DNA from: a virus
Lineage: Duplodnaviria; Heunggongvirae; Uroviricota; Caudoviricetes
IMG/VR virus record: IMGVR_UViG_647533160_000003
Direction: 5' to 3' (one strand)
Length of the DNA stretch: 64,000 bases
A program made the position numbers and the translations under genes. Shown one piece after another: positions 1 through 64,000 of the stretch; positions within the stretch are counted from its first letter, which is position 1, and each line of letters starts with the position of its first letter. The notes beneath the pieces are model-generated. The model had not been told where the DNA came from. It saw only the letters and a list, made by a program, of their open reading frames with translations, and ran no database searches.

Positions 1-1
1 C

Positions 2-2293
2 GGAAACGTTGTTGTGCGTGCCTTCAGCGAGCAGTATCAGCTGGGCACGTTACAACAAACGCTGAAGTTTGTTGCCGGGCCGCTTGATGCAGCACATTCG
101 TCCATCACACTGAATCCTGATAAACCGGTGGTTGGCGGTACAGTTACGGCAATCTGGACGGCAAAAGATGCTAATGACAACCCTGTAACTGGCCTCAATC
201 CGGATGCACCGTCATTATCGGGCGCAGCTGCTGCTGGTTCTACGGCATCAGGCTGGACGGATAATGGCGACGGGACCTGGACTGCGCAGATTTCTCTGGG
301 TACTACGGTGGGCGAATTAGTGGTTATGCCGAAGCTAAATGGACAGGATGCGGCGGCTAATGCAGCTAAAGTTACCGTTGTGGCTGACACTTTATCTTCG
401 GGTCAGTCGAAGGTTTCTGTTGCTTCGGATAAGGTGAAAGCAGGAGACAGCACGATAGTGACGCTGGTAGCAAAAGATGCACATGGTAATGCAATCAGCG
501 GTCTTTCTCTATCTGCAACTCTGACGGGGGCCGCAGCTGAAGGGGCGACCATTTCAAATTGGGCTGAGGAAAACGGCGGCACCTATATTGCTACGTTTAC
601 CGCTGGTGTAAAAACGGGTGAGATTAGCATTATGCCGCTTATTAATGGTCAGCCCGCCGCCTCAGAAGCAGCGATTTTGACCGTTATCGCCCGGGATATT
701 TCATTAACTAATTCCACGCTTGTTGCGGATAATGGAACGCCAGTAGTCAAAACAACGACCAAACTGACATATATGGCGAAGGATGCGAATGGCAATCCTA
801 TTAGCGGGCTGAAACCTGATGCACCAGATTTTGGTGGTGTAGCCAACGCTGGAACAGAAAAACCCTCGATAGGTGAATGGAAGGAGCAGAGCGATGGTAT
901 CTATGTTACGACATTAACTTTAGGCTCTGCTGCGGGGCAGTTGGTCATTTGGCCAAGGGTAGACGGCAGAGATGCTGCTTCAAAACCTTTACTGTTGGAC
1001 GTTGTGGGTAATGCCACCGAAGCAAATATCAACGACATTTCAGTCGAGGTGGATAACCAACTGGCGAATGGACAGTCAGCTAACAAAGTAACACTGACAG
1101 TTGTGGACTCCTATGGCAACCCGTTACAGGGGCAAAATGTTACGCTGACTTTGCCAGAAGGTGTAACCAGTAAGACGGGCAATACTGTAACAACCAATGC
1201 GGCGGGTAAAGCTGATATTGAGTTGATGTCAACGGTTGCTGGGGAACACAATATTACTGCTTCGGTGAATGGAGCTCAGAAGACGGTTACGGTGACGTTC
1301 AATGCGGATGCCAGTTCTGGGCAGGTAAGTCTTCAGGTTGACGACAGCTCTCAAAGAGCAGCAAATGGCAGTGATGCCTTTACGCTGACGGCTATTGTTA
1401 AGGATAAAAATGGCAATGTAGTCCCTAGAGAGTTGGTGACGTTTAATCTACCTAAGGGCGTCACACCTGCTGCGGGAAAACACATTTGGGTGAGGACCGA
1501 CGATGAGGGTAAAGCGGAACTACAAGTAGTTTCCGTGATTGCTGGCTCGTATGAGGTCACGGCATCAACGGAAAATGAGCAGCCTTCAGATGCCAAGACG
1601 ATTACGTTTGTGGCTGACAAAGCTACAGCAACCATTTCTAGCATAGAGGTGATTAATAACTATGCTCTGGCAAATGGCAAAGATAAACAAACGTACAAGA
1701 TCACTGTAACAGATGCTAATAACAACCTCCTGAAAGGGAGTGAGGTATCGTTGAGTGCCAGTGCTAGTACCAGTCAGGGAGAATTAACTCTGTCTCCTAA
1801 CGGGGTTGCTACAACAGATGAGCAAGGGCTGGCTGTTTTCACGGCTACAACAACAACGGCTGCGACGTATACAGTGACGGCTACAGTTAAGCAGACTAAT
1901 GGTCAAACATCGACTAAAACAGCTGAGTCCAAATTTGTTGTGGATTACAAAAACGCAGTGCTTGCCGTCTCTCCTGAAAATATCGATTCTCTGGTGGCTG
2001 ACGGAGAAACAACCGCAACGCTAGAAATTACTCTTATGGCAGAGAACAATCCTGTCGGGGGGACTATGTGGGTTGAGATTCAGGCTCCGGAAGGCGTGAC
2101 GGAGGAGAATTATAAATTCCTGCCTTCTAAATTCGACCATTTTGTAAACGGGAAAATTACACGCAAATTTAGCACCACTAAGCCAGGAAAATATACATTA
2201 ACATTCAACTCTCTAAACTATGGAGGATACGAAATGGAACCGGTAACCATAACCATTAACGCTGTAGAGGCGAATGATAAGGTCGCGGAATAA
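2..2293 (+). CDS. Large Ig-like (Big) domain adhesin, invasin/intimin-type; 5'-partial, C-terminal part only
   Basis: Reading frame open to window edge; repeated ~100-aa T/V/A/G-rich units with 'KDANGNP..GL' and 'VTLTVVDSYGNPL' motifs typical of bacterial Ig-like repeats; stop at 2291-2293. Confidence 0.7.
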   Translation, partial: GNVVVRAFSEQYQLGTLQQTLKFVAGPLDAAHSSITLNPDKPVVGGTVTAIWTAKDANDNPVTGLNPDAPSLSGAAAAGSTASGWTDNGDGTWTAQISLGTTVGELVVMPKLNGQDAAANAAKVTVVADTLSSGQSKVSVASDKVKAGDSTIVTLVAKDAHGNAISGLSLSATLTGAAAEGATISNWAEENGGTYIATFTAGVKTGEISIMPLINGQPAASEAAILTVIARDISLTNSTLVADNGTPVVKTTTKLTYMAKDANGNPISGLKPDAPDFGGVANAGTEKPSIGEWKEQSDGIYVTTLTLGSAAGQLVIWPRVDGRDAASKPLLLDVVGNATEANINDISVEVDNQLANGQSANKVTLTVVDSYGNPLQGQNVTLTLPEGVTSKTGNTVTTNAAGKADIELMSTVAGEHNITASVNGAQKTVTVTFNADASSGQVSLQVDDSSQRAANGSDAFTLTAIVKDKNGNVVPRELVTFNLPKGVTPAAGKHIWVRTDDEGKAELQVVSVIAGSYEVTASTENEQPSDAKTITFVADKATATISSIEVINNYALANGKDKQTYKITVTDANNNLLKGSEVSLSASASTSQGELTLSPNGVATTDEQGLAVFTATTTTAATYTVTATVKQTNGQTSTKTAESKFVVDYKNAVLAVSPENIDSLVADGETTATLEITLMAENNPVGGTMWVEIQAPEGVTEENYKFLPSKFDHFVNGKITRKFSTTKPGKYTLTFNSLNYGGYEMEPVTITINAVEANDKVAE

Positions 2294-2323
2294 TTTTTTG
2301 CTTAGAATAACTCAATCTTAAAC

Positions 2324-2355
2324 AATAATGGCGTTGACTCCTCAACGCCATTATT
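2324..2355 (+). terminator. Stem-loop downstream of adhesin gene (aataatggcgttg...caacgccattatt)
   Basis: 13-bp inverted repeat 30 nt after stop codon; no clear T-run. Confidence 0.4.
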
Positions 2356-2721
2356 CTATCGAGCCTTCCTTTTTATTTAGCATAGAGTAGATCTTCGTTT
2401 TAGATTCTCTTATCTATGTTTCAGATTGTTATTGTCGATTAAAAACACATGAGCTCGGTGTATGGCAGCATCGGGGGAATGGCGGAGAATAAATAACTAG
2501 CACTAATTTTCAGCAAGGTCACTTCGATATCCATCAGTGATCTACTTCAAGTGGGCTGCTGATAGCCATCACTGCAAGGGTATATCGCGTAAAAAGATAC
2601 TGGATGTACCCACGTCAACACCAGGATGCACGGGCAGTAATGCTGTGTGTGGTGTGCTCACTCACATTATCAATGATGCTAGGAGTGGGGAATTTGACGA
2701 TTGTCCTGTGATGTAGGAGAG

Positions 2722-2752
2722 CTGATTAGGCGGTGCGATGCACCGCCTTTTT
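2722..2752. terminator. GC-rich hairpin with T/A runs between adhesin and apbC 3' end (possible bidirectional terminator)
   Basis: aggcggtgcgatgcaccgcct followed by ttttta on plus strand; abuts apbC stop. Confidence 0.45.
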
Positions 2753-2753
2753 A

Positions 2754-3854
2754 TCACACTGCGCGGAATGCGATCTCGCCAGGTATTACTTCGCCTTGCC
2801 AATACATTTGGGCAGCAACGCGATCTGCGAGGTCACGATAAATAGCCGTAAATTCGCTATCTGGACGACTAATAACGGTTGGTGTTCCGTTATCCAGATC
2901 TTCACGAAGAGAGATATGAAGTGGCATTTGGCCTAACAACTGCGTGTTGTATTTCTCGGCCAGTTTCTGTGCGCCACCGGTGCCAAAAATTGGCTCGTGA
3001 TGACCGCAGTTACTGCAAATATGCACACTCATGTTTTCGACGATACCCAGTACCGGCACTTCGACTTTTTCGAACATCACAATGCCTTTCTTCGCATCGA
3101 TCAGCGCGATGTCTTGCGGCGTAGTTACCACAACCGCACCAGTTACAGGAATGTTCTGCGCCAGCGTCAATTGAATATCACCAGTGCCCGGCGGCATATC
3201 GAGAACGAGATAGTCCAGATCAGGCCACAGTGTTTCCTGCAACATCTGCATCAGCGCCTTGCTGGCCATCGGTCCACGCCACACCATTGCATTGTCGTCG
3301 GTGACCAGATAACCAATAGAGTTGGTTGCCAGGCCATGAGACATAATCGGTGCCATGTGAGTACCGTCCGGTGAGGTTGGACGTTGGTTTTCCGCGCCCA
3401 GCATGGTTGGAATTGATGGACCGTAGATATCGGCATCCAAAATACCAACTTTCGCACCTTCAGCAGCCAACGCCAGTGCCAAGTTTACTGCTGTGGACGA
3501 TTTGCCTACACCGCCCTTGCCTGAGCTTACGGCGATAATATTCTTAACGCCATTAATGCCTGGTTGGTTTTTGACGCGCTTAAGCGTGGCAATGTTGTAC
3601 GACAGCTTCCAGTCAATAGCCTTTGCGCCAGTGATACGGAGCAGATCACCACTACATTGCTCTTTCAGGTCTTCAAAAGGCTTATTCCACACGAAAGGCA
3701 TGATTAGTTCGACATGCAGTGTGTCATCCATCAACGCAACATGGTGTAACGCTTTAAGCGTAGTCAGGTTGTGTTTCAGGGTTGGGTGCTGAAAATTAGC
3801 CAGCGTACCGGCTACCATTGCTCTCAGGGCATCCGGCGATTTGGACTCGCTCAT
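2754..3854 (-). CDS. apbC: Fe-S cluster carrier P-loop ATPase ApbC/Mrp
   Basis: 366-aa ORF; deviant Walker A 'SGKGGVGKS', conserved CxxC 'CSNCGHH', overall ApbC/Mrp family pattern; divergent from metG as in enterobacterial genomes. Confidence 0.9.
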   Translation of the reverse strand: MSESKSPDALRAMVAGTLANFQHPTLKHNLTTLKALHHVALMDDTLHVELIMPFVWNKPFEDLKEQCSGDLLRITGAKAIDWKLSYNIATLKRVKNQPGINGVKNIIAVSSGKGGVGKSSTAVNLALALAAEGAKVGILDADIYGPSIPTMLGAENQRPTSPDGTHMAPIMSHGLATNSIGYLVTDDNAMVWRGPMASKALMQMLQETLWPDLDYLVLDMPPGTGDIQLTLAQNIPVTGAVVVTTPQDIALIDAKKGIVMFEKVEVPVLGIVENMSVHICSNCGHHEPIFGTGGAQKLAEKYNTQLLGQMPLHISLREDLDNGTPTVISRPDSEFTAIYRDLADRVAAQMYWQGEVIPGEIAFRAV

Positions 3855-4011
3855 CCCGTCTCCTTTATTTTAATTTGCGCAATTGTCGCCTTGTAGTGTA
3901 CTCCAGCTACGACATTTAATCATTTATGAGAAATGCTGTTATCACATGGCAGACATAAGGCCATTTTGTTACTATCAAGCCCCTTTTCACTACAAAGAAG
4001 TAATGCCTACT

Positions 4012-7000
4012 ATGACCCAAGTCGCGAAGAAAATTCTGGTGACGTGCGCGCTGCCGTACGCTAACGGCTCAATCCACCTCGGCCATATGCTGGAGCACAT
4101 CCAGGCTGATGTCTGGGTTCGTTACCAGCGAATGCGCGGCCACGAGGTTAATTTCATCTGTGCCGACGATGCCCACGGTACGCCGATCATGCTGAAAGCA
4201 CAGCAGCTTGGTATCACACCGGAGCAGATGATTGGCGAAATGAGTCAGGAACACCAGACTGATTTCGCAGGCTTTAACATCAGCTATGACAACTATCACT
4301 CGACGCACAGCGAAGAGAACCGCCAGCTGTCTGAGCTTATCTATACTCGCCTGAAAGAGAACGGTTTTATTAAAAACCGCACCATCTCTCAGCTGTACGA
4401 TCCGGAAAAAGGCATGTTCCTGCCGGATCGTTTTGTAAAAGGCACCTGCCCGAAATGTAAAGCACCTGATCAATATGGCGATAACTGTGAAGTCTGCGGC
4501 GCAACATATAGCCCGACTGAATTGATCGAACCGAAATCGGTGGTTTCTGGCGCTACGCCGGTAATGCGTGATTCTGAACACTTCTTCTTTGATCTGCCCT
4601 CTTTCAGCGAAATGTTGCAGGCATGGACCCGCAGCGGCGCGTTGCAGGAGCAGGTGGCAAACAAAATGCAGGAGTGGTTTGAATCTGGTCTGCAACAGTG
4701 GGATATCTCCCGCGACGCACCTTACTTCGGTTTTGAAATTCCGAACGCGCCGGGTAAATATTTCTACGTCTGGCTGGACGCACCGATTGGCTATATGGGC
4801 TCTTTCAAGAATCTGTGTGATAAGCGCGGCGACAGCGTAAGCTTCGATGAATACTGGAAGAAAGATTCCACCGCCGAGCTGTATCACTTCATCGGTAAAG
4901 ATATCGTTTACTTCCACAGCCTGTTCTGGCCAGCAATGCTGGAAGGCAGCAACTTCCGCAAGCCGACCAACCTGTTTGTTCACGGCTATGTGACAGTGAA
5001 CGGCGCGAAGATGTCCAAGTCTCGCGGCACCTTTATTAAAGCCAGCACCTGGCTGAATCATTTTGACGCCGACAGCCTGCGCTACTACTACACCGCCAAA
5101 CTGTCTTCGCGCATTGATGATATCGATCTCAACCTGGAGGATTTCGTTCAGCGCGTGAATGCCGATATTGTTAACAAAGTGGTTAACCTGGCCTCCCGTA
5201 ATGCAGGCTTTATCAACAAGCGTTTTGACGGCGTGCTGGCAAGCGAACTGGCTGACCCGCAACTGTACAAAACCTTTACTGATGCCGCTGAAGTGATTGG
5301 CGAAGCATGGGAAAGCCGCGAATTTGGTAAAGCTATCCGTGAAATCATGGCATTGGCTGACCTGGCTAACCGCTATGTCGATGAACAGGCTCCGTGGGTG
5401 GTGGCGAAGCAGGAAGGTCGCGATGCAGATCTGCAGGCGATTTGCTCTATGGGCATTAACCTGTTCCGCGTGCTGATGACGTACCTGAAACCGGTACTGC
5501 CAAAACTGACTGAACGTGCAGAGGCATTCCTCAATACGGAACTGACCTGGGATGGTATCCAGCAACCGCTGTTGGGCCATAAAGTGAATCCGTTCAAAGC
5601 TCTGTATAACCGTATCGATATGAAGCAGGTTGAAGCACTGGTGGAAGCGTCTAAAGAAGAAGTCAAAGCCGCTGCCGCACCGGTAACTGGCCCGCTGGCA
5701 GACGATCCGATTCAGGAAACCATCACCTTTGACGACTTCGCCAAAGTTGACCTGCGCGTGGCACTGATTGAAAACGCGGAGTTTGTCGAAGGNNNNNNNN
5801 NNNNNNNNNNNNNNNNNNNNNNNNNNNNNNNNNNNNNNNNNNNNNNNNNNNNNNNNNNNNNNNNNNNNNNNNNNNNNNNNNNNNNNNNNNNNNNNNNNNN
5901 NNNNNNNNNNNNNNNNNNNNNNNNNNNNNNNNNNNNNNNNNNNNNNNNNNNNNNNNNNNNNNNNNNNNNNNNNNNNNNNNNNNNNNNNNNNNNNNNNNNN
6001 NNNNNNNNNNNNNNNNNNNNNNNNNNNNNNNNNNNNNNNNNNNNNNNNNNNNNNNNNNNNNNNNNNNNNNNNNNNNNNNNNNNNNNNNNNNNNNNNNNNN
6101 NNNNNNNNNNNNNNNNNNNNNNNNNNNNNNNNNNNNNNNNNNNNNNNNNNNNNNNNNNNNNNNNNNNNNNNNNNNNNNNNNNNNNNNNNNNNNNNNNNNN
6201 NNNNNNNNNNNNNNNNNNNNNNNNNNNNNNNNNNNNNNNNNNNNNNNNNNNNNNNNNNNNNNNNNNNNNNNNNNNNNNNNNNNNNNNNNNNNNNNNNNNN
6301 NNNNNNNNNNNNNNNNNNNNNNNNNNNNNNNNNNNNNNNNNNNNNNNNNNNNNNNNNNNNNNNNNNNNNNNNNNNNNNNNNNNNNNNNNNNNNNNNNNNN
6401 NNNNNNNNNNNNNNNNNNNNNNNNNNNNNNNNNNNNNNNNNNNNNNNNNNNNNNNNNNNNNNNNNNNNNNNNNNNNNNNNNNNNNNNNNNNNNNNNNNNN
6501 NNNNNNNNNNNNNNNNNNNNNNNNNNNNNNNNNNNNNNNNNNNNNNNNNNNNNNNNNNNNNNNNNNNNNNNNNNNNNNNNNNNNNNNNNNNNNNNNNNNN
6601 NNNNNNNNNNNNNNNNNNNNNNNNNNNNNNNNNNNNNNNNNNNNNNNNNNNNNNNNNNNNNNNNNNNNNNNNNNNNNNNNNNNNNNNNNNNNNNNNNNNN
6701 NNNGCTGTTGGGCCATAAAAGTGAATCCGTTCAAAGCTCTGTATAACCGTATCGATATGAAGCAGGTTGAAGCACTGGTGGAAGCGTCTAAAGAAGAAGT
6801 CAAAGCCGCTGCCGCACCGGTAACTGGCCCGCTGGCAGACGATCCGATTCAGGAAACCATCACCTTTGACGACTTCGCCAAAGTTGACCTGCGCGTGGCA
6901 CTGATTGAAAACGCGGAGTTTGTCGAAGGTTCTGACAAACTGCTGCGCCTGACACTGGATCTCGGCGGAGAAAAACGTAATGTCTTCTCAGGCATTCGTT

Positions 7001-7182
7001 CCGCTTATCCAGATCCACAGGCACTGATTGGTCGTCACACCATTATGGTGGCTAACCTGGCTCCGCGTAAGATGCGCTTCGGTATCTCTGAAGGCATGGT
7101 GATGGCTGCTGGCCCCGGCGGGAAAGATATCTTCCTGTTAAGCCCGGATGCCGGTGCTAAACCTGGCCACCAGGTTAAGTAA
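4012..7182 (+). CDS. metG: Methionyl-tRNA synthetase MetG, interrupted by assembly gap (N-terminal catalytic part 4012-5792; C-terminal tRNA-binding part 6704-7182)
   Basis: ATG at 4012 ([29 protein letters not shown], class I HIGH motif), 'KMSKS' at ~5010; C-terminal tRNA-binding domain after gap; gap plus duplicated flank makes true length and frame uncertain. Confidence 0.85.
5568..5792. repeat. Left copy of ~225-bp direct duplication flanking the N-gap
   Basis: Sequence gctgttgggccataaagtgaatccg...gagtttgtcgaagg is repeated at 6704-6929 with one extra A (ataaaagtg). Confidence 0.95.
5793..6703. other. Assembly gap (911 N) inside metG
   Basis: Contiguous run of n characters. Confidence 1.
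6704..6929. repeat. Right copy of duplication flanking the N-gap (1-nt indel relative to left copy)
   Basis: Direct comparison with 5568-5792. Confidence 0.95.
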
Positions 7183-7201
7183 TTAAACAACCTCTGTTCG
7201 C

Positions 7202-7229
7202 AATGCCCGGCAACACGCTGGGCATTTTC
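7202..7229 (+). terminator. Rho-independent terminator of metG
   Basis: Hairpin atgcccgg-caacacg-ctgggcat followed by TTTT, 20 nt after metG stop. Confidence 0.7.
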
Positions 7230-7266
7230 ATATAGACACAATCCCTCCTGATTTACACAAGCCCTA

Positions 7267-7279
7267 AAACAATTTGTTT
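7267..7279. promoter_or_regulatory. 13-bp palindrome AAACAA-N-TTGTTT (site 1)
   Basis: aaacaatttgttt. Confidence 0.6.
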
Positions 7280-7317
7280 TCTACCTTTTGTTGATTGAGA
7301 TAATAAGCCACATAAGA

Positions 7318-7330
7318 AAACAAATTGTTT
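7318..7330. promoter_or_regulatory. 13-bp palindrome AAACAA-N-TTGTTT (site 2), 14 nt upstream of ATG 7344, preceded by GATAAT
   Basis: aaacaaattgttt. Confidence 0.6.
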
Positions 7331-7343
7331 CGGAGTGGTTGAA

Positions 7344-7643
7344 ATGTTGAACATTACCCAAGCCTACCAGGTGGCATTGATCAGTTCATCTCATACATCA
7401 GAGGAAGATGCTCGCCGATTCATGATCGCAAGCAATGAACTGGATTGGGTTTCACAAATTGAGTACGGTTGCATTGTCCACGCCGGGTTACAGGACGATG
7501 ACTGGAAAGATAACTTGCGTCGATATGGTATATCCGAGGGCGCGATTTCGAACATTCAGAAGGTACTTGATGTAGGCTTCGACTCTGTACATTTCGATTG
7601 TGGCGCACCGGTCGTTGAAGGGCTTGAGTGCTGGCAATGGTAA
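7344..7643 (+). CDS. Hypothetical early protein
   Basis: ORF (track 7335, GTG) with GGAG RBS 8 nt before ATG 7344; preceded by conserved palindrome at 7318-7330. Confidence 0.55.
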   Translation: MLNITQAYQVALISSSHTSEEDARRFMIASNELDWVSQIEYGCIVHAGLQDDDWKDNLRRYGISEGAISNIQKVLDVGFDSVHFDCGAPVVEGLECWQW

Positions 7644-7679
7644 TCCGGCAATCGCTTCATACTAGATAACGGAGAATTT

Positions 7680-7865
7680 ATGCTTAAAGAAGACTCATAT
7701 CTACTAAAGGCGCTTGAAATGCGTGGCGTTGAACCTACAGTGAAAAACGCTCACGATATCTACCTTCAGTTTTCGACAGAGCTGAAACAGCTCATAAATA
7801 AATATGGAGTGAACGACTCCAGCGTCAAAGCCATGATAGATGATGAATTAGACCATCTCATCTAA
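7680..7865 (+). CDS. Hypothetical small protein (61 aa)
   Basis: ORF with RBS-like 'acggagaatttatg'; operon position after previous gene. Confidence 0.45.
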   Translation: MLKEDSYLLKALEMRGVEPTVKNAHDIYLQFSTELKQLINKYGVNDSSVKAMIDDELDHLI

Positions 7866-7959
7866 TCAAACCGTTGATAATGGCGGTCACAATTTGATTC
7901 TTTTCTATAAGAATCCGTTGATCGCCACTACTTCCCTTCCATACCCGCAATCACATCCT

Positions 7960-8760
7960 TAAATATCAATAATTTATAGTTGTTTATACAATCAAGAAAA
8001 CAACTGAATAACAGATCAACGAAACGTCAACGCTTTCACCTGATTTGGTCTAAAAAGTTGACGTTTTCACACATCACTTCTTATACCCGTAATCCCACGC
8101 AGCAGATAGCGCCACAGCGTCCAAATTTCACCACAGACGACTCAACACTACCAACAAAAACACACGCTCAAAATCGCTCCCGTTGCGTTACACAACCATA
8201 TAAACAACTTATTTCCAGGCATAACAAAACAACTAAATAACACACATGCCATTCCCAAAAACAACCAACCTCTTTATGGCAGGCTACCGAAAAGACCCAC
8301 CTCTTCTTCCCAGGCTACCGGACAACCAACCTAACTTTCACAGGCAATCCGAAAACATTCATACGCGCGATACTCACGACACGCCATTCCCCAAACAGCG
8401 AAGAAACACAGAACCACTGAACCCCCAACGAAGCCTGTAACCGCAAGGATTCTCTCAATCCCAAAAGACACGAAACAGAACAATCACGGGAAACGCCATT
8501 ACCCAATACACGAATAACTACAAAAGCCTTTCACGCACTCCAGACAAACACAATAACGAAAGGAATCGCCCACCTGCCATTACTCCATATACGGAGAAGA
8601 ACAATCACCAAAACGACGAGAACACCCCACAGAAGAACCACCGCAAAACGAACGAAACCATTTACACCGACAGAGAGAACAACACACCCAATTCACCAAC
8701 AGGAATAGTCGCCGTATAGAACGCTCTGGAAGGAGTGAGCATTAACGCCTATAGAGAGGT
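7960..8760 (+). other. Strand-asymmetric C+A-rich noncoding region with degenerate ~30-bp repeats
   Basis: Plus strand almost devoid of G and T over ~800 bp; repeated caggctaccg units near 8281-8342; ORFs here have non-protein-like composition. Confidence 0.6.
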
Positions 8761-8831
8761 TGAGACAGATAAAACACGAAGAAAACACAACATGTATAAC
8801 GAAGAAGCCAGGTATGTATAAGTGGGGAGGG

Positions 8832-8856
8832 AAGGAGGGGTGTCGCCTCCTTTTTC
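8832..8856 (+). terminator. Intrinsic terminator at end of CA-rich noncoding region
   Basis: aggagg-ggtgtcg-cctcct followed by TTTTT. Confidence 0.6.
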
Positions 8857-8939
8857 GTATTTATTCAACTCCTGATTTTATCCCCCGTAACACCCCTACG
8901 GTCAGCCTCCGGTCCATACAGGGAAAAGGCTGCATCCCG

Positions 8940-9055
8940 CTACAGAAACGGCTGGATTGCCTTCGGGGAACGGCTGGAGGTTTTCAGGGAAACGGTCGAG
9001 TTGCCTGTGTGGATTTCGGGAAAAGGTTCGATGCCGGTTCAGGAACGGTGGCGTA
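8940..9055. repeat. Iteron-like direct repeats GG(R)AACGG (5 copies, ~21-27 bp spacing)
   Basis: agaaacggctgga, gggaacggctgga, gggaaacggtcga, gggaaaaggttcga, aggaacggtggcg. Confidence 0.6.
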
Positions 9056-9387
9056 CCGGTATAGCGTGAGGGAGAGTTGCGGCTACCCACCTGTAATGTG
9101 CGGGAAGAAGAGAGGTGCTCACGTGCAGGCGGACTTACTTACCGCTGGATTCCCTCTGAATGCCCAGCTACAGCGTAATTGTGCCAGATAGCCAGCGGGT
9201 CACAATCGATTTCAGTAGGTTTTCGGGGAGAGGATTATTCTGCACACCAGCCACTTTCGGCCACTAAATCAGAATAATGTAAAAAGTGTACTCGGTACTG
9301 AACCTGAAAACTCACTGCTAAAACCACATTCACCGGAATAAAATCCTTTTTCGCTTATGTGTTATTACGATAATAACACCAATAAGA

Positions 9388-9400
9388 AAACATGTTGTTT
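9388..9400. promoter_or_regulatory. 13-bp palindrome family (site 3)
   Basis: aaacatgttgttt; preceded by cgataataacaccaataag. Confidence 0.55.
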
Positions 9401-9412
9401 AAGGATTGCTTT

Positions 9413-9496
9413 ATGTTTGCACATATCGACATCAACCAAATTAAGAAATTGACTCAAAAAGAGTCTGTGAGCTGGAAGGTTGGTCTTCCACTCTGA
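9413..9496 (+). CDS. Possible 27-aa leader peptide or small ORF downstream of conserved promoter/operator motif
   Basis: ATG 13 nt after palindrome 9388-9400; short; may instead be part of a frameshifted gene with 9511-9732. Confidence 0.25.
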   Translation: MFAHIDINQIKKLTQKESVSWKVGLPL

Positions 9497-9510
9497 TCAA
9501 TTCGCGGTGG

Positions 9511-9732
9511 GTGCTTGAGCTGATGACTCGTGATGATGCACCTGCTTTGATGATTTGCGACATGGGTGAAGATGCTGACTTTATGGATATGAGCGAATTT
9601 TGTGTGGACACATACAACCGCAGCCAGAAGTACTACTTCACATGCGATAGCGAGAATGACGTGATTTCTAAGGTCTATCTTCACCTTGTCCAGCATTGGG
9701 ACGTTCAGGAGTTTCTTGAAGTATTCGCGTAA
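9511..9732 (+). CDS. Hypothetical acidic small protein
   Basis: 73-aa ORF (GTG start in track; ATG at 9523). Confidence 0.45.
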   Translation: MLELMTRDDAPALMICDMGEDADFMDMSEFCVDTYNRSQKYYFTCDSENDVISKVYLHLVQHWDVQEFLEVFA

Positions 9733-9861
9733 CCTCAACCAAAGCCAGCAATGCTGGCTTAACTTCTCTGTGGCCGCAGGGAAGAACCTGCATATCGCTC
9801 ATGCGCCTGATCAATATGCTTTGTAGCCGTTTTCTTACTGCTATTATTTACGCCATTGAGA

Positions 9862-9874
9862 AAACAAGTTGTTT
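9862..9874. promoter_or_regulatory. 13-bp palindrome family (site 4)
   Basis: aaacaagttgttt. Confidence 0.6.
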
Positions 9875-9885
9875 ACGGAGTTGTG

Positions 9886-10197
9886 ATGAAAAAATCATTG
9901 GTTCTTGGTCTGGACAAAGACCAGAAGCGAAAAGAGAAGCCTGCGCTGGTTGCTCAATTAACTTTGCTGGACATCGTTGCCAATGGAACCTCTATTCGTC
10001 TGTTCCGTGAAACAGCGGTGTCTTTCGATAAAAACACCTTTACTCGTTATGTAATGAATGTTCGTCGCCAGCGTGGAAAAGGCTGGGTGGCATTTCAAAG
10101 AATGTGGCCGGAACATCAGCTCGAACTGGCTTTGATGGAAGTTAACCGCGTGGCCCAGCAAGAAATTCAGAGAGCATCAGTGATGGCAATAGCCTGA
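9886..10197 (+). CDS. Hypothetical early protein
   Basis: ATG 9886 with ACGGAG RBS, 12 nt after palindrome 9862-9874; followed by terminator. Confidence 0.55.
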   Translation: MKKSLVLGLDKDQKRKEKPALVAQLTLLDIVANGTSIRLFRETAVSFDKNTFTRYVMNVRRQRGKGWVAFQRMWPEHQLELALMEVNRVAQQEIQRASVMAIA

Positions 10198-10231
10198 TAA
10201 TGTGCAAGTGGTAATTAGTCGACAGTACGAC

Positions 10232-10260
10232 AGCCCCGCCATCCTTACGGGGCTTTTTTG
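10232..10260 (+). terminator. Rho-independent terminator
   Basis: agccccgcc-atcctta-cggggct + TTTTTT. Confidence 0.8.
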
Positions 10261-10323
10261 TATTGTAAGTACATACCTACGGCTATAAAATATAAAAATA
10301 ACCAAGACACTACGGAGAGTGAA

Positions 10324-10719
10324 ATGACCGTTAAACGCGAAAAACTGACAGTTGATGTTTACTATGCCTCTGAAACCGCCGAAGGTAAGAATGTGGCAAA
10401 AATCACCGTTGTTACGTACAACACCGAAACTGGTGCCGAAGTCCAGGCCAGTACGATCGTGCGTAAAGGTGATGCCTCCGGCGGCGAGTACGCGACTCAA
10501 TACCAGTCTATTTTCGATGCAACTGACCCGCTGCTGCTGAAAATCGAGAACTACTTCCGCCAGGTTGATGAAGAGGTGTTTGAAACCATGATGAATATGG
10601 TTAACACCGTATTCGCCTCCAGCCTGAATACCAACACTACCTGGATTGGTCAGTACGGCCTGCGCATTACCTCCGGCATTCCTGCTGACACCTTAATTCC
10701 TGAAAGCGTATTCGCTTAA
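10324..10719 (+). CDS. Hypothetical protein
   Basis: ATG 10324 with GGAGAG RBS; 131-aa ORF. Confidence 0.55.
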   Translation: MTVKREKLTVDVYYASETAEGKNVAKITVVTYNTETGAEVQASTIVRKGDASGGEYATQYQSIFDATDPLLLKIENYFRQVDEEVFETMMNMVNTVFASSLNTNTTWIGQYGLRITSGIPADTLIPESVFA

Positions 10720-10814
10720 TCCTCTTTGAATGGCGCGTAAACCGCGCCATTTCCTATGCCCGATAACAATTTGTTTTCTGCCTTTATCTCGCTGCGATAA
10801 TTACACCAACAAGA

Positions 10815-10827
10815 AAACAACATGTTT
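10815..10827. promoter_or_regulatory. 13-bp palindrome family (site 5)
   Basis: aaacaacatgttt; preceded by cgataattacaccaacaag. Confidence 0.55.
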
Positions 10828-10840
10828 ACGCAGTGAGGAT

Positions 10841-11128
10841 ATGCTCATGACTGATTTCACCATTACCCCTAAAGCACAAAATGTATTTCTTGAATCATGG
10901 CTGGACTTGCCGGAAACAGAACAGCAAGAAATGGATCATGTGGATTATGACGAGCAGGTAAGCACGCGATTCTTCCACTTTGAGGGATGCGTTTACGACA
11001 TTGCCGACTTCATGCGAGATGACCGCTTCCCTGAATGGCACGCAAGCTATCCACTAAACGCCTTCGCCATGCTGATGATCCGTGTGGATGATTCAGGGGA
11101 TACCATCGACATCGGTCTGCTCCACTGA
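10841..11128 (+). CDS. Hypothetical acidic protein
   Basis: ATG shortly after palindrome 10815-10827; ORF in-frame with track ORF 10730. Confidence 0.5.
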   Translation: MLMTDFTITPKAQNVFLESWLDLPETEQQEMDHVDYDEQVSTRFFHFEGCVYDIADFMRDDRFPEWHASYPLNAFAMLMIRVDDSGDTIDIGLLH

Positions 11129-11299
11129 AGAATAAGGTCACCAATGCTGGTGGCCTTAAATGACCATCCTGTTTCCCTCAGGCTAAAAACACCAACCTCT
11201 TACCTCCAGGCAACCGACAAACCCACCTGTTCCCGTCCGGCCACCGCAACTTTCCACTTTGACGCCTTATTCGTACAACGATAATTAACACCAACAAGA

Positions 11300-11312
11300 A
11301 AACAATTTGTTA
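11300..11312. promoter_or_regulatory. 13-bp palindrome family (site 6)
   Basis: aaacaatttgtta; preceded by cgataattaacaccaacaag. Confidence 0.55.
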
Positions 11313-11332
11313 TTTACGATAAGGAATTAATC

Positions 11333-11815
11333 ATGAATTTTATCGCTACTGTAAACGCACCCGCACATGGCAATATCGCTGTAACGTTCTCTGACATTGA
11401 AAAACGAGTACTTGGTGCATGGCGCGACAATGAGACGGTAGAACTGTCAGCACAAGAAAAATGCATTATTGCACGCGACATCATTGGCAATCGTCGTTAC
11501 TCGCGGGTATTTGAGAAAGCGTATGTGGTAAATTCTGGATTCGGAACGTTCGTCTTTCCGGTGCGCTCCGGGCGATTCTGCCAGTCCAAGCTGATTGAGT
11601 TCGCTACGCAGATTTCTGTCTGGATTAAAACTCAATCGTCGTTCAAATTTTCCGACGATGAAGCAGTATCGCAGGGGATGCGGATCGCCAACAATGCAAT
11701 TAAATGCAAAAACATTACGTATACCGCTGGCGTTGATACATGGAAACTGTTTTGCGCTAACTTTATGCTGAATGTATACGCAAGCAACCGCATCCACATC
11801 CTTGATGGCGTGTAA
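11333..11815 (+). CDS. Hypothetical protein (160 aa)
   Basis: ATG 21 nt after palindrome 11300-11312, AAGGA RBS; followed by hairpin 11825-11846. Confidence 0.55.
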   Translation: MNFIATVNAPAHGNIAVTFSDIEKRVLGAWRDNETVELSAQEKCIIARDIIGNRRYSRVFEKAYVVNSGFGTFVFPVRSGRFCQSKLIEFATQISVWIKTQSSFKFSDDEAVSQGMRIANNAIKCKNITYTAGVDTWKLFCANFMLNVYASNRIHILDGV

Positions 11816-11824
11816 CTGAGAAGA

Positions 11825-11846
11825 GGGCCAGAAACGGCCCTTTCTC
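11825..11846 (+). terminator. Terminator hairpin after early gene cluster
   Basis: gggccagaaacggccc + TTTCTCT. Confidence 0.55.
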
Positions 11847-11869
11847 TATAGCCACCAGCTGCCGCAGGG

Positions 11870-11950
11870 AAATTTTCAGAAACGGCGAGGAACGTATTCA
11901 TGAGCCGACGGGAAACGGCTAGGATTTTTTCGGGAAACGGCTACATTTGC
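11870..11950. repeat. Second cluster of GGGAAACGGCT iteron-like repeats
   Basis: cagaaacggcgagg, gggaaacggctagg, gggaaacggctaca. Confidence 0.6.
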
Positions 11951-12067
11951 CTTTATGTAGAAAAACATCGGGAAGTTGGTTGAATCCAACCAGCGGTTGT
12001 CGGACAGGCGAGCGGGGAAATCATGATGACTTTCGTCGCCTGAGACATCCAGATTTCTTTCGTAGCG

Positions 12068-12109
12068 TAATCACATACGTGATTAAGTGGTGTGATTATG
12101 TGAAAAATC
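12068..12109. promoter_or_regulatory. Pair of inverted repeats with GTGATT/AATCAC half-sites (operator-like)
   Basis: aatcacatacgtgatt and gtgattatgtgaaaaatcac. Confidence 0.45.
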
Positions 12110-12429
12110 ACGCGCACATAATACGCGAGCGGATACGGAACAAAACAAAATGCCGATCCGCGCCGACAAATAAACGCGGATCACATAGCAAGACTAAAAG
12201 CCAATGATTAACTATGCGCTATAGCGCAATATAACGCGTTTTAAGCGCGTTAATGCGTTAAGTAATGGGTATGTACTGGCAAGGATATAAAAGCGCGTCT
12301 ATGGCGTTATTTTGGCGCTTATTGTTATGTTGTTGGAGTGAGTTAAAGACAATAAAAAACGCGCCAATGATGGCGCGTTATGGTGGAAGTATTGGAAACG
12401 AAAAAAGCGCCCATAGTGGGCGCTCGATT

Positions 12430-12660
12430 TTATTTATGTAAACTGATTTCAAATCCCATTTCTACAAACGCTTTTAACATTAAAAAAATATCAGCGTCGT
12501 TCACGTCTGCTTTTTTTCGCTCCTGGTCGCTCAATAAGTCAATTTTGCGCGTCGTTTCATCTATAAGCTCGACCGCGCGCCCAGCGTAACCAGCGATCCC
12601 AGCGATGCGATTAACATAATATTCATTATGGACGTTAACGCCAGCGATAAGAACAAACAT
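12430..12660 (-). CDS. Hypothetical small protein (76 aa)
   Basis: Minus-strand ORF in AT-rich cassette; flanked by repeated hairpin. Confidence 0.4.
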   Translation of the reverse strand: MFVLIAGVNVHNEYYVNRIAGIAGYAGRAVELIDETTRKIDLLSDQERKKADVNDADIFLMLKAFVEMGFEISLHK

Positions 12661-12681
12661 GATTAAGCTCCTTAAAAAAAA

Positions 12682-12930
12682 TTAAATAGAATTTTGAAGT
12701 TTTCCGATTAATGCGCTTAAACGTAAGTATTCACGTTTGCGCTTGCAATCTCGCTTGCTGTTAAGCAAATCAGAAAACGTAAAATTTAATTGGTCGCGTT
12801 GCGCGATCAAATCATCGATTAATTCCAGTTTATAAGCGCGATACTTTGCGCGATATTCTGCGCGGATCTTGTCATAGCTGACCATCTTTAAAGCTCCTTT
12901 AAAGCGCCCACTATGGGCGCTTAATTCCAT
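12682..12930 (-). CDS. Hypothetical small protein (82 aa), basic, possibly nucleic-acid binding
   Basis: Minus-strand ORF; Lys/Arg-rich; flanked by repeated hairpins. Confidence 0.4.
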   Translation of the reverse strand: MELSAHSGRFKGALKMVSYDKIRAEYRAKYRAYKLELIDDLIAQRDQLNFTFSDLLNSKRDCKRKREYLRLSALIGKLQNSI

Positions 12931-12933
12931 TAA

Positions 12934-13584
12934 TTACGCTTTGAAAGCGTCAGCTAGATAATTGTAGAAATCATTTTTAATGAAGCGATATTGCTGAGTA
13001 CCAGCTTTTGCGCTCCCAGCTCCTTTGACTTTCTCAACAAGTCCGAGACGTTCGCAAAGATTGATCAACTGGTTGGCTTGAGTATAGCCAGCGTCCAATT
13101 TAATTTCGCACGCTTTTTTAGCTTCATTCATTAAATCGAAAACAGCGCCATTAGTGAACGTGTCGATCTCGTCGTTAATCATATCGATTAAAGCGAATAC
13201 ACGAGATCCTGACATATCAGCGACGGAATAAACGCATTTACCAGCTTTAATGGATTTAACCAGATAAACCAGTTTTTCCAGTGAATAACTATTAGTCATT
13301 GCATCACGGAAAAATACTTCTGGCGCTTGTTTGCTTGCTTTAATCGCATAGTAGAAAACAGAGCATAATTTTTCGTCTTCTACTGCGTTTACGACGTTGT
13401 TGATGAAGTAAGCAAGTTTAGTGGTCGCAGCTTGCATATTTGCTTTGTCTGCTTTAGTGTGCGTACCATTTTTATAATGTTCGTTATATGTTTGAGTTGC
13501 CAGATCTGCTTTTTCGCGCAGCTCGTCGGATACAATGGAAGCAGCTTCAATGATGGTTTTTTTAGAAATGATAATGTTAGCCAT
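12934..13584 (-). CDS. Hypothetical protein (216 aa)
   Basis: Minus-strand ORF with AT-rich upstream region 13590-13840. Confidence 0.5.
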   Translation of the reverse strand: MANIIISKKTIIEAASIVSDELREKADLATQTYNEHYKNGTHTKADKANMQAATTKLAYFINNVVNAVEDEKLCSVFYYAIKASKQAPEVFFRDAMTNSYSLEKLVYLVKSIKAGKCVYSVADMSGSRVFALIDMINDEIDTFTNGAVFDLMNEAKKACEIKLDAGYTQANQLINLCERLGLVEKVKGAGSAKAGTQQYRFIKNDFYNYLADAFKA

Positions 13585-13846
13585 GATTTTATTCCTTAGT
13601 ATAAATATTAAAATTTAACTCAAGAAAGAAAGTGTTTTGCATTCGTTCCTGATGCGTTCAATTATCGATGCGCGAAAAAAGATTGCAAGTGTTTTTTTAA
13701 AATTTTTTGCAGGGATGAAAGTCCTAGAAATAAAAGCTAGATCGTCGAAGGTGTTCCCTAAATAAATAATAAATTCCGGCTTTTGACCTTATATATTTAT
13801 ACGGGGGAGAATTGAATGAGTGTTAAACGAATGGCATGTAAAATAA

Positions 13847-13866
13847 TAACCGGACTTAGCCGGTTA
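13847..13866 (-). terminator. Terminator hairpin for minus-strand operon 13882-15503
   Basis: taaccggacttagccggtta; T-run on minus strand. Confidence 0.55.
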
Positions 13867-13881
13867 TTACCCTTATAGAAA

Positions 13882-14403
13882 TTAAAACGGAAGGATTCGT
13901 TCAACCCAATCGAAGAAAATAAGTATTTTTCTACCGTCTTCCAACTTAAGTGTGACTAGACAGGCGTCAACGCCATCTGACTTTCCCTCAATTTCGCGAC
14001 CGTCTGCCATGTAGACCCTTATAGATTTGCCGTTTTGGTAAGCCTGACGACATATCTTAAAAAAGTCACGACGTGATGGCTGATTAACCATCTGTTCATT
14101 GTTTAGCGTTAGTCGACCTGTGAATGAAGTGTCAACCTCTTCTATGCCCGACTCAATTGTGCTAATGCGCTCAAGAGGGAGCCTTATACGATTTGTGTTG
14201 CTAAGCGGATCTGGTGTGAGGTTCAGCTTATTTCTTGCGCTCAATAGCCCGTAGACATACATGCAAAACACTTGGCCGTCTTCGAGAGTGACTCTTACAG
14301 GAAATTGAGCACTCCGCCAGAAGAGCAAGGTGCGTTCAGCATGTTCGTAGTTTCGCGGCCATACTTCAGCCGGTATGCCGTAGGTGATGTCCAATGTTCT
14401 CAT
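13882..14403 (-). CDS. Hypothetical protein (173 aa)
   Basis: Minus-strand ORF overlapping upstream gene by 4 nt (operon). Confidence 0.5.
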   Translation of the reverse strand: MRTLDITYGIPAEVWPRNYEHAERTLLFWRSAQFPVRVTLEDGQVFCMYVYGLLSARNKLNLTPDPLSNTNRIRLPLERISTIESGIEEVDTSFTGRLTLNNEQMVNQPSRRDFFKICRQAYQNGKSIRVYMADGREIEGKSDGVDACLVTLKLEDGRKILIFFDWVERILPF

Positions 14404-15014
14404 TCTGATACTCTTAGAGGTGTTTTCAGCAATCCAAATTTAAATTCTTTGTTACCAACGACCAAGAAGGGGACTTCAACATAGATTTTTTTATCGACGG
14501 ATTTAGAGTTCGCTGTTTTCTTGATGTCGCGAACGATACGTTTTGTTGTGTTTTCATCAATAAACAATACCTTCCCACTGGTATTCCCTTCAGTCTTAGC
14601 ATAAGTGACAATAGGTTCTTCATTGCCAACTCTGATGTTCACTTGGCAACCCGTTGTAGCCATTTCATCACAATAGAGTGTACCGTCTTGAATTTCTAAA
14701 ACAATTCCAGATGGCTTCATGGCCTCGTTAGAGCTTACATTAGCGTTTTCTGGTACTGCGGTCCCGTTAATTTGCAACCGTAATCTTTCTTTTCCTGCAT
14801 GAAGTATTGTTTCTTCTGCGTTATCTGAGAATCTATACCAGACTGGTTGAATCAGACCTCGTGATTTGTATTTTAGTACGTCTTCAGAAGTATACATGCT
14901 GTACGTTTTTTGCATGTCAGAGACGAAATCTGATAATGCGTTGGCGGAAAACGCCGGGAGGCATATACAAGCAAGGAGTAACGAAAGTTTCATTTTCATA
15001 TCATGATAAACCAA
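14400..15014 (-). CDS. Secreted/periplasmic hypothetical protein with signal peptide (probable start at 14999, MKMKLSLLLACICLPAFSANA)
   Basis: N-terminal hydrophobic signal sequence with A-x-A cleavage-like site; tightly packed in 3-gene operon. Confidence 0.55.
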   Translation of the reverse strand: MVYHDMKMKLSLLLACICLPAFSANALSDFVSDMQKTYSMYTSEDVLKYKSRGLIQPVWYRFSDNAEETILHAGKERLRLQINGTAVPENANVSSNEAMKPSGIVLEIQDGTLYCDEMATTGCQVNIRVGNEEPIVTYAKTEGNTSGKVLFIDENTTKRIVRDIKKTANSKSVDKKIYVEVPFLVVGNKEFKFGLLKTPLRVSE

Positions 15015-15503
15015 TTATTTAACATCACACTTTCTAAGTTTTTCTATTTGTTCTAATTTTTCATGATCATCATTTAGATTTCCTTTGACTATCTCCGTTT
15101 CAAGTTTGCTGATTAGCATGTTAAGTGCGTTGTAGTTATTGCATTTTACTTTGTAGGCGTAGTATGACCTTGTCCCTGGTTTTTGTACGCCCATATCATT
15201 AAAGTTAGAGCTTAAAGTATAACCTTCAAGTTCAACCCCTTTTATTGTTGGAAGAATTATATTTAATGGTTCTAATTTAAATGGGTAGATATAAATATGT
15301 GATATGAAGTACTCTTCTGAAGAGATTTTCTTCATGTCTTTTGTGATTGAAACTGAATATTTACAGTCCCGAGTGATATAAAATTTTGTACATTTGTACG
15401 GCACTAAGTTGAATAGATAATATTTGTCTTTAAAAAGAACATCTTTTCCATGTGATATTTTATGTCGTAAAGAGTTAATTATTTTGTTTATAGAAATACT
15501 CAT
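15015..15503 (-). CDS. Hypothetical protein (162 aa), very AT-rich codon usage
   Basis: Minus-strand ORF; K/I/N/Y-rich; first gene of 3-gene operon. Confidence 0.45.
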   Translation of the reverse strand: MSISINKIINSLRHKISHGKDVLFKDKYYLFNLVPYKCTKFYITRDCKYSVSITKDMKKISSEEYFISHIYIYPFKLEPLNIILPTIKGVELEGYTLSSNFNDMGVQKPGTRSYYAYKVKCNNYNALNMLISKLETEIVKGNLNDDHEKLEQIEKLRKCDVK

Positions 15504-15648
15504 CTACAGTATCCGACCTTAGTTATCAATTGAAAAGCCTACAAATATCGTTCAGCCAATCAAGAAATTTTTTCAGCCGGAGGTGTGTACTTCAAAAAAT
15601 GTGATGAATGTCACATGCAGGTGCTCTCATACACCTGCATGTAGACTA

Positions 15649-16248
15649 TTAATCATTCAATAATCTATATTTTCTTTTGATTAAATCTTCACCTTTTTTG
15701 GTGAACACAAAACCAAATTGCGATTTTTTGTTTAGACGAAGGACTCTGTTATCCAACGCATCGGTTGATGGAATCAATGTTTGATCATCTATCCAATTAA
15801 GTAGCGTAAGAAAGTTCAGCAGCCTCAACGTTGTTGTGCGAAGCTCTTTCGATATATTTTCAATGCTGGCAATTCGTCTTTCTTTTTTCTCAGGTGGTAC
15901 AGATAATTGTTCTTGAGGTTTCGTGGATAGATAATCAATTTCGTTTGCTGCATCGAATGATATGTGTGGCGTAATTTTGCTAAAAAAGCCTTTCGCTGAC
16001 TCACTTGATAATAAACCAGACCTATTCATATCGTTTGTTATTCTGTACAGGAGTGGACTGTGTTTCATTTCAGGATAACGTTGATAAAAGTTAAGCAATT
16101 CAAAAGCAGCATTAGCGCCAACAAGAAAATCAGAAGGATCGCTGACTTTCCAGAAAGAATGATTTTTCTTAGCGCCAGTGGTGTCAACAAATGATAATTC
16201 TTTTAACCAACTCATGATGTGCTCCTTTCTAACAAGTGAGCACATCAT
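15649..16248 (-). CDS. Hypothetical protein (probable start 16215, MSWLKEL...)
   Basis: Minus-strand ORF; hairpin terminator at 15618-15645 downstream. Confidence 0.45.
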   Translation of the reverse strand: MMCSLVRKEHIMSWLKELSFVDTTGAKKNHSFWKVSDPSDFLVGANAAFELLNFYQRYPEMKHSPLLYRITNDMNRSGLLSSESAKGFFSKITPHISFDAANEIDYLSTKPQEQLSVPPEKKERRIASIENISKELRTTTLRLLNFLTLLNWIDDQTLIPSTDALDNRVLRLNKKSQFGFVFTKKGEDLIKRKYRLLND

Positions 16249-16280
16249 AGAATTAGTAGATAGGGGGTAAATATGAAATG

Positions 16281-16559
16281 TTACGGCAACCTGCTCAGTA
16301 TTTCCTCTAAATCTTTTTTTGTCATATTGGAGTTTTCATAGATGCGCATGATTTTCTCACGCGTCTTAGCGGAAACCCCAACGGCAGATGTGACTTTGTC
16401 AAATTCAGCCATAGTCATCGTCTCCAGAATGGCATTGATAACTTCAGCCTTAGACATCTTGATTTTTTTCTCTTTGAGTTTTATTTGAAATTTTCCAAGT
16501 TTTTCATTGGCCTTATCAGACAATGCCACTTGGCAATAAGTTGTTTTTTTTTCGCTCAT
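16281..16559 (-). CDS. Small hypothetical protein (92 aa), possible DNA-binding regulator
   Basis: ORF immediately downstream of the helicase gene; Lys-rich; weak RHH-like pattern (inference). Confidence 0.4.
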   Translation of the reverse strand: MSEKKTTYCQVALSDKANEKLGKFQIKLKEKKIKMSKAEVINAILETMTMAEFDKVTSAVGVSAKTREKIMRIYENSNMTKKDLEEILSRLP

Positions 16560-16561
16560 AA

Positions 16562-18121
16562 CTAATCTCGTTTCAGAATTCCAAAATCGAATGCGCCATC
16601 AATAGGCAATACACCTTCCGCAAAGCCAGGTGTGGTGTCGATGATGTGTTTTCGCTCATAAGAGTGAGACAACAGGTATTTGTTGCTAGTGTCAATGAAA
16701 TCAGTGATAAAACACACGTTTGCCTGATTCTTCTTGGCTCGTAAGCCACGACCGACACGCTGCCTCATTTCAACTTCTGCTTTCCCACCACCAGCAAGAA
16801 TGACCGCACCAACGCTTGGCACATCAACACCGACATCCAGAATAGTCGAGCCTATTAAAACATCTATTTCTCCAGACGCTAAACTGTTCAGCTTTGCTTG
16901 CCTTGTCGCCTGGTTAGATTCCCCATAGATGAAGTCAACTCTAAGGCCTGACTCCTTCATCATCTCCATCAGGATTTGCCCGTGGCGTTTAAGACGAACT
17001 AGAGTCATACAATTGAGAGAATGTTGCTTATAGAGCAATGCTTCGCGAACAATGGCCTCATTACGTCCCAAATTATACACGATCCCCAACTGATAAGCCT
17101 TTTGGTAGGCAGTGCTCATACCTACTCTAAAATTGAGATGTTTATTGGCAAGTTCTGCCTTGATTCTGACCTCGTCTGGCTTGTAGGCAACTTTATGATA
17201 AAGGAAGTACGGTTTTGCCAGAATGCCTCGATCAATCAGGTACTTTTCTGTGACTTTAATTTCAATTCGCCCGGCCACAGCCATCAGACGCATGTTGGCT
17301 TCTGTAGAATCCTTCATGAACGGCGTGGCCGTAAGCGCCAGACGATAGTCTGCGTTCACACATAATCTGGCAATTTCATAGAAATTAGAACCTGAAGACT
17401 CATGCGCCTCTTCCAGAATAAGCAGAGACACACTTGAAAGGAAGCGTTTCACCAAGTCCCGACGTTTGAGGTGGTAGCTCTTCTTATCTGGAGTTGCATC
17501 GCGTGGTGGTTCTTCAAGGAAACTTGCCAGAGTTTGAACTGTAGCGACGTTGATATGTCGTGATACCTGGAACTCACCCGAGCCAATGACTCCAACCTTT
17601 TGGTCTTTTAACCACGGTTCGCCATTTTTGGCGCGGTAGTCGATGGATCTCTGGAAGTTTTCAGCCATTTGAAACATCAGAACAGAGCGGGTTGTTAAAA
17701 ATAATGTCATTCGACCGATACGTGCAGCTGCTTTGCAGGCAACGTTAGATTTCCCACCACCAGTAGCGATCTGGGCAATCATCATTCCCTCTCGAACTAG
17801 TGTTTCCACAGTCTGATCCTGATACGCATAATCAGGATTGTATGGGAATGGGTTAACCGCCGGATTTGGTTTACCAAGCGCCGGGGCTTTGTCTTTGCGG
17901 ATATGAACACATTTGATGCCCGCCTTGTTCAAGTTCGCCGCTACAGGCTTGGCAAAGCCAGCAGGGAACGAGTTTTTACTCCAGTTGAACATCGTGCTTG
18001 TGCCCTTCCAGTCGCCAGTCTCGACTTCGTAGCTCAACATTTGCTGCACCAGTTGCTTTACCTTGTCATCTGCGCCAGAAATAAGCGCATTTACTGCGTT
18101 AGATACAATCCGAACAGTCAT
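16562..18121 (-). CDS. Superfamily-2 DEAD/DEAH-box helicase
   Basis: Walker A 'IATGGGKS', DEAH-like 'LILEEAHE', motif III 'LALTATP', C-terminal helicase domain motifs (QRVGRGLR). Confidence 0.8.
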   Translation of the reverse strand: MTVRIVSNAVNALISGADDKVKQLVQQMLSYEVETGDWKGTSTMFNWSKNSFPAGFAKPVAANLNKAGIKCVHIRKDKAPALGKPNPAVNPFPYNPDYAYQDQTVETLVREGMMIAQIATGGGKSNVACKAAARIGRMTLFLTTRSVLMFQMAENFQRSIDYRAKNGEPWLKDQKVGVIGSGEFQVSRHINVATVQTLASFLEEPPRDATPDKKSYHLKRRDLVKRFLSSVSLLILEEAHESSGSNFYEIARLCVNADYRLALTATPFMKDSTEANMRLMAVAGRIEIKVTEKYLIDRGILAKPYFLYHKVAYKPDEVRIKAELANKHLNFRVGMSTAYQKAYQLGIVYNLGRNEAIVREALLYKQHSLNCMTLVRLKRHGQILMEMMKESGLRVDFIYGESNQATRQAKLNSLASGEIDVLIGSTILDVGVDVPSVGAVILAGGGKAEVEMRQRVGRGLRAKKNQANVCFITDFIDTSNKYLLSHSYERKHIIDTTPGFAEGVLPIDGAFDFGILKRD

Positions 18122-18203
18122 AAACCTCTTTCCTTAGTGCCTTTTGTATGTTATTTGGCTATTATAATAAGTAAGTGATTACTTAGCGGATTGTAGCAAT
18201 AAA

Positions 18204-18884
18204 ATGGATGTAAAAATCACGATTTTGCAGGTTGATGTTGCCAACCTTCGCCCGAATACCTGGAACACCAATTCGGTTGGTGCGCAGAATTTTGAAAAAC
18301 TGAAAGGTTCTATCGAAAAATTGGGCTTTTTTAAGCCAATTTTGGCTCGTGAACTTGAAGATGGATTTTTTGAAATCCTCGGCGGCGAACATCGCTGGCG
18401 TGCCGCTATTGAGCAAGGAATTTCAACGGTTCCAGTGCTTTCTGTGGGCAAAATTAGCGATGTCGTAGCTAAACAGATGTCACTGGTGGACAACGAGCGA
18501 TACGGTGAAGACGACCAAATCGCATTGCAACGCTTCATTGAAGAAATTCAGTCAGAACTTGACTATCAACTGTCTGAAATCGCCCCGTATGACGACGAAA
18601 TCTCGATGGTTTTAGCAAAAGAGGCGGCAATCGACCTTGAAGCACTGGAGGCGTTGTCTCGTGGTAGTGATGAGCCTGTCGATACCGACAAACGAGAGAA
18701 AACCGAACGTGTGGGTGCGGAACATCAGACCATGCGCTTCAAAGTAACTTTCGATGCGTCAGATCGTGTTGCAGAAACCATAAAAAACATCATCAAAGAG
18801 CAGGCTATTAACACCGGTAATGAAATGGAGAACGCTGGTGAGGCTCTGGTGTGGCTGGTCGACTACTACAAGGAGCGTATGTAA
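18204..18884 (+). CDS. ParB/Srx-like nuclease-domain protein
   Basis: N-terminal ParB-type motif 'EILGGEHRWRAA'; acidic C-terminus. Confidence 0.65.
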   Translation: MDVKITILQVDVANLRPNTWNTNSVGAQNFEKLKGSIEKLGFFKPILARELEDGFFEILGGEHRWRAAIEQGISTVPVLSVGKISDVVAKQMSLVDNERYGEDDQIALQRFIEEIQSELDYQLSEIAPYDDEISMVLAKEAAIDLEALEALSRGSDEPVDTDKREKTERVGAEHQTMRFKVTFDASDRVAETIKNIIKEQAINTGNEMENAGEALVWLVDYYKERM

Positions 18885-19552
18885 TGACCAAAAAGTTTGA
18901 AATCGTATATCGCGACCCGGCAGATCTTATTCCCTATGAGATGAATGCCAAAAAGCATGATGAACAGCAGATCCGAGATCTGGCCGCAGCCATTAAAAAG
19001 CGTGGATTTGACCAGCCAATTACGGTCGATAAGAACGACGTAATTATTACTGGCCACGGCCGCCGTGAGGCTGCAATTTTTGCTGGACTTGAGCGCGTAC
19101 CGGTTATTGTTCGCGATGATCTCAGTGATGACGAGGTTCGTGCGAAGCGCCTTGAAGATAACCGACTTGCCAGCATTGATTACGATGCAATTAAGCTACA
19201 GAAAGAGCTTGAGTCGCTTGTTCTGGACGATATCGAGGTTTTCGGCTTTGAAGAGCGTGAGTTGAATGTTCTCGTTGGCAGTATGACAGAAGAAATGGAC
19301 ACCGATTCGCTAGTTATCGATCTTGGCGAAGAAACTAAACGACAGAAGGATGAACACACCGAGATCAGTCGTGAAGTTGCAGCGGAAGAAGTACGTGTTG
19401 TCGACGTATTGGGCTTTAAAACGCTCCCTGCTGGCTCTGCCATTGTTGTTGGTGATTTGCTTGCCCACATGGAAGAAATGACGGGAGAAAGCGGGGTAGA
19501 CGCATTTGTGGCATATGCGGAGAAGATCTCTTCCGGGGAGATGGCTGCATGA
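18884..19552 (+). CDS. Second ParB/Srx-like nuclease-domain protein
   Basis: ATG overlapping upstream stop (TAATG); motif 'IITGHGRREAA'. Confidence 0.65.
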   Translation: MTKKFEIVYRDPADLIPYEMNAKKHDEQQIRDLAAAIKKRGFDQPITVDKNDVIITGHGRREAAIFAGLERVPVIVRDDLSDDEVRAKRLEDNRLASIDYDAIKLQKELESLVLDDIEVFGFEERELNVLVGSMTEEMDTDSLVIDLGEETKRQKDEHTEISREVAAEEVRVVDVLGFKTLPAGSAIVVGDLLAHMEEMTGESGVDAFVAYAEKISSGEMAA

Positions 19553-20214
19553 GCAAATACATCATCAACGTATCGTTTCAGACACGCGTAAATAAAACCA
19601 CGCGCACGTTGGAAATCGCTGAGTCGTTCGGGCTTGGCCTGGACGAAAAAGAGTGGACGCTTTACGACAATCTGGAGCTGGAAGTGAAGCAGGGCGATGT
19701 GGTGTACATCACCGGCCAATCCGGTTCCGGCAAATCCGTTGTGCTGCGCGAGTTGCAACGCCAGATGAAGAATGAAGGGCTTTCTGTAGCCTCCATCGAT
19801 GATTTTACCTTCGATAATGAGGTTAACGTCATCGATCAGTTGGGCAAAACGACCAGTGATGCGCTTGGGTTGTTATCTATGGCTGGTCTGAACGATGCAT
19901 ATCTGTTTGTTCGCAAGCCTTCTGAAATGTCAGACGGCCAGAAATATCGTCTCAAGATTGCCAAACTGATTGAGTCAGGCGCTAAAGTATGGGCTGCTGA
20001 CGAGTTCGGCGCTGTTCTCGACCGTGTAACCGCTCAGGTTGTGGCGTCTAACCTCCAGCGTGCCGCTCGAAAGGTTGGTGCGACGGTAATGGTGGCGACG
20101 ACTCACGAAGACCTGAAGAACGCGCTGCGCCCGGATATGCAGATCACCAAGCACTACAAAGAACGCGTGAAGGTGGAATATCACAATGGTAGTCATGATG
20201 AGGTCCATTCATGA
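19549..20214 (+). CDS. ABC-type ATPase domain protein
   Basis: Walker A 'GQSGSGKS', signature-like 'SDGQKYRL', Walker B 'VWAADEF', H-loop 'ATTHED'. Confidence 0.65.
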   Translation: MSKYIINVSFQTRVNKTTRTLEIAESFGLGLDEKEWTLYDNLELEVKQGDVVYITGQSGSGKSVVLRELQRQMKNEGLSVASIDDFTFDNEVNVIDQLGKTTSDALGLLSMAGLNDAYLFVRKPSEMSDGQKYRLKIAKLIESGAKVWAADEFGAVLDRVTAQVVASNLQRAARKVGATVMVATTHEDLKNALRPDMQITKHYKERVKVEYHNGSHDEVHS

Positions 20215-21101
20215 CGGACATCATCATTAAACGCTACCGCCCTGAAGAGTTTCCGCGTCATCTGGACTTTCTGGAGCGAATGACTGTTACAAAGGGAACT
20301 GTAGAGGACTGGCACGCTCTTAAGTCGCTTCACTACAAAACAGACGGCAAACCTTTCGCGCCAACTTACTATCGCTGCGAACTTGATGACCGTCTGGTGG
20401 GCGTCGTGGTTATGGCTTACCCGAAACTACTGTTGGCACCTCGCCACCGCATGTTTCCTAAGTTGAAACCAACCACTAATACCACCGTGGCTAACCAGTA
20501 CTGGGGTCGGTACGTGAATAACAACTTTGCGGTGATCAGTCGCTCAGTTGTGGATACTCAGTATCGTGGCGTAGGCGTCTCTTATCGAATGATTAACCTG
20601 GTTAGCAGGATGCATGACCGGCCAATCATTGAGATCCAGTCCTCGATGAGCAAATACAATCCCTTCGCCATGAAAGCAGGGTTTAAGTTCATCCGCCCTG
20701 AGCGACCGAAGAGCTATGAAAGTGCACTGCGTGTATTCCAGCGCCATTTCCGTTCCGACCCGGGTGATAACGAGGCGATCGTCAAAGAGTTGTTCGCAAT
20801 GAGCGAGTCCCGTCGTCGCCGTGCACTGCGTGATCTGGTGGCGGACTACCACAAGAACAGTTCCCTGGCAAAAGCTGGGAGGAATCGTGGCACGACAATT
20901 CAGGACATTGCCGACAGTCTGGTGGACGAGGCCAGCATTGTGAAGCTGCTCAAGGACATTCACAACCTGAGCTTTACGTCTCCGTTGTATGGTGTGTATC
21001 GAAACCCTGACTTTGGTCGTCGACTGCCTGACACGCTGCCACTGCTGGCATTCGACAAACAACCTTTGGATAAACCGTTAGAAATTGCTTTACCGGCATA
21101 A
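20211..21101 (+). CDS. Hypothetical protein with GNAT-like acetyltransferase motif
   Basis: 'VVDTQYRGVGVSYRM' resembles GNAT motif A (Q/R-x-x-G-x-G/A); overlaps upstream stop. Confidence 0.4.
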   Translation: MTDIIIKRYRPEEFPRHLDFLERMTVTKGTVEDWHALKSLHYKTDGKPFAPTYYRCELDDRLVGVVVMAYPKLLLAPRHRMFPKLKPTTNTTVANQYWGRYVNNNFAVISRSVVDTQYRGVGVSYRMINLVSRMHDRPIIEIQSSMSKYNPFAMKAGFKFIRPERPKSYESALRVFQRHFRSDPGDNEAIVKELFAMSESRRRRALRDLVADYHKNSSLAKAGRNRGTTIQDIADSLVDEASIVKLLKDIHNLSFTSPLYGVYRNPDFGRRLPDTLPLLAFDKQPLDKPLEIALPA

Positions 21102-21110
21102 GGATTTGCC

Positions 21111-21377
21111 ATGACGTTAACCGACAAACAAAAGGACATCATCAAAACGCTCAATCTCGGTTATGAGCGAGGTCATCTACTTGATCTGGACGAATTGCTT
21201 GAAGTTTTGCCGTACAAGACAACCAAGCAAAGTATCCAGTTCTCAATTCGCGCTCTGATAAAAAAGGGGCTGGTGGAGAAAGGGCATACGCGCCAACGCA
21301 GTGACAATCGCTATCACCGCCGAACTCTTGGGTTAACCACTTTAGGTCGAGCCAAAGCGAAGTTACTGGTGATGTAA
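21111..21377 (+). CDS. Small basic protein, possible winged-helix regulator
   Basis: 88-aa ORF; followed by long palindromic element 21401-21457. Confidence 0.4.
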   Translation: MTLTDKQKDIIKTLNLGYERGHLLDLDELLEVLPYKTTKQSIQFSIRALIKKGLVEKGHTRQRSDNRYHRRTLGLTTLGRAKAKLLVM

Positions 21378-21400
21378 TCGGTCTGGGAGCTTATTTAAAG

Positions 21401-21457
21401 ACCTGCTTCTGTATATATAAATAATAAGTAACTTATTAAATATATACGGAAGCAGGC
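21401..21457. repeat. Long palindromic hairpin element, copy 1 (acctgcttctgtatata...tatacggaagcagg)
   Basis: ~17-bp stem with AT-rich ~25-nt loop; near-identical copy at 55339-55393. Confidence 0.8.
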
Positions 21458-21495
21458 TTAATAAGACATGCCCAGACCTAATTAAACACCCCAGA

Positions 21496-21533
21496 AAACA
21501 AATTGGTTAGCATATGCAGTAAACAAGTTGTTT
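21496..21533. promoter_or_regulatory. Two 13-bp palindrome-family sites (7, 8) upstream of terminase small subunit gene
   Basis: aaacaaattggtt and aaacaagttgttt. Confidence 0.55.
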
Positions 21534-21573
21534 TAGAGCGCATGGACGCGCTCTGTGTGTTTTAGAGGGATCT

Positions 21574-22206
21574 ATGACGGTCGAAAAAGACGAGGTAAAA
21601 ACTCGCCTGACACCAGCGGAGTGGGCCGAAGCTGAAGCCAAATGGACGTCAGGCGAATATACACTCTCAAAGCTGGAGGAAGAGTACGGCATTCGTCGTG
21701 AAACACTCTCCAGACATTTCAAAAAGCGAGGATTAGAGAAAGGCGCGGACTCTGTTGGGAAGATGGTTCGTGAGTCTCTTAAATCTGACGCAGAGCTTCG
21801 CGCTAAAGCCCGTGCGGAAAAGATAGAAGAACGTCGTACACGTTATGACGGCTGGGCGTATGCGTTGGGGCAGATGGTGATGGTCGAAGTCACTACGGCC
21901 AAACGTGAGGGTAAGCCTTTAGGGGCGATTGAGGATTCTCTCAAGAGCTTACAGAGAGCCAGTAATACCCTTGCAAAATGCTTTGAAGTTTCGTCCAAAG
22001 CATTGGGCATGGATCATGCGGAAAATGACGAGGAAGAAATTCCGAACCTGGTATTTGGTGAGCTTACGCCTTCCCAGGTGGCGAAATTACGTCAGGAAGA
22101 CGACGAGCCTGAAATCATCGATGACGAATTGCTTGAGACGTTGGAAGAAGAAGCTCTAAGCGAATTTGGTGCGACAGATGATGGAAGTGAAGGGGAGGAC
22201 GAATAA
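21574..22206 (+). CDS. Terminase small subunit (putative)
   Basis: Position immediately upstream of large terminase; basic N-terminal region, highly acidic C-terminus. Confidence 0.6.
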   Translation: MTVEKDEVKTRLTPAEWAEAEAKWTSGEYTLSKLEEEYGIRRETLSRHFKKRGLEKGADSVGKMVRESLKSDAELRAKARAEKIEERRTRYDGWAYALGQMVMVEVTTAKREGKPLGAIEDSLKSLQRASNTLAKCFEVSSKALGMDHAENDEEEIPNLVFGELTPSQVAKLRQEDDEPEIIDDELLETLEEEALSEFGATDDGSEGEDE

Positions 22207-23462
22207 TGGCAATCCCGTCCTCGCTCAGTCTTGTGCAACTGCATTCTGGACAGATGAAAGTCTTCCAGTCTCCGCATCGATTTAAAGTTGTTTGTGCTGG
22301 TCGACGCTGGGGAAAATCCCGGTTGTCGATCTCCACTATTATTCGTGCGGCGGCAAAGGAAAAAAAGCAAAGAGTCTGGTATGTCGCTCCTACTTACCAG
22401 ATGGCTCGCCAGATTTTGTGGGACGATCTACAGGAAGTTCTGCCTCGTAAGTGGGTTAGGAAAAAGAACGACACCACGATGACAATCGTGTTGAAGAACG
22501 GTTCGGAGATCGCCCTCAAAGGTGCTGATAAGCCTGACACTCTGCGCGGCGTAGCGTTGCATTTTGTAGTGCTTGATGAATTTCAGGATATGAAGGCTGA
22601 CACCTGGTACAAGGTGTTACGACCTACTCTTTCATCGACACGCGGCGGTGCACTGATCATTGGTACGCCAAAAGGCTTCTCGGAATTTCACAAACTGTGG
22701 ACTATAGGCCAGAACGTAGAGCTGCAAAGAAAGGGACAGTGGAAGAGCTGGCAGTTTGTAACTGCTGATTCGCCGTTTGTGCCTACGGCGGAAATTGAAG
22801 CTGCTAAGAACGATATGGACCCTAAATCGTTTGCTCAGGAGTACCTGGCCAGCTTTGAAAATATGTCCGGGCGCGTTTACTACCCGTTCGATCGAAACGT
22901 GCATGTTAAACCGCTTCAGTTCAACCCTCGGTTGCCTATATGGGTAGGACAGGACTTCAACATTGACCCGATGTCTTCCGTAATTTTGCAACCTCAGCCA
23001 AATGGTGAGCTATGGGCAATTGATGAATTGGTGCTCTTTTCCTCTAACACGGCAGAGGTTTGTGATGAGCTTGAGAGGCGCTTCTGGCGCTGGAAATCAC
23101 AGATAACGGTATTTCCAGATCCGGCAGGTGCTTATCGCCAACATGCTCGCGGGGAGTCTGACGTAGACATATTCAAAGAGAAGGGATTCTTACGTGTCGA
23201 TTATTCGAAAAAGCACCCGCCAATTGCGGATCGTGTTAATGCTGTTAACCGAATGCTGATGACCGCATCTGGAGATATCCGGCTGTATATCGATCCGAAG
23301 TGCAAGCATTTGATTGATTCACTGGAAAAGGTCATCTACAAGCCTGGAACACGAGATATGGATAAGACAGGTGGCATTGAGCATAGTGCAGACGCATTGG
23401 GCTATCCAGTACATCGTAGGTATCCAGTCAAAAACCGTGTTATTCTTGGTGGTTCTCGATAG
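22206..23462 (+). CDS. Terminase large subunit
   Basis: Walker A 'CAGRRWGKSRL', Walker B 'HFVVLDEFQDM', C-terminal nuclease-like region; overlaps upstream stop. Confidence 0.85.
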   Translation: MAIPSSLSLVQLHSGQMKVFQSPHRFKVVCAGRRWGKSRLSISTIIRAAAKEKKQRVWYVAPTYQMARQILWDDLQEVLPRKWVRKKNDTTMTIVLKNGSEIALKGADKPDTLRGVALHFVVLDEFQDMKADTWYKVLRPTLSSTRGGALIIGTPKGFSEFHKLWTIGQNVELQRKGQWKSWQFVTADSPFVPTAEIEAAKNDMDPKSFAQEYLASFENMSGRVYYPFDRNVHVKPLQFNPRLPIWVGQDFNIDPMSSVILQPQPNGELWAIDELVLFSSNTAEVCDELERRFWRWKSQITVFPDPAGAYRQHARGESDVDIFKEKGFLRVDYSKKHPPIADRVNAVNRMLMTASGDIRLYIDPKCKHLIDSLEKVIYKPGTRDMDKTGGIEHSADALGYPVHRRYPVKNRVILGGSR

Positions 23463-23489
23463 GTAAGCAGTTATCTAAGGGGTATTCAA

Positions 23490-25064
23490 ATGGAATTGAA
23501 CGACAAACAAATTAAAGATCTGGTGGCGCGACGCCACCCGGAATACGAAAAGAAAAAAGAACATTGGGACTTCCTCGCCAGCACTTACGCTGGCGGGCGT
23601 GGTTGGTTTACAGACAATATCTTTCGTTACTTTAAAGAGGGAGATCAGGAGTTTAAGGAGCGAGTTGAGCGTGCTTATCGCTTCAACCACACTCGTGAGG
23701 TGGTAAACCTCATCAACAAATATCTCTTTAAAGAAGACATTCATAGAAATATCGAAGAGGCACCAGAGCAGATCCGCAATTTCTGGAAACGTGCGACTCG
23801 CCAGAATGCCTCTATTGACTCATTTATGGCCGCTATTGATTTGCAGTCGTCTATTTACGGTCGCATATGGGTTGTTGTCGATAGCACGATGAGTGGTGAT
23901 GTTGAGTCAGTAGCTGACGAGAAAAAGAAAGATGCTCGCGCCTACGCCTACTGGATTTCACCTCAGCAAATGCTGGATGTGGCATGGGACGACGACGGGA
24001 ATATGTTGTGGGCGTTAATTGTGGAAGTCGCTCGTGATGACGCAGATCCTTTTACTTCTACAGGTCAGGAATACCAACGTTATCGTCTGTGGACACAAAA
24101 CGAGTGGTATCTGTTCCGTGAGGAAGTGAAGAAGGGCGCTGGTGGAGCAGGTCGCCGTCAGGCAAAAGTTATTTTAGAGGATAGCGGTGCGCATAATCTC
24201 GGCGTAGTTCCTGTGTTTCCTGTTGATTGTATTGGAGAAAGTGAATCACCGTATTTCAGCCCATCGTTGATCGATGATATCGCTTATCTTGATCGTGCGG
24301 TTGCAAACTATCTGTCAAACCTTGATGCCATTATTCAGGATCAGACATTTAGCCAGTTGGCTATACCGGTACAGTCGCTTTTACCTGGTGATGAAAACCA
24401 CACTAAAGTGCTTGAAATGGGCACAAAGCGAGTCTTCACCTACGATTCTGAAGGTGGAAACCAGCCGTTTTATCTGTCACCAGACCCGAAACAAGCTCAG
24501 ATGATCATCACTACGATTAAGACGGTGATTAACGAAATCTACCATTCAGTTGGTGTAGCTGGTGAGCGAACGAAGCAGGACAACGCACAGGGAATCGATA
24601 ACTCATCTGGTGCCGCAAAAATGTATGACTTCCAGCGTGTAAATAGCTTGCTTGTCACAAAAGCAGAGCGTCTGGAAAGGGCTGAACGCCAAATCATGCT
24701 ACTGGTTGCGAAATGGATGGGGGTAGATCTGGACGAAGACCACTCATTAATTGCGTATCCAGAAAGTTTCGATATTCGTGGCCTTACTGATGAATTTTCT
24801 GTTGCCGAGAAACTGTCGTTACTTCAGGCACCGGACTCTGTACGTCGTCACCAGATGGAAATGCTTATTGAGAAGATTTTCCCGAACATTACTGAGGCGA
24901 TGAAAAAGGAATTTGATAAAGATCTCTTGAATTTTCCGCCAAAAAATGATCTAAATACCCTTGAAAATAAGTCAGTACTTACTTATGATCGTGGTGCGGC
25001 CCAAGAAAGCGGGCAAGATCAACCCCGAGGGAATGGGGACTCATCTACTCAAGAGAACGAGTGA
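23490..25064 (+). CDS. Portal protein
   Basis: 524-aa ORF directly after terminase; size and gene order. Confidence 0.7.
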   Translation: MELNDKQIKDLVARRHPEYEKKKEHWDFLASTYAGGRGWFTDNIFRYFKEGDQEFKERVERAYRFNHTREVVNLINKYLFKEDIHRNIEEAPEQIRNFWKRATRQNASIDSFMAAIDLQSSIYGRIWVVVDSTMSGDVESVADEKKKDARAYAYWISPQQMLDVAWDDDGNMLWALIVEVARDDADPFTSTGQEYQRYRLWTQNEWYLFREEVKKGAGGAGRRQAKVILEDSGAHNLGVVPVFPVDCIGESESPYFSPSLIDDIAYLDRAVANYLSNLDAIIQDQTFSQLAIPVQSLLPGDENHTKVLEMGTKRVFTYDSEGGNQPFYLSPDPKQAQMIITTIKTVINEIYHSVGVAGERTKQDNAQGIDNSSGAAKMYDFQRVNSLLVTKAERLERAERQIMLLVAKWMGVDLDEDHSLIAYPESFDIRGLTDEFSVAEKLSLLQAPDSVRRHQMEMLIEKIFPNITEAMKKEFDKDLLNFPPKNDLNTLENKSVLTYDRGAAQESGQDQPRGNGDSSTQENE

Positions 25065-25085
25065 TAAGTAACAAAGGGAATTTTT

Positions 25086-25973
25086 ATGAAACTGTGGCAA
25101 ATGCTTTTGGCCCGTCGTGGTCTGATGGATGTTGCTGAAGCGCATGAGCGTGGAGGCGCTGGCGGTGTAGCTGCTGATAATGAGCAGAGTACACAAGATC
25201 CTGACAAACAGGGTGAACAAAAAGAGCAGCCGAAGGGTGATGACGAATACGCTGGCATGACTCATGAAGAGTTACTGGCCGAACTTCGTAAAACCAAGAA
25301 AGCTGGTGCTGAACTGCTGAAAGAGAACATGAAGCGCAAAGAGAAAGAGCGCACATTGGCCGATCAGCTTGCTCAGTACGGTGATATCGACCCGGCGCGT
25401 GCTCGCCAGCTTTTAGAAGCTGAACAGGCCGCAGAAAATGCACGTCGTGAGGCGGAGCAAGCTGAACTGGAGCGTCGTGGTGAGTTCGATGCTGTTAAAA
25501 AACAGATGATCGAAGCACACCAGGCAGAGCTGGCACAGCGTGACGAACGTTATGCAGCACTGGAAAGTGAAAACGCATCACTGAAATCTCAATTAGTCGA
25601 GATGACCGTGGGCGCTTCCTTCAGTAACTCTCTCTTCCTACGTGACAAAGTTCTGATGACTCCGGCAAAAGCCCGCGTGATCTACGGTTCTCATTTTGAA
25701 GTGGGTGAAGACGGTAGCGTAGTGGGTTATGACAAACCGGCAGGTCATAAAGAACGAGCTGTTCTGGTTGACGGTGAAGGTAAGCCGTTGCCGTTTGAAT
25801 CCGCGATTGAACGCATTGTGCGGGCAGATCCGGAAGCTGACGCATTGATGCGTAGCGAAGCCAAGCAGGGTGTAGGCTCACATTCTAAATCGACCTACAC
25901 AATATCCCAACCGAAGAACAAGTCGACTATGGATAAGTTGGCCTCCGGTCTGGGGAAAATTGGACTTAAGTAA
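25086..25973 (+). CDS. Head scaffolding protein (putative)
   Basis: Charged, coiled-coil-rich (E/A/R/K) 295-aa protein between portal and capsid genes. Confidence 0.55.
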   Translation: MKLWQMLLARRGLMDVAEAHERGGAGGVAADNEQSTQDPDKQGEQKEQPKGDDEYAGMTHEELLAELRKTKKAGAELLKENMKRKEKERTLADQLAQYGDIDPARARQLLEAEQAAENARREAEQAELERRGEFDAVKKQMIEAHQAELAQRDERYAALESENASLKSQLVEMTVGASFSNSLFLRDKVLMTPAKARVIYGSHFEVGEDGSVVGYDKPAGHKERAVLVDGEGKPLPFESAIERIVRADPEADALMRSEAKQGVGSHSKSTYTISQPKNKSTMDKLASGLGKIGLK

Positions 25974-25998
25974 CATCTAAATCAAAGGGAATTGATAG

Positions 25999-26874
25999 AT
26001 GCCATTACTGCGTGAAGAAGCTGAAAAGCTGTCTAACAACGAACTCGAACAGGGTGTGATCGAAACTATCATTGATCGCGATGACCTGTTTGCCATCTTG
26101 CCTTTTATGAAAATTAATTCAAAGGCATATCTGTACAATCGTGAAAAAACGCTGAGTGAAGCTACCTTCATCGACGTTAACGACACCATCCCGGAAGGTG
26201 CAGCAACCTTCGAAGAATGCGTTGCGAAACTGCGTATTCTGGCTGGTGACGTAGACGTTGATAAATTCCTGGCAACCACTATGGCCGACACCAATAACCA
26301 GTTGGCTATTCAGGTTCGTCAGAAAGTTAAAGGTCTGGCTCGTGCGTTCCGCCGCAACCTGATTTTGGGTGACTCCAGCTCCAACAACAAAGCGTTTGAC
26401 GGCATTCCACGCCTGATGCACGCAGATCAGAAGATCGACATTGCAGGTGCATCTATGACTTTCTCCATGTTCGACGAACTGGTCGATGCGGTGAAAGATC
26501 TTGGTGCTGACTGCATCATGATGCGTTCAGAGCACCTTCGTGCTTACCGTGCGCTGCTGCGTACAGTAAACGTAGGTCCGTCTGAAATCATGATGGAGAA
26601 CTTCGGTCGTCCGATGCTGTGTCATAACGGCGTTCCGTTCATCATCAACGACTTCATCCCGACCGATTCTGGCAAAGCAAGCATCTACTGCCTGCATCTG
26701 TCAGAAGAGAACGGCGTTACTGGTCTGTATGGCGGCGATAACGCAGGTATCGTTGTTGAAAACATTGGTACTGTACAGAACAAAGACGCAGTACGTACCC
26801 GTGTGAAGTGGTACTGCTCTCTGGCGAATAAGCACGATAAGGCTATCGCTGCACTGACCAATGTAAAAATTTAA
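25999..26874 (+). CDS. Major capsid protein (putative)
   Basis: Gene order after scaffold; followed by strong terminator at 26909-26934. Confidence 0.6.
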   Translation: MPLLREEAEKLSNNELEQGVIETIIDRDDLFAILPFMKINSKAYLYNREKTLSEATFIDVNDTIPEGAATFEECVAKLRILAGDVDVDKFLATTMADTNNQLAIQVRQKVKGLARAFRRNLILGDSSSNNKAFDGIPRLMHADQKIDIAGASMTFSMFDELVDAVKDLGADCIMMRSEHLRAYRALLRTVNVGPSEIMMENFGRPMLCHNGVPFIINDFIPTDSGKASIYCLHLSEENGVTGLYGGDNAGIVVENIGTVQNKDAVRTRVKWYCSLANKHDKAIAALTNVKI

Positions 26875-26908
26875 TCAGTGTGATAGATAAGTAATTATCT
26901 ATGTTTAA

Positions 26909-26934
26909 GGGTGGGCTATACGCCCACCCTTTTT
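26909..26934 (+). terminator. Rho-independent terminator after capsid gene
   Basis: gggtgggc-tata-cgcccaccc + TTTTT. Confidence 0.75.
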
Positions 26935-26947
26935 GTAGGAGCGAGAA

Positions 26948-27868
26948 ATGCCAGAACAAAAGATGAAGATTACGGAAGAGGCATTTTCGGATTTTACGGG
27001 GCATATGTGCCGTGCCGGATTTACCAATTCTATCTCCGATGAACCTTTAACCGAGCGGCAACAAAGTCAGCTATCTGCTTGTTTGCAGGCGGTTCCCCTC
27101 TCCCAATCCGTAAACATAACCCCGGCTTCACCGTCAGTTTTGGTTGGGAAAACTGTTCAACTTAGTGCAGGTATTAGTATGGGTAAGAGTGCCAGTTCAT
27201 TCACCTGGAAGTCAGCCAATGATCAAATTGCAACCGTCAACGGCACTGGATTAGTAACTGGCGTAGCACCAGGCAAAGTGAAAATTACCGCAACTGATCA
27301 GGAAACCCAGCTTTCCGCTTCAGTGGAAGTCACCGTAAATCCGGTAGCCGTTCAATCCGTAACGGTAACGCCAGACTCAACCTCTGTTGAGAAAGGGAAA
27401 TCAGTCAGTCTGAAAGCGAATGTTCAGCCGTCAAATGCGACGAATAAGGCTGTTACCTGGTCTTCCAAAAATGAAGATAAGGCAACGGTAGACCAGAGCG
27501 GGAACGTTACTGGTGTAGAAGTTGGCACTGCGACGATTGAGATCGTTTCCCAAGATGGCAGCAAAAAGGCAACTGCAACGGTGGAAGTAACTGCGCCTGT
27601 TGTGGCTGTTACCGGCGTCGAAATCGACCCAAATAGCACAACCGTTGAGGCAAACAAAACTGTTCAGCTGACCGCAAATGTCGAGCCGGCAGGAGCAACA
27701 AATAAAACCGTTACTTGGGAATCCAAAAATACCGAATTTGCAACGGTGGATAGCGAAACCGGTGTTGTAACTGGCGTTGCGGCTGGTACTGCCACAATCG
27801 AGGTTACTACCCAAGATGGTAGCCACAAAGCGACAGCGACCGTAGAGGTCACTGCTGCACAGGAATAA
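26948..27868 (+). CDS. Ig-like (Big_2-type) domain protein, probable head decoration protein
   Basis: Three tandem ~85-aa Ig-like repeats (VTV.P.S.SVE.GK...L.A.V.P..ATNK.VTW.S...ATVD..G.VTGV..GTATI). Confidence 0.6.
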   Translation: MPEQKMKITEEAFSDFTGHMCRAGFTNSISDEPLTERQQSQLSACLQAVPLSQSVNITPASPSVLVGKTVQLSAGISMGKSASSFTWKSANDQIATVNGTGLVTGVAPGKVKITATDQETQLSASVEVTVNPVAVQSVTVTPDSTSVEKGKSVSLKANVQPSNATNKAVTWSSKNEDKATVDQSGNVTGVEVGTATIEIVSQDGSKKATATVEVTAPVVAVTGVEIDPNSTTVEANKTVQLTANVEPAGATNKTVTWESKNTEFATVDSETGVVTGVAAGTATIEVTTQDGSHKATATVEVTAAQE

Positions 27869-27912
27869 TCAATATTGGGCGGCGAAAGCCGCCCATGTAG
27901 AGAGAATGCGTT

Positions 27913-28347
27913 ATGAAACCAGCAAAAATTGTTTTATTAGAACCGCAATTTTCCGGTTATTCGGGAATGCTGTGCGGCGTTCAGTTCGAGAACGGGGTAT
28001 CCGTAGCGGAGTTGCCTTTTATCGATCAGCAGAGGATTTGTGCTTCAATGCGAGCGTCAACAGTAGAGGGTAAAAATGTTTCTCCGTCTGCCGCATACAG
28101 TGATCGTGGCGAATTGACCGCAGACCTGATTACCGAGCCAGCAGCACCTGACATTGTGCCAATGAAACGTGGGACACCAGATGAACCGGCCAAACAGATC
28201 CAGACTTTCACACGAGAAGAGTTGGAGTCAATTGCAGACAATGAAGGCATTGCCGGTCTACGTGTGATTGGTAATCAGGTTGGTGTCAAAGCGAAAGGAA
28301 TTGTCGAGATGATTGAAGGCATCCTGAAAGCACAAGGCGGTGAGTAA
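27913..28347 (+). CDS. Hypothetical head-associated protein
   Basis: ORF in head morphogenesis block. Confidence 0.4.
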   Translation: MKPAKIVLLEPQFSGYSGMLCGVQFENGVSVAELPFIDQQRICASMRASTVEGKNVSPSAAYSDRGELTADLITEPAAPDIVPMKRGTPDEPAKQIQTFTREELESIADNEGIAGLRVIGNQVGVKAKGIVEMIEGILKAQGGE

Positions 28348-29180
28348 TGGCGCAGATCGACTCGTATCGTAGCGGTGAAGCTGTTTCTCTTTCATTTGCC
28401 TTCAACGTGCTGGATATCGAATCTGCCACCTACACAGTAAAGGACAGCACCGGGGCTATTCTCGTTGATGGCGAGCCGCTAGAAATTACCAGCGGTCAAA
28501 TGTCGATTCCGGTTGTCGTGTCGGCTGAATATAACCAGCTCTCTGAGAAAGAACGCGATCTGCGGTACGTCATTGTGAAGGCTGTTGCATCGGGCCTGAC
28601 GCATGAAGAGCGTCAAATGTATGTTCTGCTGAATAGTTTTGAACTGTCGATACCAGAACAGTCGTTTGCAACTGTCGCTGATGCTCAAATGCAGGCGATC
28701 GATATGCTGAATGGGGACACTTTGCTGTCGGATGGTGAAGGCTTAATGCGCAAGCGTCTCATTGAGGCTACCAGACGAATTAAAACTTTACCGTTCTCAA
28801 TCCGCAAAATTCTACGTATCGACTTTGACCGATACGATCGCCCTCAAAATATGCTGAATGTGTATGACATTCCGTGGGGAGCAGATGGAGCGTACCGGCA
28901 TGATTTAGTCGATTGGGAAAAGATGACGCAAGAGAAGTTTGAAGAGTTCCCTGACTACTTCAAAGAAGCGTTGATGCTTGCCGTTGTCAACGAAGCGTGT
29001 GAGATCGCAAATGGCAATGATGTTGCCGCAGCACGAGAGGATGGCATTTTGTCAGAGTCAATCGGCGAAACAACCAACATGTACCGTACCGGTAAAGCTG
29101 CAAACGTGCATGTGGCTCGCAGTACCTGGCGCTTGCTGGTCAGTTACATCAACAACCGTATGATTGTTCGCCGTGCGTAA
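28347..29180 (+). CDS. Hypothetical head/connector protein
   Basis: ORF in morphogenesis block; start overlaps upstream stop. Confidence 0.4.
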   Translation: MAQIDSYRSGEAVSLSFAFNVLDIESATYTVKDSTGAILVDGEPLEITSGQMSIPVVVSAEYNQLSEKERDLRYVIVKAVASGLTHEERQMYVLLNSFELSIPEQSFATVADAQMQAIDMLNGDTLLSDGEGLMRKRLIEATRRIKTLPFSIRKILRIDFDRYDRPQNMLNVYDIPWGADGAYRHDLVDWEKMTQEKFEEFPDYFKEALMLAVVNEACEIANGNDVAAAREDGILSESIGETTNMYRTGKAANVHVARSTWRLLVSYINNRMIVRRA

Positions 29181-29259
29181 CGCCAGTCGCATTATTTACT
29201 TTTGGTCTAAAGGGTTTTTGGCCAGTAATGAGAGCGACCGACAACAACAGGGAGAGAGC

Positions 29260-29604
29260 ATGAATATTTCATGGCAAACAGAAATTGCGATCTACCGCTT
29301 TGGCGCAAAGAACGTTTACGGTGAGGCGCAATTACAATTCGTCAGGAAGACGAATGTCGGCGTGGTTAAGTTCGAACAGAGTAATGAGAAATCGTCAGTT
29401 CGTGCTGATAGCTCTGGTAGTCGTGGTAAGGCGAGTCTGGAGCTGTTTGATGCTGTGTTAGTTGTCCCTTTAGAAGCGGCTGTACAACTTGATGATGTGC
29501 TGATCCTTGAAGGTCAAAAATTAAAGGTGTCCAGTGTTCATCGTCGCTGGGGGCTACGAGGAAGACCTGGGCATCTTGAAGTGGGGGCGAATATATGGGT
29601 CTGA
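29260..29604 (+). CDS. Head-tail joining protein (putative)
   Basis: ATG 29260 with AGGGAGAGAG RBS; position. Confidence 0.4.
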   Translation: MNISWQTEIAIYRFGAKNVYGEAQLQFVRKTNVGVVKFEQSNEKSSVRADSSGSRGKASLELFDAVLVVPLEAAVQLDDVLILEGQKLKVSSVHRRWGLRGRPGHLEVGANIWV

Positions 29605-30068
29605 AATACGATGCGCATCAGTTCAAACGTGCGGGGAATAGACTCAACAACAGCCAGAAAGCATTTAAGCGATATCTTATTCGGGACATGGAAAAGCTGG
29701 CGCGTTTGGTTGAGCGCCTCAGCCGTGCAATGGCCCCGCTGGAAACCGGATCTCTGGAGACAGCTATCTTTGCCAGGGTGATTAAAGAAGGTTATTCAGG
29801 GCTGCGCATTGAGCTTTCTGTGTCTGGAGCAAAACCACGTCAGGGGCATCCGGGCGTAGAAGTAGGTGACTATGCTAAGTACATGGAGCTGGGTAAATAC
29901 CGACTCGGTTATCTTTCTCGAATGAAGAGCGTGACAAACCCACCAATTGCCGGTGTTAAACCCCGTGTTGGGCCACACTTTCTGGAAAGAGCGGTGGAAA
30001 TTAGCGAGAAGCAGTTCTCAGAAGCGATTCTTGAGGCTGCCAGAAAAGCCGGTTTTACGAGAGGTTAA
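29595..30068 (+). CDS. Head-tail connector/tail completion protein (putative)
   Basis: Overlapping ORF in morphogenesis block. Confidence 0.4.
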   Translation: MGLKYDAHQFKRAGNRLNNSQKAFKRYLIRDMEKLARLVERLSRAMAPLETGSLETAIFARVIKEGYSGLRIELSVSGAKPRQGHPGVEVGDYAKYMELGKYRLGYLSRMKSVTNPPIAGVKPRVGPHFLERAVEISEKQFSEAILEAARKAGFTRG

Positions 30069-30453
30069 TGTGTTTATCGAAGCGTTTGCAAGTTTGATGC
30101 AGAAGGCAAAGATTGGCACGGTCGGGACTGACATTTTCTGTCACTACTTGCCTGCCAATGTGAAATCTGGCGTCCTGCTTATTAACCCAAATACCGGCAT
30201 CAGCATCGATCATGAGCTACAGGGCTTTTATCACGAATCATTCACAATCATTGTGCGTGGTTCGTCAATCACTACGACGGTTGAGAAAGCCAATAAAATC
30301 ATTGAGATGTTTCCAGTAGAGGAAACGGAATCTGGTGGTGTTTATTTTCGACTTGTACGACCGATGGCGATGCCAATCATTTATCCCAAAAATGATGGGG
30401 CATTAATAGAAGCAGGCATTCCTGTTGAATTTGCTGGCTATTTATTGAATTAA
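30067..30453 (+). CDS. Tail completion protein (putative)
   Basis: GTG 30067 overlapping upstream stop; position before major tail gene. Confidence 0.4.
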   Translation, partial: NVFIEAFASLMQKAKIGTVGTDIFCHYLPANVKSGVLLINPNTGISIDHELQGFYHESFTIIVRGSSITTTVEKANKIIEMFPVEETESGGVYFRLVRPMAMPIIYPKNDGALIEAGIPVEFAGYLLN

Positions 30454-30460
30454 GTTAATT

Positions 30461-30478
30461 GGTAAGTATATACTTACC
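30461..30478. promoter_or_regulatory. Perfect palindrome GGTAAGTATATACTTACC (member of GATAAGTAAG motif family) upstream of major tail gene
   Basis: 18-bp perfect inverted repeat ~50 nt before ATG. Confidence 0.55.
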
Positions 30479-30527
30479 ATTGACGCAATGAATGCGTAGA
30501 ATTAACGGAAAAAGGAGTTTTCCATCA

Positions 30528-31274
30528 ATGTCTAATACCCATGTAAAAAACATCAAACTTGGTGCCTGTAAGGTGTCGTTTGGTGGTGTGGATTTGGGTT
30601 ACACCAAAGGTGGTGTTCAGGTTGAAGTAGCCACTGAAACGCAGAAAATCACCGTTGACCAGAGAGGTCAAACCGTAGTCTCAGAAGTAGTTATGGGGCG
30701 TAACATTACCATTACCGCACCTCTGGCCGAATCTGTGCTCCGAAACATGGTTGACCTGATGCCCGGTTCTACTCTGAGCGAAGATGACAACTCTGTCACG
30801 ATCACATCTGCTCAGGGCGTAAACCTGATGGATGTAGCGAAGGAGCTGGTTCTGACTCCGCAGGACACAACCGACTATGTGTTGACCATCCCGAAAGCGG
30901 CAACTGCGGGCAACTTCACTATGACCTACCAGTCTGATGATGTTCGTGTGTTCTCTGTTCAGTTCAGCGCATACCCGGATGATGAAGGCGTTTTGGGCAA
31001 AATGAGCGGTCCAAAACCGGTAAAAACTGTGTCGATCACACCGGAATCTCCAACCGTAAAAGCTGGAGAGACAGTGCAACTGACAGCAGAAATCACTCCA
31101 GCTGATGCCGCAGATAAAACCGGTGTTTGGGAATCCGAAGACCAGGAAAAGGCCACGGTAGATCAAACGGGTCTTGTGCGTGGTGTGGCGCAGGGTACTG
31201 CAAATATCTCCTTCACCAGCAATAGCGGTGCTAAGAAGGCAACTAAGTCAGTAACGATTAACTCCGCAGATTAA
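30528..31274 (+). CDS. Major tail protein with C-terminal Ig-like (Big_2-type) domain
   Basis: AAAGGAG RBS; C-terminal ~80 aa Ig-like repeat similar to those in 26948-27868; lambda gpV-like architecture; followed by terminator. Confidence 0.7.
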   Translation: MSNTHVKNIKLGACKVSFGGVDLGYTKGGVQVEVATETQKITVDQRGQTVVSEVVMGRNITITAPLAESVLRNMVDLMPGSTLSEDDNSVTITSAQGVNLMDVAKELVLTPQDTTDYVLTIPKAATAGNFTMTYQSDDVRVFSVQFSAYPDDEGVLGKMSGPKPVKTVSITPESPTVKAGETVQLTAEITPADAADKTGVWESEDQEKATVDQTGLVRGVAQGTANISFTSNSGAKKATKSVTINSAD

Positions 31275-31287
31275 TCAGTAATTAAGC

Positions 31288-31314
31288 AGAGGCTCAGGAT
31301 GAGCCTCTCTTTTA
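31288..31314 (+). terminator. Rho-independent terminator after major tail gene
   Basis: agaggctcaggatgagcctct + CTTTT. Confidence 0.7.
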
Positions 31315-31329
31315 AAAGGATTTTAACCA

Positions 31330-31647
31330 ATGACCAAATTACTCGATCTCGATTCCATTCTGCCTCCGAAGAAAAGCATCAAATTTGGCGGTCAGGAATA
31401 TCCCATCGTTGAAATGACGGTAGGTCTGTTCGTTTCCATCAAACAGATGGAAGGCAAAGATCTCATGAACATGTCTCCTGTTGAGCAAGTGACAGCTTAT
31501 GCAGATCTGGTTCGTAAGGTTATCCCTTCAGTACCTGACGAAGTTCTTGAAAAACTGACTGTTCCGCAACTCCAGCAGATCTTCACCTTCGCTATGGAAG
31601 TGATTGATGAAGAAAACGAAAAAGCGGCTGGCGAAGGGGCAAAGTAA
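31330..31647 (+). CDS. Tail assembly chaperone (lambda gpG-like)
   Basis: Small acidic protein directly upstream of tape measure gene. Confidence 0.6.
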   Translation: MTKLLDLDSILPPKKSIKFGGQEYPIVEMTVGLFVSIKQMEGKDLMNMSPVEQVTAYADLVRKVIPSVPDEVLEKLTVPQLQQIFTFAMEVIDEENEKAAGEGAK

Positions 31648-31997
31648 TTTCCCGCGATGAATCCGGGACAAGGACCGTTTCAATAGATCTCGGATTCTAT
31701 TTCAGTCGTGTAGTTGCTCACTACGCTGTGTCGCCATTAGAGCTATTGAACATCCCTCTCACGATGTTCTGGATGCTCAGTCGCAATATAGACCGTCTGC
31801 GTGCGGAAGAGGATGTCCGCAACTTACAAGTCGCTCGTGCGTCCCAGGCGGATGGCGAGGCTGTGAAGGCGTTCATGGAGGGTTTGCAACTCAGGATTGG
31901 AAGACCAGTCGTAACAGATAAAGTCTACGATCCAAGCCAGGATAAGGCAGACCCTGACGCCAAAGAGCAACTGATGCAAATATTTGGCAGAGGATGA
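31611..31997 (+). CDS. Tail assembly chaperone -1 frame extension (gpGT-like C-terminal part; expressed by programmed frameshift)
   Basis: -1 frame open from 31611 to 31997, overlapping end of upstream ORF; A-run gaaaaag at 31618-31624. Confidence 0.45.
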   Translation, partial: RKRKSGWRRGKVISRDESGTRTVSIDLGFYFSRVVAHYAVSPLELLNIPLTMFWMLSRNIDRLRAEEDVRNLQVARASQADGEAVKAFMEGLQLRIGRPVVTDKVYDPSQDKADPDAKEQLMQIFGRG

Positions 31998-32004
31998 CAA
32001 GGGA

Positions 32005-35000
32005 ATGTCACAAAACGTAGAGTTTATCCTGTCGCTGGAAGACAAACAGTTTACAGCGTCAATCGATCGTGCGGGGAAACTGCTTACTCGATTTGGTGAG
32101 CAGGTAACAAAGCCTGCTCAAAAAATCCAAACCTTTGAACGCTCTTTGGGTTCGGTCGCCCGTATCATTGGCGTTCTGGAAAGCAAGCTCGATTCTACGG
32201 CAGATAAACTACAGGATGTAGCTGCCGGTTTTGAGCTTGCTTCAGATGCTACGCGTAAAATGCGTGGTAACATCACCAGCCTCAATTCTGGTCTTAAAGC
32301 CCTGATTGAGCGCGTCGATACGACAACTTCTTCAGTAGATAAACTCACCGCGTCATTACGTAAAGTGCAATCAGAGCTAAATGATTTCTCTGATTGGGCG
32401 ACCTATGCAAGCAAAAGCGCAAGCCGCTTTGGTACGGAGGTCAAAGAAGCCTCTGCGTCCGTGAGTGGCATGAATACGCGCCTTAATACCACGACGAAGC
32501 GACTCAGTAATTGGGGTGTCACAACGACTCAGGCTGCCGAGGGACTGAAAAAGGTTCGTGAGCAGATGGACGAAGTTATCGGGCGTCAGCAACTGATTAG
32601 CAAGCCGGTACGTGTTCGTACATCTGGAAGTGGTGATGGTGGTAGCGGTAGCAGGCAGCGTAGCGGCGCTTCTGGCCATAGCGGTAAAAGTAACGAAGGA
32701 GGTATGTTCTCTGGCCTTCGTGGCAACATTTTCCTGCTTGGCGAGATCGGAGATGCAGCCAGAACGGTTACTGACATCATGTTTGGGTGGCAGAAGCCTA
32801 TTGTTGAAGCTGCGGCCGAAATGGAACGTATGCGGGTGATGCTTCGAGGGTTGAATAAGGAGAAGTCCAACCCTGGCCAGGCTGCCGCTGATGATATGAA
32901 GTACATCGTAGACATGGCTCAAAATGCGCCGTTCGCGATGCAGGCGTTAACAGACTCCTTCGTGAAGTTTCGTTCTGCTGGCTTAGATCCAACCGATGGT
33001 TCTCTGAAGGCGCTGGTGGACTCCGTTGCTCGTTTTGGTGGTGATAGTGAGCTGTTGAAACGTGCGGCTGTGGCCGTTCAGCAGATGTCCGGTAAGGGCG
33101 TTGTGTCAATGGAAGAGCTACGTCAGCAATTAGGTGAAGCCGTTCCTAACGCGATGCAGGCAATGGCAGACGCCGCAGGCATCACTATGGGGGAACTAAC
33201 TAAAGCCGTTGCCAGCGGTACGGTTGAGGCAAAGCAGGCGTTGTCTCTGATGTTTGTTGGTCTGCGTGCGGAGAACGAGAACGCAGCGAAAGACATGATG
33301 CAAACCTACACAGGTGCGCTGGCGCAACTTCAGACGTCATTCACGTTATTTGCTGATCGAGTTGGTCAGGCTGGATATCTGGATTCTCTATCAAAGGGGA
33401 TGAAAGAACTGGCTTCAATCATGAATAGCGCCGAAGGGATTTCGTTTGCCAATTCTTTAGGTTCGGGGTTAACGACGGCAATCGATGGGTTGCGTCAGCT
33501 TGCTCAATGGTTAGCAAAGAACCAAGAGCTGGTAATTAATCTCGGTAAGGTCGTGGCCGCGATGGTTGCGTTCAAACTGATGCGAGCAGGGATCATGGGA
33601 GTAGTTGGCGCAGGCAGCCAGATGGTTAGCACCTTTGCCACGATGGCGACCGCCATACAGACTCCATTTAACCTCGGCGCTACAGCAGTAACTCGATTCA
33701 ATCGTGCGGCACGTATGGGGTTGGCTCCGATCCCCTCTCTTATTTTCGCCATCCGTGGGGCGATTACGGGGCTTAAAGGCGCTTTTGCAGGATTAACGGC
33801 GTTCATTGCAGCAAACCCTATAGGGGCAGCATTTACAGTTGCCACTGTAGCTGTTGCTGGCCTAATCACGTACATGACCATGCTCCGCAGCGAAACTTCA
33901 AAGGTCGTTGACGAGATTAGGAAAATACCAGAAGCGATGACAGCGGCCAAACGTGCACAGATGGCGGAGTATAAAGCGCGTCTTGAGCAACAAATCACGC
34001 AAAAGGAACAAGAGTTAAAATCTGGCGAAAAGGTGGTTTATGGGCCGGGTATGGCCGGAACTACAGTAAAGATTAATCAGGATGAACGTAAGCGTATAGA
34101 AAATGAGCTAAATGACCTTCGTAAGAAACGCGATAAAACTACTGGGGCAATTGAACGCGGAGACATTGCTGTAGCCAAACGTCTTGCAAAAGATGCGGCA
34201 GAATCACAGATAGAGAAAATACGGGAAGAGAATAGAGACTTTGCGGCAACATTCGCTAAAGCTCGTCAAGAGGCTCTGGAGAAGATCCAAAAAATCAATG
34301 ATGACGATTCACTTTCTGATGACGAAAAGAACAAACTATTGGCACCGTTACGTGAAACGGTAAACAAAAGCTATCTGGAGCCTGCGCAAAAACTGGTTGA
34401 TTCACTTTCTTCTCGTAAGAATGCTACCGAGAAGCAAATAGCGACTCTTAATGATCAGCTTGAAAAAGCGAAAAAGGAAGGAAACACCGAGCAGATCAAG
34501 AAACTGCAAGGCAGTATTCGTGGTTATCAGGAGAATTTGGAAGTCGTCGCTCAGGAACTGACTCAGGCAGAGTTCGAGAGAGATAACGCTGCCAAAACTG
34601 GTAAGGGCGTAATGTCAAACCAGGGGACTGTTCTTGGGTTAGGTACAACTGATAAAGCTGCTCAGAAGGCGTTGGCGCAATATATGCGAAACCAGATGGA
34701 TTCTGCGACTTATCAGCGTACTTTGCCTGACGGCACTCCGATGATGGACTTCGAAGGTAAGCCGATTATTGGGCCTAAACAACTCAAGACGCAGCTTAAT
34801 TTGCAGAAAGCATCCAGTGCCAGCTCTCTGGAGAAAATGAGCGATGAAGAGCGTGCCGCAGCCATTGCTGCACTGACTAAAGCTCGTGAACAGGATGCAG
34901 CAGCTGCCGAGAAAGCAGCCCAACGATCAGCTAACGCCTCGCAGCGTGCGGCCAAGAAGGAACAGGCAGCGCAACAGAAACTGGCAGCCGGATACCAGAA

Positions 35001-36570
35001 GGCTCTGGACAAAGCCGATCAGCTTATGGGGCAAATGGGTGAAAGCTCTAAGGCTACGGTATCGTTTGATCAGTCTCTTCGCGATACAACAAAATCGCTA
35101 ACTGATTTGGCTAATGCGGTTCCTAACGAGTTCATCACTCAAGAGATGATCGACAAGGCGAAAAAACGTCTTGAAGACCTCAAAAATGCGACACCTGAAT
35201 ATCGCGAGATGTTTAATCGCCGCAATGTTGAGCAGATGATCTCCACTTGGGCACCGGAGGCGGATTCCATTATTAGTGCTGGCTATACGCCGTCTCGTGA
35301 AGAGAAAGTTGCTGATTTCGAAGACACCTACAACCGCAATCTCAAAGCGTTGATAGAACTTCGTGATAAGGCGTCTGATCCTAAAGTCGTGGCGCTTTAT
35401 ACAAAGAAAATCAATCAACTTATTGCTGCTGGCAATACCGCGCTTATTAAAGAGACGGGGACTGCGACGCAGAAGTTGGCACTGGAATACGAAAACCTGG
35501 CAGAGCAGATCGAAAGCACCTGGACTGATTTGTTTAGTGGCTTAACTGATGTCCTGACTGATTTCGTTATTAACGGGAAGATGAGCTTCTCCAGCCTGTC
35601 TCAGTCCATTTTGAAAGATATCACCAATATGGTCGTGAAGTCGCAGATCACGCTGCCTCTAATGAACATGTTGGGGATGGGAACCACCGCAGCTGGTAGT
35701 TCACAGAGTGGTAATTTGCTGACCGGGGTTGCTTCCGCCGTTGCCAATCAAGGGGTACGAATGGGCAACACTGTTAACGGCGACAAGTCGGTAGGAGAAG
35801 CCACGAAGGAGACGTCCAGTTCGGTAACTGGATTGGGGCAAACGACACAGCAGACCACCAGCGCAATTGGCACAGCAACAAATGCGATTGGTAGCTGGGT
35901 ATCAGGGCTATTTGATAGCACCGAAGCCAAAGATGCTGAGACAAAAGCAGTGAAGGATTCCATCTTCTCGATGCAGAACCTCAGCTCTGTTACCGGTGCT
36001 CTGTCTGCCGCGTTTGCAATGCTTGGAGCTAATGCTTCCGGCTCTGGTAATAAGTGGTTGAATTTCGGCGCGACAGTTGCATCTGGGTTGGTTTCAGTAT
36101 GGGCAGGTGGTGGTTTCGACAGTGTGACATCAAGCTCTGCTAAAACCGCAACTAGCAGTGTGGCTGACGGAACTAAAGGCATTCCTGCAATCCCGAAGTT
36201 TGCAAATGGAGGAATATTCGGAAAAGACGGCGTGATCCCGCTCCGGGCATACCAGAAAGGCGGTATTGCTAACTCACCTCAATTAGCGTTGTTTGGGGAA
36301 GGTTCTATGAATGAGGCGTATGTTCCATTGCCTGATGGCCGAACAATCCCTGTAACGCTCAGTACCGATGGTATGAGTGGAGGCGGAAATGTTCTTTCTC
36401 CTGTATCAATTGAGATCAACGTCCATAGTGACGGTAGCACGACAGAATCCGGCGATACAGAAAGCATATGGAACAATGCTGCTAAACGGGTGAAAGCCGT
36501 CGTACTTGAGACTATCGCTCAAGAAAAACGCCCTGGCGGATCACTCAACCCAAACACTCAACGTAACTAA
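32005..36570 (+). CDS. Tail tape measure protein
   Basis: >1500 aa, coiled-coil-rich with hydrophobic central segments; position after G/GT. Confidence 0.85.
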   Translation: MSQNVEFILSLEDKQFTASIDRAGKLLTRFGEQVTKPAQKIQTFERSLGSVARIIGVLESKLDSTADKLQDVAAGFELASDATRKMRGNITSLNSGLKALIERVDTTTSSVDKLTASLRKVQSELNDFSDWATYASKSASRFGTEVKEASASVSGMNTRLNTTTKRLSNWGVTTTQAAEGLKKVREQMDEVIGRQQLISKPVRVRTSGSGDGGSGSRQRSGASGHSGKSNEGGMFSGLRGNIFLLGEIGDAARTVTDIMFGWQKPIVEAAAEMERMRVMLRGLNKEKSNPGQAAADDMKYIVDMAQNAPFAMQALTDSFVKFRSAGLDPTDGSLKALVDSVARFGGDSELLKRAAVAVQQMSGKGVVSMEELRQQLGEAVPNAMQAMADAAGITMGELTKAVASGTVEAKQALSLMFVGLRAENENAAKDMMQTYTGALAQLQTSFTLFADRVGQAGYLDSLSKGMKELASIMNSAEGISFANSLGSGLTTAIDGLRQLAQWLAKNQELVINLGKVVAAMVAFKLMRAGIMGVVGAGSQMVSTFATMATAIQTPFNLGATAVTRFNRAARMGLAPIPSLIFAIRGAITGLKGAFAGLTAFIAANPIGAAFTVATVAVAGLITYMTMLRSETSKVVDEIRKIPEAMTAAKRAQMAEYKARLEQQITQKEQELKSGEKVVYGPGMAGTTVKINQDERKRIENELNDLRKKRDKTTGAIERGDIAVAKRLAKDAAESQIEKIREENRDFAATFAKARQEALEKIQKINDDDSLSDDEKNKLLAPLRETVNKSYLEPAQKLVDSLSSRKNATEKQIATLNDQLEKAKKEGNTEQIKKLQGSIRGYQENLEVVAQELTQAEFERDNAAKTGKGVMSNQGTVLGLGTTDKAAQKALAQYMRNQMDSATYQRTLPDGTPMMDFEGKPIIGPKQLKTQLNLQKASSASSLEKMSDEERAAAIAALTKAREQDAAAAEKAAQRSANASQRAAKKEQAAQQKLAAGYQKALDKADQLMGQMGESSKATVSFDQSLRDTTKSLTDLANAVPNEFITQEMIDKAKKRLEDLKNATPEYREMFNRRNVEQMISTWAPEADSIISAGYTPSREEKVADFEDTYNRNLKALIELRDKASDPKVVALYTKKINQLIAAGNTALIKETGTATQKLALEYENLAEQIESTWTDLFSGLTDVLTDFVINGKMSFSSLSQSILKDITNMVVKSQITLPLMNMLGMGTTAAGSSQSGNLLTGVASAVANQGVRMGNTVNGDKSVGEATKETSSSVTGLGQTTQQTTSAIGTATNAIGSWVSGLFDSTEAKDAETKAVKDSIFSMQNLSSVTGALSAAFAMLGANASGSGNKWLNFGATVASGLVSVWAGGGFDSVTSSSAKTATSSVADGTKGIPAIPKFANGGIFGKDGVIPLRAYQKGGIANSPQLALFGEGSMNEAYVPLPDGRTIPVTLSTDGMSGGGNVLSPVSIEINVHSDGSTTESGDTESIWNNAAKRVKAVVLETIAQEKRPGGSLNPNTQRN

Positions 36571-36612
36571 CTATCGACTGCCCCGGTCGGGGCAGTCTTA
36601 CAAGGATGTGAG

Positions 36613-36948
36613 ATGGAAAGACAAACGTTTAATTGGTATCCAGATTACGAATCTGAAAAAAGCGTAAAACCGAATGTAACGGTACTTAATTTTGGTGATG
36701 ACTACGAGCAGCGACAGGCTCAAGGTCTTAATCGTATTAAAGAAGAATGGTCGTTAACCTTTACCAGATCATACAACGAAATTAATGCAATCGATGACTT
36801 CCTGACTGAGCGATCAGGCGTTGAATCGTTCTATTGGGTTAATCCAAGAGGCAAGCAGATTGTAGTTGTATGTGACAGTCATACGGTCAAGCGATATCAG
36901 GGGTACTGTGTCTTAACAGCTACATTCAGACAAGTATTTGAGGCTTAA
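36613..36948 (+). CDS. Minor tail protein (lambda gpM-like)
   Basis: 111 aa, gene order H-M-L-K-I-J. Confidence 0.6.
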   Translation: MERQTFNWYPDYESEKSVKPNVTVLNFGDDYEQRQAQGLNRIKEEWSLTFTRSYNEINAIDDFLTERSGVESFYWVNPRGKQIVVVCDSHTVKRYQGYCVLTATFRQVFEA

Positions 36949-37030
36949 GTATCTGGATAAGTAAGTACTAATTTACTATCATTGTGGCGCTGACAGGATG
37001 TTAGCGCCTACTTATTTCAAGGATGAAACA

Positions 37031-37729
37031 ATGGGAATTAAAGCTGATATTCAGAGCTTATCTCCCTCTGCACTCATTGAGTTGTTCGTACTGGATATGT
37101 CGAACACAACTTCAGGGGGGAAGCTATTCTTCCACGCCGGAACAAACGAACTGATGCAACCGGTCGTCTGGCAAGGAGTGACATACGAGCCGTGGCCAAT
37201 CAAAGCATCAGGCTTTGACAAAACTGGCCAGGGAACGTTGCCACGTCCAAAAATTCAGGTATCGAACTTTGCCGGAACCGTCTCTGCGGAAGTTCAAGCG
37301 AACGACGATCTTGTTGGCTGCCGCATTATTCGCAAGATGACGCTGGCTCGCTTCCTCGATGCCGTTAATTTTAAAGACGGCAACCCAACAGCAGATCCAA
37401 ACCAACATTTCCCGGATGAAATGTGGTTTATCGAACAGAAAACTCTCGAAACTCATCAGGTTGTCGAGTTTGAATTGTCCAGTGTGTTCGATTTGATGGG
37501 GGTGCAACTGCCGTATCGTCAGATCATTAAAAACACCTGCCCGTGGAAATACCGAGGGCCAGAATGCGGCTATACCGGTCCATATTTCGACAAAAATAAC
37601 CAGCAGACGTCTATGTCTGGTGCGGATTACTGCACAAAACGTTATGACGCCTGTAATGCGCGTCGGAATTATTTTGCCGACGGTGTGATCCATTTTGGCG
37701 GGTTTATTGGAGCTACGCGGTATGGGTAA
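37031..37729 (+). CDS. Minor tail protein (lambda gpL-like)
   Basis: ~233 aa; Cys-rich C-terminus (CPWKYRGPECGYTGPY...CTKRYDACNARRN); gene order. Confidence 0.65.
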   Translation: MGIKADIQSLSPSALIELFVLDMSNTTSGGKLFFHAGTNELMQPVVWQGVTYEPWPIKASGFDKTGQGTLPRPKIQVSNFAGTVSAEVQANDDLVGCRIIRKMTLARFLDAVNFKDGNPTADPNQHFPDEMWFIEQKTLETHQVVEFELSSVFDLMGVQLPYRQIIKNTCPWKYRGPECGYTGPYFDKNNQQTSMSGADYCTKRYDACNARRNYFADGVIHFGGFIGATRYG

Positions 37730-38519
37730 TAAAGCAATCCCTGAGCTTGGCTCTGACGTTATGCAGCAAATCTATCTCTGCGCCATAAATCGCTACCCTA
37801 ATGAAGCGTGTGGCTTTCTGGTTAGAACTAATGGCGACAAATATCGCTTTATGGAAGCGCGGAATGTTTCGGAGAACCCGCAGAACACTTTTGTAATGCA
37901 CGTTGACGACATTATGGCGGCAGAGGATGCGGGTGATGTTATCGCAATCTGGCATTCACATACTGATGAATCAGTAGAAGCATCTGATGCCGATCGTGCA
38001 GGCTGCGAAGCGACGGAAGTTCCGTGGATGATTCTGGCTATTCGCAAGAATGTTGAGGGAGACGCCACTTTCCATTTTAGCGAGATGAATGTGATCACAC
38101 CTGATGGTTTCGAAATGCCATACCTGGGCAGACCGTATGTATTTGGCGTATTCGATTGCTGGATGTTGTGTCGGGACTATTTGAAGCGTGAGTTTAACGT
38201 CGAACTAAACCCGAACGCACATCTGCATATTCCATCGTGGTACACCGGCGATAAAGACATTCTCGACCAGAACTACCGAAATGAAGGATTGGTACGGCTT
38301 GCGCCCGGAACAGAGCCTCAACGTGGGGACATCTTCTTTATCCAATACGGGAAAATGCCTGACCACTGCGCTGTTTATATCGGCGATGGAATGATTCTTC
38401 ATCACCAGATCGACCGCCTAAGTTGTCGTGCTTATTACGGCGGAATGTATCAGAAACATACGACGCATCACTTGCGTCACAGAGACTTGCTCAAGGGAGA
38501 TGAGACGTGTCTGAGTTAG
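37722..38519 (+). CDS. Tail assembly protein (lambda gpK-like) with JAB/MPN and NlpC/P60-like regions
   Basis: JAMM-like motif 'HSHTDESVEASDADR'; C-terminal Cys/His region (DCWMLCRDY...HH); gene order. Confidence 0.65.
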   Translation: MGNKAIPELGSDVMQQIYLCAINRYPNEACGFLVRTNGDKYRFMEARNVSENPQNTFVMHVDDIMAAEDAGDVIAIWHSHTDESVEASDADRAGCEATEVPWMILAIRKNVEGDATFHFSEMNVITPDGFEMPYLGRPYVFGVFDCWMLCRDYLKREFNVELNPNAHLHIPSWYTGDKDILDQNYRNEGLVRLAPGTEPQRGDIFFIQYGKMPDHCAVYIGDGMILHHQIDRLSCRAYYGGMYQKHTTHHLRHRDLLKGDETCLS

Positions 38520-39100
38520 TTCATGTGCAGCTTGGCGGCCCTATGGCCAAACATTTTGGCCGCCACTGGCATCTAAAGGTTCGTAATACAAAACAGGCTA
38601 TGGATTTAATTGAGGCCAACAAGCCTGGGTTTAAAGCATGGATGAAGCGCAATATCAAAACCTATGACAGATACCACATCCAGATCACCAATAAACAGGG
38701 CCACAAGTGGTCTGTGGACGAGAGTGAATATCAGATGATGGGGCAGTCTGAAAACATTGCCAAAATTCGCATTACCCCTGTTCCGCGAGGAAGCGGCGGA
38801 TCTGCTTTTGGGTGGTTTCAGACGGTTGTTGGAGCCACTTTATTGGTGGCATCTTTTTTTGGCTTGCCCGCTCTTGCCCCTCTCGGTTTGTCACTGATGA
38901 TGGGCGGTATAGCGCAAATCATATCTCCGCAAGCCACTAACGAAAGTGTGAGGCAGGCGGATAACTCGAACTCTTATTACTTCGATGGACCTCAAAACAC
39001 AACAAACCAGGGGAACCCTGTACAGCTTATCTATGGCGAGGAAATTTTAGTTGGCTCACAGGTCGTGAGTTCTTCTATCACCATCGACCAGCTTATGTAA
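38507..39100 (+). CDS. Tail assembly protein (lambda gpI-like)
   Basis: GTG start overlapping upstream stop; hydrophobic central segment; gene order. Confidence 0.6.
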   Translation: MSELVHVQLGGPMAKHFGRHWHLKVRNTKQAMDLIEANKPGFKAWMKRNIKTYDRYHIQITNKQGHKWSVDESEYQMMGQSENIAKIRITPVPRGSGGSAFGWFQTVVGATLLVASFFGLPALAPLGLSLMMGGIAQIISPQATNESVRQADNSNSYYFDGPQNTTNQGNPVQLIYGEEILVGSQVVSSSITIDQLM

Positions 39101-39117
39101 TCAAGGATTTTTTGGAC

Positions 39118-42100
39118 ATGGAACAGTTCAAGAAGAAAAAATTACCGCTTCTTATTGCCGGTGCTGGTGGCAAGAAAAGTAAAAGCTCCAGCCGTACCCC
39201 GGTTGAAGCTGATGATACTGTCAATTCTCGTGCTATGGCAGCCATCCTCGACCTTCTTGGCGAGGGGGTTATCGGTGGCCTGGTAAATGGCGCAAAGTCG
39301 ATCTTCATCGACGATTTACCGATCTTGAATGAAGATGGCTCTTCCAACTTCAGCGGTATTACATGGGATTTTCGTGACGGCTCACAAGACCAGACGCCAA
39401 TGGCTGGTTTTGATTTTGTTGAAACGCCTAAGTCCGTAAATATTCAGCTCAAAAAAACACACGACGTTACGGTTTCAATCGATAACGATGAAGCTGATCG
39501 CGTTCGTGTCATCATGAAATTCCCCTCTTTACGTAGCGTTGATAAAAGCTCTGGCGATACAAATGGCACTACGGTGAAGTACAAATTCCAGATCGCCAAC
39601 GGAGACGCAACATTTTCTGATGTAGTGGCAGAAGGTGAGAAAAGCGTTGATATCACGCTAACGGCAAAGAAAACCGGCGTGTATTACCGTAGCTATGAGC
39701 TGAAACTGCCTAAGCCTGGTCGTGCATACAAGGTTAGGGTGATTCGTCTTACAGATGATAACAGTAGCCAGTACCTCTACAACGACACATGGGTTGATTC
39801 CATCGGTGAGATTGTAGATACACCCATGAACTACCCTAACTCTGCACTTGTTGGCTTAAAGGTCAATTCAGAGCAGTTTGGTAGCACAATGCCTTCTCGT
39901 TCGTATTTGGTACGCGGTATCAAAATTCGAGTGCCGTCAAACTACAACGAATACACCAATACTTATGTCGGCGTATGGGACGGTACTTTTAAGCTGTTGT
40001 CTTCTTCAAACCCTGCGTGGATTCTCTACGATTTGCTTACCAATACTCGGTATGGTCTTGGGCAATTTGTGTCGGAATCCATGATTGACCTCGGCCAGCT
40101 CTACCAGATTGGTCGATATTGTGACGAAGAGGTCGATGATGGCTTTGGGGGTAAAGAGAAACGCTTTGCAATCAATACGCAGATCACCAGTCGACAAGAC
40201 GCATACCGATTAATTCAGGATATTGCTGGTGCATTCCGCGGCATGGTGTTTTGGGCTGGTGGCATGGTTAACATCATGCAGGATAGCCCATCAGATCCGG
40301 TAATGATGTTTACCAACTCCAACGTCAAAGATGGACTGTTTACCTATAAAGGTTCTGCGCGTAAAGATCGCCCATCCGTTGCGCTCGTAACCTACAACAA
40401 CAAGGAGGACGGTTATAAGCAAAACATCGAGTACGTTGAAGATCAGGACGCAATGCGCCGTTATGGTGAGCGTAAAACAGAAGTCGTAGCATTTGGATGT
40501 ACAAGCCGAGGCCAGGCTCACCGAGTTGGTTTGTGGCTTTTGTATACCGCCAGAATGGAGTCGGATGTAATTACATTTACTGCCGGCTTAGACGCCTCAT
40601 TTCTGATGCCTGGTGAAACCGTTCTGATTCAGAACAAATATCGTGCAGGTAAACGTAACTCCGGTCGAATTGTGGAGTTTACCAAAAACAGCATCACTCT
40701 CGATGCGCCTGTGTCGTTAGCTAAAAGCGGCAGCTTTATTCGGATATTGAATCAGGAAGGCAAAATCGTTGAACGCGATGTTCTTGAAACTGGCGAAAAC
40801 ATAACAAAGGTTACGTTTTCAAAAGCCCTGTCGTCAGCGGAAACGCCTGTTTTGAACGGTGTCTGGACAATTACAGAACCAGATCTCGAACCTATGCGCG
40901 TTCGCATCGTTAACATCGCTCAGGGGGAAACGTCGGGTAGCTTTGACATCACCGCTGTTGAAAACAATCCGTCTAAATATGAGGCGATCGACAATGGTGC
41001 AACGCTTATCCCGCAGAATACGACGGTATTGGACCCGACTTACTCCAAGCCGTCTAATTTGCAAATCACTGAAGGGACTTACCTCTCAAGCCCGGGTAAC
41101 CTGTCAGTAAAACTGACTGCAACATGGGAAGGGAAATCTCCAGAGTATTGGATCAGTTGGCGACGTTCTGATGAAAACAATGTATCGAACTGGAAATCGG
41201 CGCGTGTAACCGAAGAGCAATACGAAATTGTTAATGTCGCGGAGAATGGACGCTACGACTTCCAACTGTATGCGGTTTCATTCAACGGTAAAAAAACAGA
41301 AATTATCAGTACCGTTTATCAGGTGCTGGGCACAATGACACCGCCGGATGCACCAACGTCATTAACGGCCGTTGGAGACTATCGTAATGTGATACTGAAT
41401 TGGGTTAATCCAGATTCGGTAGACCTTGATCACATTAATGTTTACGCATCCCAGACCAATAATCTGGATACGGCGAAACTGATCGCAGAGTCTGCAAGCA
41501 CCACCTTTACACATGCTGGTCTTGGGGATAGTGAAACGTGGTATTACTGGGTTCGAGCTTCGAACAAGCGCGGCATGTTAAGTCCTCCGAACTCAAACTT
41601 GGGTACAGAGGCGACAACTCGCGATGTACTGTCGTTCCTGGAAGGTAAGATTACATCGTCTGAGCTTGGTCAGGCTCTGCTTGAGGACCTCAACAGCAAA
41701 GCCTCTCAAGAAGCAGTTGACGAGTTAAATGAGCATATCAACCAGAGCGTCGAATCTTTGGAGGGGGCGGTAAACGACGTTAAGGAAGATATAGCTGAAT
41801 TAGATAAGCAGTTCAGCGATAACCTCGCGGATTTTGAAATAAAATTCAACGAGCGTAGCGATGCTTTGGAGAACGCACAAACCGAGCTTAAAGGTGAGGT
41901 TTCGGCAACGATCGACAAGGTCAATGAAGCGTTTGAAAAAATTGATGCTACTGATGCTGCAATTGTTGAAATCGAAAACACCGTATCTGAACACGATAAA
42001 GCTCTCGCTAATACAGTCGAGGCAATAAAGGCTGCAAGAGATGAAGCGGCGGCTCTTATTGCTAAGGAAAGCGAGGCTCGTGTTGAAGGCGATGCTGCAA

Positions 42101-43842
42101 ACGCTAAACAACTGGAAGTGTTGCAGTCAACGGTAGAGGAAAGCTCCGCTGCTGTTGAAGAAATGAAAAAGACGGTTGCAGAGGTCGATCGTGCCAGTGC
42201 AGAACTGACTACGAACATTGAGGCGTTAGCCAAAACAAATATTGACCTGGCTCTTCGTCAAGATGAAGACCAGCACAAGCAGATGGTCAATAACGCGAAG
42301 ATCGCAACAACACAGAAAACCTTTGCTGATGATATGTCTGCAATGGCCACGAAGGTTGAGGAAATTCGCGTAGAAATTGGCGAAGACATTAAGGCCAGTA
42401 TTCTGGAAGAGTCCACCGCTCGTGCCGATGGCGATGAAGCGTTGGCAAAGCGTGTCACTCAGCTGCAATCTAAGTTTGAAGGAGATATCAGCGCGGCGAT
42501 TAGTACAGAGCAGGAGGCTCGTACATCTGCCGATGAAGCTCTGACGACACAGATCACTCAGCTTGAGTCGAAAGTAAGCAACGATATCGTCGCAGCTATT
42601 AAGGAAGAGCAAGAAGCCCGAGCAACGGAAGATTCGGCTCTGGCAAGCCAGATCACCCAACTTCAGGCAAAGGTTGATGATGATATTTCTGCTGCAATAC
42701 GTAGTGAGCAGGAGGCTCGAGCAAGCGGGGACTCTGCGTTAGCCAAACAAATAAACCAGCTTCAGTCAAAGGTTGACGGTGATATATCCGCTGCCATCAC
42801 TCAGGAGCAGGAGGCCAGAGCAAGTGCTGACCAGGCGCTCTCACGAGAAATTAACAGCCTGCGAGCACAAACCGGAACTGATATTGCCGCAGCGGTTGCT
42901 GTAGAGACAAAGGCAAGGACTGATGCCGATAGTGCATTGTCCACTCAGATTTCGTCTCTTACAGCAAAAGCTAATGATCTCGAGGCATCTCTTGCCAGAG
43001 AAACAACGGCTCGTGCAGATGGCGATACCGCTTTAACAAAAGAGGTTTCAAGTTTAAAAGCACAGACTGCGAAAGATATTAGTGCGGCCGTTGCAGTGGA
43101 AACGCAGGCTCGAACTGATGCTGACTCGGCGTTGTCATCTCAGATCACCAAGCTGACCTCTCAATACAAAGAGGATATTAAAGCGGCTGTAGCAACCGAA
43201 ACGAAAACGCGTACAGAGCAAGATGCGGCATTGGCGACTCAAATCACAAAATTAGAGTCTCAAACAGCAGCCAACATTTCTGCGGCGGTCACAACTGAAA
43301 CGACAGCGAGAACGCAGGCAGATAATGCTCTAAGTGGGCGAATCGATACTCTGAAAGCAGAGGTGGATGGAAATACCGCGACAATTCAACAGCAGGCAAC
43401 AGCCATTGCTGATACCAACAAAAAAGTCTCAACCGCGTGGACGTTGAAAATGGAGACTTCAACGAGCGGAGGGCAGAAGTATGTTGCCGGTATTGCGCTT
43501 GGTATCGACACCACCGGTCTTTCTCAGTTTTTGGTGCAGGCGGACAGATTTGGTTTGGTCAACTCTGTTAACGGGAAGATCACCACGCCATTTGTTATCG
43601 AAAACAGTATCGCCTATATGAATGGTGCGTATATCAAGGATGGCACAATCACCAATGCAAAAGTAGGCGATCTGCAATCTACCAATTTTGTTAGCGGTAG
43701 ATCTGGATGGCGGTTCGGCAAAAATGGAACGCTTGAGATCAACGGTAATAGCGGCGGCAATGGGCGATTGGTTATAAATGGTCAGCGGATTGACGTTTAT
43801 GACGATAACAACGTCTTACGAGTAAGAATTGGCCTTCTGTGA
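39118..43842 (+). CDS. Host specificity / central tail fibre protein (lambda gpJ-like) with internal tandem coiled-coil repeats
   Basis: ~1575 aa after gpI-like gene; ~33-aa repeats (EQEARASADxAL..QI.QLQSKVD.DISAAI) in 42.4-43.4 kb. Confidence 0.8.
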   Translation: MEQFKKKKLPLLIAGAGGKKSKSSSRTPVEADDTVNSRAMAAILDLLGEGVIGGLVNGAKSIFIDDLPILNEDGSSNFSGITWDFRDGSQDQTPMAGFDFVETPKSVNIQLKKTHDVTVSIDNDEADRVRVIMKFPSLRSVDKSSGDTNGTTVKYKFQIANGDATFSDVVAEGEKSVDITLTAKKTGVYYRSYELKLPKPGRAYKVRVIRLTDDNSSQYLYNDTWVDSIGEIVDTPMNYPNSALVGLKVNSEQFGSTMPSRSYLVRGIKIRVPSNYNEYTNTYVGVWDGTFKLLSSSNPAWILYDLLTNTRYGLGQFVSESMIDLGQLYQIGRYCDEEVDDGFGGKEKRFAINTQITSRQDAYRLIQDIAGAFRGMVFWAGGMVNIMQDSPSDPVMMFTNSNVKDGLFTYKGSARKDRPSVALVTYNNKEDGYKQNIEYVEDQDAMRRYGERKTEVVAFGCTSRGQAHRVGLWLLYTARMESDVITFTAGLDASFLMPGETVLIQNKYRAGKRNSGRIVEFTKNSITLDAPVSLAKSGSFIRILNQEGKIVERDVLETGENITKVTFSKALSSAETPVLNGVWTITEPDLEPMRVRIVNIAQGETSGSFDITAVENNPSKYEAIDNGATLIPQNTTVLDPTYSKPSNLQITEGTYLSSPGNLSVKLTATWEGKSPEYWISWRRSDENNVSNWKSARVTEEQYEIVNVAENGRYDFQLYAVSFNGKKTEIISTVYQVLGTMTPPDAPTSLTAVGDYRNVILNWVNPDSVDLDHINVYASQTNNLDTAKLIAESASTTFTHAGLGDSETWYYWVRASNKRGMLSPPNSNLGTEATTRDVLSFLEGKITSSELGQALLEDLNSKASQEAVDELNEHINQSVESLEGAVNDVKEDIAELDKQFSDNLADFEIKFNERSDALENAQTELKGEVSATIDKVNEAFEKIDATDAAIVEIENTVSEHDKALANTVEAIKAARDEAAALIAKESEARVEGDAANAKQLEVLQSTVEESSAAVEEMKKTVAEVDRASAELTTNIEALAKTNIDLALRQDEDQHKQMVNNAKIATTQKTFADDMSAMATKVEEIRVEIGEDIKASILEESTARADGDEALAKRVTQLQSKFEGDISAAISTEQEARTSADEALTTQITQLESKVSNDIVAAIKEEQEARATEDSALASQITQLQAKVDDDISAAIRSEQEARASGDSALAKQINQLQSKVDGDISAAITQEQEARASADQALSREINSLRAQTGTDIAAAVAVETKARTDADSALSTQISSLTAKANDLEASLARETTARADGDTALTKEVSSLKAQTAKDISAAVAVETQARTDADSALSSQITKLTSQYKEDIKAAVATETKTRTEQDAALATQITKLESQTAANISAAVTTETTARTQADNALSGRIDTLKAEVDGNTATIQQQATAIADTNKKVSTAWTLKMETSTSGGQKYVAGIALGIDTTGLSQFLVQADRFGLVNSVNGKITTPFVIENSIAYMNGAYIKDGTITNAKVGDLQSTNFVSGRSGWRFGKNGTLEINGNSGGNGRLVINGQRIDVYDDNNVLRVRIGLL
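42400..43360 (+). repeat. Intragenic tandem repeats (~99 bp units, ~9-10 copies) inside J-like gene
   Basis: Repeated peptide unit visible in translation. Confidence 0.7.
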
Positions 43843-43873
43843 TGGTAGAAAAAAATATTTATATCGGTAAAAA

Positions 43874-43891
43874 TAAGTAGGTACTTACTTA
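43874..43891. promoter_or_regulatory. TAAGTAGGTACTTACTTA palindrome upstream of tail fibre gene
   Basis: Motif family also at 18168, 23458, 25063, 26885, 36957, 49256, 55481, 60749, 61624. Confidence 0.5.
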
Positions 43892-43935
43892 ATGGTGGGC
43901 AAGGATAGCCCACCAAATCAAGGAGCATATTCAAC

Positions 43936-46900
43936 ATGTGGTACAGGGAAGGTACTATCACATTTACACAGGGTAGTAATACTCTGGTTGGGGTTGGGAC
44001 AGCCTGGAACGTAACAGCTAATGGTGTGTTGCCGGGGATGATCGTCATTGGCCCCGACAATAAGCTGTATGAGATCAAGCGCGTAACAAGCGATACGAAC
44101 ATTGTTCTCTCAGAACCTTATACCGGTGAAACTCAGTCTGAAGTTCCGTGCCGAATCATTACTACCTATGAAGGCGACTTAACACAGTTTAGCGCGCGCT
44201 TTACCGCGCTAATGTCGCGTATGTCGGCTGATTCCAAGTCCATGCGTAGTTGGTTGACTGCTCTGGATGAGGTGACAATCGAGCGTGAAGACGGTACAGA
44301 AGTGACCGTTAAGCCGCTGATGCAGATCGTCAACGAGCACAACGAAAACGTTGAGTGGTATAAAAATAACACTGACGCGATTGATGCCGCTGGTGACAAA
44401 GCTCGTGAGGCGGCGGCCAGTGCTGCCGCAGCAGCAGAAAGCGCCAATACCGCTGGAGAAAAAGCATCTCAAGCGTCTCAAAGTGCATCCGCTGCGGCAT
44501 CCTCACAAAGTGCCGCAAGTGCGAGTGCAACTGCTGCGAAAAAATCTGAAACGAACGCAGAATCAGCATATCTAGCGGCAGCAGAATCAGCGTCTGTAGC
44601 GTCGACCAAAGCATCGGAGGCAGCAACATCTGCGTCCAGTGCCTCTGCATCTAAGGATGCAGCCAAAGCATCAGAGACTAACGCTTCATCGAGTGCAAAC
44701 GCGGCTGCATCATTTGCAACAGAAGCTGAAAATTCGTCTAAGGCAGCAAAAGCGTCAGAGACAAACGCAAAAGCATCTGAAACGGCAGCCGGGCAGAGTG
44801 CATCGTCTGCAAACAGTTCGAAATCTGCGGCAGAAGCGTCAGCAAGCGCAGCCTCAGCAAGTGCGGATAGAGCTTCATCAAGTGCAACTGCGGCAGGAAA
44901 ATCTGCGGAAAGCGCGTCGTCGTCAGCGACAACAGCTACCGCAAAAGCGACTGAGGCGACGAATCAGGCTACAGCCGCTAAAAATTCAGCATCGGCAGCA
45001 AAATCCTCTGAAACAAATGCAAAGGCTTCTGAAGATAATGCCGCTTCCTCTAAAGAGGCAGCTGCTGAATCTGCAAGTTCTGCGTCTGCATCAGCCACCT
45101 CGGCATCCGCTTCAAAAGATGAGGCGACCAAGCAGGCATCAGCTGCGAAGGGGAGTGCTTCAACGGCATCCACGAAAGCAACAGAGGCGGCAGGCAGTGC
45201 GACGGCTGCATCTCAGAGCAAAGCTGCTGCTGAATCCGCTGCGACCCGTGCAGAAGCTGCCGCTGATCGTGCTGAAGAGATTGCCGGTGCCGTTGCGATG
45301 GAAGACGCAAGCCTTACCACCAAAGGTGTTGTGAAACTTAGCAGTGCTGTCGACAGCACCAGTGAATCGCTGGCCGCAACGCCAAAAGCAGTTAAAGCAG
45401 CCAATGACAATGCGAATAGCAGGGTGCCATCTAACCGAAAAGTTAACGGTAAAGCACTGACTGCGGATATCACATTAACGCCGAAAGATATTGGTACTTT
45501 AAATTCAGTAACGATGTCTTTCTCTGGCGGGGCTGGGTGGTTCAAACTGGCTACGGTTACCATGCCACAAGCGAGTTCCATCGTTTACATCGCATTGATT
45601 GGTGGCGCTGGTTACAACGTCGGCTCCCCACATCAGGCAGGCATTTCAGAACTGGTTCTACGAGCAGGCAATGGAAACCCCAAAGGGATTACCGGTGCTT
45701 TGTGGAAGCGGACAGCCGTCGGATTAACGAATTTCGCCTGGATCAACACATCCGGCGATACATATGATATTTACGTTGAGATTGGCAATTATGCGACTAG
45801 TGTAAATATCCATTGGGATTGTACTGCAAATGCGACAGTTTCTATTTATACATCGCCAACATATTCAGCGAGTAAGCCTTCCAGCGTTACCGATGGTGTT
45901 GTTTATACGATGTATAGCACACATCAGAAACCGACGCCGTTAGATATTGGAGCACTGCCAACAACCGGAGGAACAGTTTCAGGTCCGTTGTCTGTTACTG
46001 GTGGGATCACCGGAACATTAAATGGTAATGCAAGTACAGCAACGAAATTGCAGACGGCAAGATCTATCGGTGGAGTTGGTTTCGACGGTTCTGCAAATAT
46101 CAACCTTCCAGGTGTAAATACTACGGGTAATCAGAACACCACTGGTAATGCTGCAACTGCTACAAAACTTCAGACGGCAAGAACTATCGGCGGCGTGAGC
46201 TTTGATGGTACTGCGAATATTAATTTGCCAGGTGTTAATACGACTGGTAATCAGAATACAACGGGCAACGCGGCTACTGCTACGAAGTTGCAGACTGCAC
46301 GTACTATCAATGGGGTGTCGTTTGACGGCTCGGCAAATATTTCCTTGTCGCCAGCAAATATAGGTTGCCCGGCATCTCCTACTGGTTGGTTAACTACAGG
46401 AAGTAATGGCGGAGCAATAACAACAGCACAGTTAGTGACGTTATTGCAAAATAATGGAGCATTTAACACAAAGTCATGGATTGCTCGATGTGCGTGGGCC
46501 TATGCCAATAGTGCAACCATACCAAACAGTGAAACTGGTTGTGGCGTTATTCCATTGGCAGGAGCTGTTATAGAGGTATTTAATAACGGTAGTAGCTCAA
46601 ACAATTATACGATCCGTATAACAACGGCCACAACGACGAGTGTCTCTGGTGCTCTCACTAATGCGGAGTTTATCTATGTATTTAATGGCACAGATTATTC
46701 TCCGGGATGGCGAAGAGTATATAACACGAAAAACAAACCAACAGCCTCTGATGTCGGTGCATTACCTCTTACCGGTGGTACATTATCTGGAGGTTTGACA
46801 TCTTCTGGCGAGATCATTTCAAAATATGCAAATGGTTTCCGCATTGCTTACGGTAGCTTTGGGTTCTTTATCCGTAATGATGGATCGAACACATATTTCA

Positions 46901-48093
46901 TGCTAACAGCATCAGGAGACACATTAGGTTCATGGAACGGTTTGCGACCTATTACAATTAATAATACCAGCGGTGCGGTATCAATTGGTAATGGACTAAA
47001 TGTGACTGGTGGCGTAAATGGTAGTTTGAACGGTAATGCTTCAACAGCTACGAAGTTGCAAACAGCGAGAAACATCAATGGTGTTAAGTTTGATGGCTCA
47101 GGCGATATCAACATTAATACACTGGTATCTCGTGGCCGAGTTACGGCATTAAGCGGCTCTACTCAAGGCACTGCTGGCATTCAAATGTACGAGGCGTACA
47201 ACAATAGCTACCCGACCACGTATGGCAACGTATTGCACATGAAAGGTGCGAGTGCTGCTGGTGAGGGCGAGTTGCTTATTGGCTGGAGTGGTACGAGCGG
47301 TGCACATGCGCCAGTTTTCATTCGCTCACGAAGAGATACCACAGATGCGGCATGGTCAGCGTGGGCGCAGCTATATACTGCTAAGGATTCAATCCCTGGT
47401 GTGAATACAACCGGTAATCAGAATACTACTGGTAATGCCGCAACAGCCACAAAATTGCAGACAGCAAGGAAAATTGCTGGTGTGGCGTTTGATGGCTCTG
47501 CCGATATTACTTTGACTGCGGCTAACCTTAATGCTTATACGAAAACAGAGGTAACAAACCTTCTAAGTTCCTATGCAAGCAGATCATCACTGACAGGCTA
47601 TAGTGGCAACCTGGATATTATTGCTGAAACACTGGTTGTCAAATCAGGCGGTAGTGGAGGGTTTGCTATATGGGATATTGGCACAACTACTAGCGGTGCC
47701 AATATGTACATTGATCCAAACCCTGGTATCAATACAGTTTGGCGTTCAACATCTTCAAGGCGCTATAAAAAGGATATTGAAACATTACAAGATCGATATG
47801 CTGATGAACTTTTGTCATTAAGACCTGTTTGGTATCGTTCAATTTGTCGAGGTGACCGAAAGGATTGGGGGTATTACGGCCTTATTGCTGAAGAGGTTGG
47901 TGAGATTGCCCCGCAATATGTCCATTGGCGTGAACCAACAAATAATGATTCTCCAGAAGATATTTCCTCAAATGGTATGGTCGCTGAAGGGGTGATGTAT
48001 GAGCGTTTGGTTGTACCACTCATTCATCATATTCAGCAATTGACCAAAAGGGTTGAGGAGCTTGAAACGAAGTTAAATTCACCTAAAGAATAA
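43936..48093 (+). CDS. Tail fibre protein with Ala/Ser-rich repeats, ~40-aa fibre repeats and C-terminal intramolecular-chaperone (peptidase S74-like) domain
   Basis: N-terminal 'SASxAAxxSExNA' repeats; repeated 'GNAATATKLQTAR.I.GV.FDGSANI'; C-terminal 'YKKDIETLQDRYADELLSLRPVWYRS...GLIAEEVGEIAPQYV' typical of autocleaving fibre chaperone domains. Confidence 0.85.
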   Translation: MWYREGTITFTQGSNTLVGVGTAWNVTANGVLPGMIVIGPDNKLYEIKRVTSDTNIVLSEPYTGETQSEVPCRIITTYEGDLTQFSARFTALMSRMSADSKSMRSWLTALDEVTIEREDGTEVTVKPLMQIVNEHNENVEWYKNNTDAIDAAGDKAREAAASAAAAAESANTAGEKASQASQSASAAASSQSAASASATAAKKSETNAESAYLAAAESASVASTKASEAATSASSASASKDAAKASETNASSSANAAASFATEAENSSKAAKASETNAKASETAAGQSASSANSSKSAAEASASAASASADRASSSATAAGKSAESASSSATTATAKATEATNQATAAKNSASAAKSSETNAKASEDNAASSKEAAAESASSASASATSASASKDEATKQASAAKGSASTASTKATEAAGSATAASQSKAAAESAATRAEAAADRAEEIAGAVAMEDASLTTKGVVKLSSAVDSTSESLAATPKAVKAANDNANSRVPSNRKVNGKALTADITLTPKDIGTLNSVTMSFSGGAGWFKLATVTMPQASSIVYIALIGGAGYNVGSPHQAGISELVLRAGNGNPKGITGALWKRTAVGLTNFAWINTSGDTYDIYVEIGNYATSVNIHWDCTANATVSIYTSPTYSASKPSSVTDGVVYTMYSTHQKPTPLDIGALPTTGGTVSGPLSVTGGITGTLNGNASTATKLQTARSIGGVGFDGSANINLPGVNTTGNQNTTGNAATATKLQTARTIGGVSFDGTANINLPGVNTTGNQNTTGNAATATKLQTARTINGVSFDGSANISLSPANIGCPASPTGWLTTGSNGGAITTAQLVTLLQNNGAFNTKSWIARCAWAYANSATIPNSETGCGVIPLAGAVIEVFNNGSSSNNYTIRITTATTTSVSGALTNAEFIYVFNGTDYSPGWRRVYNTKNKPTASDVGALPLTGGTLSGGLTSSGEIISKYANGFRIAYGSFGFFIRNDGSNTYFMLTASGDTLGSWNGLRPITINNTSGAVSIGNGLNVTGGVNGSLNGNASTATKLQTARNINGVKFDGSGDININTLVSRGRVTALSGSTQGTAGIQMYEAYNNSYPTTYGNVLHMKGASAAGEGELLIGWSGTSGAHAPVFIRSRRDTTDAAWSAWAQLYTAKDSIPGVNTTGNQNTTGNAATATKLQTARKIAGVAFDGSADITLTAANLNAYTKTEVTNLLSSYASRSSLTGYSGNLDIIAETLVVKSGGSGGFAIWDIGTTTSGANMYIDPNPGINTVWRSTSSRRYKKDIETLQDRYADELLSLRPVWYRSICRGDRKDWGYYGLIAEEVGEIAPQYVHWREPTNNDSPEDISSNGMVAEGVMYERLVVPLIHHIQQLTKRVEELETKLNSPKE
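46023..46346 (+). repeat. Three tandem ~120-bp repeats inside tail fibre gene (further diverged copies near 47020 and 47400)
   Basis: Direct repetition of ggtaatgc..acagcaacgaaattgcagacggcaaga.. Confidence 0.8.
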
Positions 48094-48105
48094 ACAACTT
48101 CAATC

Positions 48106-48128
48106 GGGGCTGGAACTAAACCAGCCCC
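48106..48128 (+). terminator. Terminator hairpin after tail fibre gene
   Basis: ggggctgg-aactaaa-ccagcccc. Confidence 0.6.
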
Positions 48129-48153
48129 TGCTTAAAAGTATAAGGATATATTT

Positions 48154-48408
48154 ATGAGCTATGGTGCACAGGTATGGTCGCCATCAAGACAGGAGATGGT
48201 CGATGCGTTGGCCCCTGTTTATTACCTCGATTATTTTACTCCCTCTGGTTCTGGAAGTAGAACATATGAGGTTGAGGCGGGATTGGGAATCGACTATTAC
48301 ATAATGGACGTAACCAATGGGAAATACACAAGTCTTACGGTTTCTGGAAATACCATTTCATGGTCTGGAGCTAGTGGCAATTTAAACATATTGGTTTTTC
48401 AAAAATAA
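48154..48408 (+). CDS. Hypothetical small protein downstream of tail fibre
   Basis: 84-aa ORF, AGGA RBS. Confidence 0.45.
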   Translation: MSYGAQVWSPSRQEMVDALAPVYYLDYFTPSGSGSRTYEVEAGLGIDYYIMDVTNGKYTSLTVSGNTISWSGASGNLNILVFQK

Positions 48409-49016
48409 TGTACGGAAGCAAGATATATCGATCTGACGGGAAGGTCTGGATGTCTCCTTCTTTGTCTCCTATCGTTTTTCAGAGAAAGCAGGTTGTTTCT
48501 TTGTCTGGCGGGACAGAGTTTAACACCCAAATATCTCCAGATCGTTCACCGATGATTTTTGTTGCCTATTCGAAAGCTGTTTCATTAATAGCCAACAGAA
48601 TAGTGCGTAACAACCAGGTGATTTACAGTTTCGGAGGTCAGGGTAGCGATTCTAGTGCCACGATATACGTATTTTCGAAAGGTATAGCCAAAAAAGAAAC
48701 TTGGGGCATGAGTTTTTTCAATGCGCGAGGAGAGGAGATCTATAATACGGCAAATATCCCACTTTCATTTACCTTTCTTAATAATACGGAGTGGAACAGT
48801 TCTGGAGGGCATGTTTTTGATTACCCGCCAGCGATAATCCCAACATATGCAAATGTGTTCGCGGTTCCAGTACCGGGCGGGGCCATGACAATGGTTTATG
48901 GATATGCGGCATATGGAAATACTGTTAGCTCGATATTCGTAAACCAACTTAATGGCGGCCATAGTTTTAGCGTAAATGGCAGAGTACCGGTAATAAATAG
49001 AAATCTGTATAACTGA
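48408..49016 (+). CDS. Hypothetical protein downstream of tail fibre
   Basis: 202-aa ORF overlapping upstream stop. Confidence 0.45.
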   Translation: MYGSKIYRSDGKVWMSPSLSPIVFQRKQVVSLSGGTEFNTQISPDRSPMIFVAYSKAVSLIANRIVRNNQVIYSFGGQGSDSSATIYVFSKGIAKKETWGMSFFNARGEEIYNTANIPLSFTFLNNTEWNSSGGHVFDYPPAIIPTYANVFAVPVPGGAMTMVYGYAAYGNTVSSIFVNQLNGGHSFSVNGRVPVINRNLYN

Positions 49017-49023
49017 TGAGTAA

Positions 49024-49257
49024 ATGATGAAAAGATTATTTCTAACAATAGCTGTTGTTCTCTCTCTTACTGGCTGCCAGAAATTGCCGACACCTATATG
49101 TTACGGTGAGGCTATCATTGGTGGACAGGAGACAGTCATACCCATATATGCTGTTAAAAAAGTGAACGACTATACCTTATACAAAGCGGGTAGCATCTAT
49201 AACTGGCGATGGGTAGGAGTAGGTGCTTTCTCATCAGTTCGTTGCAATGCTGAATGA
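49024..49257 (+). CDS. Small lipoprotein (possible superinfection-exclusion/receptor-blocking lipoprotein)
   Basis: Signal peptide with lipobox 'LSLTGC'; location next to tail fibre as for Cor/Llp-type genes (inference). Confidence 0.5.
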   Translation: MMKRLFLTIAVVLSLTGCQKLPTPICYGEAIIGGQETVIPIYAVKKVNDYTLYKAGSIYNWRWVGVGAFSSVRCNAE

Positions 49258-49326
49258 TAGGTAAGTACACACCTACAACAATAGGGTGAAATGTGATATA
49301 AATCCGCCATCCCGATTTGACTTTTC

Positions 49327-49662
49327 ATGGAGGAAAACATGTCGAACGAGATGGCGAGCGTTACAACAGAGCAAGTTGAGCGTATTGCCGCGATCGTTGC
49401 TCGGGAGGTTGTTGGCAAATTAGGTAAAGAGCTACGTGAAGAAATTGGCCAGGAGGTCAATGATCAGCTGAAAACCTACTTTGGTGATATGACCCCGGCG
49501 CAACATAGTATTCAACACTCCAATCTGGACAAACTCCTTAACCGGTTAGATTCCATCTCCAGTGGGTTCTTTGGCGGCATTGTTTCTAAAATAACGTCGT
49601 TCATTATTACTGCACTGCTTTTGGGGTTAGCCGCGTATGGCGTAAAAAATGGACTGCAATAA
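49327..49662 (+). CDS. Holin-like small membrane protein (putative)
   Basis: Single C-terminal TM segment; position at head of lysis cassette. Confidence 0.4.
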   Translation: MEENMSNEMASVTTEQVERIAAIVAREVVGKLGKELREEIGQEVNDQLKTYFGDMTPAQHSIQHSNLDKLLNRLDSISSGFFGGIVSKITSFIITALLLGLAAYGVKNGLQ

Positions 49663-49675
49663 CAGGAGATCAAGG

Positions 49676-64000: not shown

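Follow-up and report, generated by a model that had tools for sequence, protein, structure and literature searches.

A ParB/Srx, ABC-ATPase and GNAT-fold gene module conserved beside the terminase genes of SSU5-type phage-plasmids

The 64,000-nt stretch of viral DNA analysed here (the window) is 99 % identical to phage Cyrano and represents an SSU5-type E. coli phage-plasmid. A first-pass annotation had singled out four translationally coupled genes upstream of the terminase genes, and these are real: all four open reading frames lie on the plus strand where it had placed them, and the motifs that it had listed (GGEHRWRAA, GHGRREAA, Walker A, SDGQ, Walker B and the H-loop) are present. In 5' to 3' order the locus comprises two ParB/Srx-fold proteins (ParB1 and ParB2), an ABC ATPase, a 296-aa GNAT-fold protein, an 88-aa winged-helix-like (wHTH) protein, a palindrome, a terminator and the TerS-like, TerL and portal genes (Table 1).

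Table 1. Features of the module and its surroundings (window coordinates)
Feature	Position	Strand	Remarks
UvsW-like DEAD/ResIII helicase	16562..18121	-	divergent from ParB1; Pfam, PHROGs
Divergent intergenic region, helicase/ParB1	18122..18203	+	candidate promoter/operator
ParB1	18204..18884	+	226 aa; Pfam ParB_N E=3e-13
ParB2	18884..19552	+	222 aa; Pfam ParB_N 1e-8
Minimal ABC-type ATPase	19549..20214	+	221 aa; Pfam ABC_tran E=6e-13
GNAT-fold acyltransferase-like protein	20211..21101	+	296 aa; GNAT fold
Basic winged-helix-like protein, final operon gene	21111..21377	+	88 aa; phrog_900 2e-45
AT-rich palindrome, about 100 bp	21380..21478	.	inner arms 21402-21456
Intrinsic-terminator-like hairpin and T-run	21534..21565	+	directly 5' of TerS start codon
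TerS-like gene	21574..22206	+	phrog_867; Cyrano annotation 'Terminase small subunit'
TerL	22206..23462	+	Cyrano annotation 'Terminase large subunit'; portal next

The genes are tightly packed. ParB1 and ParB2 share a single base, the ParB2 ATG at 18884 falling on the last position of the ParB1 stop codon (TAA, 18882-18884), the ParB2/ABC and ABC/GNAT junctions are both 4-nt ATGA overlaps, and further downstream the TerS-like gene and TerL overlap by one base. Shine-Dalgarno sequences accompany these overlaps; that of ParB2, AAGGAG (18870-18875), lies ahead of ATG 18884, which is the true ParB2 start, in place of GTG 18851 (a 233-aa ORF). The four genes are co-conserved, but the operon does not end with them and continues through the 88-aa wHTH gene, which keeps the same position in relatives. 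Its product (pI 10.2) has weak wHTH matches (Sta1/Lrs14, 0.003; PADLOC CARF-wHTH, 5e-5) and could act as a partner that binds DNA or regulate the late genes. A PDB sequence search with the TerS-like protein gave no match.

The helicase/ParB1 intergenic region is probably the promoter/operator of the operon. TATAAT occurs there without a mismatch at 18163-18168, and the 18-mer at 18164-18181 is related in sequence to the core of the palindrome that precedes TerS; a motif search of the whole window returned three loci against 0.11 matches expected, and a sigma-70 scan gave no convincing promoter. The palindrome itself, whose outer arms are GGTCTGGG and CCCAGACC, has a second copy at 55339-55392. 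The linear sequence records of both SSU5 and Cyrano have their cut 8-9 nt beyond its centre. It is a candidate late promoter/operator or packaging-related site; on 17900-22400, Rfam returned chance miRNA-hairpin matches to the palindrome and nothing else. The terminator-like hairpin that follows stands between the module and the late operon, and equivalent hairpins occupy the same place in SSU5, nickie and three other relatives (L084, L085 and L167).

Both ParB1 and ParB2 possess the ParB/Srx N-terminal (CTPase) domain, across which they are 33 % identical. In ParB1 a disordered, acidic linker connects this domain to a small beta-alpha-alpha domain at the C-terminus. The motifs GGxHR (within GGEHRWRAA) and DNxRYG are invariant in ParB1, as is GHGR (within GHGRREAA) in ParB2, and both proteins are very acidic (pI 4.55 and 4.53, respectively). 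The ParB HTH domain and the ParB C-terminal dimerisation domain were looked for in both and are absent, and no recognised DNA-binding domain of any kind was found in either. An RHH-like character of the C-termini was considered and rejected, having no Pfam support and no significant hhalign score between the ParB1 and ParB2 C-terminal regions; it stands as a remark on topology only. ParB2 matches phrog_930 (1e-112), phrog_498 (1e-31) and the N-terminal region of PADLOC MTase_II (3e-17), and its closest relative is the ParB domain found in phage ParB-methyltransferase fusions, although ParB2 itself has no methylase domain. A homologue search with ParB1 returned near-identical Klebsiella and E. 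coli proteins only, and a distant ParB1 orthologue was used as a second query for diversity.

The ABC protein carries the complete catalytic set of its superfamily, namely Walker A (GQSGSGKS), a Q-loop region, the signature (SDGQ), Walker B with its catalytic Glu (VWAADE) and the H-loop (TTHE), with an unusually short spacing between Walker A and the signature. The 296-aa protein (pI 9.8) consists of a GNAT alpha/beta core, about residues 24-160, and a helical C-terminal domain. Its acyl-CoA pyrophosphate-binding loop reads R119-G-V-G122-V-S, R119 and G122 being invariant among 39 sequences, and motif B is represented by EIQSSMSKYNPFAxKAGF, which is conserved. The GNAT-like motif seen at first pass is borne out by fold and acyl-CoA loop, but not by any significant match to a curated GNAT model: searches of Pfam, NCBIfam and PADLOC gave nothing, and PDB sequences gave only chance AlkD matches (E about 1). 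Fused relatives match Acetyltransf_1/7/10 weakly (2e-5 to 7e-4). The structural neighbours of the GNAT protein are mostly protein and small-molecule acetyltransferases; Mom is among them, 9th in PDB and 2nd in BFVD, with a score that is not distinctive.

A profile search with the 296-aa family found 895 relatives, the distant ones being proteins of 450-500 aa in which ABC_tran is N-terminal and the 296-aa family match C-terminal. In phmmer searches the ABC protein aligns to residues about 1-206 of such fusions (1e-42 to 1e-63) and the GNAT protein to residues about 208-460, i.e., contiguously and in the order ABC then GNAT. The two proteins are orthologous to the N- and C-terminal halves of the fusions, respectively, and together they are a widespread ABC-GNAT fusion of the COG2401 type in split form, the COG2401 label being taken from source annotations. 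The earlier view that the module matches no named system must therefore be given up for this pair, although the family that it matches is catalogued and uncharacterised; a literature search on COG2401 and ABC-type ATPase-acetyltransferase fusions found no paper on function. Additional domains are joined to the fusion in some lineages. Eight ParB-ABC-GNAT triple fusions were found (L189, L213, L221, L164, P0197, P0222, P0223 and P0227), as well as PolB-ABC-GNAT fusions (P0180, P0207, L092 and L123) and an ABC-GNAT-TFIIB fusion (P0155). Since most archaeal fusions have no ParB at all, the ParB component is accessory and not part of the core.

The block is present in 772 PLSDB plasmids. Among diverged viral loci with enough flanking sequence the gene order is identical in 59 out of 59, including Pseudomonas phage nickie and Rhizobium phage RHEph10, and it is unchanged at about 40-50 % identity (SSU5, nickie, RHEph10 and metagenomic relatives). 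ParB1, ParB2 and the helicase are found in all 59, TerL in 66 of 66, and in every relative the helicase adjoins ParB1. The ABC/GNAT junction is a hot spot for the insertion of small variable genes. In all proteobacterial relatives TerS/TerL come immediately after the module. Since this lineage keeps the whole region syntenic from helicase to capsid, co-occurrence within it is not independent evidence. The fused homologues have their own link to the terminase. Among (pro)viruses, archaeal and others, the fusion directly follows TerL in 42 of 77 viral and 43 of 67 genomic loci (about 60 %), and in eight more loci TerL lies just downstream of it. Out of 76 TerL/fusion pairs, 34 overlap by 4 nt and 69 have the fusion start at most 20 nt from the TerL stop; in a Bacillota prophage the fusion is found two genes ahead of TerL-portal-capsid. 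The recurrence of the four-gene arrangement in plasmids and diverged viral loci is far beyond chance. The suggestion of a link to packaging is strengthened by comparison, given the translational coupling of fused homologues to TerL. The literature on SSU5, Cyrano, COG2401, ParB/GNAT pairings and Bathyarchaeia proviruses yielded no account of the module, the query on Nickievirus being too broad to inform.

What do these genes do? A partition role for the ParBs, with the ABC and 296-aa genes as unrelated neighbours, has in its favour the database name 'ParB/RepB/Spo0J family partition protein', the ParB_N matches and a preprint that uses an SSU5 'parB' as a typing marker. It is nevertheless very improbable. 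The sole ParA of the window (52285-52953) has its own coupled 119-aa partner (52953-53312) and lies 33 kb from the module, no cognate ParA adjoins ParB1 or ParB2, no parS was identified, and some relatives have a ParB joined to ABC-GNAT in one protein. Nickie and RHEph10 retain the module as well, which may count against partition, although RHEph10 has a ParA-like gene about 3 kb from it. Moreover, CYRAN_119-122 are not listed among the Cyrano genes expressed in LF82 lysogens (PMC9928086, Table 1). Because of the distance to ParA, the missing ParB HTH and this absence from the lysogen-expressed genes, the module is not the partition locus, as the first-pass annotation had suspected; the outcome named there as fatal to its proposal, a plain partition ParB beside genes that are not co-conserved, is not what was found. 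A transporter or auxiliary metabolic gene, as implied by the 'ABC transporter' labels of phrog_293 and phrog_886, by several GenBank records and by the transporter NBDs that are the closest PDB sequences to the ABC protein, has a next to negligible chance of being correct. It is contradicted by the absence of a permease (neither the operon nor the relatives examined contain a membrane or substrate-binding component) and by the phrog_886 proteins, which have a GNAT and not an ABC fold; the partner domains, too, are DNA-related. Finally, the helicase-to-capsid synteny would suit four genes without a functional relation that are kept side by side in a single phage lineage, but the genes of the window are translationally coupled, and fusions of ABC to GNAT (hundreds) and of ParB to both (eight) in unrelated archaeal elements make this improbable as well.

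The alternatives that deserve more weight are of another kind. Under one, the module would be an accessory of packaging initiation that leaves DNA unmodified, the ParB/Srx proteins acting as nickases or NTP switches at pac/cos and the ABC-GNAT pair regulating or acetylating TerL, TerS or the portal. HNH proteins assist some terminases in a comparable manner. Such a role would fit the coupling of ABC-GNAT to TerL in archaeal (pro)viruses, the position directly 5' of TerS/TerL in every proteobacterial relative, the large palindrome between module and TerS at which the SSU5 and Cyrano records are cut, and the nicking activity reported for the ParB domains of ParB-methylases (reviewed in PMC5512222). 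We nonetheless hold it to be unlikely, if a serious contender: a TerS-like gene coupled to TerL is already there, the late operon is set off from the module by a terminator, and the PolB and TFIIB fusions point beyond packaging. Under another, somewhat less likely still, the complex would serve host takeover or anti-defence by acylating host proteins in the lytic cycle, for example nucleoid, defence or repair proteins, with the ParB-fold proteins as adaptors or decoys. The nearest GNAT folds are indeed protein and small-molecule acetyltransferases, DNA mimicry by the acidic ParB linkers is conceivable, the list of lysogen-expressed genes does not include the module, and insertion hot spots such as the ABC/GNAT junction are seen in arms-race loci. 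Against this, the extreme conservation of order and sequence from Proteobacteria to Archaea and the coupling to TerL are atypical of host-specific counter-defence, and no anti-defence family was matched, PADLOC giving only generic ABC/AAA and ParB-MTase domains.

The explanation that we prefer, while giving it a little less than an even chance, is that the four genes and the wHTH gene form one lytic-cycle operon for a single DNA-associated enzyme machine, neither partition system nor transporter. It is favoured because of the fusions, the gene overlaps, the TerL linkage, the invariant order, the basic GNAT protein, the complete ABC motifs and conserved acyl-CoA loop, the distant ParA, the missing ParB HTH and the absence of the module from the lysogen-expressed list. 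Our best guess is that this machine would use ATP to drive acyl transfer onto DNA or a DNA-bound protein at the interface of replication and packaging. Its core would be the ABC-ATPase/GNAT acyltransferase, in two polypeptides here and in a single protein in most other lineages, with two different ParB/Srx-fold proteins as partner subunits. With ATP bound, the ABC subunits would form a dimer and act on replicated phage DNA, which we infer to be the platform, or on a DNA-bound target; the strongly basic GNAT subunit would then move an acyl group from acyl-CoA to the target, which might be a DNA base (as with Mu Mom, or TmcA/NAT10 on RNA) or else a DNA-bound or packaging protein. The conserved GxxR pockets of the ParB/Srx subunits, together with their small C-terminal dimer-like domains, might serve for NTP-gated recruitment or for nicking. 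All this would take place as replication gives way to packaging by the terminase, so that DNA is marked or prepared for capsids. Several observations fit this scheme less well. The GNAT neighbours do not distinguish Mom from protein and small-molecule acetyltransferases, both acidic ParBs are devoid of a recognised DNA-binding domain, most archaeal fusions do without ParB, and the adjacency to the terminase in the SSU5 lineage could be plain synteny, the terminator parting the module from TerS. Module-focused literature searches, none aimed at virion-DNA modification, found no report of modified SSU5-type virion DNA.

Phage-plasmids of the SSU5 type abound in Klebsiella, E. coli, Enterobacter, Yersinia (pMT1-like) and Salmonella (pHCM2-like), and the usual labels of their module, 'partition protein' and 'ABC transporter', are wrong. 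Reading it as one ABC-GNAT machine with ParB-fold partners gives the orphan COG2401 family a first functional context by way of TerL, ParB and PolB, adds another non-partition use of the ParB/Srx fold and leads to a testable hypothesis for a core lytic function, the acylation of DNA or of a packaging protein. Should the target be DNA, modification of phage genomes in this manner would be new, with a bearing on restriction evasion and the spread of phage-plasmids. More speculative, and in our opinion rather unlikely though not far-fetched, is that an ABC-ATPase-powered GNAT which covalently acylates DNA or DNA-bound cargo at the terminase hand-over, guided by ParB/Srx NTP switches, constitutes an unrecognised class of virus machinery. 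If so, the class would be common to proteobacterial siphoviruses and phage-plasmids of ~105-120 kb (including relatives of pMT1 and pHCM2) and to archaeal tailed proviruses, which have it in translational coupling with TerL.

With the CTP-dependent ParBs of the ParABS/KorB/Noc/PadC type, the window ParBs share a homologous N-terminal ParB/Srx domain and have kept the GxxR arginine and the D/E-N motif, but where those proteins have RR, ParB1 has HR and ParB2 has GR, and HTH, C-terminal dimerisation domain and adjacent ParA are all wanting in these very acidic proteins. The phage ParB-methyltransferase fusions (phrog_498; PADLOC MTase_II), whose ParB/Srx domain ParB2 matches, follow the same principle of joining this fold to a DNA-modifying enzyme; there the enzyme is a methylase, whereas in the window a separately encoded ABC-GNAT pair takes its place. 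Mom of phage Mu is a GNAT-fold DNA adenine modifying enzyme encoded by a late gene, but it works without an ATPase or ParB partner and has no sequence similarity to the GNAT protein. TmcA/NAT10 (Kre33) combines a P-loop ATPase with a GNAT domain and makes N4-acetylcytidine, ATP hydrolysis presenting the RNA base. The logic of an ATPase joined to a GNAT would be the same; its ATPase is helicase-like and not ABC, with no detectable sequence relationship to the window proteins. Another counterpart is the COG2401 type ('MK0520: ABC-type ATPase fused to a predicted acetyltransferase domain'), whose halves align end to end with the window pair and share with it the motifs TxRTxxVAEAFGxG, SDGQKYR, DEFxxxLDRxTA, HY(K/R) and YRGxGxx. 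It is a single polypeptide, whereas in the window the same two halves are encoded by separate genes with a 4-nt overlap, preceded by the two ParB-fold genes.

The data show that the module upstream of the terminase genes is one conserved, lytic-cycle, DNA-associated machine built around an ABC-powered GNAT. The four open reading frames described in the first-pass annotation are all present (table) and, as it had proposed, translationally coupled: the ParB1/ParB2 junction reads TAATG, those of ParB2 with the ABC ATPase and of the latter with the 296-aa gene both read ATGA, and an SD-like motif precedes each. Since the TAATG junction comes with such a motif, ParB2 starts at ATG 18884 and not at the upstream GTG. 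The domain predictions hold as well, ParB1 (3e-13) and ParB2 (1e-8) both matching Pfam ParB_N and the 221-aa ATPase matching Pfam ABC_tran (6e-13). The 296-aa protein has no match in Pfam, NCBIfam or PADLOC. It is a GNAT, in line with the GNAT-like motif noted earlier: in an alignment of 39 homologues, where 36 positions are invariant, the acyl-CoA loop RGxGx(S/A/G) and motif B are conserved, and the AlphaFold2 model derived from this alignment has a pLDDT of 86. The protein is strongly basic (pI 9.8).

Features of the module, its surroundings and related sites in the window
Feature	Position	Strand	Remarks
Mrp/MinD-like ATPase	2754-3854	-	separate from ParA
GC trough	6001-8000		GC 0.297, about 0.46 either side; suggests an island of recent acquisition
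CYRAN_117	16281-16559	-	92 aa; phrog_1466; adjoins helicase
UvsW-like helicase	16562-18121	-	diverges from ParB1
Palindrome core	18164-18185		18-nt core, 2 mismatches; 23 nt upstream of ParB1; overlaps perfect TATAAT
ParB1	18204-18884	+	PHROG 723
ParB2	18884-19552	+	PHROG 930
ABC ATPase	19549-20214	+	PHROG 293
296-aa GNAT	20211-21101	+	PHROG 886
wHTH-like gene	21111-21377	+	88 aa, basic; phrog_900; nine bases past 296-aa gene
AT-rich palindrome	21380-21478		large; between wHTH gene and TerS
Spacer			196 nt, between wHTH-like and TerS-like genes
Terminator-like hairpin	21534-21565		with T-run; 9-15 nt ahead of TerS start codon
TerS-like gene	21574-22206		3' of spacer; overlaps TerL, portal next
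TerL	22206-23462
ParA	52285-52953		deviant Walker A KGGPGKS; 33 kb from module
119-aa basic protein gene			coupled to ParA; locus 52285-53312
Palindrome copy	55339-55392		almost intact; upstream of replication genes

When the 296-aa family profile was run against 1.84 billion representatives, 895 relatives were obtained. The near ones are about 300 aa long, and the far ones, of 450-500 aa, match at residues about 200-480 and carry ABC_tran at their N-terminus. The ATPase and the GNAT of the window align contiguously to the two halves of these fusions and have family-specific motifs in common with them; the pair is the split form of one fusion protein. JGI and the Cyrano record give these proteins the name 'ABC-type ATPase fused to a predicted acetyltransferase domain' (COG2401), and the phrog_886 label 'ABC transporter ATP-binding subunit' is inherited from the fusion and does not fit the GNAT half. 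Across 80 diverse IMG/VR loci, the distance between the ABC and GNAT genes runs from an overlap of 4 nt up to 2.1 kb, and this junction is an insertion hot spot for 0-3 small unrelated genes (relatives L252-L331; SSU5, L002:7977-8231) such as Phage_gp49_66, RyR and DUF2829.

Further domains are joined to the fusion, all of them DNA-related. Eight triple fusions of 640-700 aa (L189, L213, L221, L164, P0197, P0222, P0223 and P0227) carry an N-terminal ParB/Srx domain with the motif DGEHR/DGEQR ahead of ABC-GNAT; HMMs from the ParB1 and ParB2 families match them at 1e-4 to 5e-15, and Pfam ParB_N falls slightly below threshold in two. PolB stands in front in four proteins (P0180, P0207, L092, L123), and a TFIIB repeat behind in P0155. 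One relative, P0164, has an intein (LAGLIDADG/Hint) within its ABC domain.

The window is an SSU5-type phage-plasmid of E. coli: the region shares 99.2% identity with Escherichia phage Cyrano and about 85% with Salmonella phage SSU5, and 772 PLSDB plasmids, 740 of which are non-mobilizable, contain the 3.2-kb block as well (Klebsiella 307, Escherichia 218, Enterobacter 91, Yersinia 62, Salmonella 49). The co-occurrence check suggested earlier found the gene order kept across diverse relatives (80 IMG/VR loci): helicase on the minus strand, ParB1, ParB2, ABC, 0-3 small inserts, GNAT, small wHTH, spacer, TerS-like, TerL and portal. A 3.3-Mb contig, an Ectothiorhodospira genome and a Tara marine contig show it at 42-47% identity, and the phages nickie (Pseudomonas) and RHEph10 (Rhizobium) have it too. 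ParB1, ParB2 and the helicase are found together in 59/59 loci with sufficient upstream sequence, and TerL in 66/66 with sufficient downstream sequence.

The fused gene was analysed in 79 IMG/VR and 80 genome loci. Bathyarchaeia MAGs contribute most of them; others come from Methanocella, Nitrososphaeria, a Bacillota isolate and a Limnocylindrales MAG. Where flanks suffice, a Terminase_6N TerL directly precedes the fused gene, in the same orientation, in 42/77 IMG/VR and 43/67 genome loci; it lies just downstream in 8 further loci. No more than 20 nt separate the TerL stop from a start codon in 69 of 76 TerL/fusion pairs, and the two genes overlap by 4 nt in 34. In the Fredinandcohnia humi prophage (L169), the fusion has the integrase side on one flank and, on the other, Amidoligase_2, a small gene, TerL, an SPP1-type portal and capsid. 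Because this linkage extends to archaeal, Bacillota and other fusion loci, the packaging neighbourhood is not peculiar to the SSU5 lineage. The Amidoligase_2 gene (2e-47; L169:9510-10400), which follows the fusion just ahead of TerL, portal and capsid, encodes a putative second group-transfer enzyme in the same slot. Several TerL/ABC-GNAT copies occur per Bathyarchaeia MAG (genome loci L169-L248, e.g., CAYRSV01 contigs). In IMG/VR, the fused gene is usually 0-1.5 kb from a contig or provirus end; candidate explanations are the boundary of a provirus, a site where packaging starts, or an artefact of trimming.

The palindrome, with inner arms CCTGCTTCTGTATATATAAATAATAAGT and complement, includes TATAAATA, and its core motif occurs at three loci in the window against 0.11 matches expected. 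The linear ends of the SSU5 and Cyrano GenBank records lie 8-9 nt beyond its centre. Its role may be that of an operator, a late promoter (with TATAAATA) or a packaging-related site. Equivalents of the terminator-like hairpin recur in that position in SSU5, in nickie and in three relatives from metagenomes; this conserved hairpin before TerS suggests that the late operon is under antitermination control. The wHTH gene, directly upstream of the hairpin, has the position of lambda Q.

ParB1 and ParB2 match solved ParB, Noc and Spo0J over the N-terminal domain only, about 100 residues. The ParB1 model (pLDDT 81.6) comprises a confident ParB/Srx domain, two helices, an acidic disordered linker (152-172) and a C-terminal strand-helix-helix; that the ParB C-termini resemble an RHH is no more than an impression from their topology. 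GGxHR and DNxRYG are invariant in ParB1, as are GHGR and DN in ParB2. Compared with canonical ParB, both retain the nucleotide-pocket arginine but not GERR, and the ParB domain nearest to ParB2 is the one in ParB-methylase fusions. Both have a pI of 4.5. The true partition locus is likely that of ParA and its 119-aa partner, whose Cyrano counterpart carries the label 'RelE/ParE putative toxin', apparently a mis-annotation. In the lysogen, CYRAN_117 is reported to be expressed 12-fold over background, unlike its neighbours, and the module genes CYRAN_119-122 are absent among the genes listed as expressed (PMC9928086 Table 1). The earlier judgement that this is unlikely to be the main partition locus is borne out by the distant ParA and by the absence of CYRAN_119-122 from that list, and a partition role for the module is highly improbable. 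Transport, as the phrog_886 label would have it, is more improbable still, to the point of being negligible. Plain synteny without a functional unit is also very unlikely.

The reading we rank highest, though tentatively and at somewhat less than even chances, is that the machine would carry out ATP-dependent acyl transfer at the interface of replication and packaging, the presumed acceptor being DNA or a DNA-bound protein. A packaging-initiation accessory ranks second and seems unlikely, and an acetyltransferase directed at the host is a little more doubtful again. The gene families are already catalogued and the ABC and GNAT pair has a COG name; a literature search found no description of the module, the ParB or PolB fusions or the TerL coupling. 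That the module is a distinct new packaging-linked DNA-acylation system is a minority prospect. By kind, the module is akin to the ATPase-coupled GNATs and the ParB/Srx-coupled DNA enzymes.

Follow-up and report, generated by a model that had tools for sequence, protein, structure and literature searches.

This locus raises the question of what two long palindromes, one ahead of the packaging genes and the other ahead of the replication genes, are doing in the DNA of a tailed phage. We refer to the whole stretch of 64,000 nt that was analysed as the window, and to the two palindromes as P1 and P2. By sequence comparison, the window is DNA of an E. coli phage-plasmid of the SSU5/pHCM2/pMT1 type: it is 98-99% identical to the E. 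coli SSU5-like phage-plasmids CMS-2020a, PhiR41_1, and Cyrano/pLF82, and ~79% identical to the Klebsiella and Salmonella members. Nearly all genes of such replicons are co-directional, and around P1 and P2 almost all are on the + strand. The reading that we favour, with a probability of roughly two in three, is that P1 and P2 are copies of a lineage-specific, sense-strand Rho-independent terminator or insulator hairpin occupying three fixed positions per replicon.

The two palindromes and their surroundings

The inner palindrome of P1 (positions 21402-21456, + strand) reads CCTGCTTCTGTATA-N27-TATACGGAAGCAGG, and that of P2 (55339-55392, + strand) has the same 14-nt arms around a centre of N26; both centres are AT-rich. 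The original prediction had placed these elements at 21401-21457 and 55339-55393, limits that describe real elements but are off by one base, and had called the copies near-identical, which holds for the arms but not for the AT-rich centres, as these differ. That two long palindromes exist is far beyond chance. The arm pattern, with at most two mismatches allowed, occurs six times in the window against 0.41 expected, and four of the six are exact arms. Arm-like half-sites at 48409 and 51580 are degenerate and lie within coding sequence, and were taken as chance; all other arm-like matches in the window need three errors and were treated in the same way.

Folded as sense-strand RNA, the inner palindrome of P1 reaches -31.0 kcal/mol (z = -10.7) and P2 reaches -25.2 kcal/mol (z = -5.3), with none of 200 shuffles folding as well. 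Both are stable sense-strand hairpins whose base is GC-rich; the folds of the - strand are weaker (-24.9 kcal/mol for P1 and -23.0 kcal/mol for P2). The predicted stem of ~17 bp was borne out as 17 consecutive pairs including one U.G, a wobble found at position 9 of the arms on the + strand in both P1 and P2, and the pairing extends into the AT-rich centre. In P1, the inner stem comprises 17 + 7 bp and the extended structure ~41 bp.

The complete extended hairpin of P1 is 99 nt long (21380-21478, + strand), begins 3 nt past the stop of an 88-aa open reading frame and folds with -50.6 kcal/mol. Its outer left motif GGTCTGGG (21380-21387, + strand; family motif TCTGG) pairs with its outer right motif CCCAGACC (21471-21478, + strand; family motif CCAGA(C)), and the stretches between these motifs and the inner palindrome also pair, giving one near-continuous hairpin. 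An interval of 21381-21478 marked earlier coincides with this hairpin, which was itself not described there. Downstream of P2, the outer right motif is CCCAGAC (55412-55418, + strand).

The two elements differ in what follows the stem. At P2, the U-tract TCTTTTTCT (55393-55401, + strand) abuts the stem and is conserved across the site-2 relatives; the T-run noted earlier behind this copy is therefore real, and it is the predicted 3' end of transcripts arriving from the left. At P1, there is no U-tract after the stem on the + strand (CTTAATAAG), and none on either side in this lineage. TAAGTAAC also differs in orientation, being on the + strand of P1 but on the - strand of P2. We considered the centre of P2 as an inverted copy of the centre of P1 and rejected this, given that the centre itself is near-palindromic and that relatives show both forms; direct and inverted alignments of the centres are about equally good, so no inference on inversion can be drawn.

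Each inner palindrome begins 24 nt after the stop of a co-directional + strand gene (stops at 21377 and 55314). The gene upstream of P1 (21111-21377, + strand; 88 aa, phrog_900) closes a block of ParB-like (ParB_N) and ABC-ATPase genes. Downstream, a terS-like gene (21574-22206) and terL (22206-23462), both on the + strand, open the packaging and structural block, with P1 ~120 nt upstream of terS. On the left of P2, a parA-like operon (52285-53312) is followed by a variable accessory stretch (53318-55314, + strand) with a DUF2971 open reading frame (53318-53908) and a 398-aa open reading frame of phrog_8571 (54118-55314), in place of which relatives carry unrelated DNA. On the right, a 249-aa phrog_2500 gene and then a DnaB-like helicase gene (together 55503-57636, + strand) start the conserved replication block. 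The placement of both elements at module boundaries thus stands in the functional sense, with P1 before terS/terL and P2 before the helicase/primase block, whereas a variable region is bordered at P2 only.

Neither P1 nor P2 was called by a simple terminator scan. Their stems are far longer than those of typical terminators, and the scan missed them because their formal loop exceeds 8 nt. A promoter scan found no sigma-70-like promoter beside P1, and beside P2 it found three weak 9-of-12 matches against 4.3 expected from shuffles. A conserved CCAGA-containing sequence and AAACAAnTTG motifs are present downstream of the hairpins and, judging by their sequence, could be phage-specific promoter elements. 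No Rfam family matched anywhere in the window. The sequence TAAGTAAGTAACT (55481-55493) and the loop motif resemble the ERIC core AAGTAAGTGACT, a likeness of a short AT-rich three-frame-stop string. A likeness of GGTCT...AGACC around P1 to inverse EcoP1I sites was discarded, as it fails at P2 and at the third site described below.

Distribution and evolution of the hairpin

The 75-nt P1 region matched 800 PLSDB plasmids from Klebsiella, Escherichia, Enterobacter, Yersinia, Salmonella, and others, typically in four places per record; since every palindromic site is counted once per strand, this means at least two sites. It also matched all 12 related phage records. A scan of 185,579 species genomes (one per species) gave seven matches, all on plasmid-like contigs of 12-109 kb and five of them on contigs of 58-109 kb. 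These belonged to Kluyvera, Buttiauxella, and Y. pestis, with one binned as a Bacillota MAG, which is probably misbinned. With so few matches and none of them chromosomal, we rejected a host REP-like or widely mobile repeat, and the restriction to plasmid-like contigs indicates that the element is private to this phage-plasmid family. Literature searches found no published description of it.

Clustering of the flanks of 124 sites resolved three contexts. Site 1 is P1, site 2 is P2, and site 3 (P3) lies outside the window, after a DNA methyltransferase gene (at 78.3 kb in SSU5 and 78.1 kb in Cyrano). The hairpins of relatives occupy these three orthologous positions, 0-30 nt past the stop of a same-strand gene and with a gap of 100-200 nt to the next gene block. 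In SSU5 and Cyrano, all three sites are 10-30 nt past a + strand gene and ahead of the next + strand block. One exception counts against a terminator: in PhiR41_1, the gene immediately to the left of P2 is on the opposite strand.

For the evidence on function, loci were fetched via neighbouring proteins, and the palindrome was not used in sampling. Under this sampling, the hairpin was present in every close relative, so that conservation in relatives, which had been proposed as a check, was found both here and in the ~800 plasmid records. The helicase-anchored search reached close relatives only, and site 2 of the distant lineages was taken from the plasmid collection. The hairpins of divergent lineages were read directly from the sequences and folded with ViennaRNA.

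Throughout the family, the element is more conserved than its flanks. In the main family it spans 51-57 nt in all, with a centre of 23-29 nt from arm to arm; elsewhere the centre reaches up to ~100 nt. In distant lineages, a hairpin is found at the same places with different, compensated arms (for example, CCTTGCTCCCATA/TATGGGAGCAAGG and GCCGTGYTCC/GGAGCACGGC), and all of these fold with the arms closing the hairpin. Changes within the arms favour the sense strand. At positions 4, 5, 8, and 9, 50 cells show changes that are G.U-type pairs on the + strand, compared to 11 that would be G.U on the - strand, or 10 versus four when distinct site/position events are counted; sites 1 and 2 show this bias strongly, whereas site 3 does not show it (nine versus eight). 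The + strand wobbles become C.A mismatches on the - strand, and one lineage shows the complete path from C-G via U.G to U-A.

The T-run after the stem is likewise directional. On the + strand, it averages 5.5 T in 9 nt at site 2 and 5.4 at site 3, with 4.0 and 3.0 on the - strand of the same sites. The mean at site 1 is 2.95 T in 9 nt. P1 of SSU5, like that of the window, has a longer duplex in place of a U-tract (TTCTGAAT), which makes canonical intrinsic termination there doubtful; many distant lineages do have a U-tract at site 1 (for example, TCTTTTTAT and TCTGTTTTTTTTAG). The earlier suggestion of bidirectional terminators therefore survives in part. Termination is supported for P2 and plausible for P1, but in one direction on the sense strand, since the - strand holds just 3.0-4.0 T in 9 nt where a second U-tract would lie.

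In several relatives, the palindrome has given way to something else. At site 3 of the lineages L344-351 and at site 2 of Klebsiella p2, only a decayed form is left, adjoined by an unrelated hairpin of the conventional GC type that carries a T-run. In relatives from Aeromonas and Acinetobacter, the place of site 2 ahead of the same genes for replication is taken by terminator-like hairpins of unrelated sequence. L424/425 keep terS, but the gene on its upstream side is divergent and no hairpin is present; the absence is explained by the divergent gene, which leaves nothing to terminate.

Arms are identical among the sites within a genome and different between lineages, i.e., they evolve in concert. 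For example, one genome has GGGAGCAAGG at its sites 1 and 3, a second has GGAGCACGG at both of its sites, and a third has GGAGCCAGG at both. When divergent arms were used as queries, the exact pattern retrieved one site and a 17-mer of the right arm retrieved two sites in the same genome; the remaining matches of this 17-mer fell on ~42-kb contigs that are unrelated. Either gene conversion or a shared trans-acting partner could bring about such concerted evolution. The outer motifs are also constant: of 33 site-2 left flanks that are otherwise unrelated, 23 have an invariant TCTGG 15-41 nt upstream, and CCAGA(C) is found 14-30 nt downstream at all sites. At most sites, their pairing amounts to 5 bp only and shows no covariation.

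Sense-strand termination as the probable function, and the alternatives

Expression data are available for a close relative. The plasmid pLF82 of E. coli LF82 is the phage-plasmid Cyrano, for which RNA-seq data were re-analysed by Misson et al. (PMC9928086). In their S1 Table, the genes parA-CYRAN_29-CYRAN_30 to the left of P2 are expressed at 5.2-10.8 log2(FPKM+5), and CYRAN_30, immediately upstream of P2, at 5.7-10.4, whereas CYRAN_31, on the same strand downstream of P2, is at 2.3-4.2 in 10 of 10 samples. At gene level, the drop from CYRAN_30 to CYRAN_31 was 3.5-7.9 log2 units, i.e., up to ~200-fold, and in one sample expression fell from 10.42 to 2.56, about the floor of the scale (PMC9928086, S1 Table). 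In the 193-bp gap between these two genes, the only strong structure is P2 with TCTTTTAAA. Expression also falls by 1-2 log2 units from CYRAN_123 to CYRAN_1 where there is signal (PMC9928086, S1 Table). The gaps at P1 and P3 are uninformative in these data because expression is low on both sides. Being measured at gene level, the drop at P2 is compatible both with termination and with processing followed by decay, and cannot separate them.

If P2 is a terminator, RNA polymerase arriving from the left would transcribe the element, and the GC-rich stem base (CCUGCUUC/GAAGCAGG) and the AT-rich upper stem would fold. The folded stem would directly precede UCUUUUUCU at P2, and the transcript would be released. 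In this way P2 would keep plasmid-state partition and accessory expression out of the lytic replication block, and P1 would keep plasmid-state expression out of the packaging-to-lysis block. Compensated arms, wobble bias, T-runs, replacement by ordinary terminators, and absence behind a divergent gene together indicate selection for a hairpin on the sense strand by which transcription from upstream is ended. From these observations we infer the exact 3' end, the efficiency of termination, and any termination at P1. The terminator reading is thus well supported for P2 and uncertain for P1, which may be a weak terminator or an RNA-processing or stabilising structure. Two features count against a plain terminator: terminators at three sites have no need of the same arms, yet the arms evolve in concert, and the invariant outer TCTGG/CCAGA motifs are left unaccounted for.

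An RNA-processing or stability element, instead of a terminator or besides one, is unlikely overall, though a real contender at P1. Here, the inner stem and its flanking stretches would form more than 40 bp of double-stranded RNA that is cut by RNase III or that shields the 3' end of the upstream mRNA, and only transcripts that read through would form the outer TCTGG/CCAGA stem. The 99-nt, almost continuous hairpin of P1, at -50.6 kcal/mol and without a U-tract, fits this well. It offers the at least ~20 bp of near-continuous double-stranded RNA that a putative RNase III site calls for. At P2 and P3, the outer right motif lies beyond the U-tract and can therefore pair only in read-through RNA. 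Moreover, the wobble bias suits any role of the sense-strand RNA, and the expression drop could also stem from processing and decay. On the other hand, most sites have only 5 bp of outer pairing, with no covariation, good U-tracts are found at sites 2 and 3 and in many lineages at site 1, and decayed copies were replaced by ordinary terminators and not by other long duplexes.

The concerted arms and the outer motifs are also the basis of a more speculative proposal, to which we give a low probability: that the three hairpins form a coordinated, factor-recognised insulator system and are not independent terminators. The shared sequence would be recognised by a factor of the phage-plasmid that binds RNA or DNA or, in the read-through form, by RNase III, and all three borders would open together on induction, so that transcription would change from the plasmid type to the phage type. 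As palindromic points of breakage or homology, these repeats might also seed cassette exchange at P2.

The original prediction also named protein-binding sites, and a sequence-specific DNA site for a phage-plasmid protein (a centromere as in N15, an operator, or a replication site), with the arms as half-sites, would account for arms that are the same genome-wide and change together between lineages. Identical arms at two to three sites per genome, the conservation of the element relative to its flanks, the ParB_N-domain genes upstream of P1, and the parA-type operon upstream of P2 all agree with it. We nevertheless regard it as improbable, and the claim found no support. A distance between arms that varies from 23-29 nt up to ~100 nt cannot be reconciled with a rigid dimer bound to duplex DNA, and strand-asymmetric wobbles (50 versus 11) would be meaningless for duplex recognition, so the fixed spacing and strand-symmetric conservation of a dimeric palindrome or centromere are both missing. 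Single sites decay or vanish while the neighbouring genes persist, unrelated terminators can take the place of the element, and a conserved U-tract adjoins it.

The same low standing applies to a recombination module (a PeSL-like cassette, a MITE-like insertion, or a palindrome-induced break site) that enables cassette swaps, which had been suggested as a recombination hotspot. What speaks for it is found at P2, where the homology of all relatives with the window starts. At 76 site-2 loci sampled via the downstream gene, the right flank formed a single cluster and the 400-nt left flank formed 14, and similarity to the left flank of the window stopped 1-7 nt from the palindrome in 73 of 75. One left-flank cluster was found with two palindrome/right-flank types, the family encodes SbcC-like and RuvC-like proteins, and the element is often where contigs and the SSU5 record break. 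P2 is accordingly the fixed right edge of an accessory-gene hotspot, and in Cyrano the variable stretch holds lysogen-expressed genes. Breakpoints at the elements in relatives, another check proposed earlier, thus appeared at P2, but P1 is not a breakpoint among ordinary relatives, and the variable region borders just one of the three sites.

Other properties argue against a recombination module. Junctions fall at variable distances and not at one constant nucleotide, and TCTGG is either missing or 15-41 nt away. Among the 124 sites, there were no hybrid flank pairs and hence no sign of exchange between copies. Both points also separate the element from attC-, lox-, or dif-like site-specific recombination. 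No second copy or credible half-copy was found to the left of the variable stretch. With three flank contexts among 124 sites, its positions are orthologous and fixed, unlike the many non-orthologous copies of REP-, ERIC-, or Correia-type (MITE-like) repeats, and it is absent from host chromosomes and other elements among the 185,579 species genomes. Assembly breaks are to be expected at any 55-bp palindromic triple repeat. The flank comparisons gave no evidence that the palindrome drives exchange; an essential insulator that is kept while the adjacent DNA turns over is enough to explain the pattern at P2. Since conserved sequence begins with P2 on the right of an accessory locus that turns over fast, P2 also marks a mosaic boundary.

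A packaging (pac/cos) or genome-end site is very improbable. It is suggested by the position of P1 close upstream of terS and by the linear SSU5 record, which ends in ...GACTTATTA and starts with AATATATACGGAAGCAGG, a cut inside P1. Against it, each genome has three copies, of which two are far from terS, and L424/425 have kept terS but lack P1. Closed circular plasmid records read straight through P1, and Cyrano, which is the sequence of plasmid pLF82, was apparently opened where SSU5 was. For the break of the SSU5 record at P1, assembly or linearisation at a 55-bp palindromic triple repeat is the likeliest origin. Several IMG/VR contigs end near the element.

Phage-plasmids of the SSU5/pHCM2/pMT1 type are common in clinical Enterobacteriaceae, and the locus closed by P2 carries their toxin-antitoxin, defence, and resistance genes. 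As sense-strand terminators, the three hairpins would be block limits, giving a simple map of how the plasmid state holds the replication, packaging, and lysis genes off. P2 provides a precise landmark for the accessory-gene hotspot, and the hairpins account for breaks in short-read assemblies and in the SSU5 reference record. For engineering, the element is predicted to be a compact, strong natural terminator. Should a trans-acting factor lie behind the concerted evolution, it would offer a handle on the switch from plasmid to phage.

Comparison with known systems

The closest comparison for a sense-strand terminator is with intrinsic terminators, of which lambda tR', T7 T-phi, and rrnB T1 are familiar examples. 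As in the definition of intrinsic terminators in PMC3993855, P2 and P3 have an RNA hairpin whose base is GC-rich and, directly behind it, a U-tract. They lie just past the end of a co-directional unit. The element shares with such terminators compensatory change, interchangeability with unrelated terminators in relatives and, at P2, the drop in expression. It differs in a stem that is 2-4 times longer with an AT-rich upper half, in the TCTGG/CCAGA flanks, in having three same-arm copies that evolve in concert, and in P1 being without a U-tract.

Sequence-conserved hairpins that double as terminators or mRNA stabilisers include the REP/BIME and ERIC sequences of enterobacteria and the Correia elements of Neisseria. 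Paired DNA-uptake sequences of Neisseria are likewise conserved repeated hairpins that double as terminators (PMC1852404). As in these repeats, the palindrome recurs in transcribed intergenic DNA after genes and is conserved beyond the needs of pairing. In contrast to them, it has only three copies at fixed orthologous positions in one phage-plasmid family, no sign of mobility, and no known trans factor such as an uptake receptor or a RAYT transposase.

The PeSLs of T4-type phages are composite terminator/promoter cassettes; they are numerous, lie on both sides of each variable cassette, and recombine with each other to produce indels (PMC2839356, PMC4122927). Both they and the element are small repeated stem-loop regulatory elements at the border of core genes and rapidly exchanged genes. 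Here, however, a single copy closes off one hotspot on one side only, the scan turned up no attached sigma-70 promoter beyond the weak matches at P2, the 124 sites gave no sign that copies exchange with each other, and instead of the many flanking copies of a shuffling cassette there are two in 64 kb and three per genome.

Other phage systems offer partial parallels. In lambda sib/tI retroregulation, a terminator hairpin joins a longer duplex upon read-through, and the intergenic RNase III sites of T7 are long hairpins of similar sequence between phage gene blocks. Compared to both, the outer pairing here is short and does not covary at most sites, and cleavage is putative. In the linear phage-plasmid N15, sopC-type centromeres are compact dispersed palindromes bound by SopB. 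They resemble the element in being few palindrome copies around a phage-plasmid, some of them beside lytic gene blocks, and differ from it in that the element has a variable AT-rich centre of 23 to ~100 nt, strand-specific wobbles, and a U-tract. The element is thus a family-specific addition to an ordinary kind of signal, and its extra interest is in its concerted evolution and composite architecture.

Motifs and a hairpin upstream of gene blocks

A palindromic motif, AGAAAACAAnTTGTTT, was detected at least 11 times in the window (repeat families D5-D8), including copies at 7251-7334, 9364-9404, 9846-9879, 10748-10832, 11284-11317, 21480-21537, 52213-52253, and 56248-56281. Most of the copies were located immediately upstream of gene blocks on the + strand (terS, parA, and helicase). 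AGAAAACAAnTTGTTT is probably a promoter or operator motif for a regulator of the phage-plasmid.

In the leader of terS (21574), the GC-rich sequence GAGCGCATGGACGCGCTC formed a hairpin with TGTGTTTTAG directly behind it (21534-21555). This hairpin separated the promoter-like motifs from the ribosome-binding site of terS, and its stem covaried across lineages (GGCGC/GCGCC, GGTGCA/TGCAC, and GGCGTC/GATGCC). It may represent a leader attenuator or a target of late-gene antitermination.

Surroundings of the accessory hotspot

A parA-type ATPase (222 aa) and its 119-aa partner were encoded at 52285-53312, and the accessory hotspot began directly after this pair. According to the annotation of the related phage-plasmid Cyrano, the partner is a RelE/ParE-like toxin; expression of the pair in the lysogen was seen for Cyrano. 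Past the hotspot, the string TAAGTAAGTAACT (55481-55493) was found immediately upstream of the 249-aa gene and was kept in relatives. It contained stop codons in all three frames and was similar to the ERIC core.

Palindromes, assembly breaks, and other repeats

Assembly breaks in both reference and metagenome sequences tended to fall at or near the palindrome (the ends of the SSU5 record, L003/L004, and IMG/VR loci L007, L022, and L068), and the "linear" SSU5 record is simply cut within palindrome copy P1. Beyond the window (L522, 64.6-67.9 kb in Cyrano), members of the phage-plasmid family carry genes for an SbcC-like nuclease subunit and for a RuvC-like resolvase, which could have a bearing on the tolerance or processing of long palindromes in SSU5-type replicons.

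Two copies of a hairpin unrelated to P1 and P2, AGCGCCCACTATGGGCGCT, were present in inverted orientation ~480 nt apart (12400-12424 and 12903-12927; repeat I3), bracketing a small region. An exact direct repeat of 212 nt (D3) occupied positions 5581-5792 and 6718-6929, with a copy-to-copy distance of 1137 nt.

The 1385-aa ORF at 43936-48093 contained 120-nt coding repeats, both tandem and dispersed, at 46023-47549. These encode GNA.TATKLQTAR.I.GV.FDGS-type units, which are typical of tail-fibre proteins, and the Cyrano orthologue of this ORF is annotated as a homologue of the S tail fibre of phage P1 (not the palindrome).

Follow-up and report, generated by a model that had tools for sequence, protein, structure and literature searches.

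A Probable Receptor-Binding Module with a Cor-Family Lipoprotein in the Tail Region of an SSU5-like Phage-Plasmid

Three small genes found next to the tail fiber gene of an SSU5-like phage-plasmid probably constitute its receptor module, in which a pair of tail-tip receptor-binding proteins (RBPs) is combined with Cor, a lipoprotein that would mask the receptor. We place the probability of this reading at roughly 0.6. The cassette is of a known kind and is already annotated in the databases. [quoted passage not shown]

Results and Discussion

The Phage-Plasmid and Its Tail Genes

The window, by which we mean the entire 64,000-nucleotide stretch that was analyzed (IMG/VR record IMGVR_UViG_647533160_000003), comes from an SSU5-like temperate siphovirus that is kept as a plasmid in E. 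coli. Dozens of non-mobilizable E. coli plasmids of ~110 kb are 98-99.9% identical to the 2.2 kb around the three genes. The 1.2-kb cassette is present in 68 of 5426 complete E. coli genomes and is plasmid-borne every time. The order of the genes was taken from pLH09-a-C, a near-identical plasmid (99.9%) on which the same three genes are annotated. On this plasmid the genes for the tape measure protein, M, L, K, and I are followed by the J-like tip fiber, the lateral tail fiber, the three small genes, and then holin, endolysin, and Rz/Rz1. A megablast search against the phage collection returned matches only to the downstream holin and endolysin genes and none to the cassette, and the relatives of the cassette in phages were recovered by protein searches.

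The annotation of pLH09-a-C identifies the J-like central tail-tip fiber as a protein of 1574 aa, encoded on the + strand at 39118-43842. The lateral tail fiber (1385 aa, + strand, 43936-48093) was recognized by its matches to Pfam Gp34_trimer (5.9e-29) and Peptidase_S74 (4.6e-6). The three small genes lie directly downstream of this fiber gene, as had been described.

Organization of the Cassette

The three open reading frames were confirmed on the + strand at 48154-48408 (orf84), 48408-49016 (orf202), and 49024-49257 (cor, 77 aa), and they are annotated in the near-identical plasmids as well. They form a compact, co-oriented operon in which a good Shine-Dalgarno sequence precedes orf84, the stop codon of orf84 overlaps the start codon of orf202 (TAATG), and orf202 and cor are only 7 nt apart. 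The start assigned to the middle gene by PGAP is at 48450 (188 aa), 14 codons downstream of the start at 48408 (202 aa). In an alignment across six distant phages, residues M1, G3, I6, G11, P17, and P21 of orf202 are invariant. Because the 14 extra residues hold invariant positions and the upstream start overlaps the stop codon of orf84, the start at 48408 is better supported, and the 202-aa form was kept.

The shift toward AT that had been ascribed to these genes is real in direction but weak: their GC content of 0.420 is below the window mean of 0.456 (sd 0.053), but it falls only at the 16th percentile of 1104-bp windows. The low-GC block also takes in the 3′ end of the fiber gene (47400-48093, GC 0.419), and it coincides with a mosaic segment on the + strand (47576-49255) that consists of the fiber tip and the three genes and is delimited by blastn breakpoints and the GC profile. 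By blastn, nucleotide homology to Cyrano is lost at 47575 and is back at 49256, just after the cor stop codon; for positions 47576-49255, no nucleotide homology was found in either of the related phage-plasmids Cyrano and PhiR41_1. With SSU5, homology sets in at precisely 48154, the first base of orf84. Because homology to SSU5 begins at its 5′ edge and that to Cyrano resumes at its 3′ edge, the region 48154-49257 behaves as a discrete module.

A GC-rich hairpin, GGGGCTGG-aactaaa-CCAGCCCC, occupies positions 48106-48128 (+ strand) between the fiber stop codon and orf84 (-17.3 kcal/mol; z -3.9 versus shuffles). It has no U-tract and is not called by the terminator scan. It is possibly a partial terminator, an attenuator, or an RNA-stabilizing element that parts the fiber gene from the module. 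The scan for promoters and terminators showed no enrichment and no promoter-like site upstream of cor. Because such a site is absent and the gap before cor is only 7 nt, compared with the annotated ~110 bp in N15 and mEp234, Cor may be active here mainly in lytic growth. Lysogenic conversion of the plasmid carriers by cor is plausible.

The Cor Lipoprotein

The product of the last gene (49024-49257) was correctly predicted to be a lipoprotein. It has a signal peptide and the lipobox MMKRLFLTIAVVLSLTG|C, in which LTG precedes the cysteine at position 18 and Gln follows at +2. The score with Pfam LPAM_1 is 17.3 bits, under the cutoff of 20 for that profile. The proposal that this lipoprotein belongs to a superinfection-exclusion family is borne out by its profile matches. 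With NF047972 (lamb_exclu_cor, an NCBIfam equivalog) the score is 80.7 bits versus a cutoff of 31, and residues 2-75 align with profile positions 1-77 of 78; the match to phrog_1119 has an E value of 2.3e-30. The RefSeq/PGAP name of the gene in identical plasmids is cor. By sequence, then, the protein is a genuine member of the Cor family of superinfection-exclusion lipoproteins and is predicted to reside in the outer membrane.

The protein is 59% identical to the Cor of SSU5, 58% to that of an Stx podovirus, 47% to that of HK022-like lambdoid phages, and 42% to that of N15. Residues Cys26 and Cys74 are invariant in the seven sequences that were aligned. The protein also has the motif NWRWV. 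This motif is present in the four closest sequences and reads NWQWV in N15, and the two most distant sequences, from Dhillonvirus and tiwna, diverge there. A search of the PDB sequences with Cor returned no match, Llp included, and none of the three proteins matched a PADLOC model at E ≤ 1. Inactivation of FhuA, and with it the exclusion of FhuA-dependent phages, is a putative function of this Cor that is deduced from its equivalog membership and its 42-47% identity to the corresponding proteins of N15 and HK022-like phages.

In the Oslovirus Stx podovirus vB_EcoP_phi367, the gene for the Cor with 58% identity is located at 3986-4213 of the fetched stretch, directly after the gene for the tail-fiber adhesin. 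The small and large genes of the pair (7454-8201) are found 3 kb further downstream, and Cor and the pair are thus unlinked in this phage.

[quoted passage not shown]

The 84-aa and 202-aa proteins turned out to be known partners of cor, as established by profile matches to PHROG 557 and PHROG 425. The smaller protein, orf84 (48154-48408), is the N15 gp22-like small partner of the cassette and matches phrog_557 over its full length (E 1.3e-24). Members of this family have ~85-100 aa and are encoded just upstream of a PHROG 425 gene. The larger protein, orf202 (48408-49016), is N15 gp23-like and is the probable receptor-binding protein of the central tail tip. It matches phrog_425 (E 5.5e-49, residues 1-201), a family of stand-alone proteins of ~200-225 aa. 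Genes for the two families were found adjacent to one another in nine loci by HMM searches.

The conserved N-terminal motif M-x-(Y/F)-G...G...P is present in orf202, and orf84 begins with a flexible N-terminal motif, MSYGAQVW.... A hairpin-like motif, (Y/W)G-x-x-h-W-D-x-x-G, begins both the small and the large proteins of these pairs and recurs within the large one; in HHalign, the N-terminal motif of orf84 recurs inside orf202 with a probability of 82%.

Neither orf84 nor orf202 has a signal peptide or a transmembrane segment; the maximum 19-residue hydropathy values are 0.54 and 1.24, respectively, and the N-termini are polar. The predicted models of both proteins are soluble β-sandwiches. 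The AF2 model of orf202 is of moderate quality, with a mean pLDDT of 63.9 and values below 50 at the N-terminus and for residues 147-189. The PHROG labels for families 557, 425, and 1265 are "outer membrane protein", "membrane associated protein", and "membrane protein", all within the moron category. An identity as outer-membrane or membrane proteins was considered for orf84 and orf202 and was rejected, since no signal peptide, transmembrane helix, or β-barrel signature is found in them. The functional labels of the three families appear to be wrong.

A single-sequence word-index search with orf202 returned only 5 close relatives, and an alignment was used as the query instead. The resulting family profile, searched over 1.84 billion representatives, gave 185 cluster members, nearly all of which are stand-alone proteins of ~205-240 aa and nearly all of which are aligned from residue 1 or 2. 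In many of these the match is confined to the N-terminal ~128 positions of the profile, from which it follows that the C-terminal half of the family varies. The combination suggested by these alignments, a conserved attachment end and a variable distal end, is the pattern that RBPs show.

Relationship to a Solved Siphophage Receptor-Binding Protein

The closest fold to the predicted model of orf202 appears to be that of a solved siphophage RBP, a proven receptor binder, as found by one program with a model of moderate quality. Foldseek, applied to orf202 against the PDB, gave no significant match and did not recover 9RPT. The 2026 KanT1 paper likewise reported no Foldseek or HHpred matches for either protein encoded upstream of cor (PMC13164509). 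The profile of the orf202 family had no match among the PDB sequences, and the HHalign comparison of the pair-family profiles with the LptD-type RBP was not significant (a probability of 2% for the orf202 family).

The LptD-type RBP of phage Msk belongs to phrog_1265, and for its relative from Oekolampad a structure in complex with LptDE is available. No match to phrog_1265 was found for orf202 itself. The 204-aa protein of PhiR41_1, which is a member of PHROG 425, matches this family weakly, at 8e-5. The Msk protein also has an N-terminal motif in common with the pair (MPQGILIDLNDGRP... versus MYGSKIYRSDGKVW...), and an internal motif, G-x-x-M-x-N-S-x-G, is common to both. The systems differ in that the LptD type, represented by the Oekolampad RBP and by Rtp44-Rtp45 (9RPT, 9RPS), consists of one protein of ~310-320 aa, whereas the proteins described here are a pair of ~90 and ~200 aa. 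They differ as well in the family of the lipoprotein, and neither profile comparison nor Foldseek significantly links that type to orf202.

The Cassette in Other Phages

A small protein, a protein of ~210 aa, and Cor are encoded after J in N15 (genes 22-23-24), in the HK022-like phage mEp234, and in the Dhillonvirus CEC_Kaz_2018; in N15 and mEp234 the pair is located upstream of a side-fiber gene. SSU5 also has the three genes, which follow a different fiber tip plus an adhesin. The arrangement has been described as an "extended cor cassette" in T1, HK022, N15, ES18, and phi80, all of which are FhuA-dependent (PMC13164509, 2026). The authors of that paper could not place the two families encoded upstream of cor and guessed at a role in exclusion. 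In the BASEL paper, the loci downstream of J were considered to be "bona fide RBP loci" that encode RBPs plus cognate exclusion proteins (PMC8594841).

The cassette described here has the same three families in the same order as that of the FhuA-dependent phages (N15; HK022/mEp234 gp21-22-23; T1, phi80, and ES18; Dhillonvirus). It also shares with them the overlapping stop and start codons of the small and large genes, the location in the tail-gene region, and a Cor that passes the NCBIfam equivalog. Unlike the N15-type cassette, those of the window and SSU5 are parted from J by a lateral fiber gene, and the cassette runs straight into the lysis genes. The pair is only 19-26% identical to gp22/gp23 of N15, and the host element is a phage-plasmid of ~110 kb.

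In the fetched stretches of Klebsiella Webervirus, Pseudomonas psageK9, and Burkholderia vB_E174, a pair follows J and no Cor is annotated. The same is true of the Stx podoviruses, where the pair is found beside tail-fiber genes instead. Those of psageK9 and vB_E174 belong to sister PHROGs with cross-matches to 425 and 2427.

The closest pair alleles outside of the SSU5 group, whose large proteins are 29-32% and whose small proteins are 35-38% identical to those of the window, are found in the BtuB-dependent Warwickvirus phages tiwna and Bas04 FritzSarasin; it is Bas04, a relative of tiwna, that uses BtuB. As in the window, a Cys-framed lipoprotein is encoded in the same cluster of tiwna. In contrast to the window, the order in tiwna is lipoprotein-small-large, the cluster is convergent with J, and the lipoprotein scores 19.4 bits with NF047972, below the Cor cutoff. 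Because the Warwickvirus pair goes with BtuB, the family is not tied to FhuA, and its alleles track the type of receptor, FhuA versus BtuB. The same logic is seen in the oad-llp genes of T5, where pb5, the tip RBP that recognizes a TonB-dependent transporter, is encoded next to a lipoprotein (Llp) that blocks this transporter from the periplasmic side, although pb5 is a single protein of 640 aa and is unrelated in sequence to the pair. Cor has been predicted to be Llp-like in fold (PMC13164509).

The Tip of the J-like Fiber and the Alternative Pair Allele

The J-like fiber (39118-43842) ends with ...IDVYDDNNVLRVRIGLL, and this motif is common to the J proteins or fibers that precede the pairs elsewhere. 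The C-terminal motif ...V-x-D-x-N-(G)-VLRV-x-IG... (window positions 43750-43839) was found in J-like proteins from siphoviruses of Escherichia, Klebsiella, Pseudomonas, and Burkholderia, and the same D-x-N-(G)-VLRV-x-IG motif is also present at the C-terminus of the tail fiber ORF B21 of an Stx podovirus. When the C-terminus of J was used as the query in tblastn, the matches either reached the very end, as in the pair-type phages, or ended ~40 aa short; the short-ending matches that were examined came from Msk (LptD-type) and U136B (TolC-type, no pair). No consistent co-variation was found between the C-terminal subtype of J and the subtype of the pair: the J protein of tiwna groups with that of N15, but its pair falls among the Stx and SSU5 types.

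The J protein of Cyrano (pLF82) is 97.6% identical to that of the window, with 99-100% identity in the distal third and the C-terminus. In Cyrano the fiber gene is followed directly by holin, and the three genes are absent from that junction. Cyrano was considered as evidence against a receptor-binding role for the pair, and this argument was dropped when a different pair allele was found in Cyrano at 82217-82828 (OV696614). The alternative allele (93 + 204 aa) is present in Cyrano, in PhiR41_1 (3714-4615 of the fetched stretch), and in about 115 plasmids from PLSDB. It is 81% identical to a protein of the Nonagvirus phages JenP1/JenP2 and 61% identical to ORF B23 of an Stx podophage, and it is found among early or moron genes, well away from the tail genes; no cor gene lies next to it. 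A search for documentation of the infectivity of Cyrano found none. The window and the plasmids with the three-gene cassette have one copy of the pair, and the SSU5-like plasmids almost always have one copy per record. The cassette at the junction of fiber and holin and the distant 93 + 204-aa allele look mutually exclusive. A single pair per genome, alternative alleles of that pair, and an identical J tip are what is predicted of a swappable RBP.

These observations bear on a different and unlikely explanation, in which orf84 and orf202 are caps or extenders of the J tip, such as adaptors or ejection triggers, and the specificity for the receptor resides in J itself. The adjacency of the pair to J is conserved, hairpin-like motifs are common to the C-terminus of J and the N-termini of the pair, and the J tip of Cyrano is nearly unchanged despite the different pair allele, all of which would be expected of such caps. 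However, identical J tips in combination with different pair alleles are the prediction for a swappable RBP, and two other properties of the pair argue against a mere cap: its alleles track FhuA versus BtuB, and the C-terminal half of the larger protein is variable. The resemblance of the predicted orf202 model to a proven receptor binder would also favor a receptor-binding pair.

Proposed Function of the Module

We propose that the module belongs functionally with the J-like tip and not with the fiber gene that precedes it. This assignment is probable because the pair follows J in other phages and because the model of orf202 appears to resemble a solved RBP. Not every pair is adjacent to J: those of Cyrano and PhiR41_1 are distant from the tail genes, and in the window the lateral fiber gene intervenes. 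In the proposed mechanism, the 1385-aa lateral fiber would make the first, reversible contact with a surface glycan. The orf202 protein, together with orf84, would be a soluble virion protein that docks via its conserved N-terminal ~20 residues on the distal end of the J-like fiber trimer. The variable C-terminal part of its β-sandwich would then bind an outer-membrane β-barrel, the terminal receptor that triggers the ejection of DNA. After export and lipidation at Cys18, Cor would be directed by the Gln at +2 to the inner leaflet of the outer membrane, where it may bind the periplasmic side of the receptor and make it unusable for the RBP, in the manner structurally shown for Llp-FhuA and Rtp45-LptDE. 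The infected or lysogenic cell would be shielded from superinfection, and the progeny would not be lost on cell debris.

It is quite improbable that the two upstream proteins are instead accessory parts of the Cor exclusion system, a reading that would account for the tight operon with cor and for the conserved co-occurrence in FhuA-dependent phages. With no signal peptide, lipobox, or transmembrane segment, orf84 and orf202 have no route to the envelope. The linkage is also broken in both directions: no Cor is annotated in the fetched stretches that contain the pairs of Webervirus, the Pseudomonas and Burkholderia phages, the Stx podoviruses, Cyrano, and PhiR41_1, and the Cor of phi367 has no adjacent pair. 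The Cor studies, as they are cited in PMC13164509, credit exclusion to Cor alone, and the best fold match to the orf202 model would be a virion RBP. The suggestion that these proteins serve the lateral fiber as assembly factors or chaperones, which the position of the pair directly after the fiber gene and the joint location of the fiber tip and the three genes on one mosaic segment relative to Cyrano might invite, is very improbable, since the fiber has its own Peptidase_S74 intramolecular chaperone, the SSU5 cassette follows another fiber tip and an adhesin with homology to the window that begins only at orf84, the pair follows J in N15 and in the HK022-like, Dhillonvirus, Klebsiella, Pseudomonas, and Burkholderia phages, and searches of Pfam, NCBIfam, and PHROGs with the two proteins (E ≤ 0.1) gave no match to a chaperone family of the Tfa/Caudo_TAP type.

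For a receptor-binding pair with its cognate Cor, the ferrichrome transporter FhuA is slightly favored as the receptor. It is the most likely candidate because Cor clears the cutoff of the FhuA-type equivalog by ~50 bits and the lipoprotein of the BtuB-type Warwickvirus fails it. The identities of the orf202 allele conflict with this assignment, since this protein is closer to the BtuB-type (29-32%) and Stx-type alleles (together 24-32%) than to the FhuA-type allele of N15 (19-21%). To judge from these alignments, the RBP allele is too divergent for a receptor to be assigned. The reported receptor of SSU5 is the LPS core, and a protein receptor for this phage was not found in the literature. 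The LPS core could be the ligand of the lateral fiber.

We would give even odds to a broader proposal, in which PHROG 557 and PHROG 425 form a two-protein, swappable receptor-binding tip whose shared N-terminal hairpin motif docks on the C-terminal motif of the J-like proteins. The two families would then be distant structural relatives of the LptD-binding RBP and would make up one portable system across the siphoviruses of Enterobacteria, Pseudomonas, and Burkholderia, the Stx podoviruses, and the SSU5-type phage-plasmids. The link in fold to the Oekolampad RBP would provide a concrete and testable function for two widespread and misleadingly named families of phage proteins.

SSU5-like phage-plasmids are common in clinical Enterobacteriaceae and can carry resistance genes. 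If the broader proposal is true, they have, besides the LPS core, a protein receptor that can be predicted and that for the allele described here would probably be FhuA. Once the terminal receptor and the exclusion factor are known, the host range of such plasmids could be predicted, and so could the carriers that become resistant to FhuA-dependent phages, with a possible penalty in the uptake of ferrichrome.

Neighboring Genes

Several features were observed in the genes on either side of the cassette. The lateral fiber (43936-48093) has an Ala/Ser-rich low-complexity stretch at residues ~150-470, several copies of the repeat NTTGNQNTTGNAATATKLQTAR...GV.FDG.A.I, the T4 gp34 trimerization domain, and the S74 chaperone domain at its C-terminus. 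The last ~170 aa of this protein are unlike those of the Cyrano fiber. In the lysis genes, the hydrophobic segment of the endolysin (49649-50368) is C-terminal and is not an N-terminal SAR. The spanin genes overlap, with an Rz-like gene at 50370-50621 and an Rz1-like gene within 50464-50772 whose product has the lipobox ISGC.
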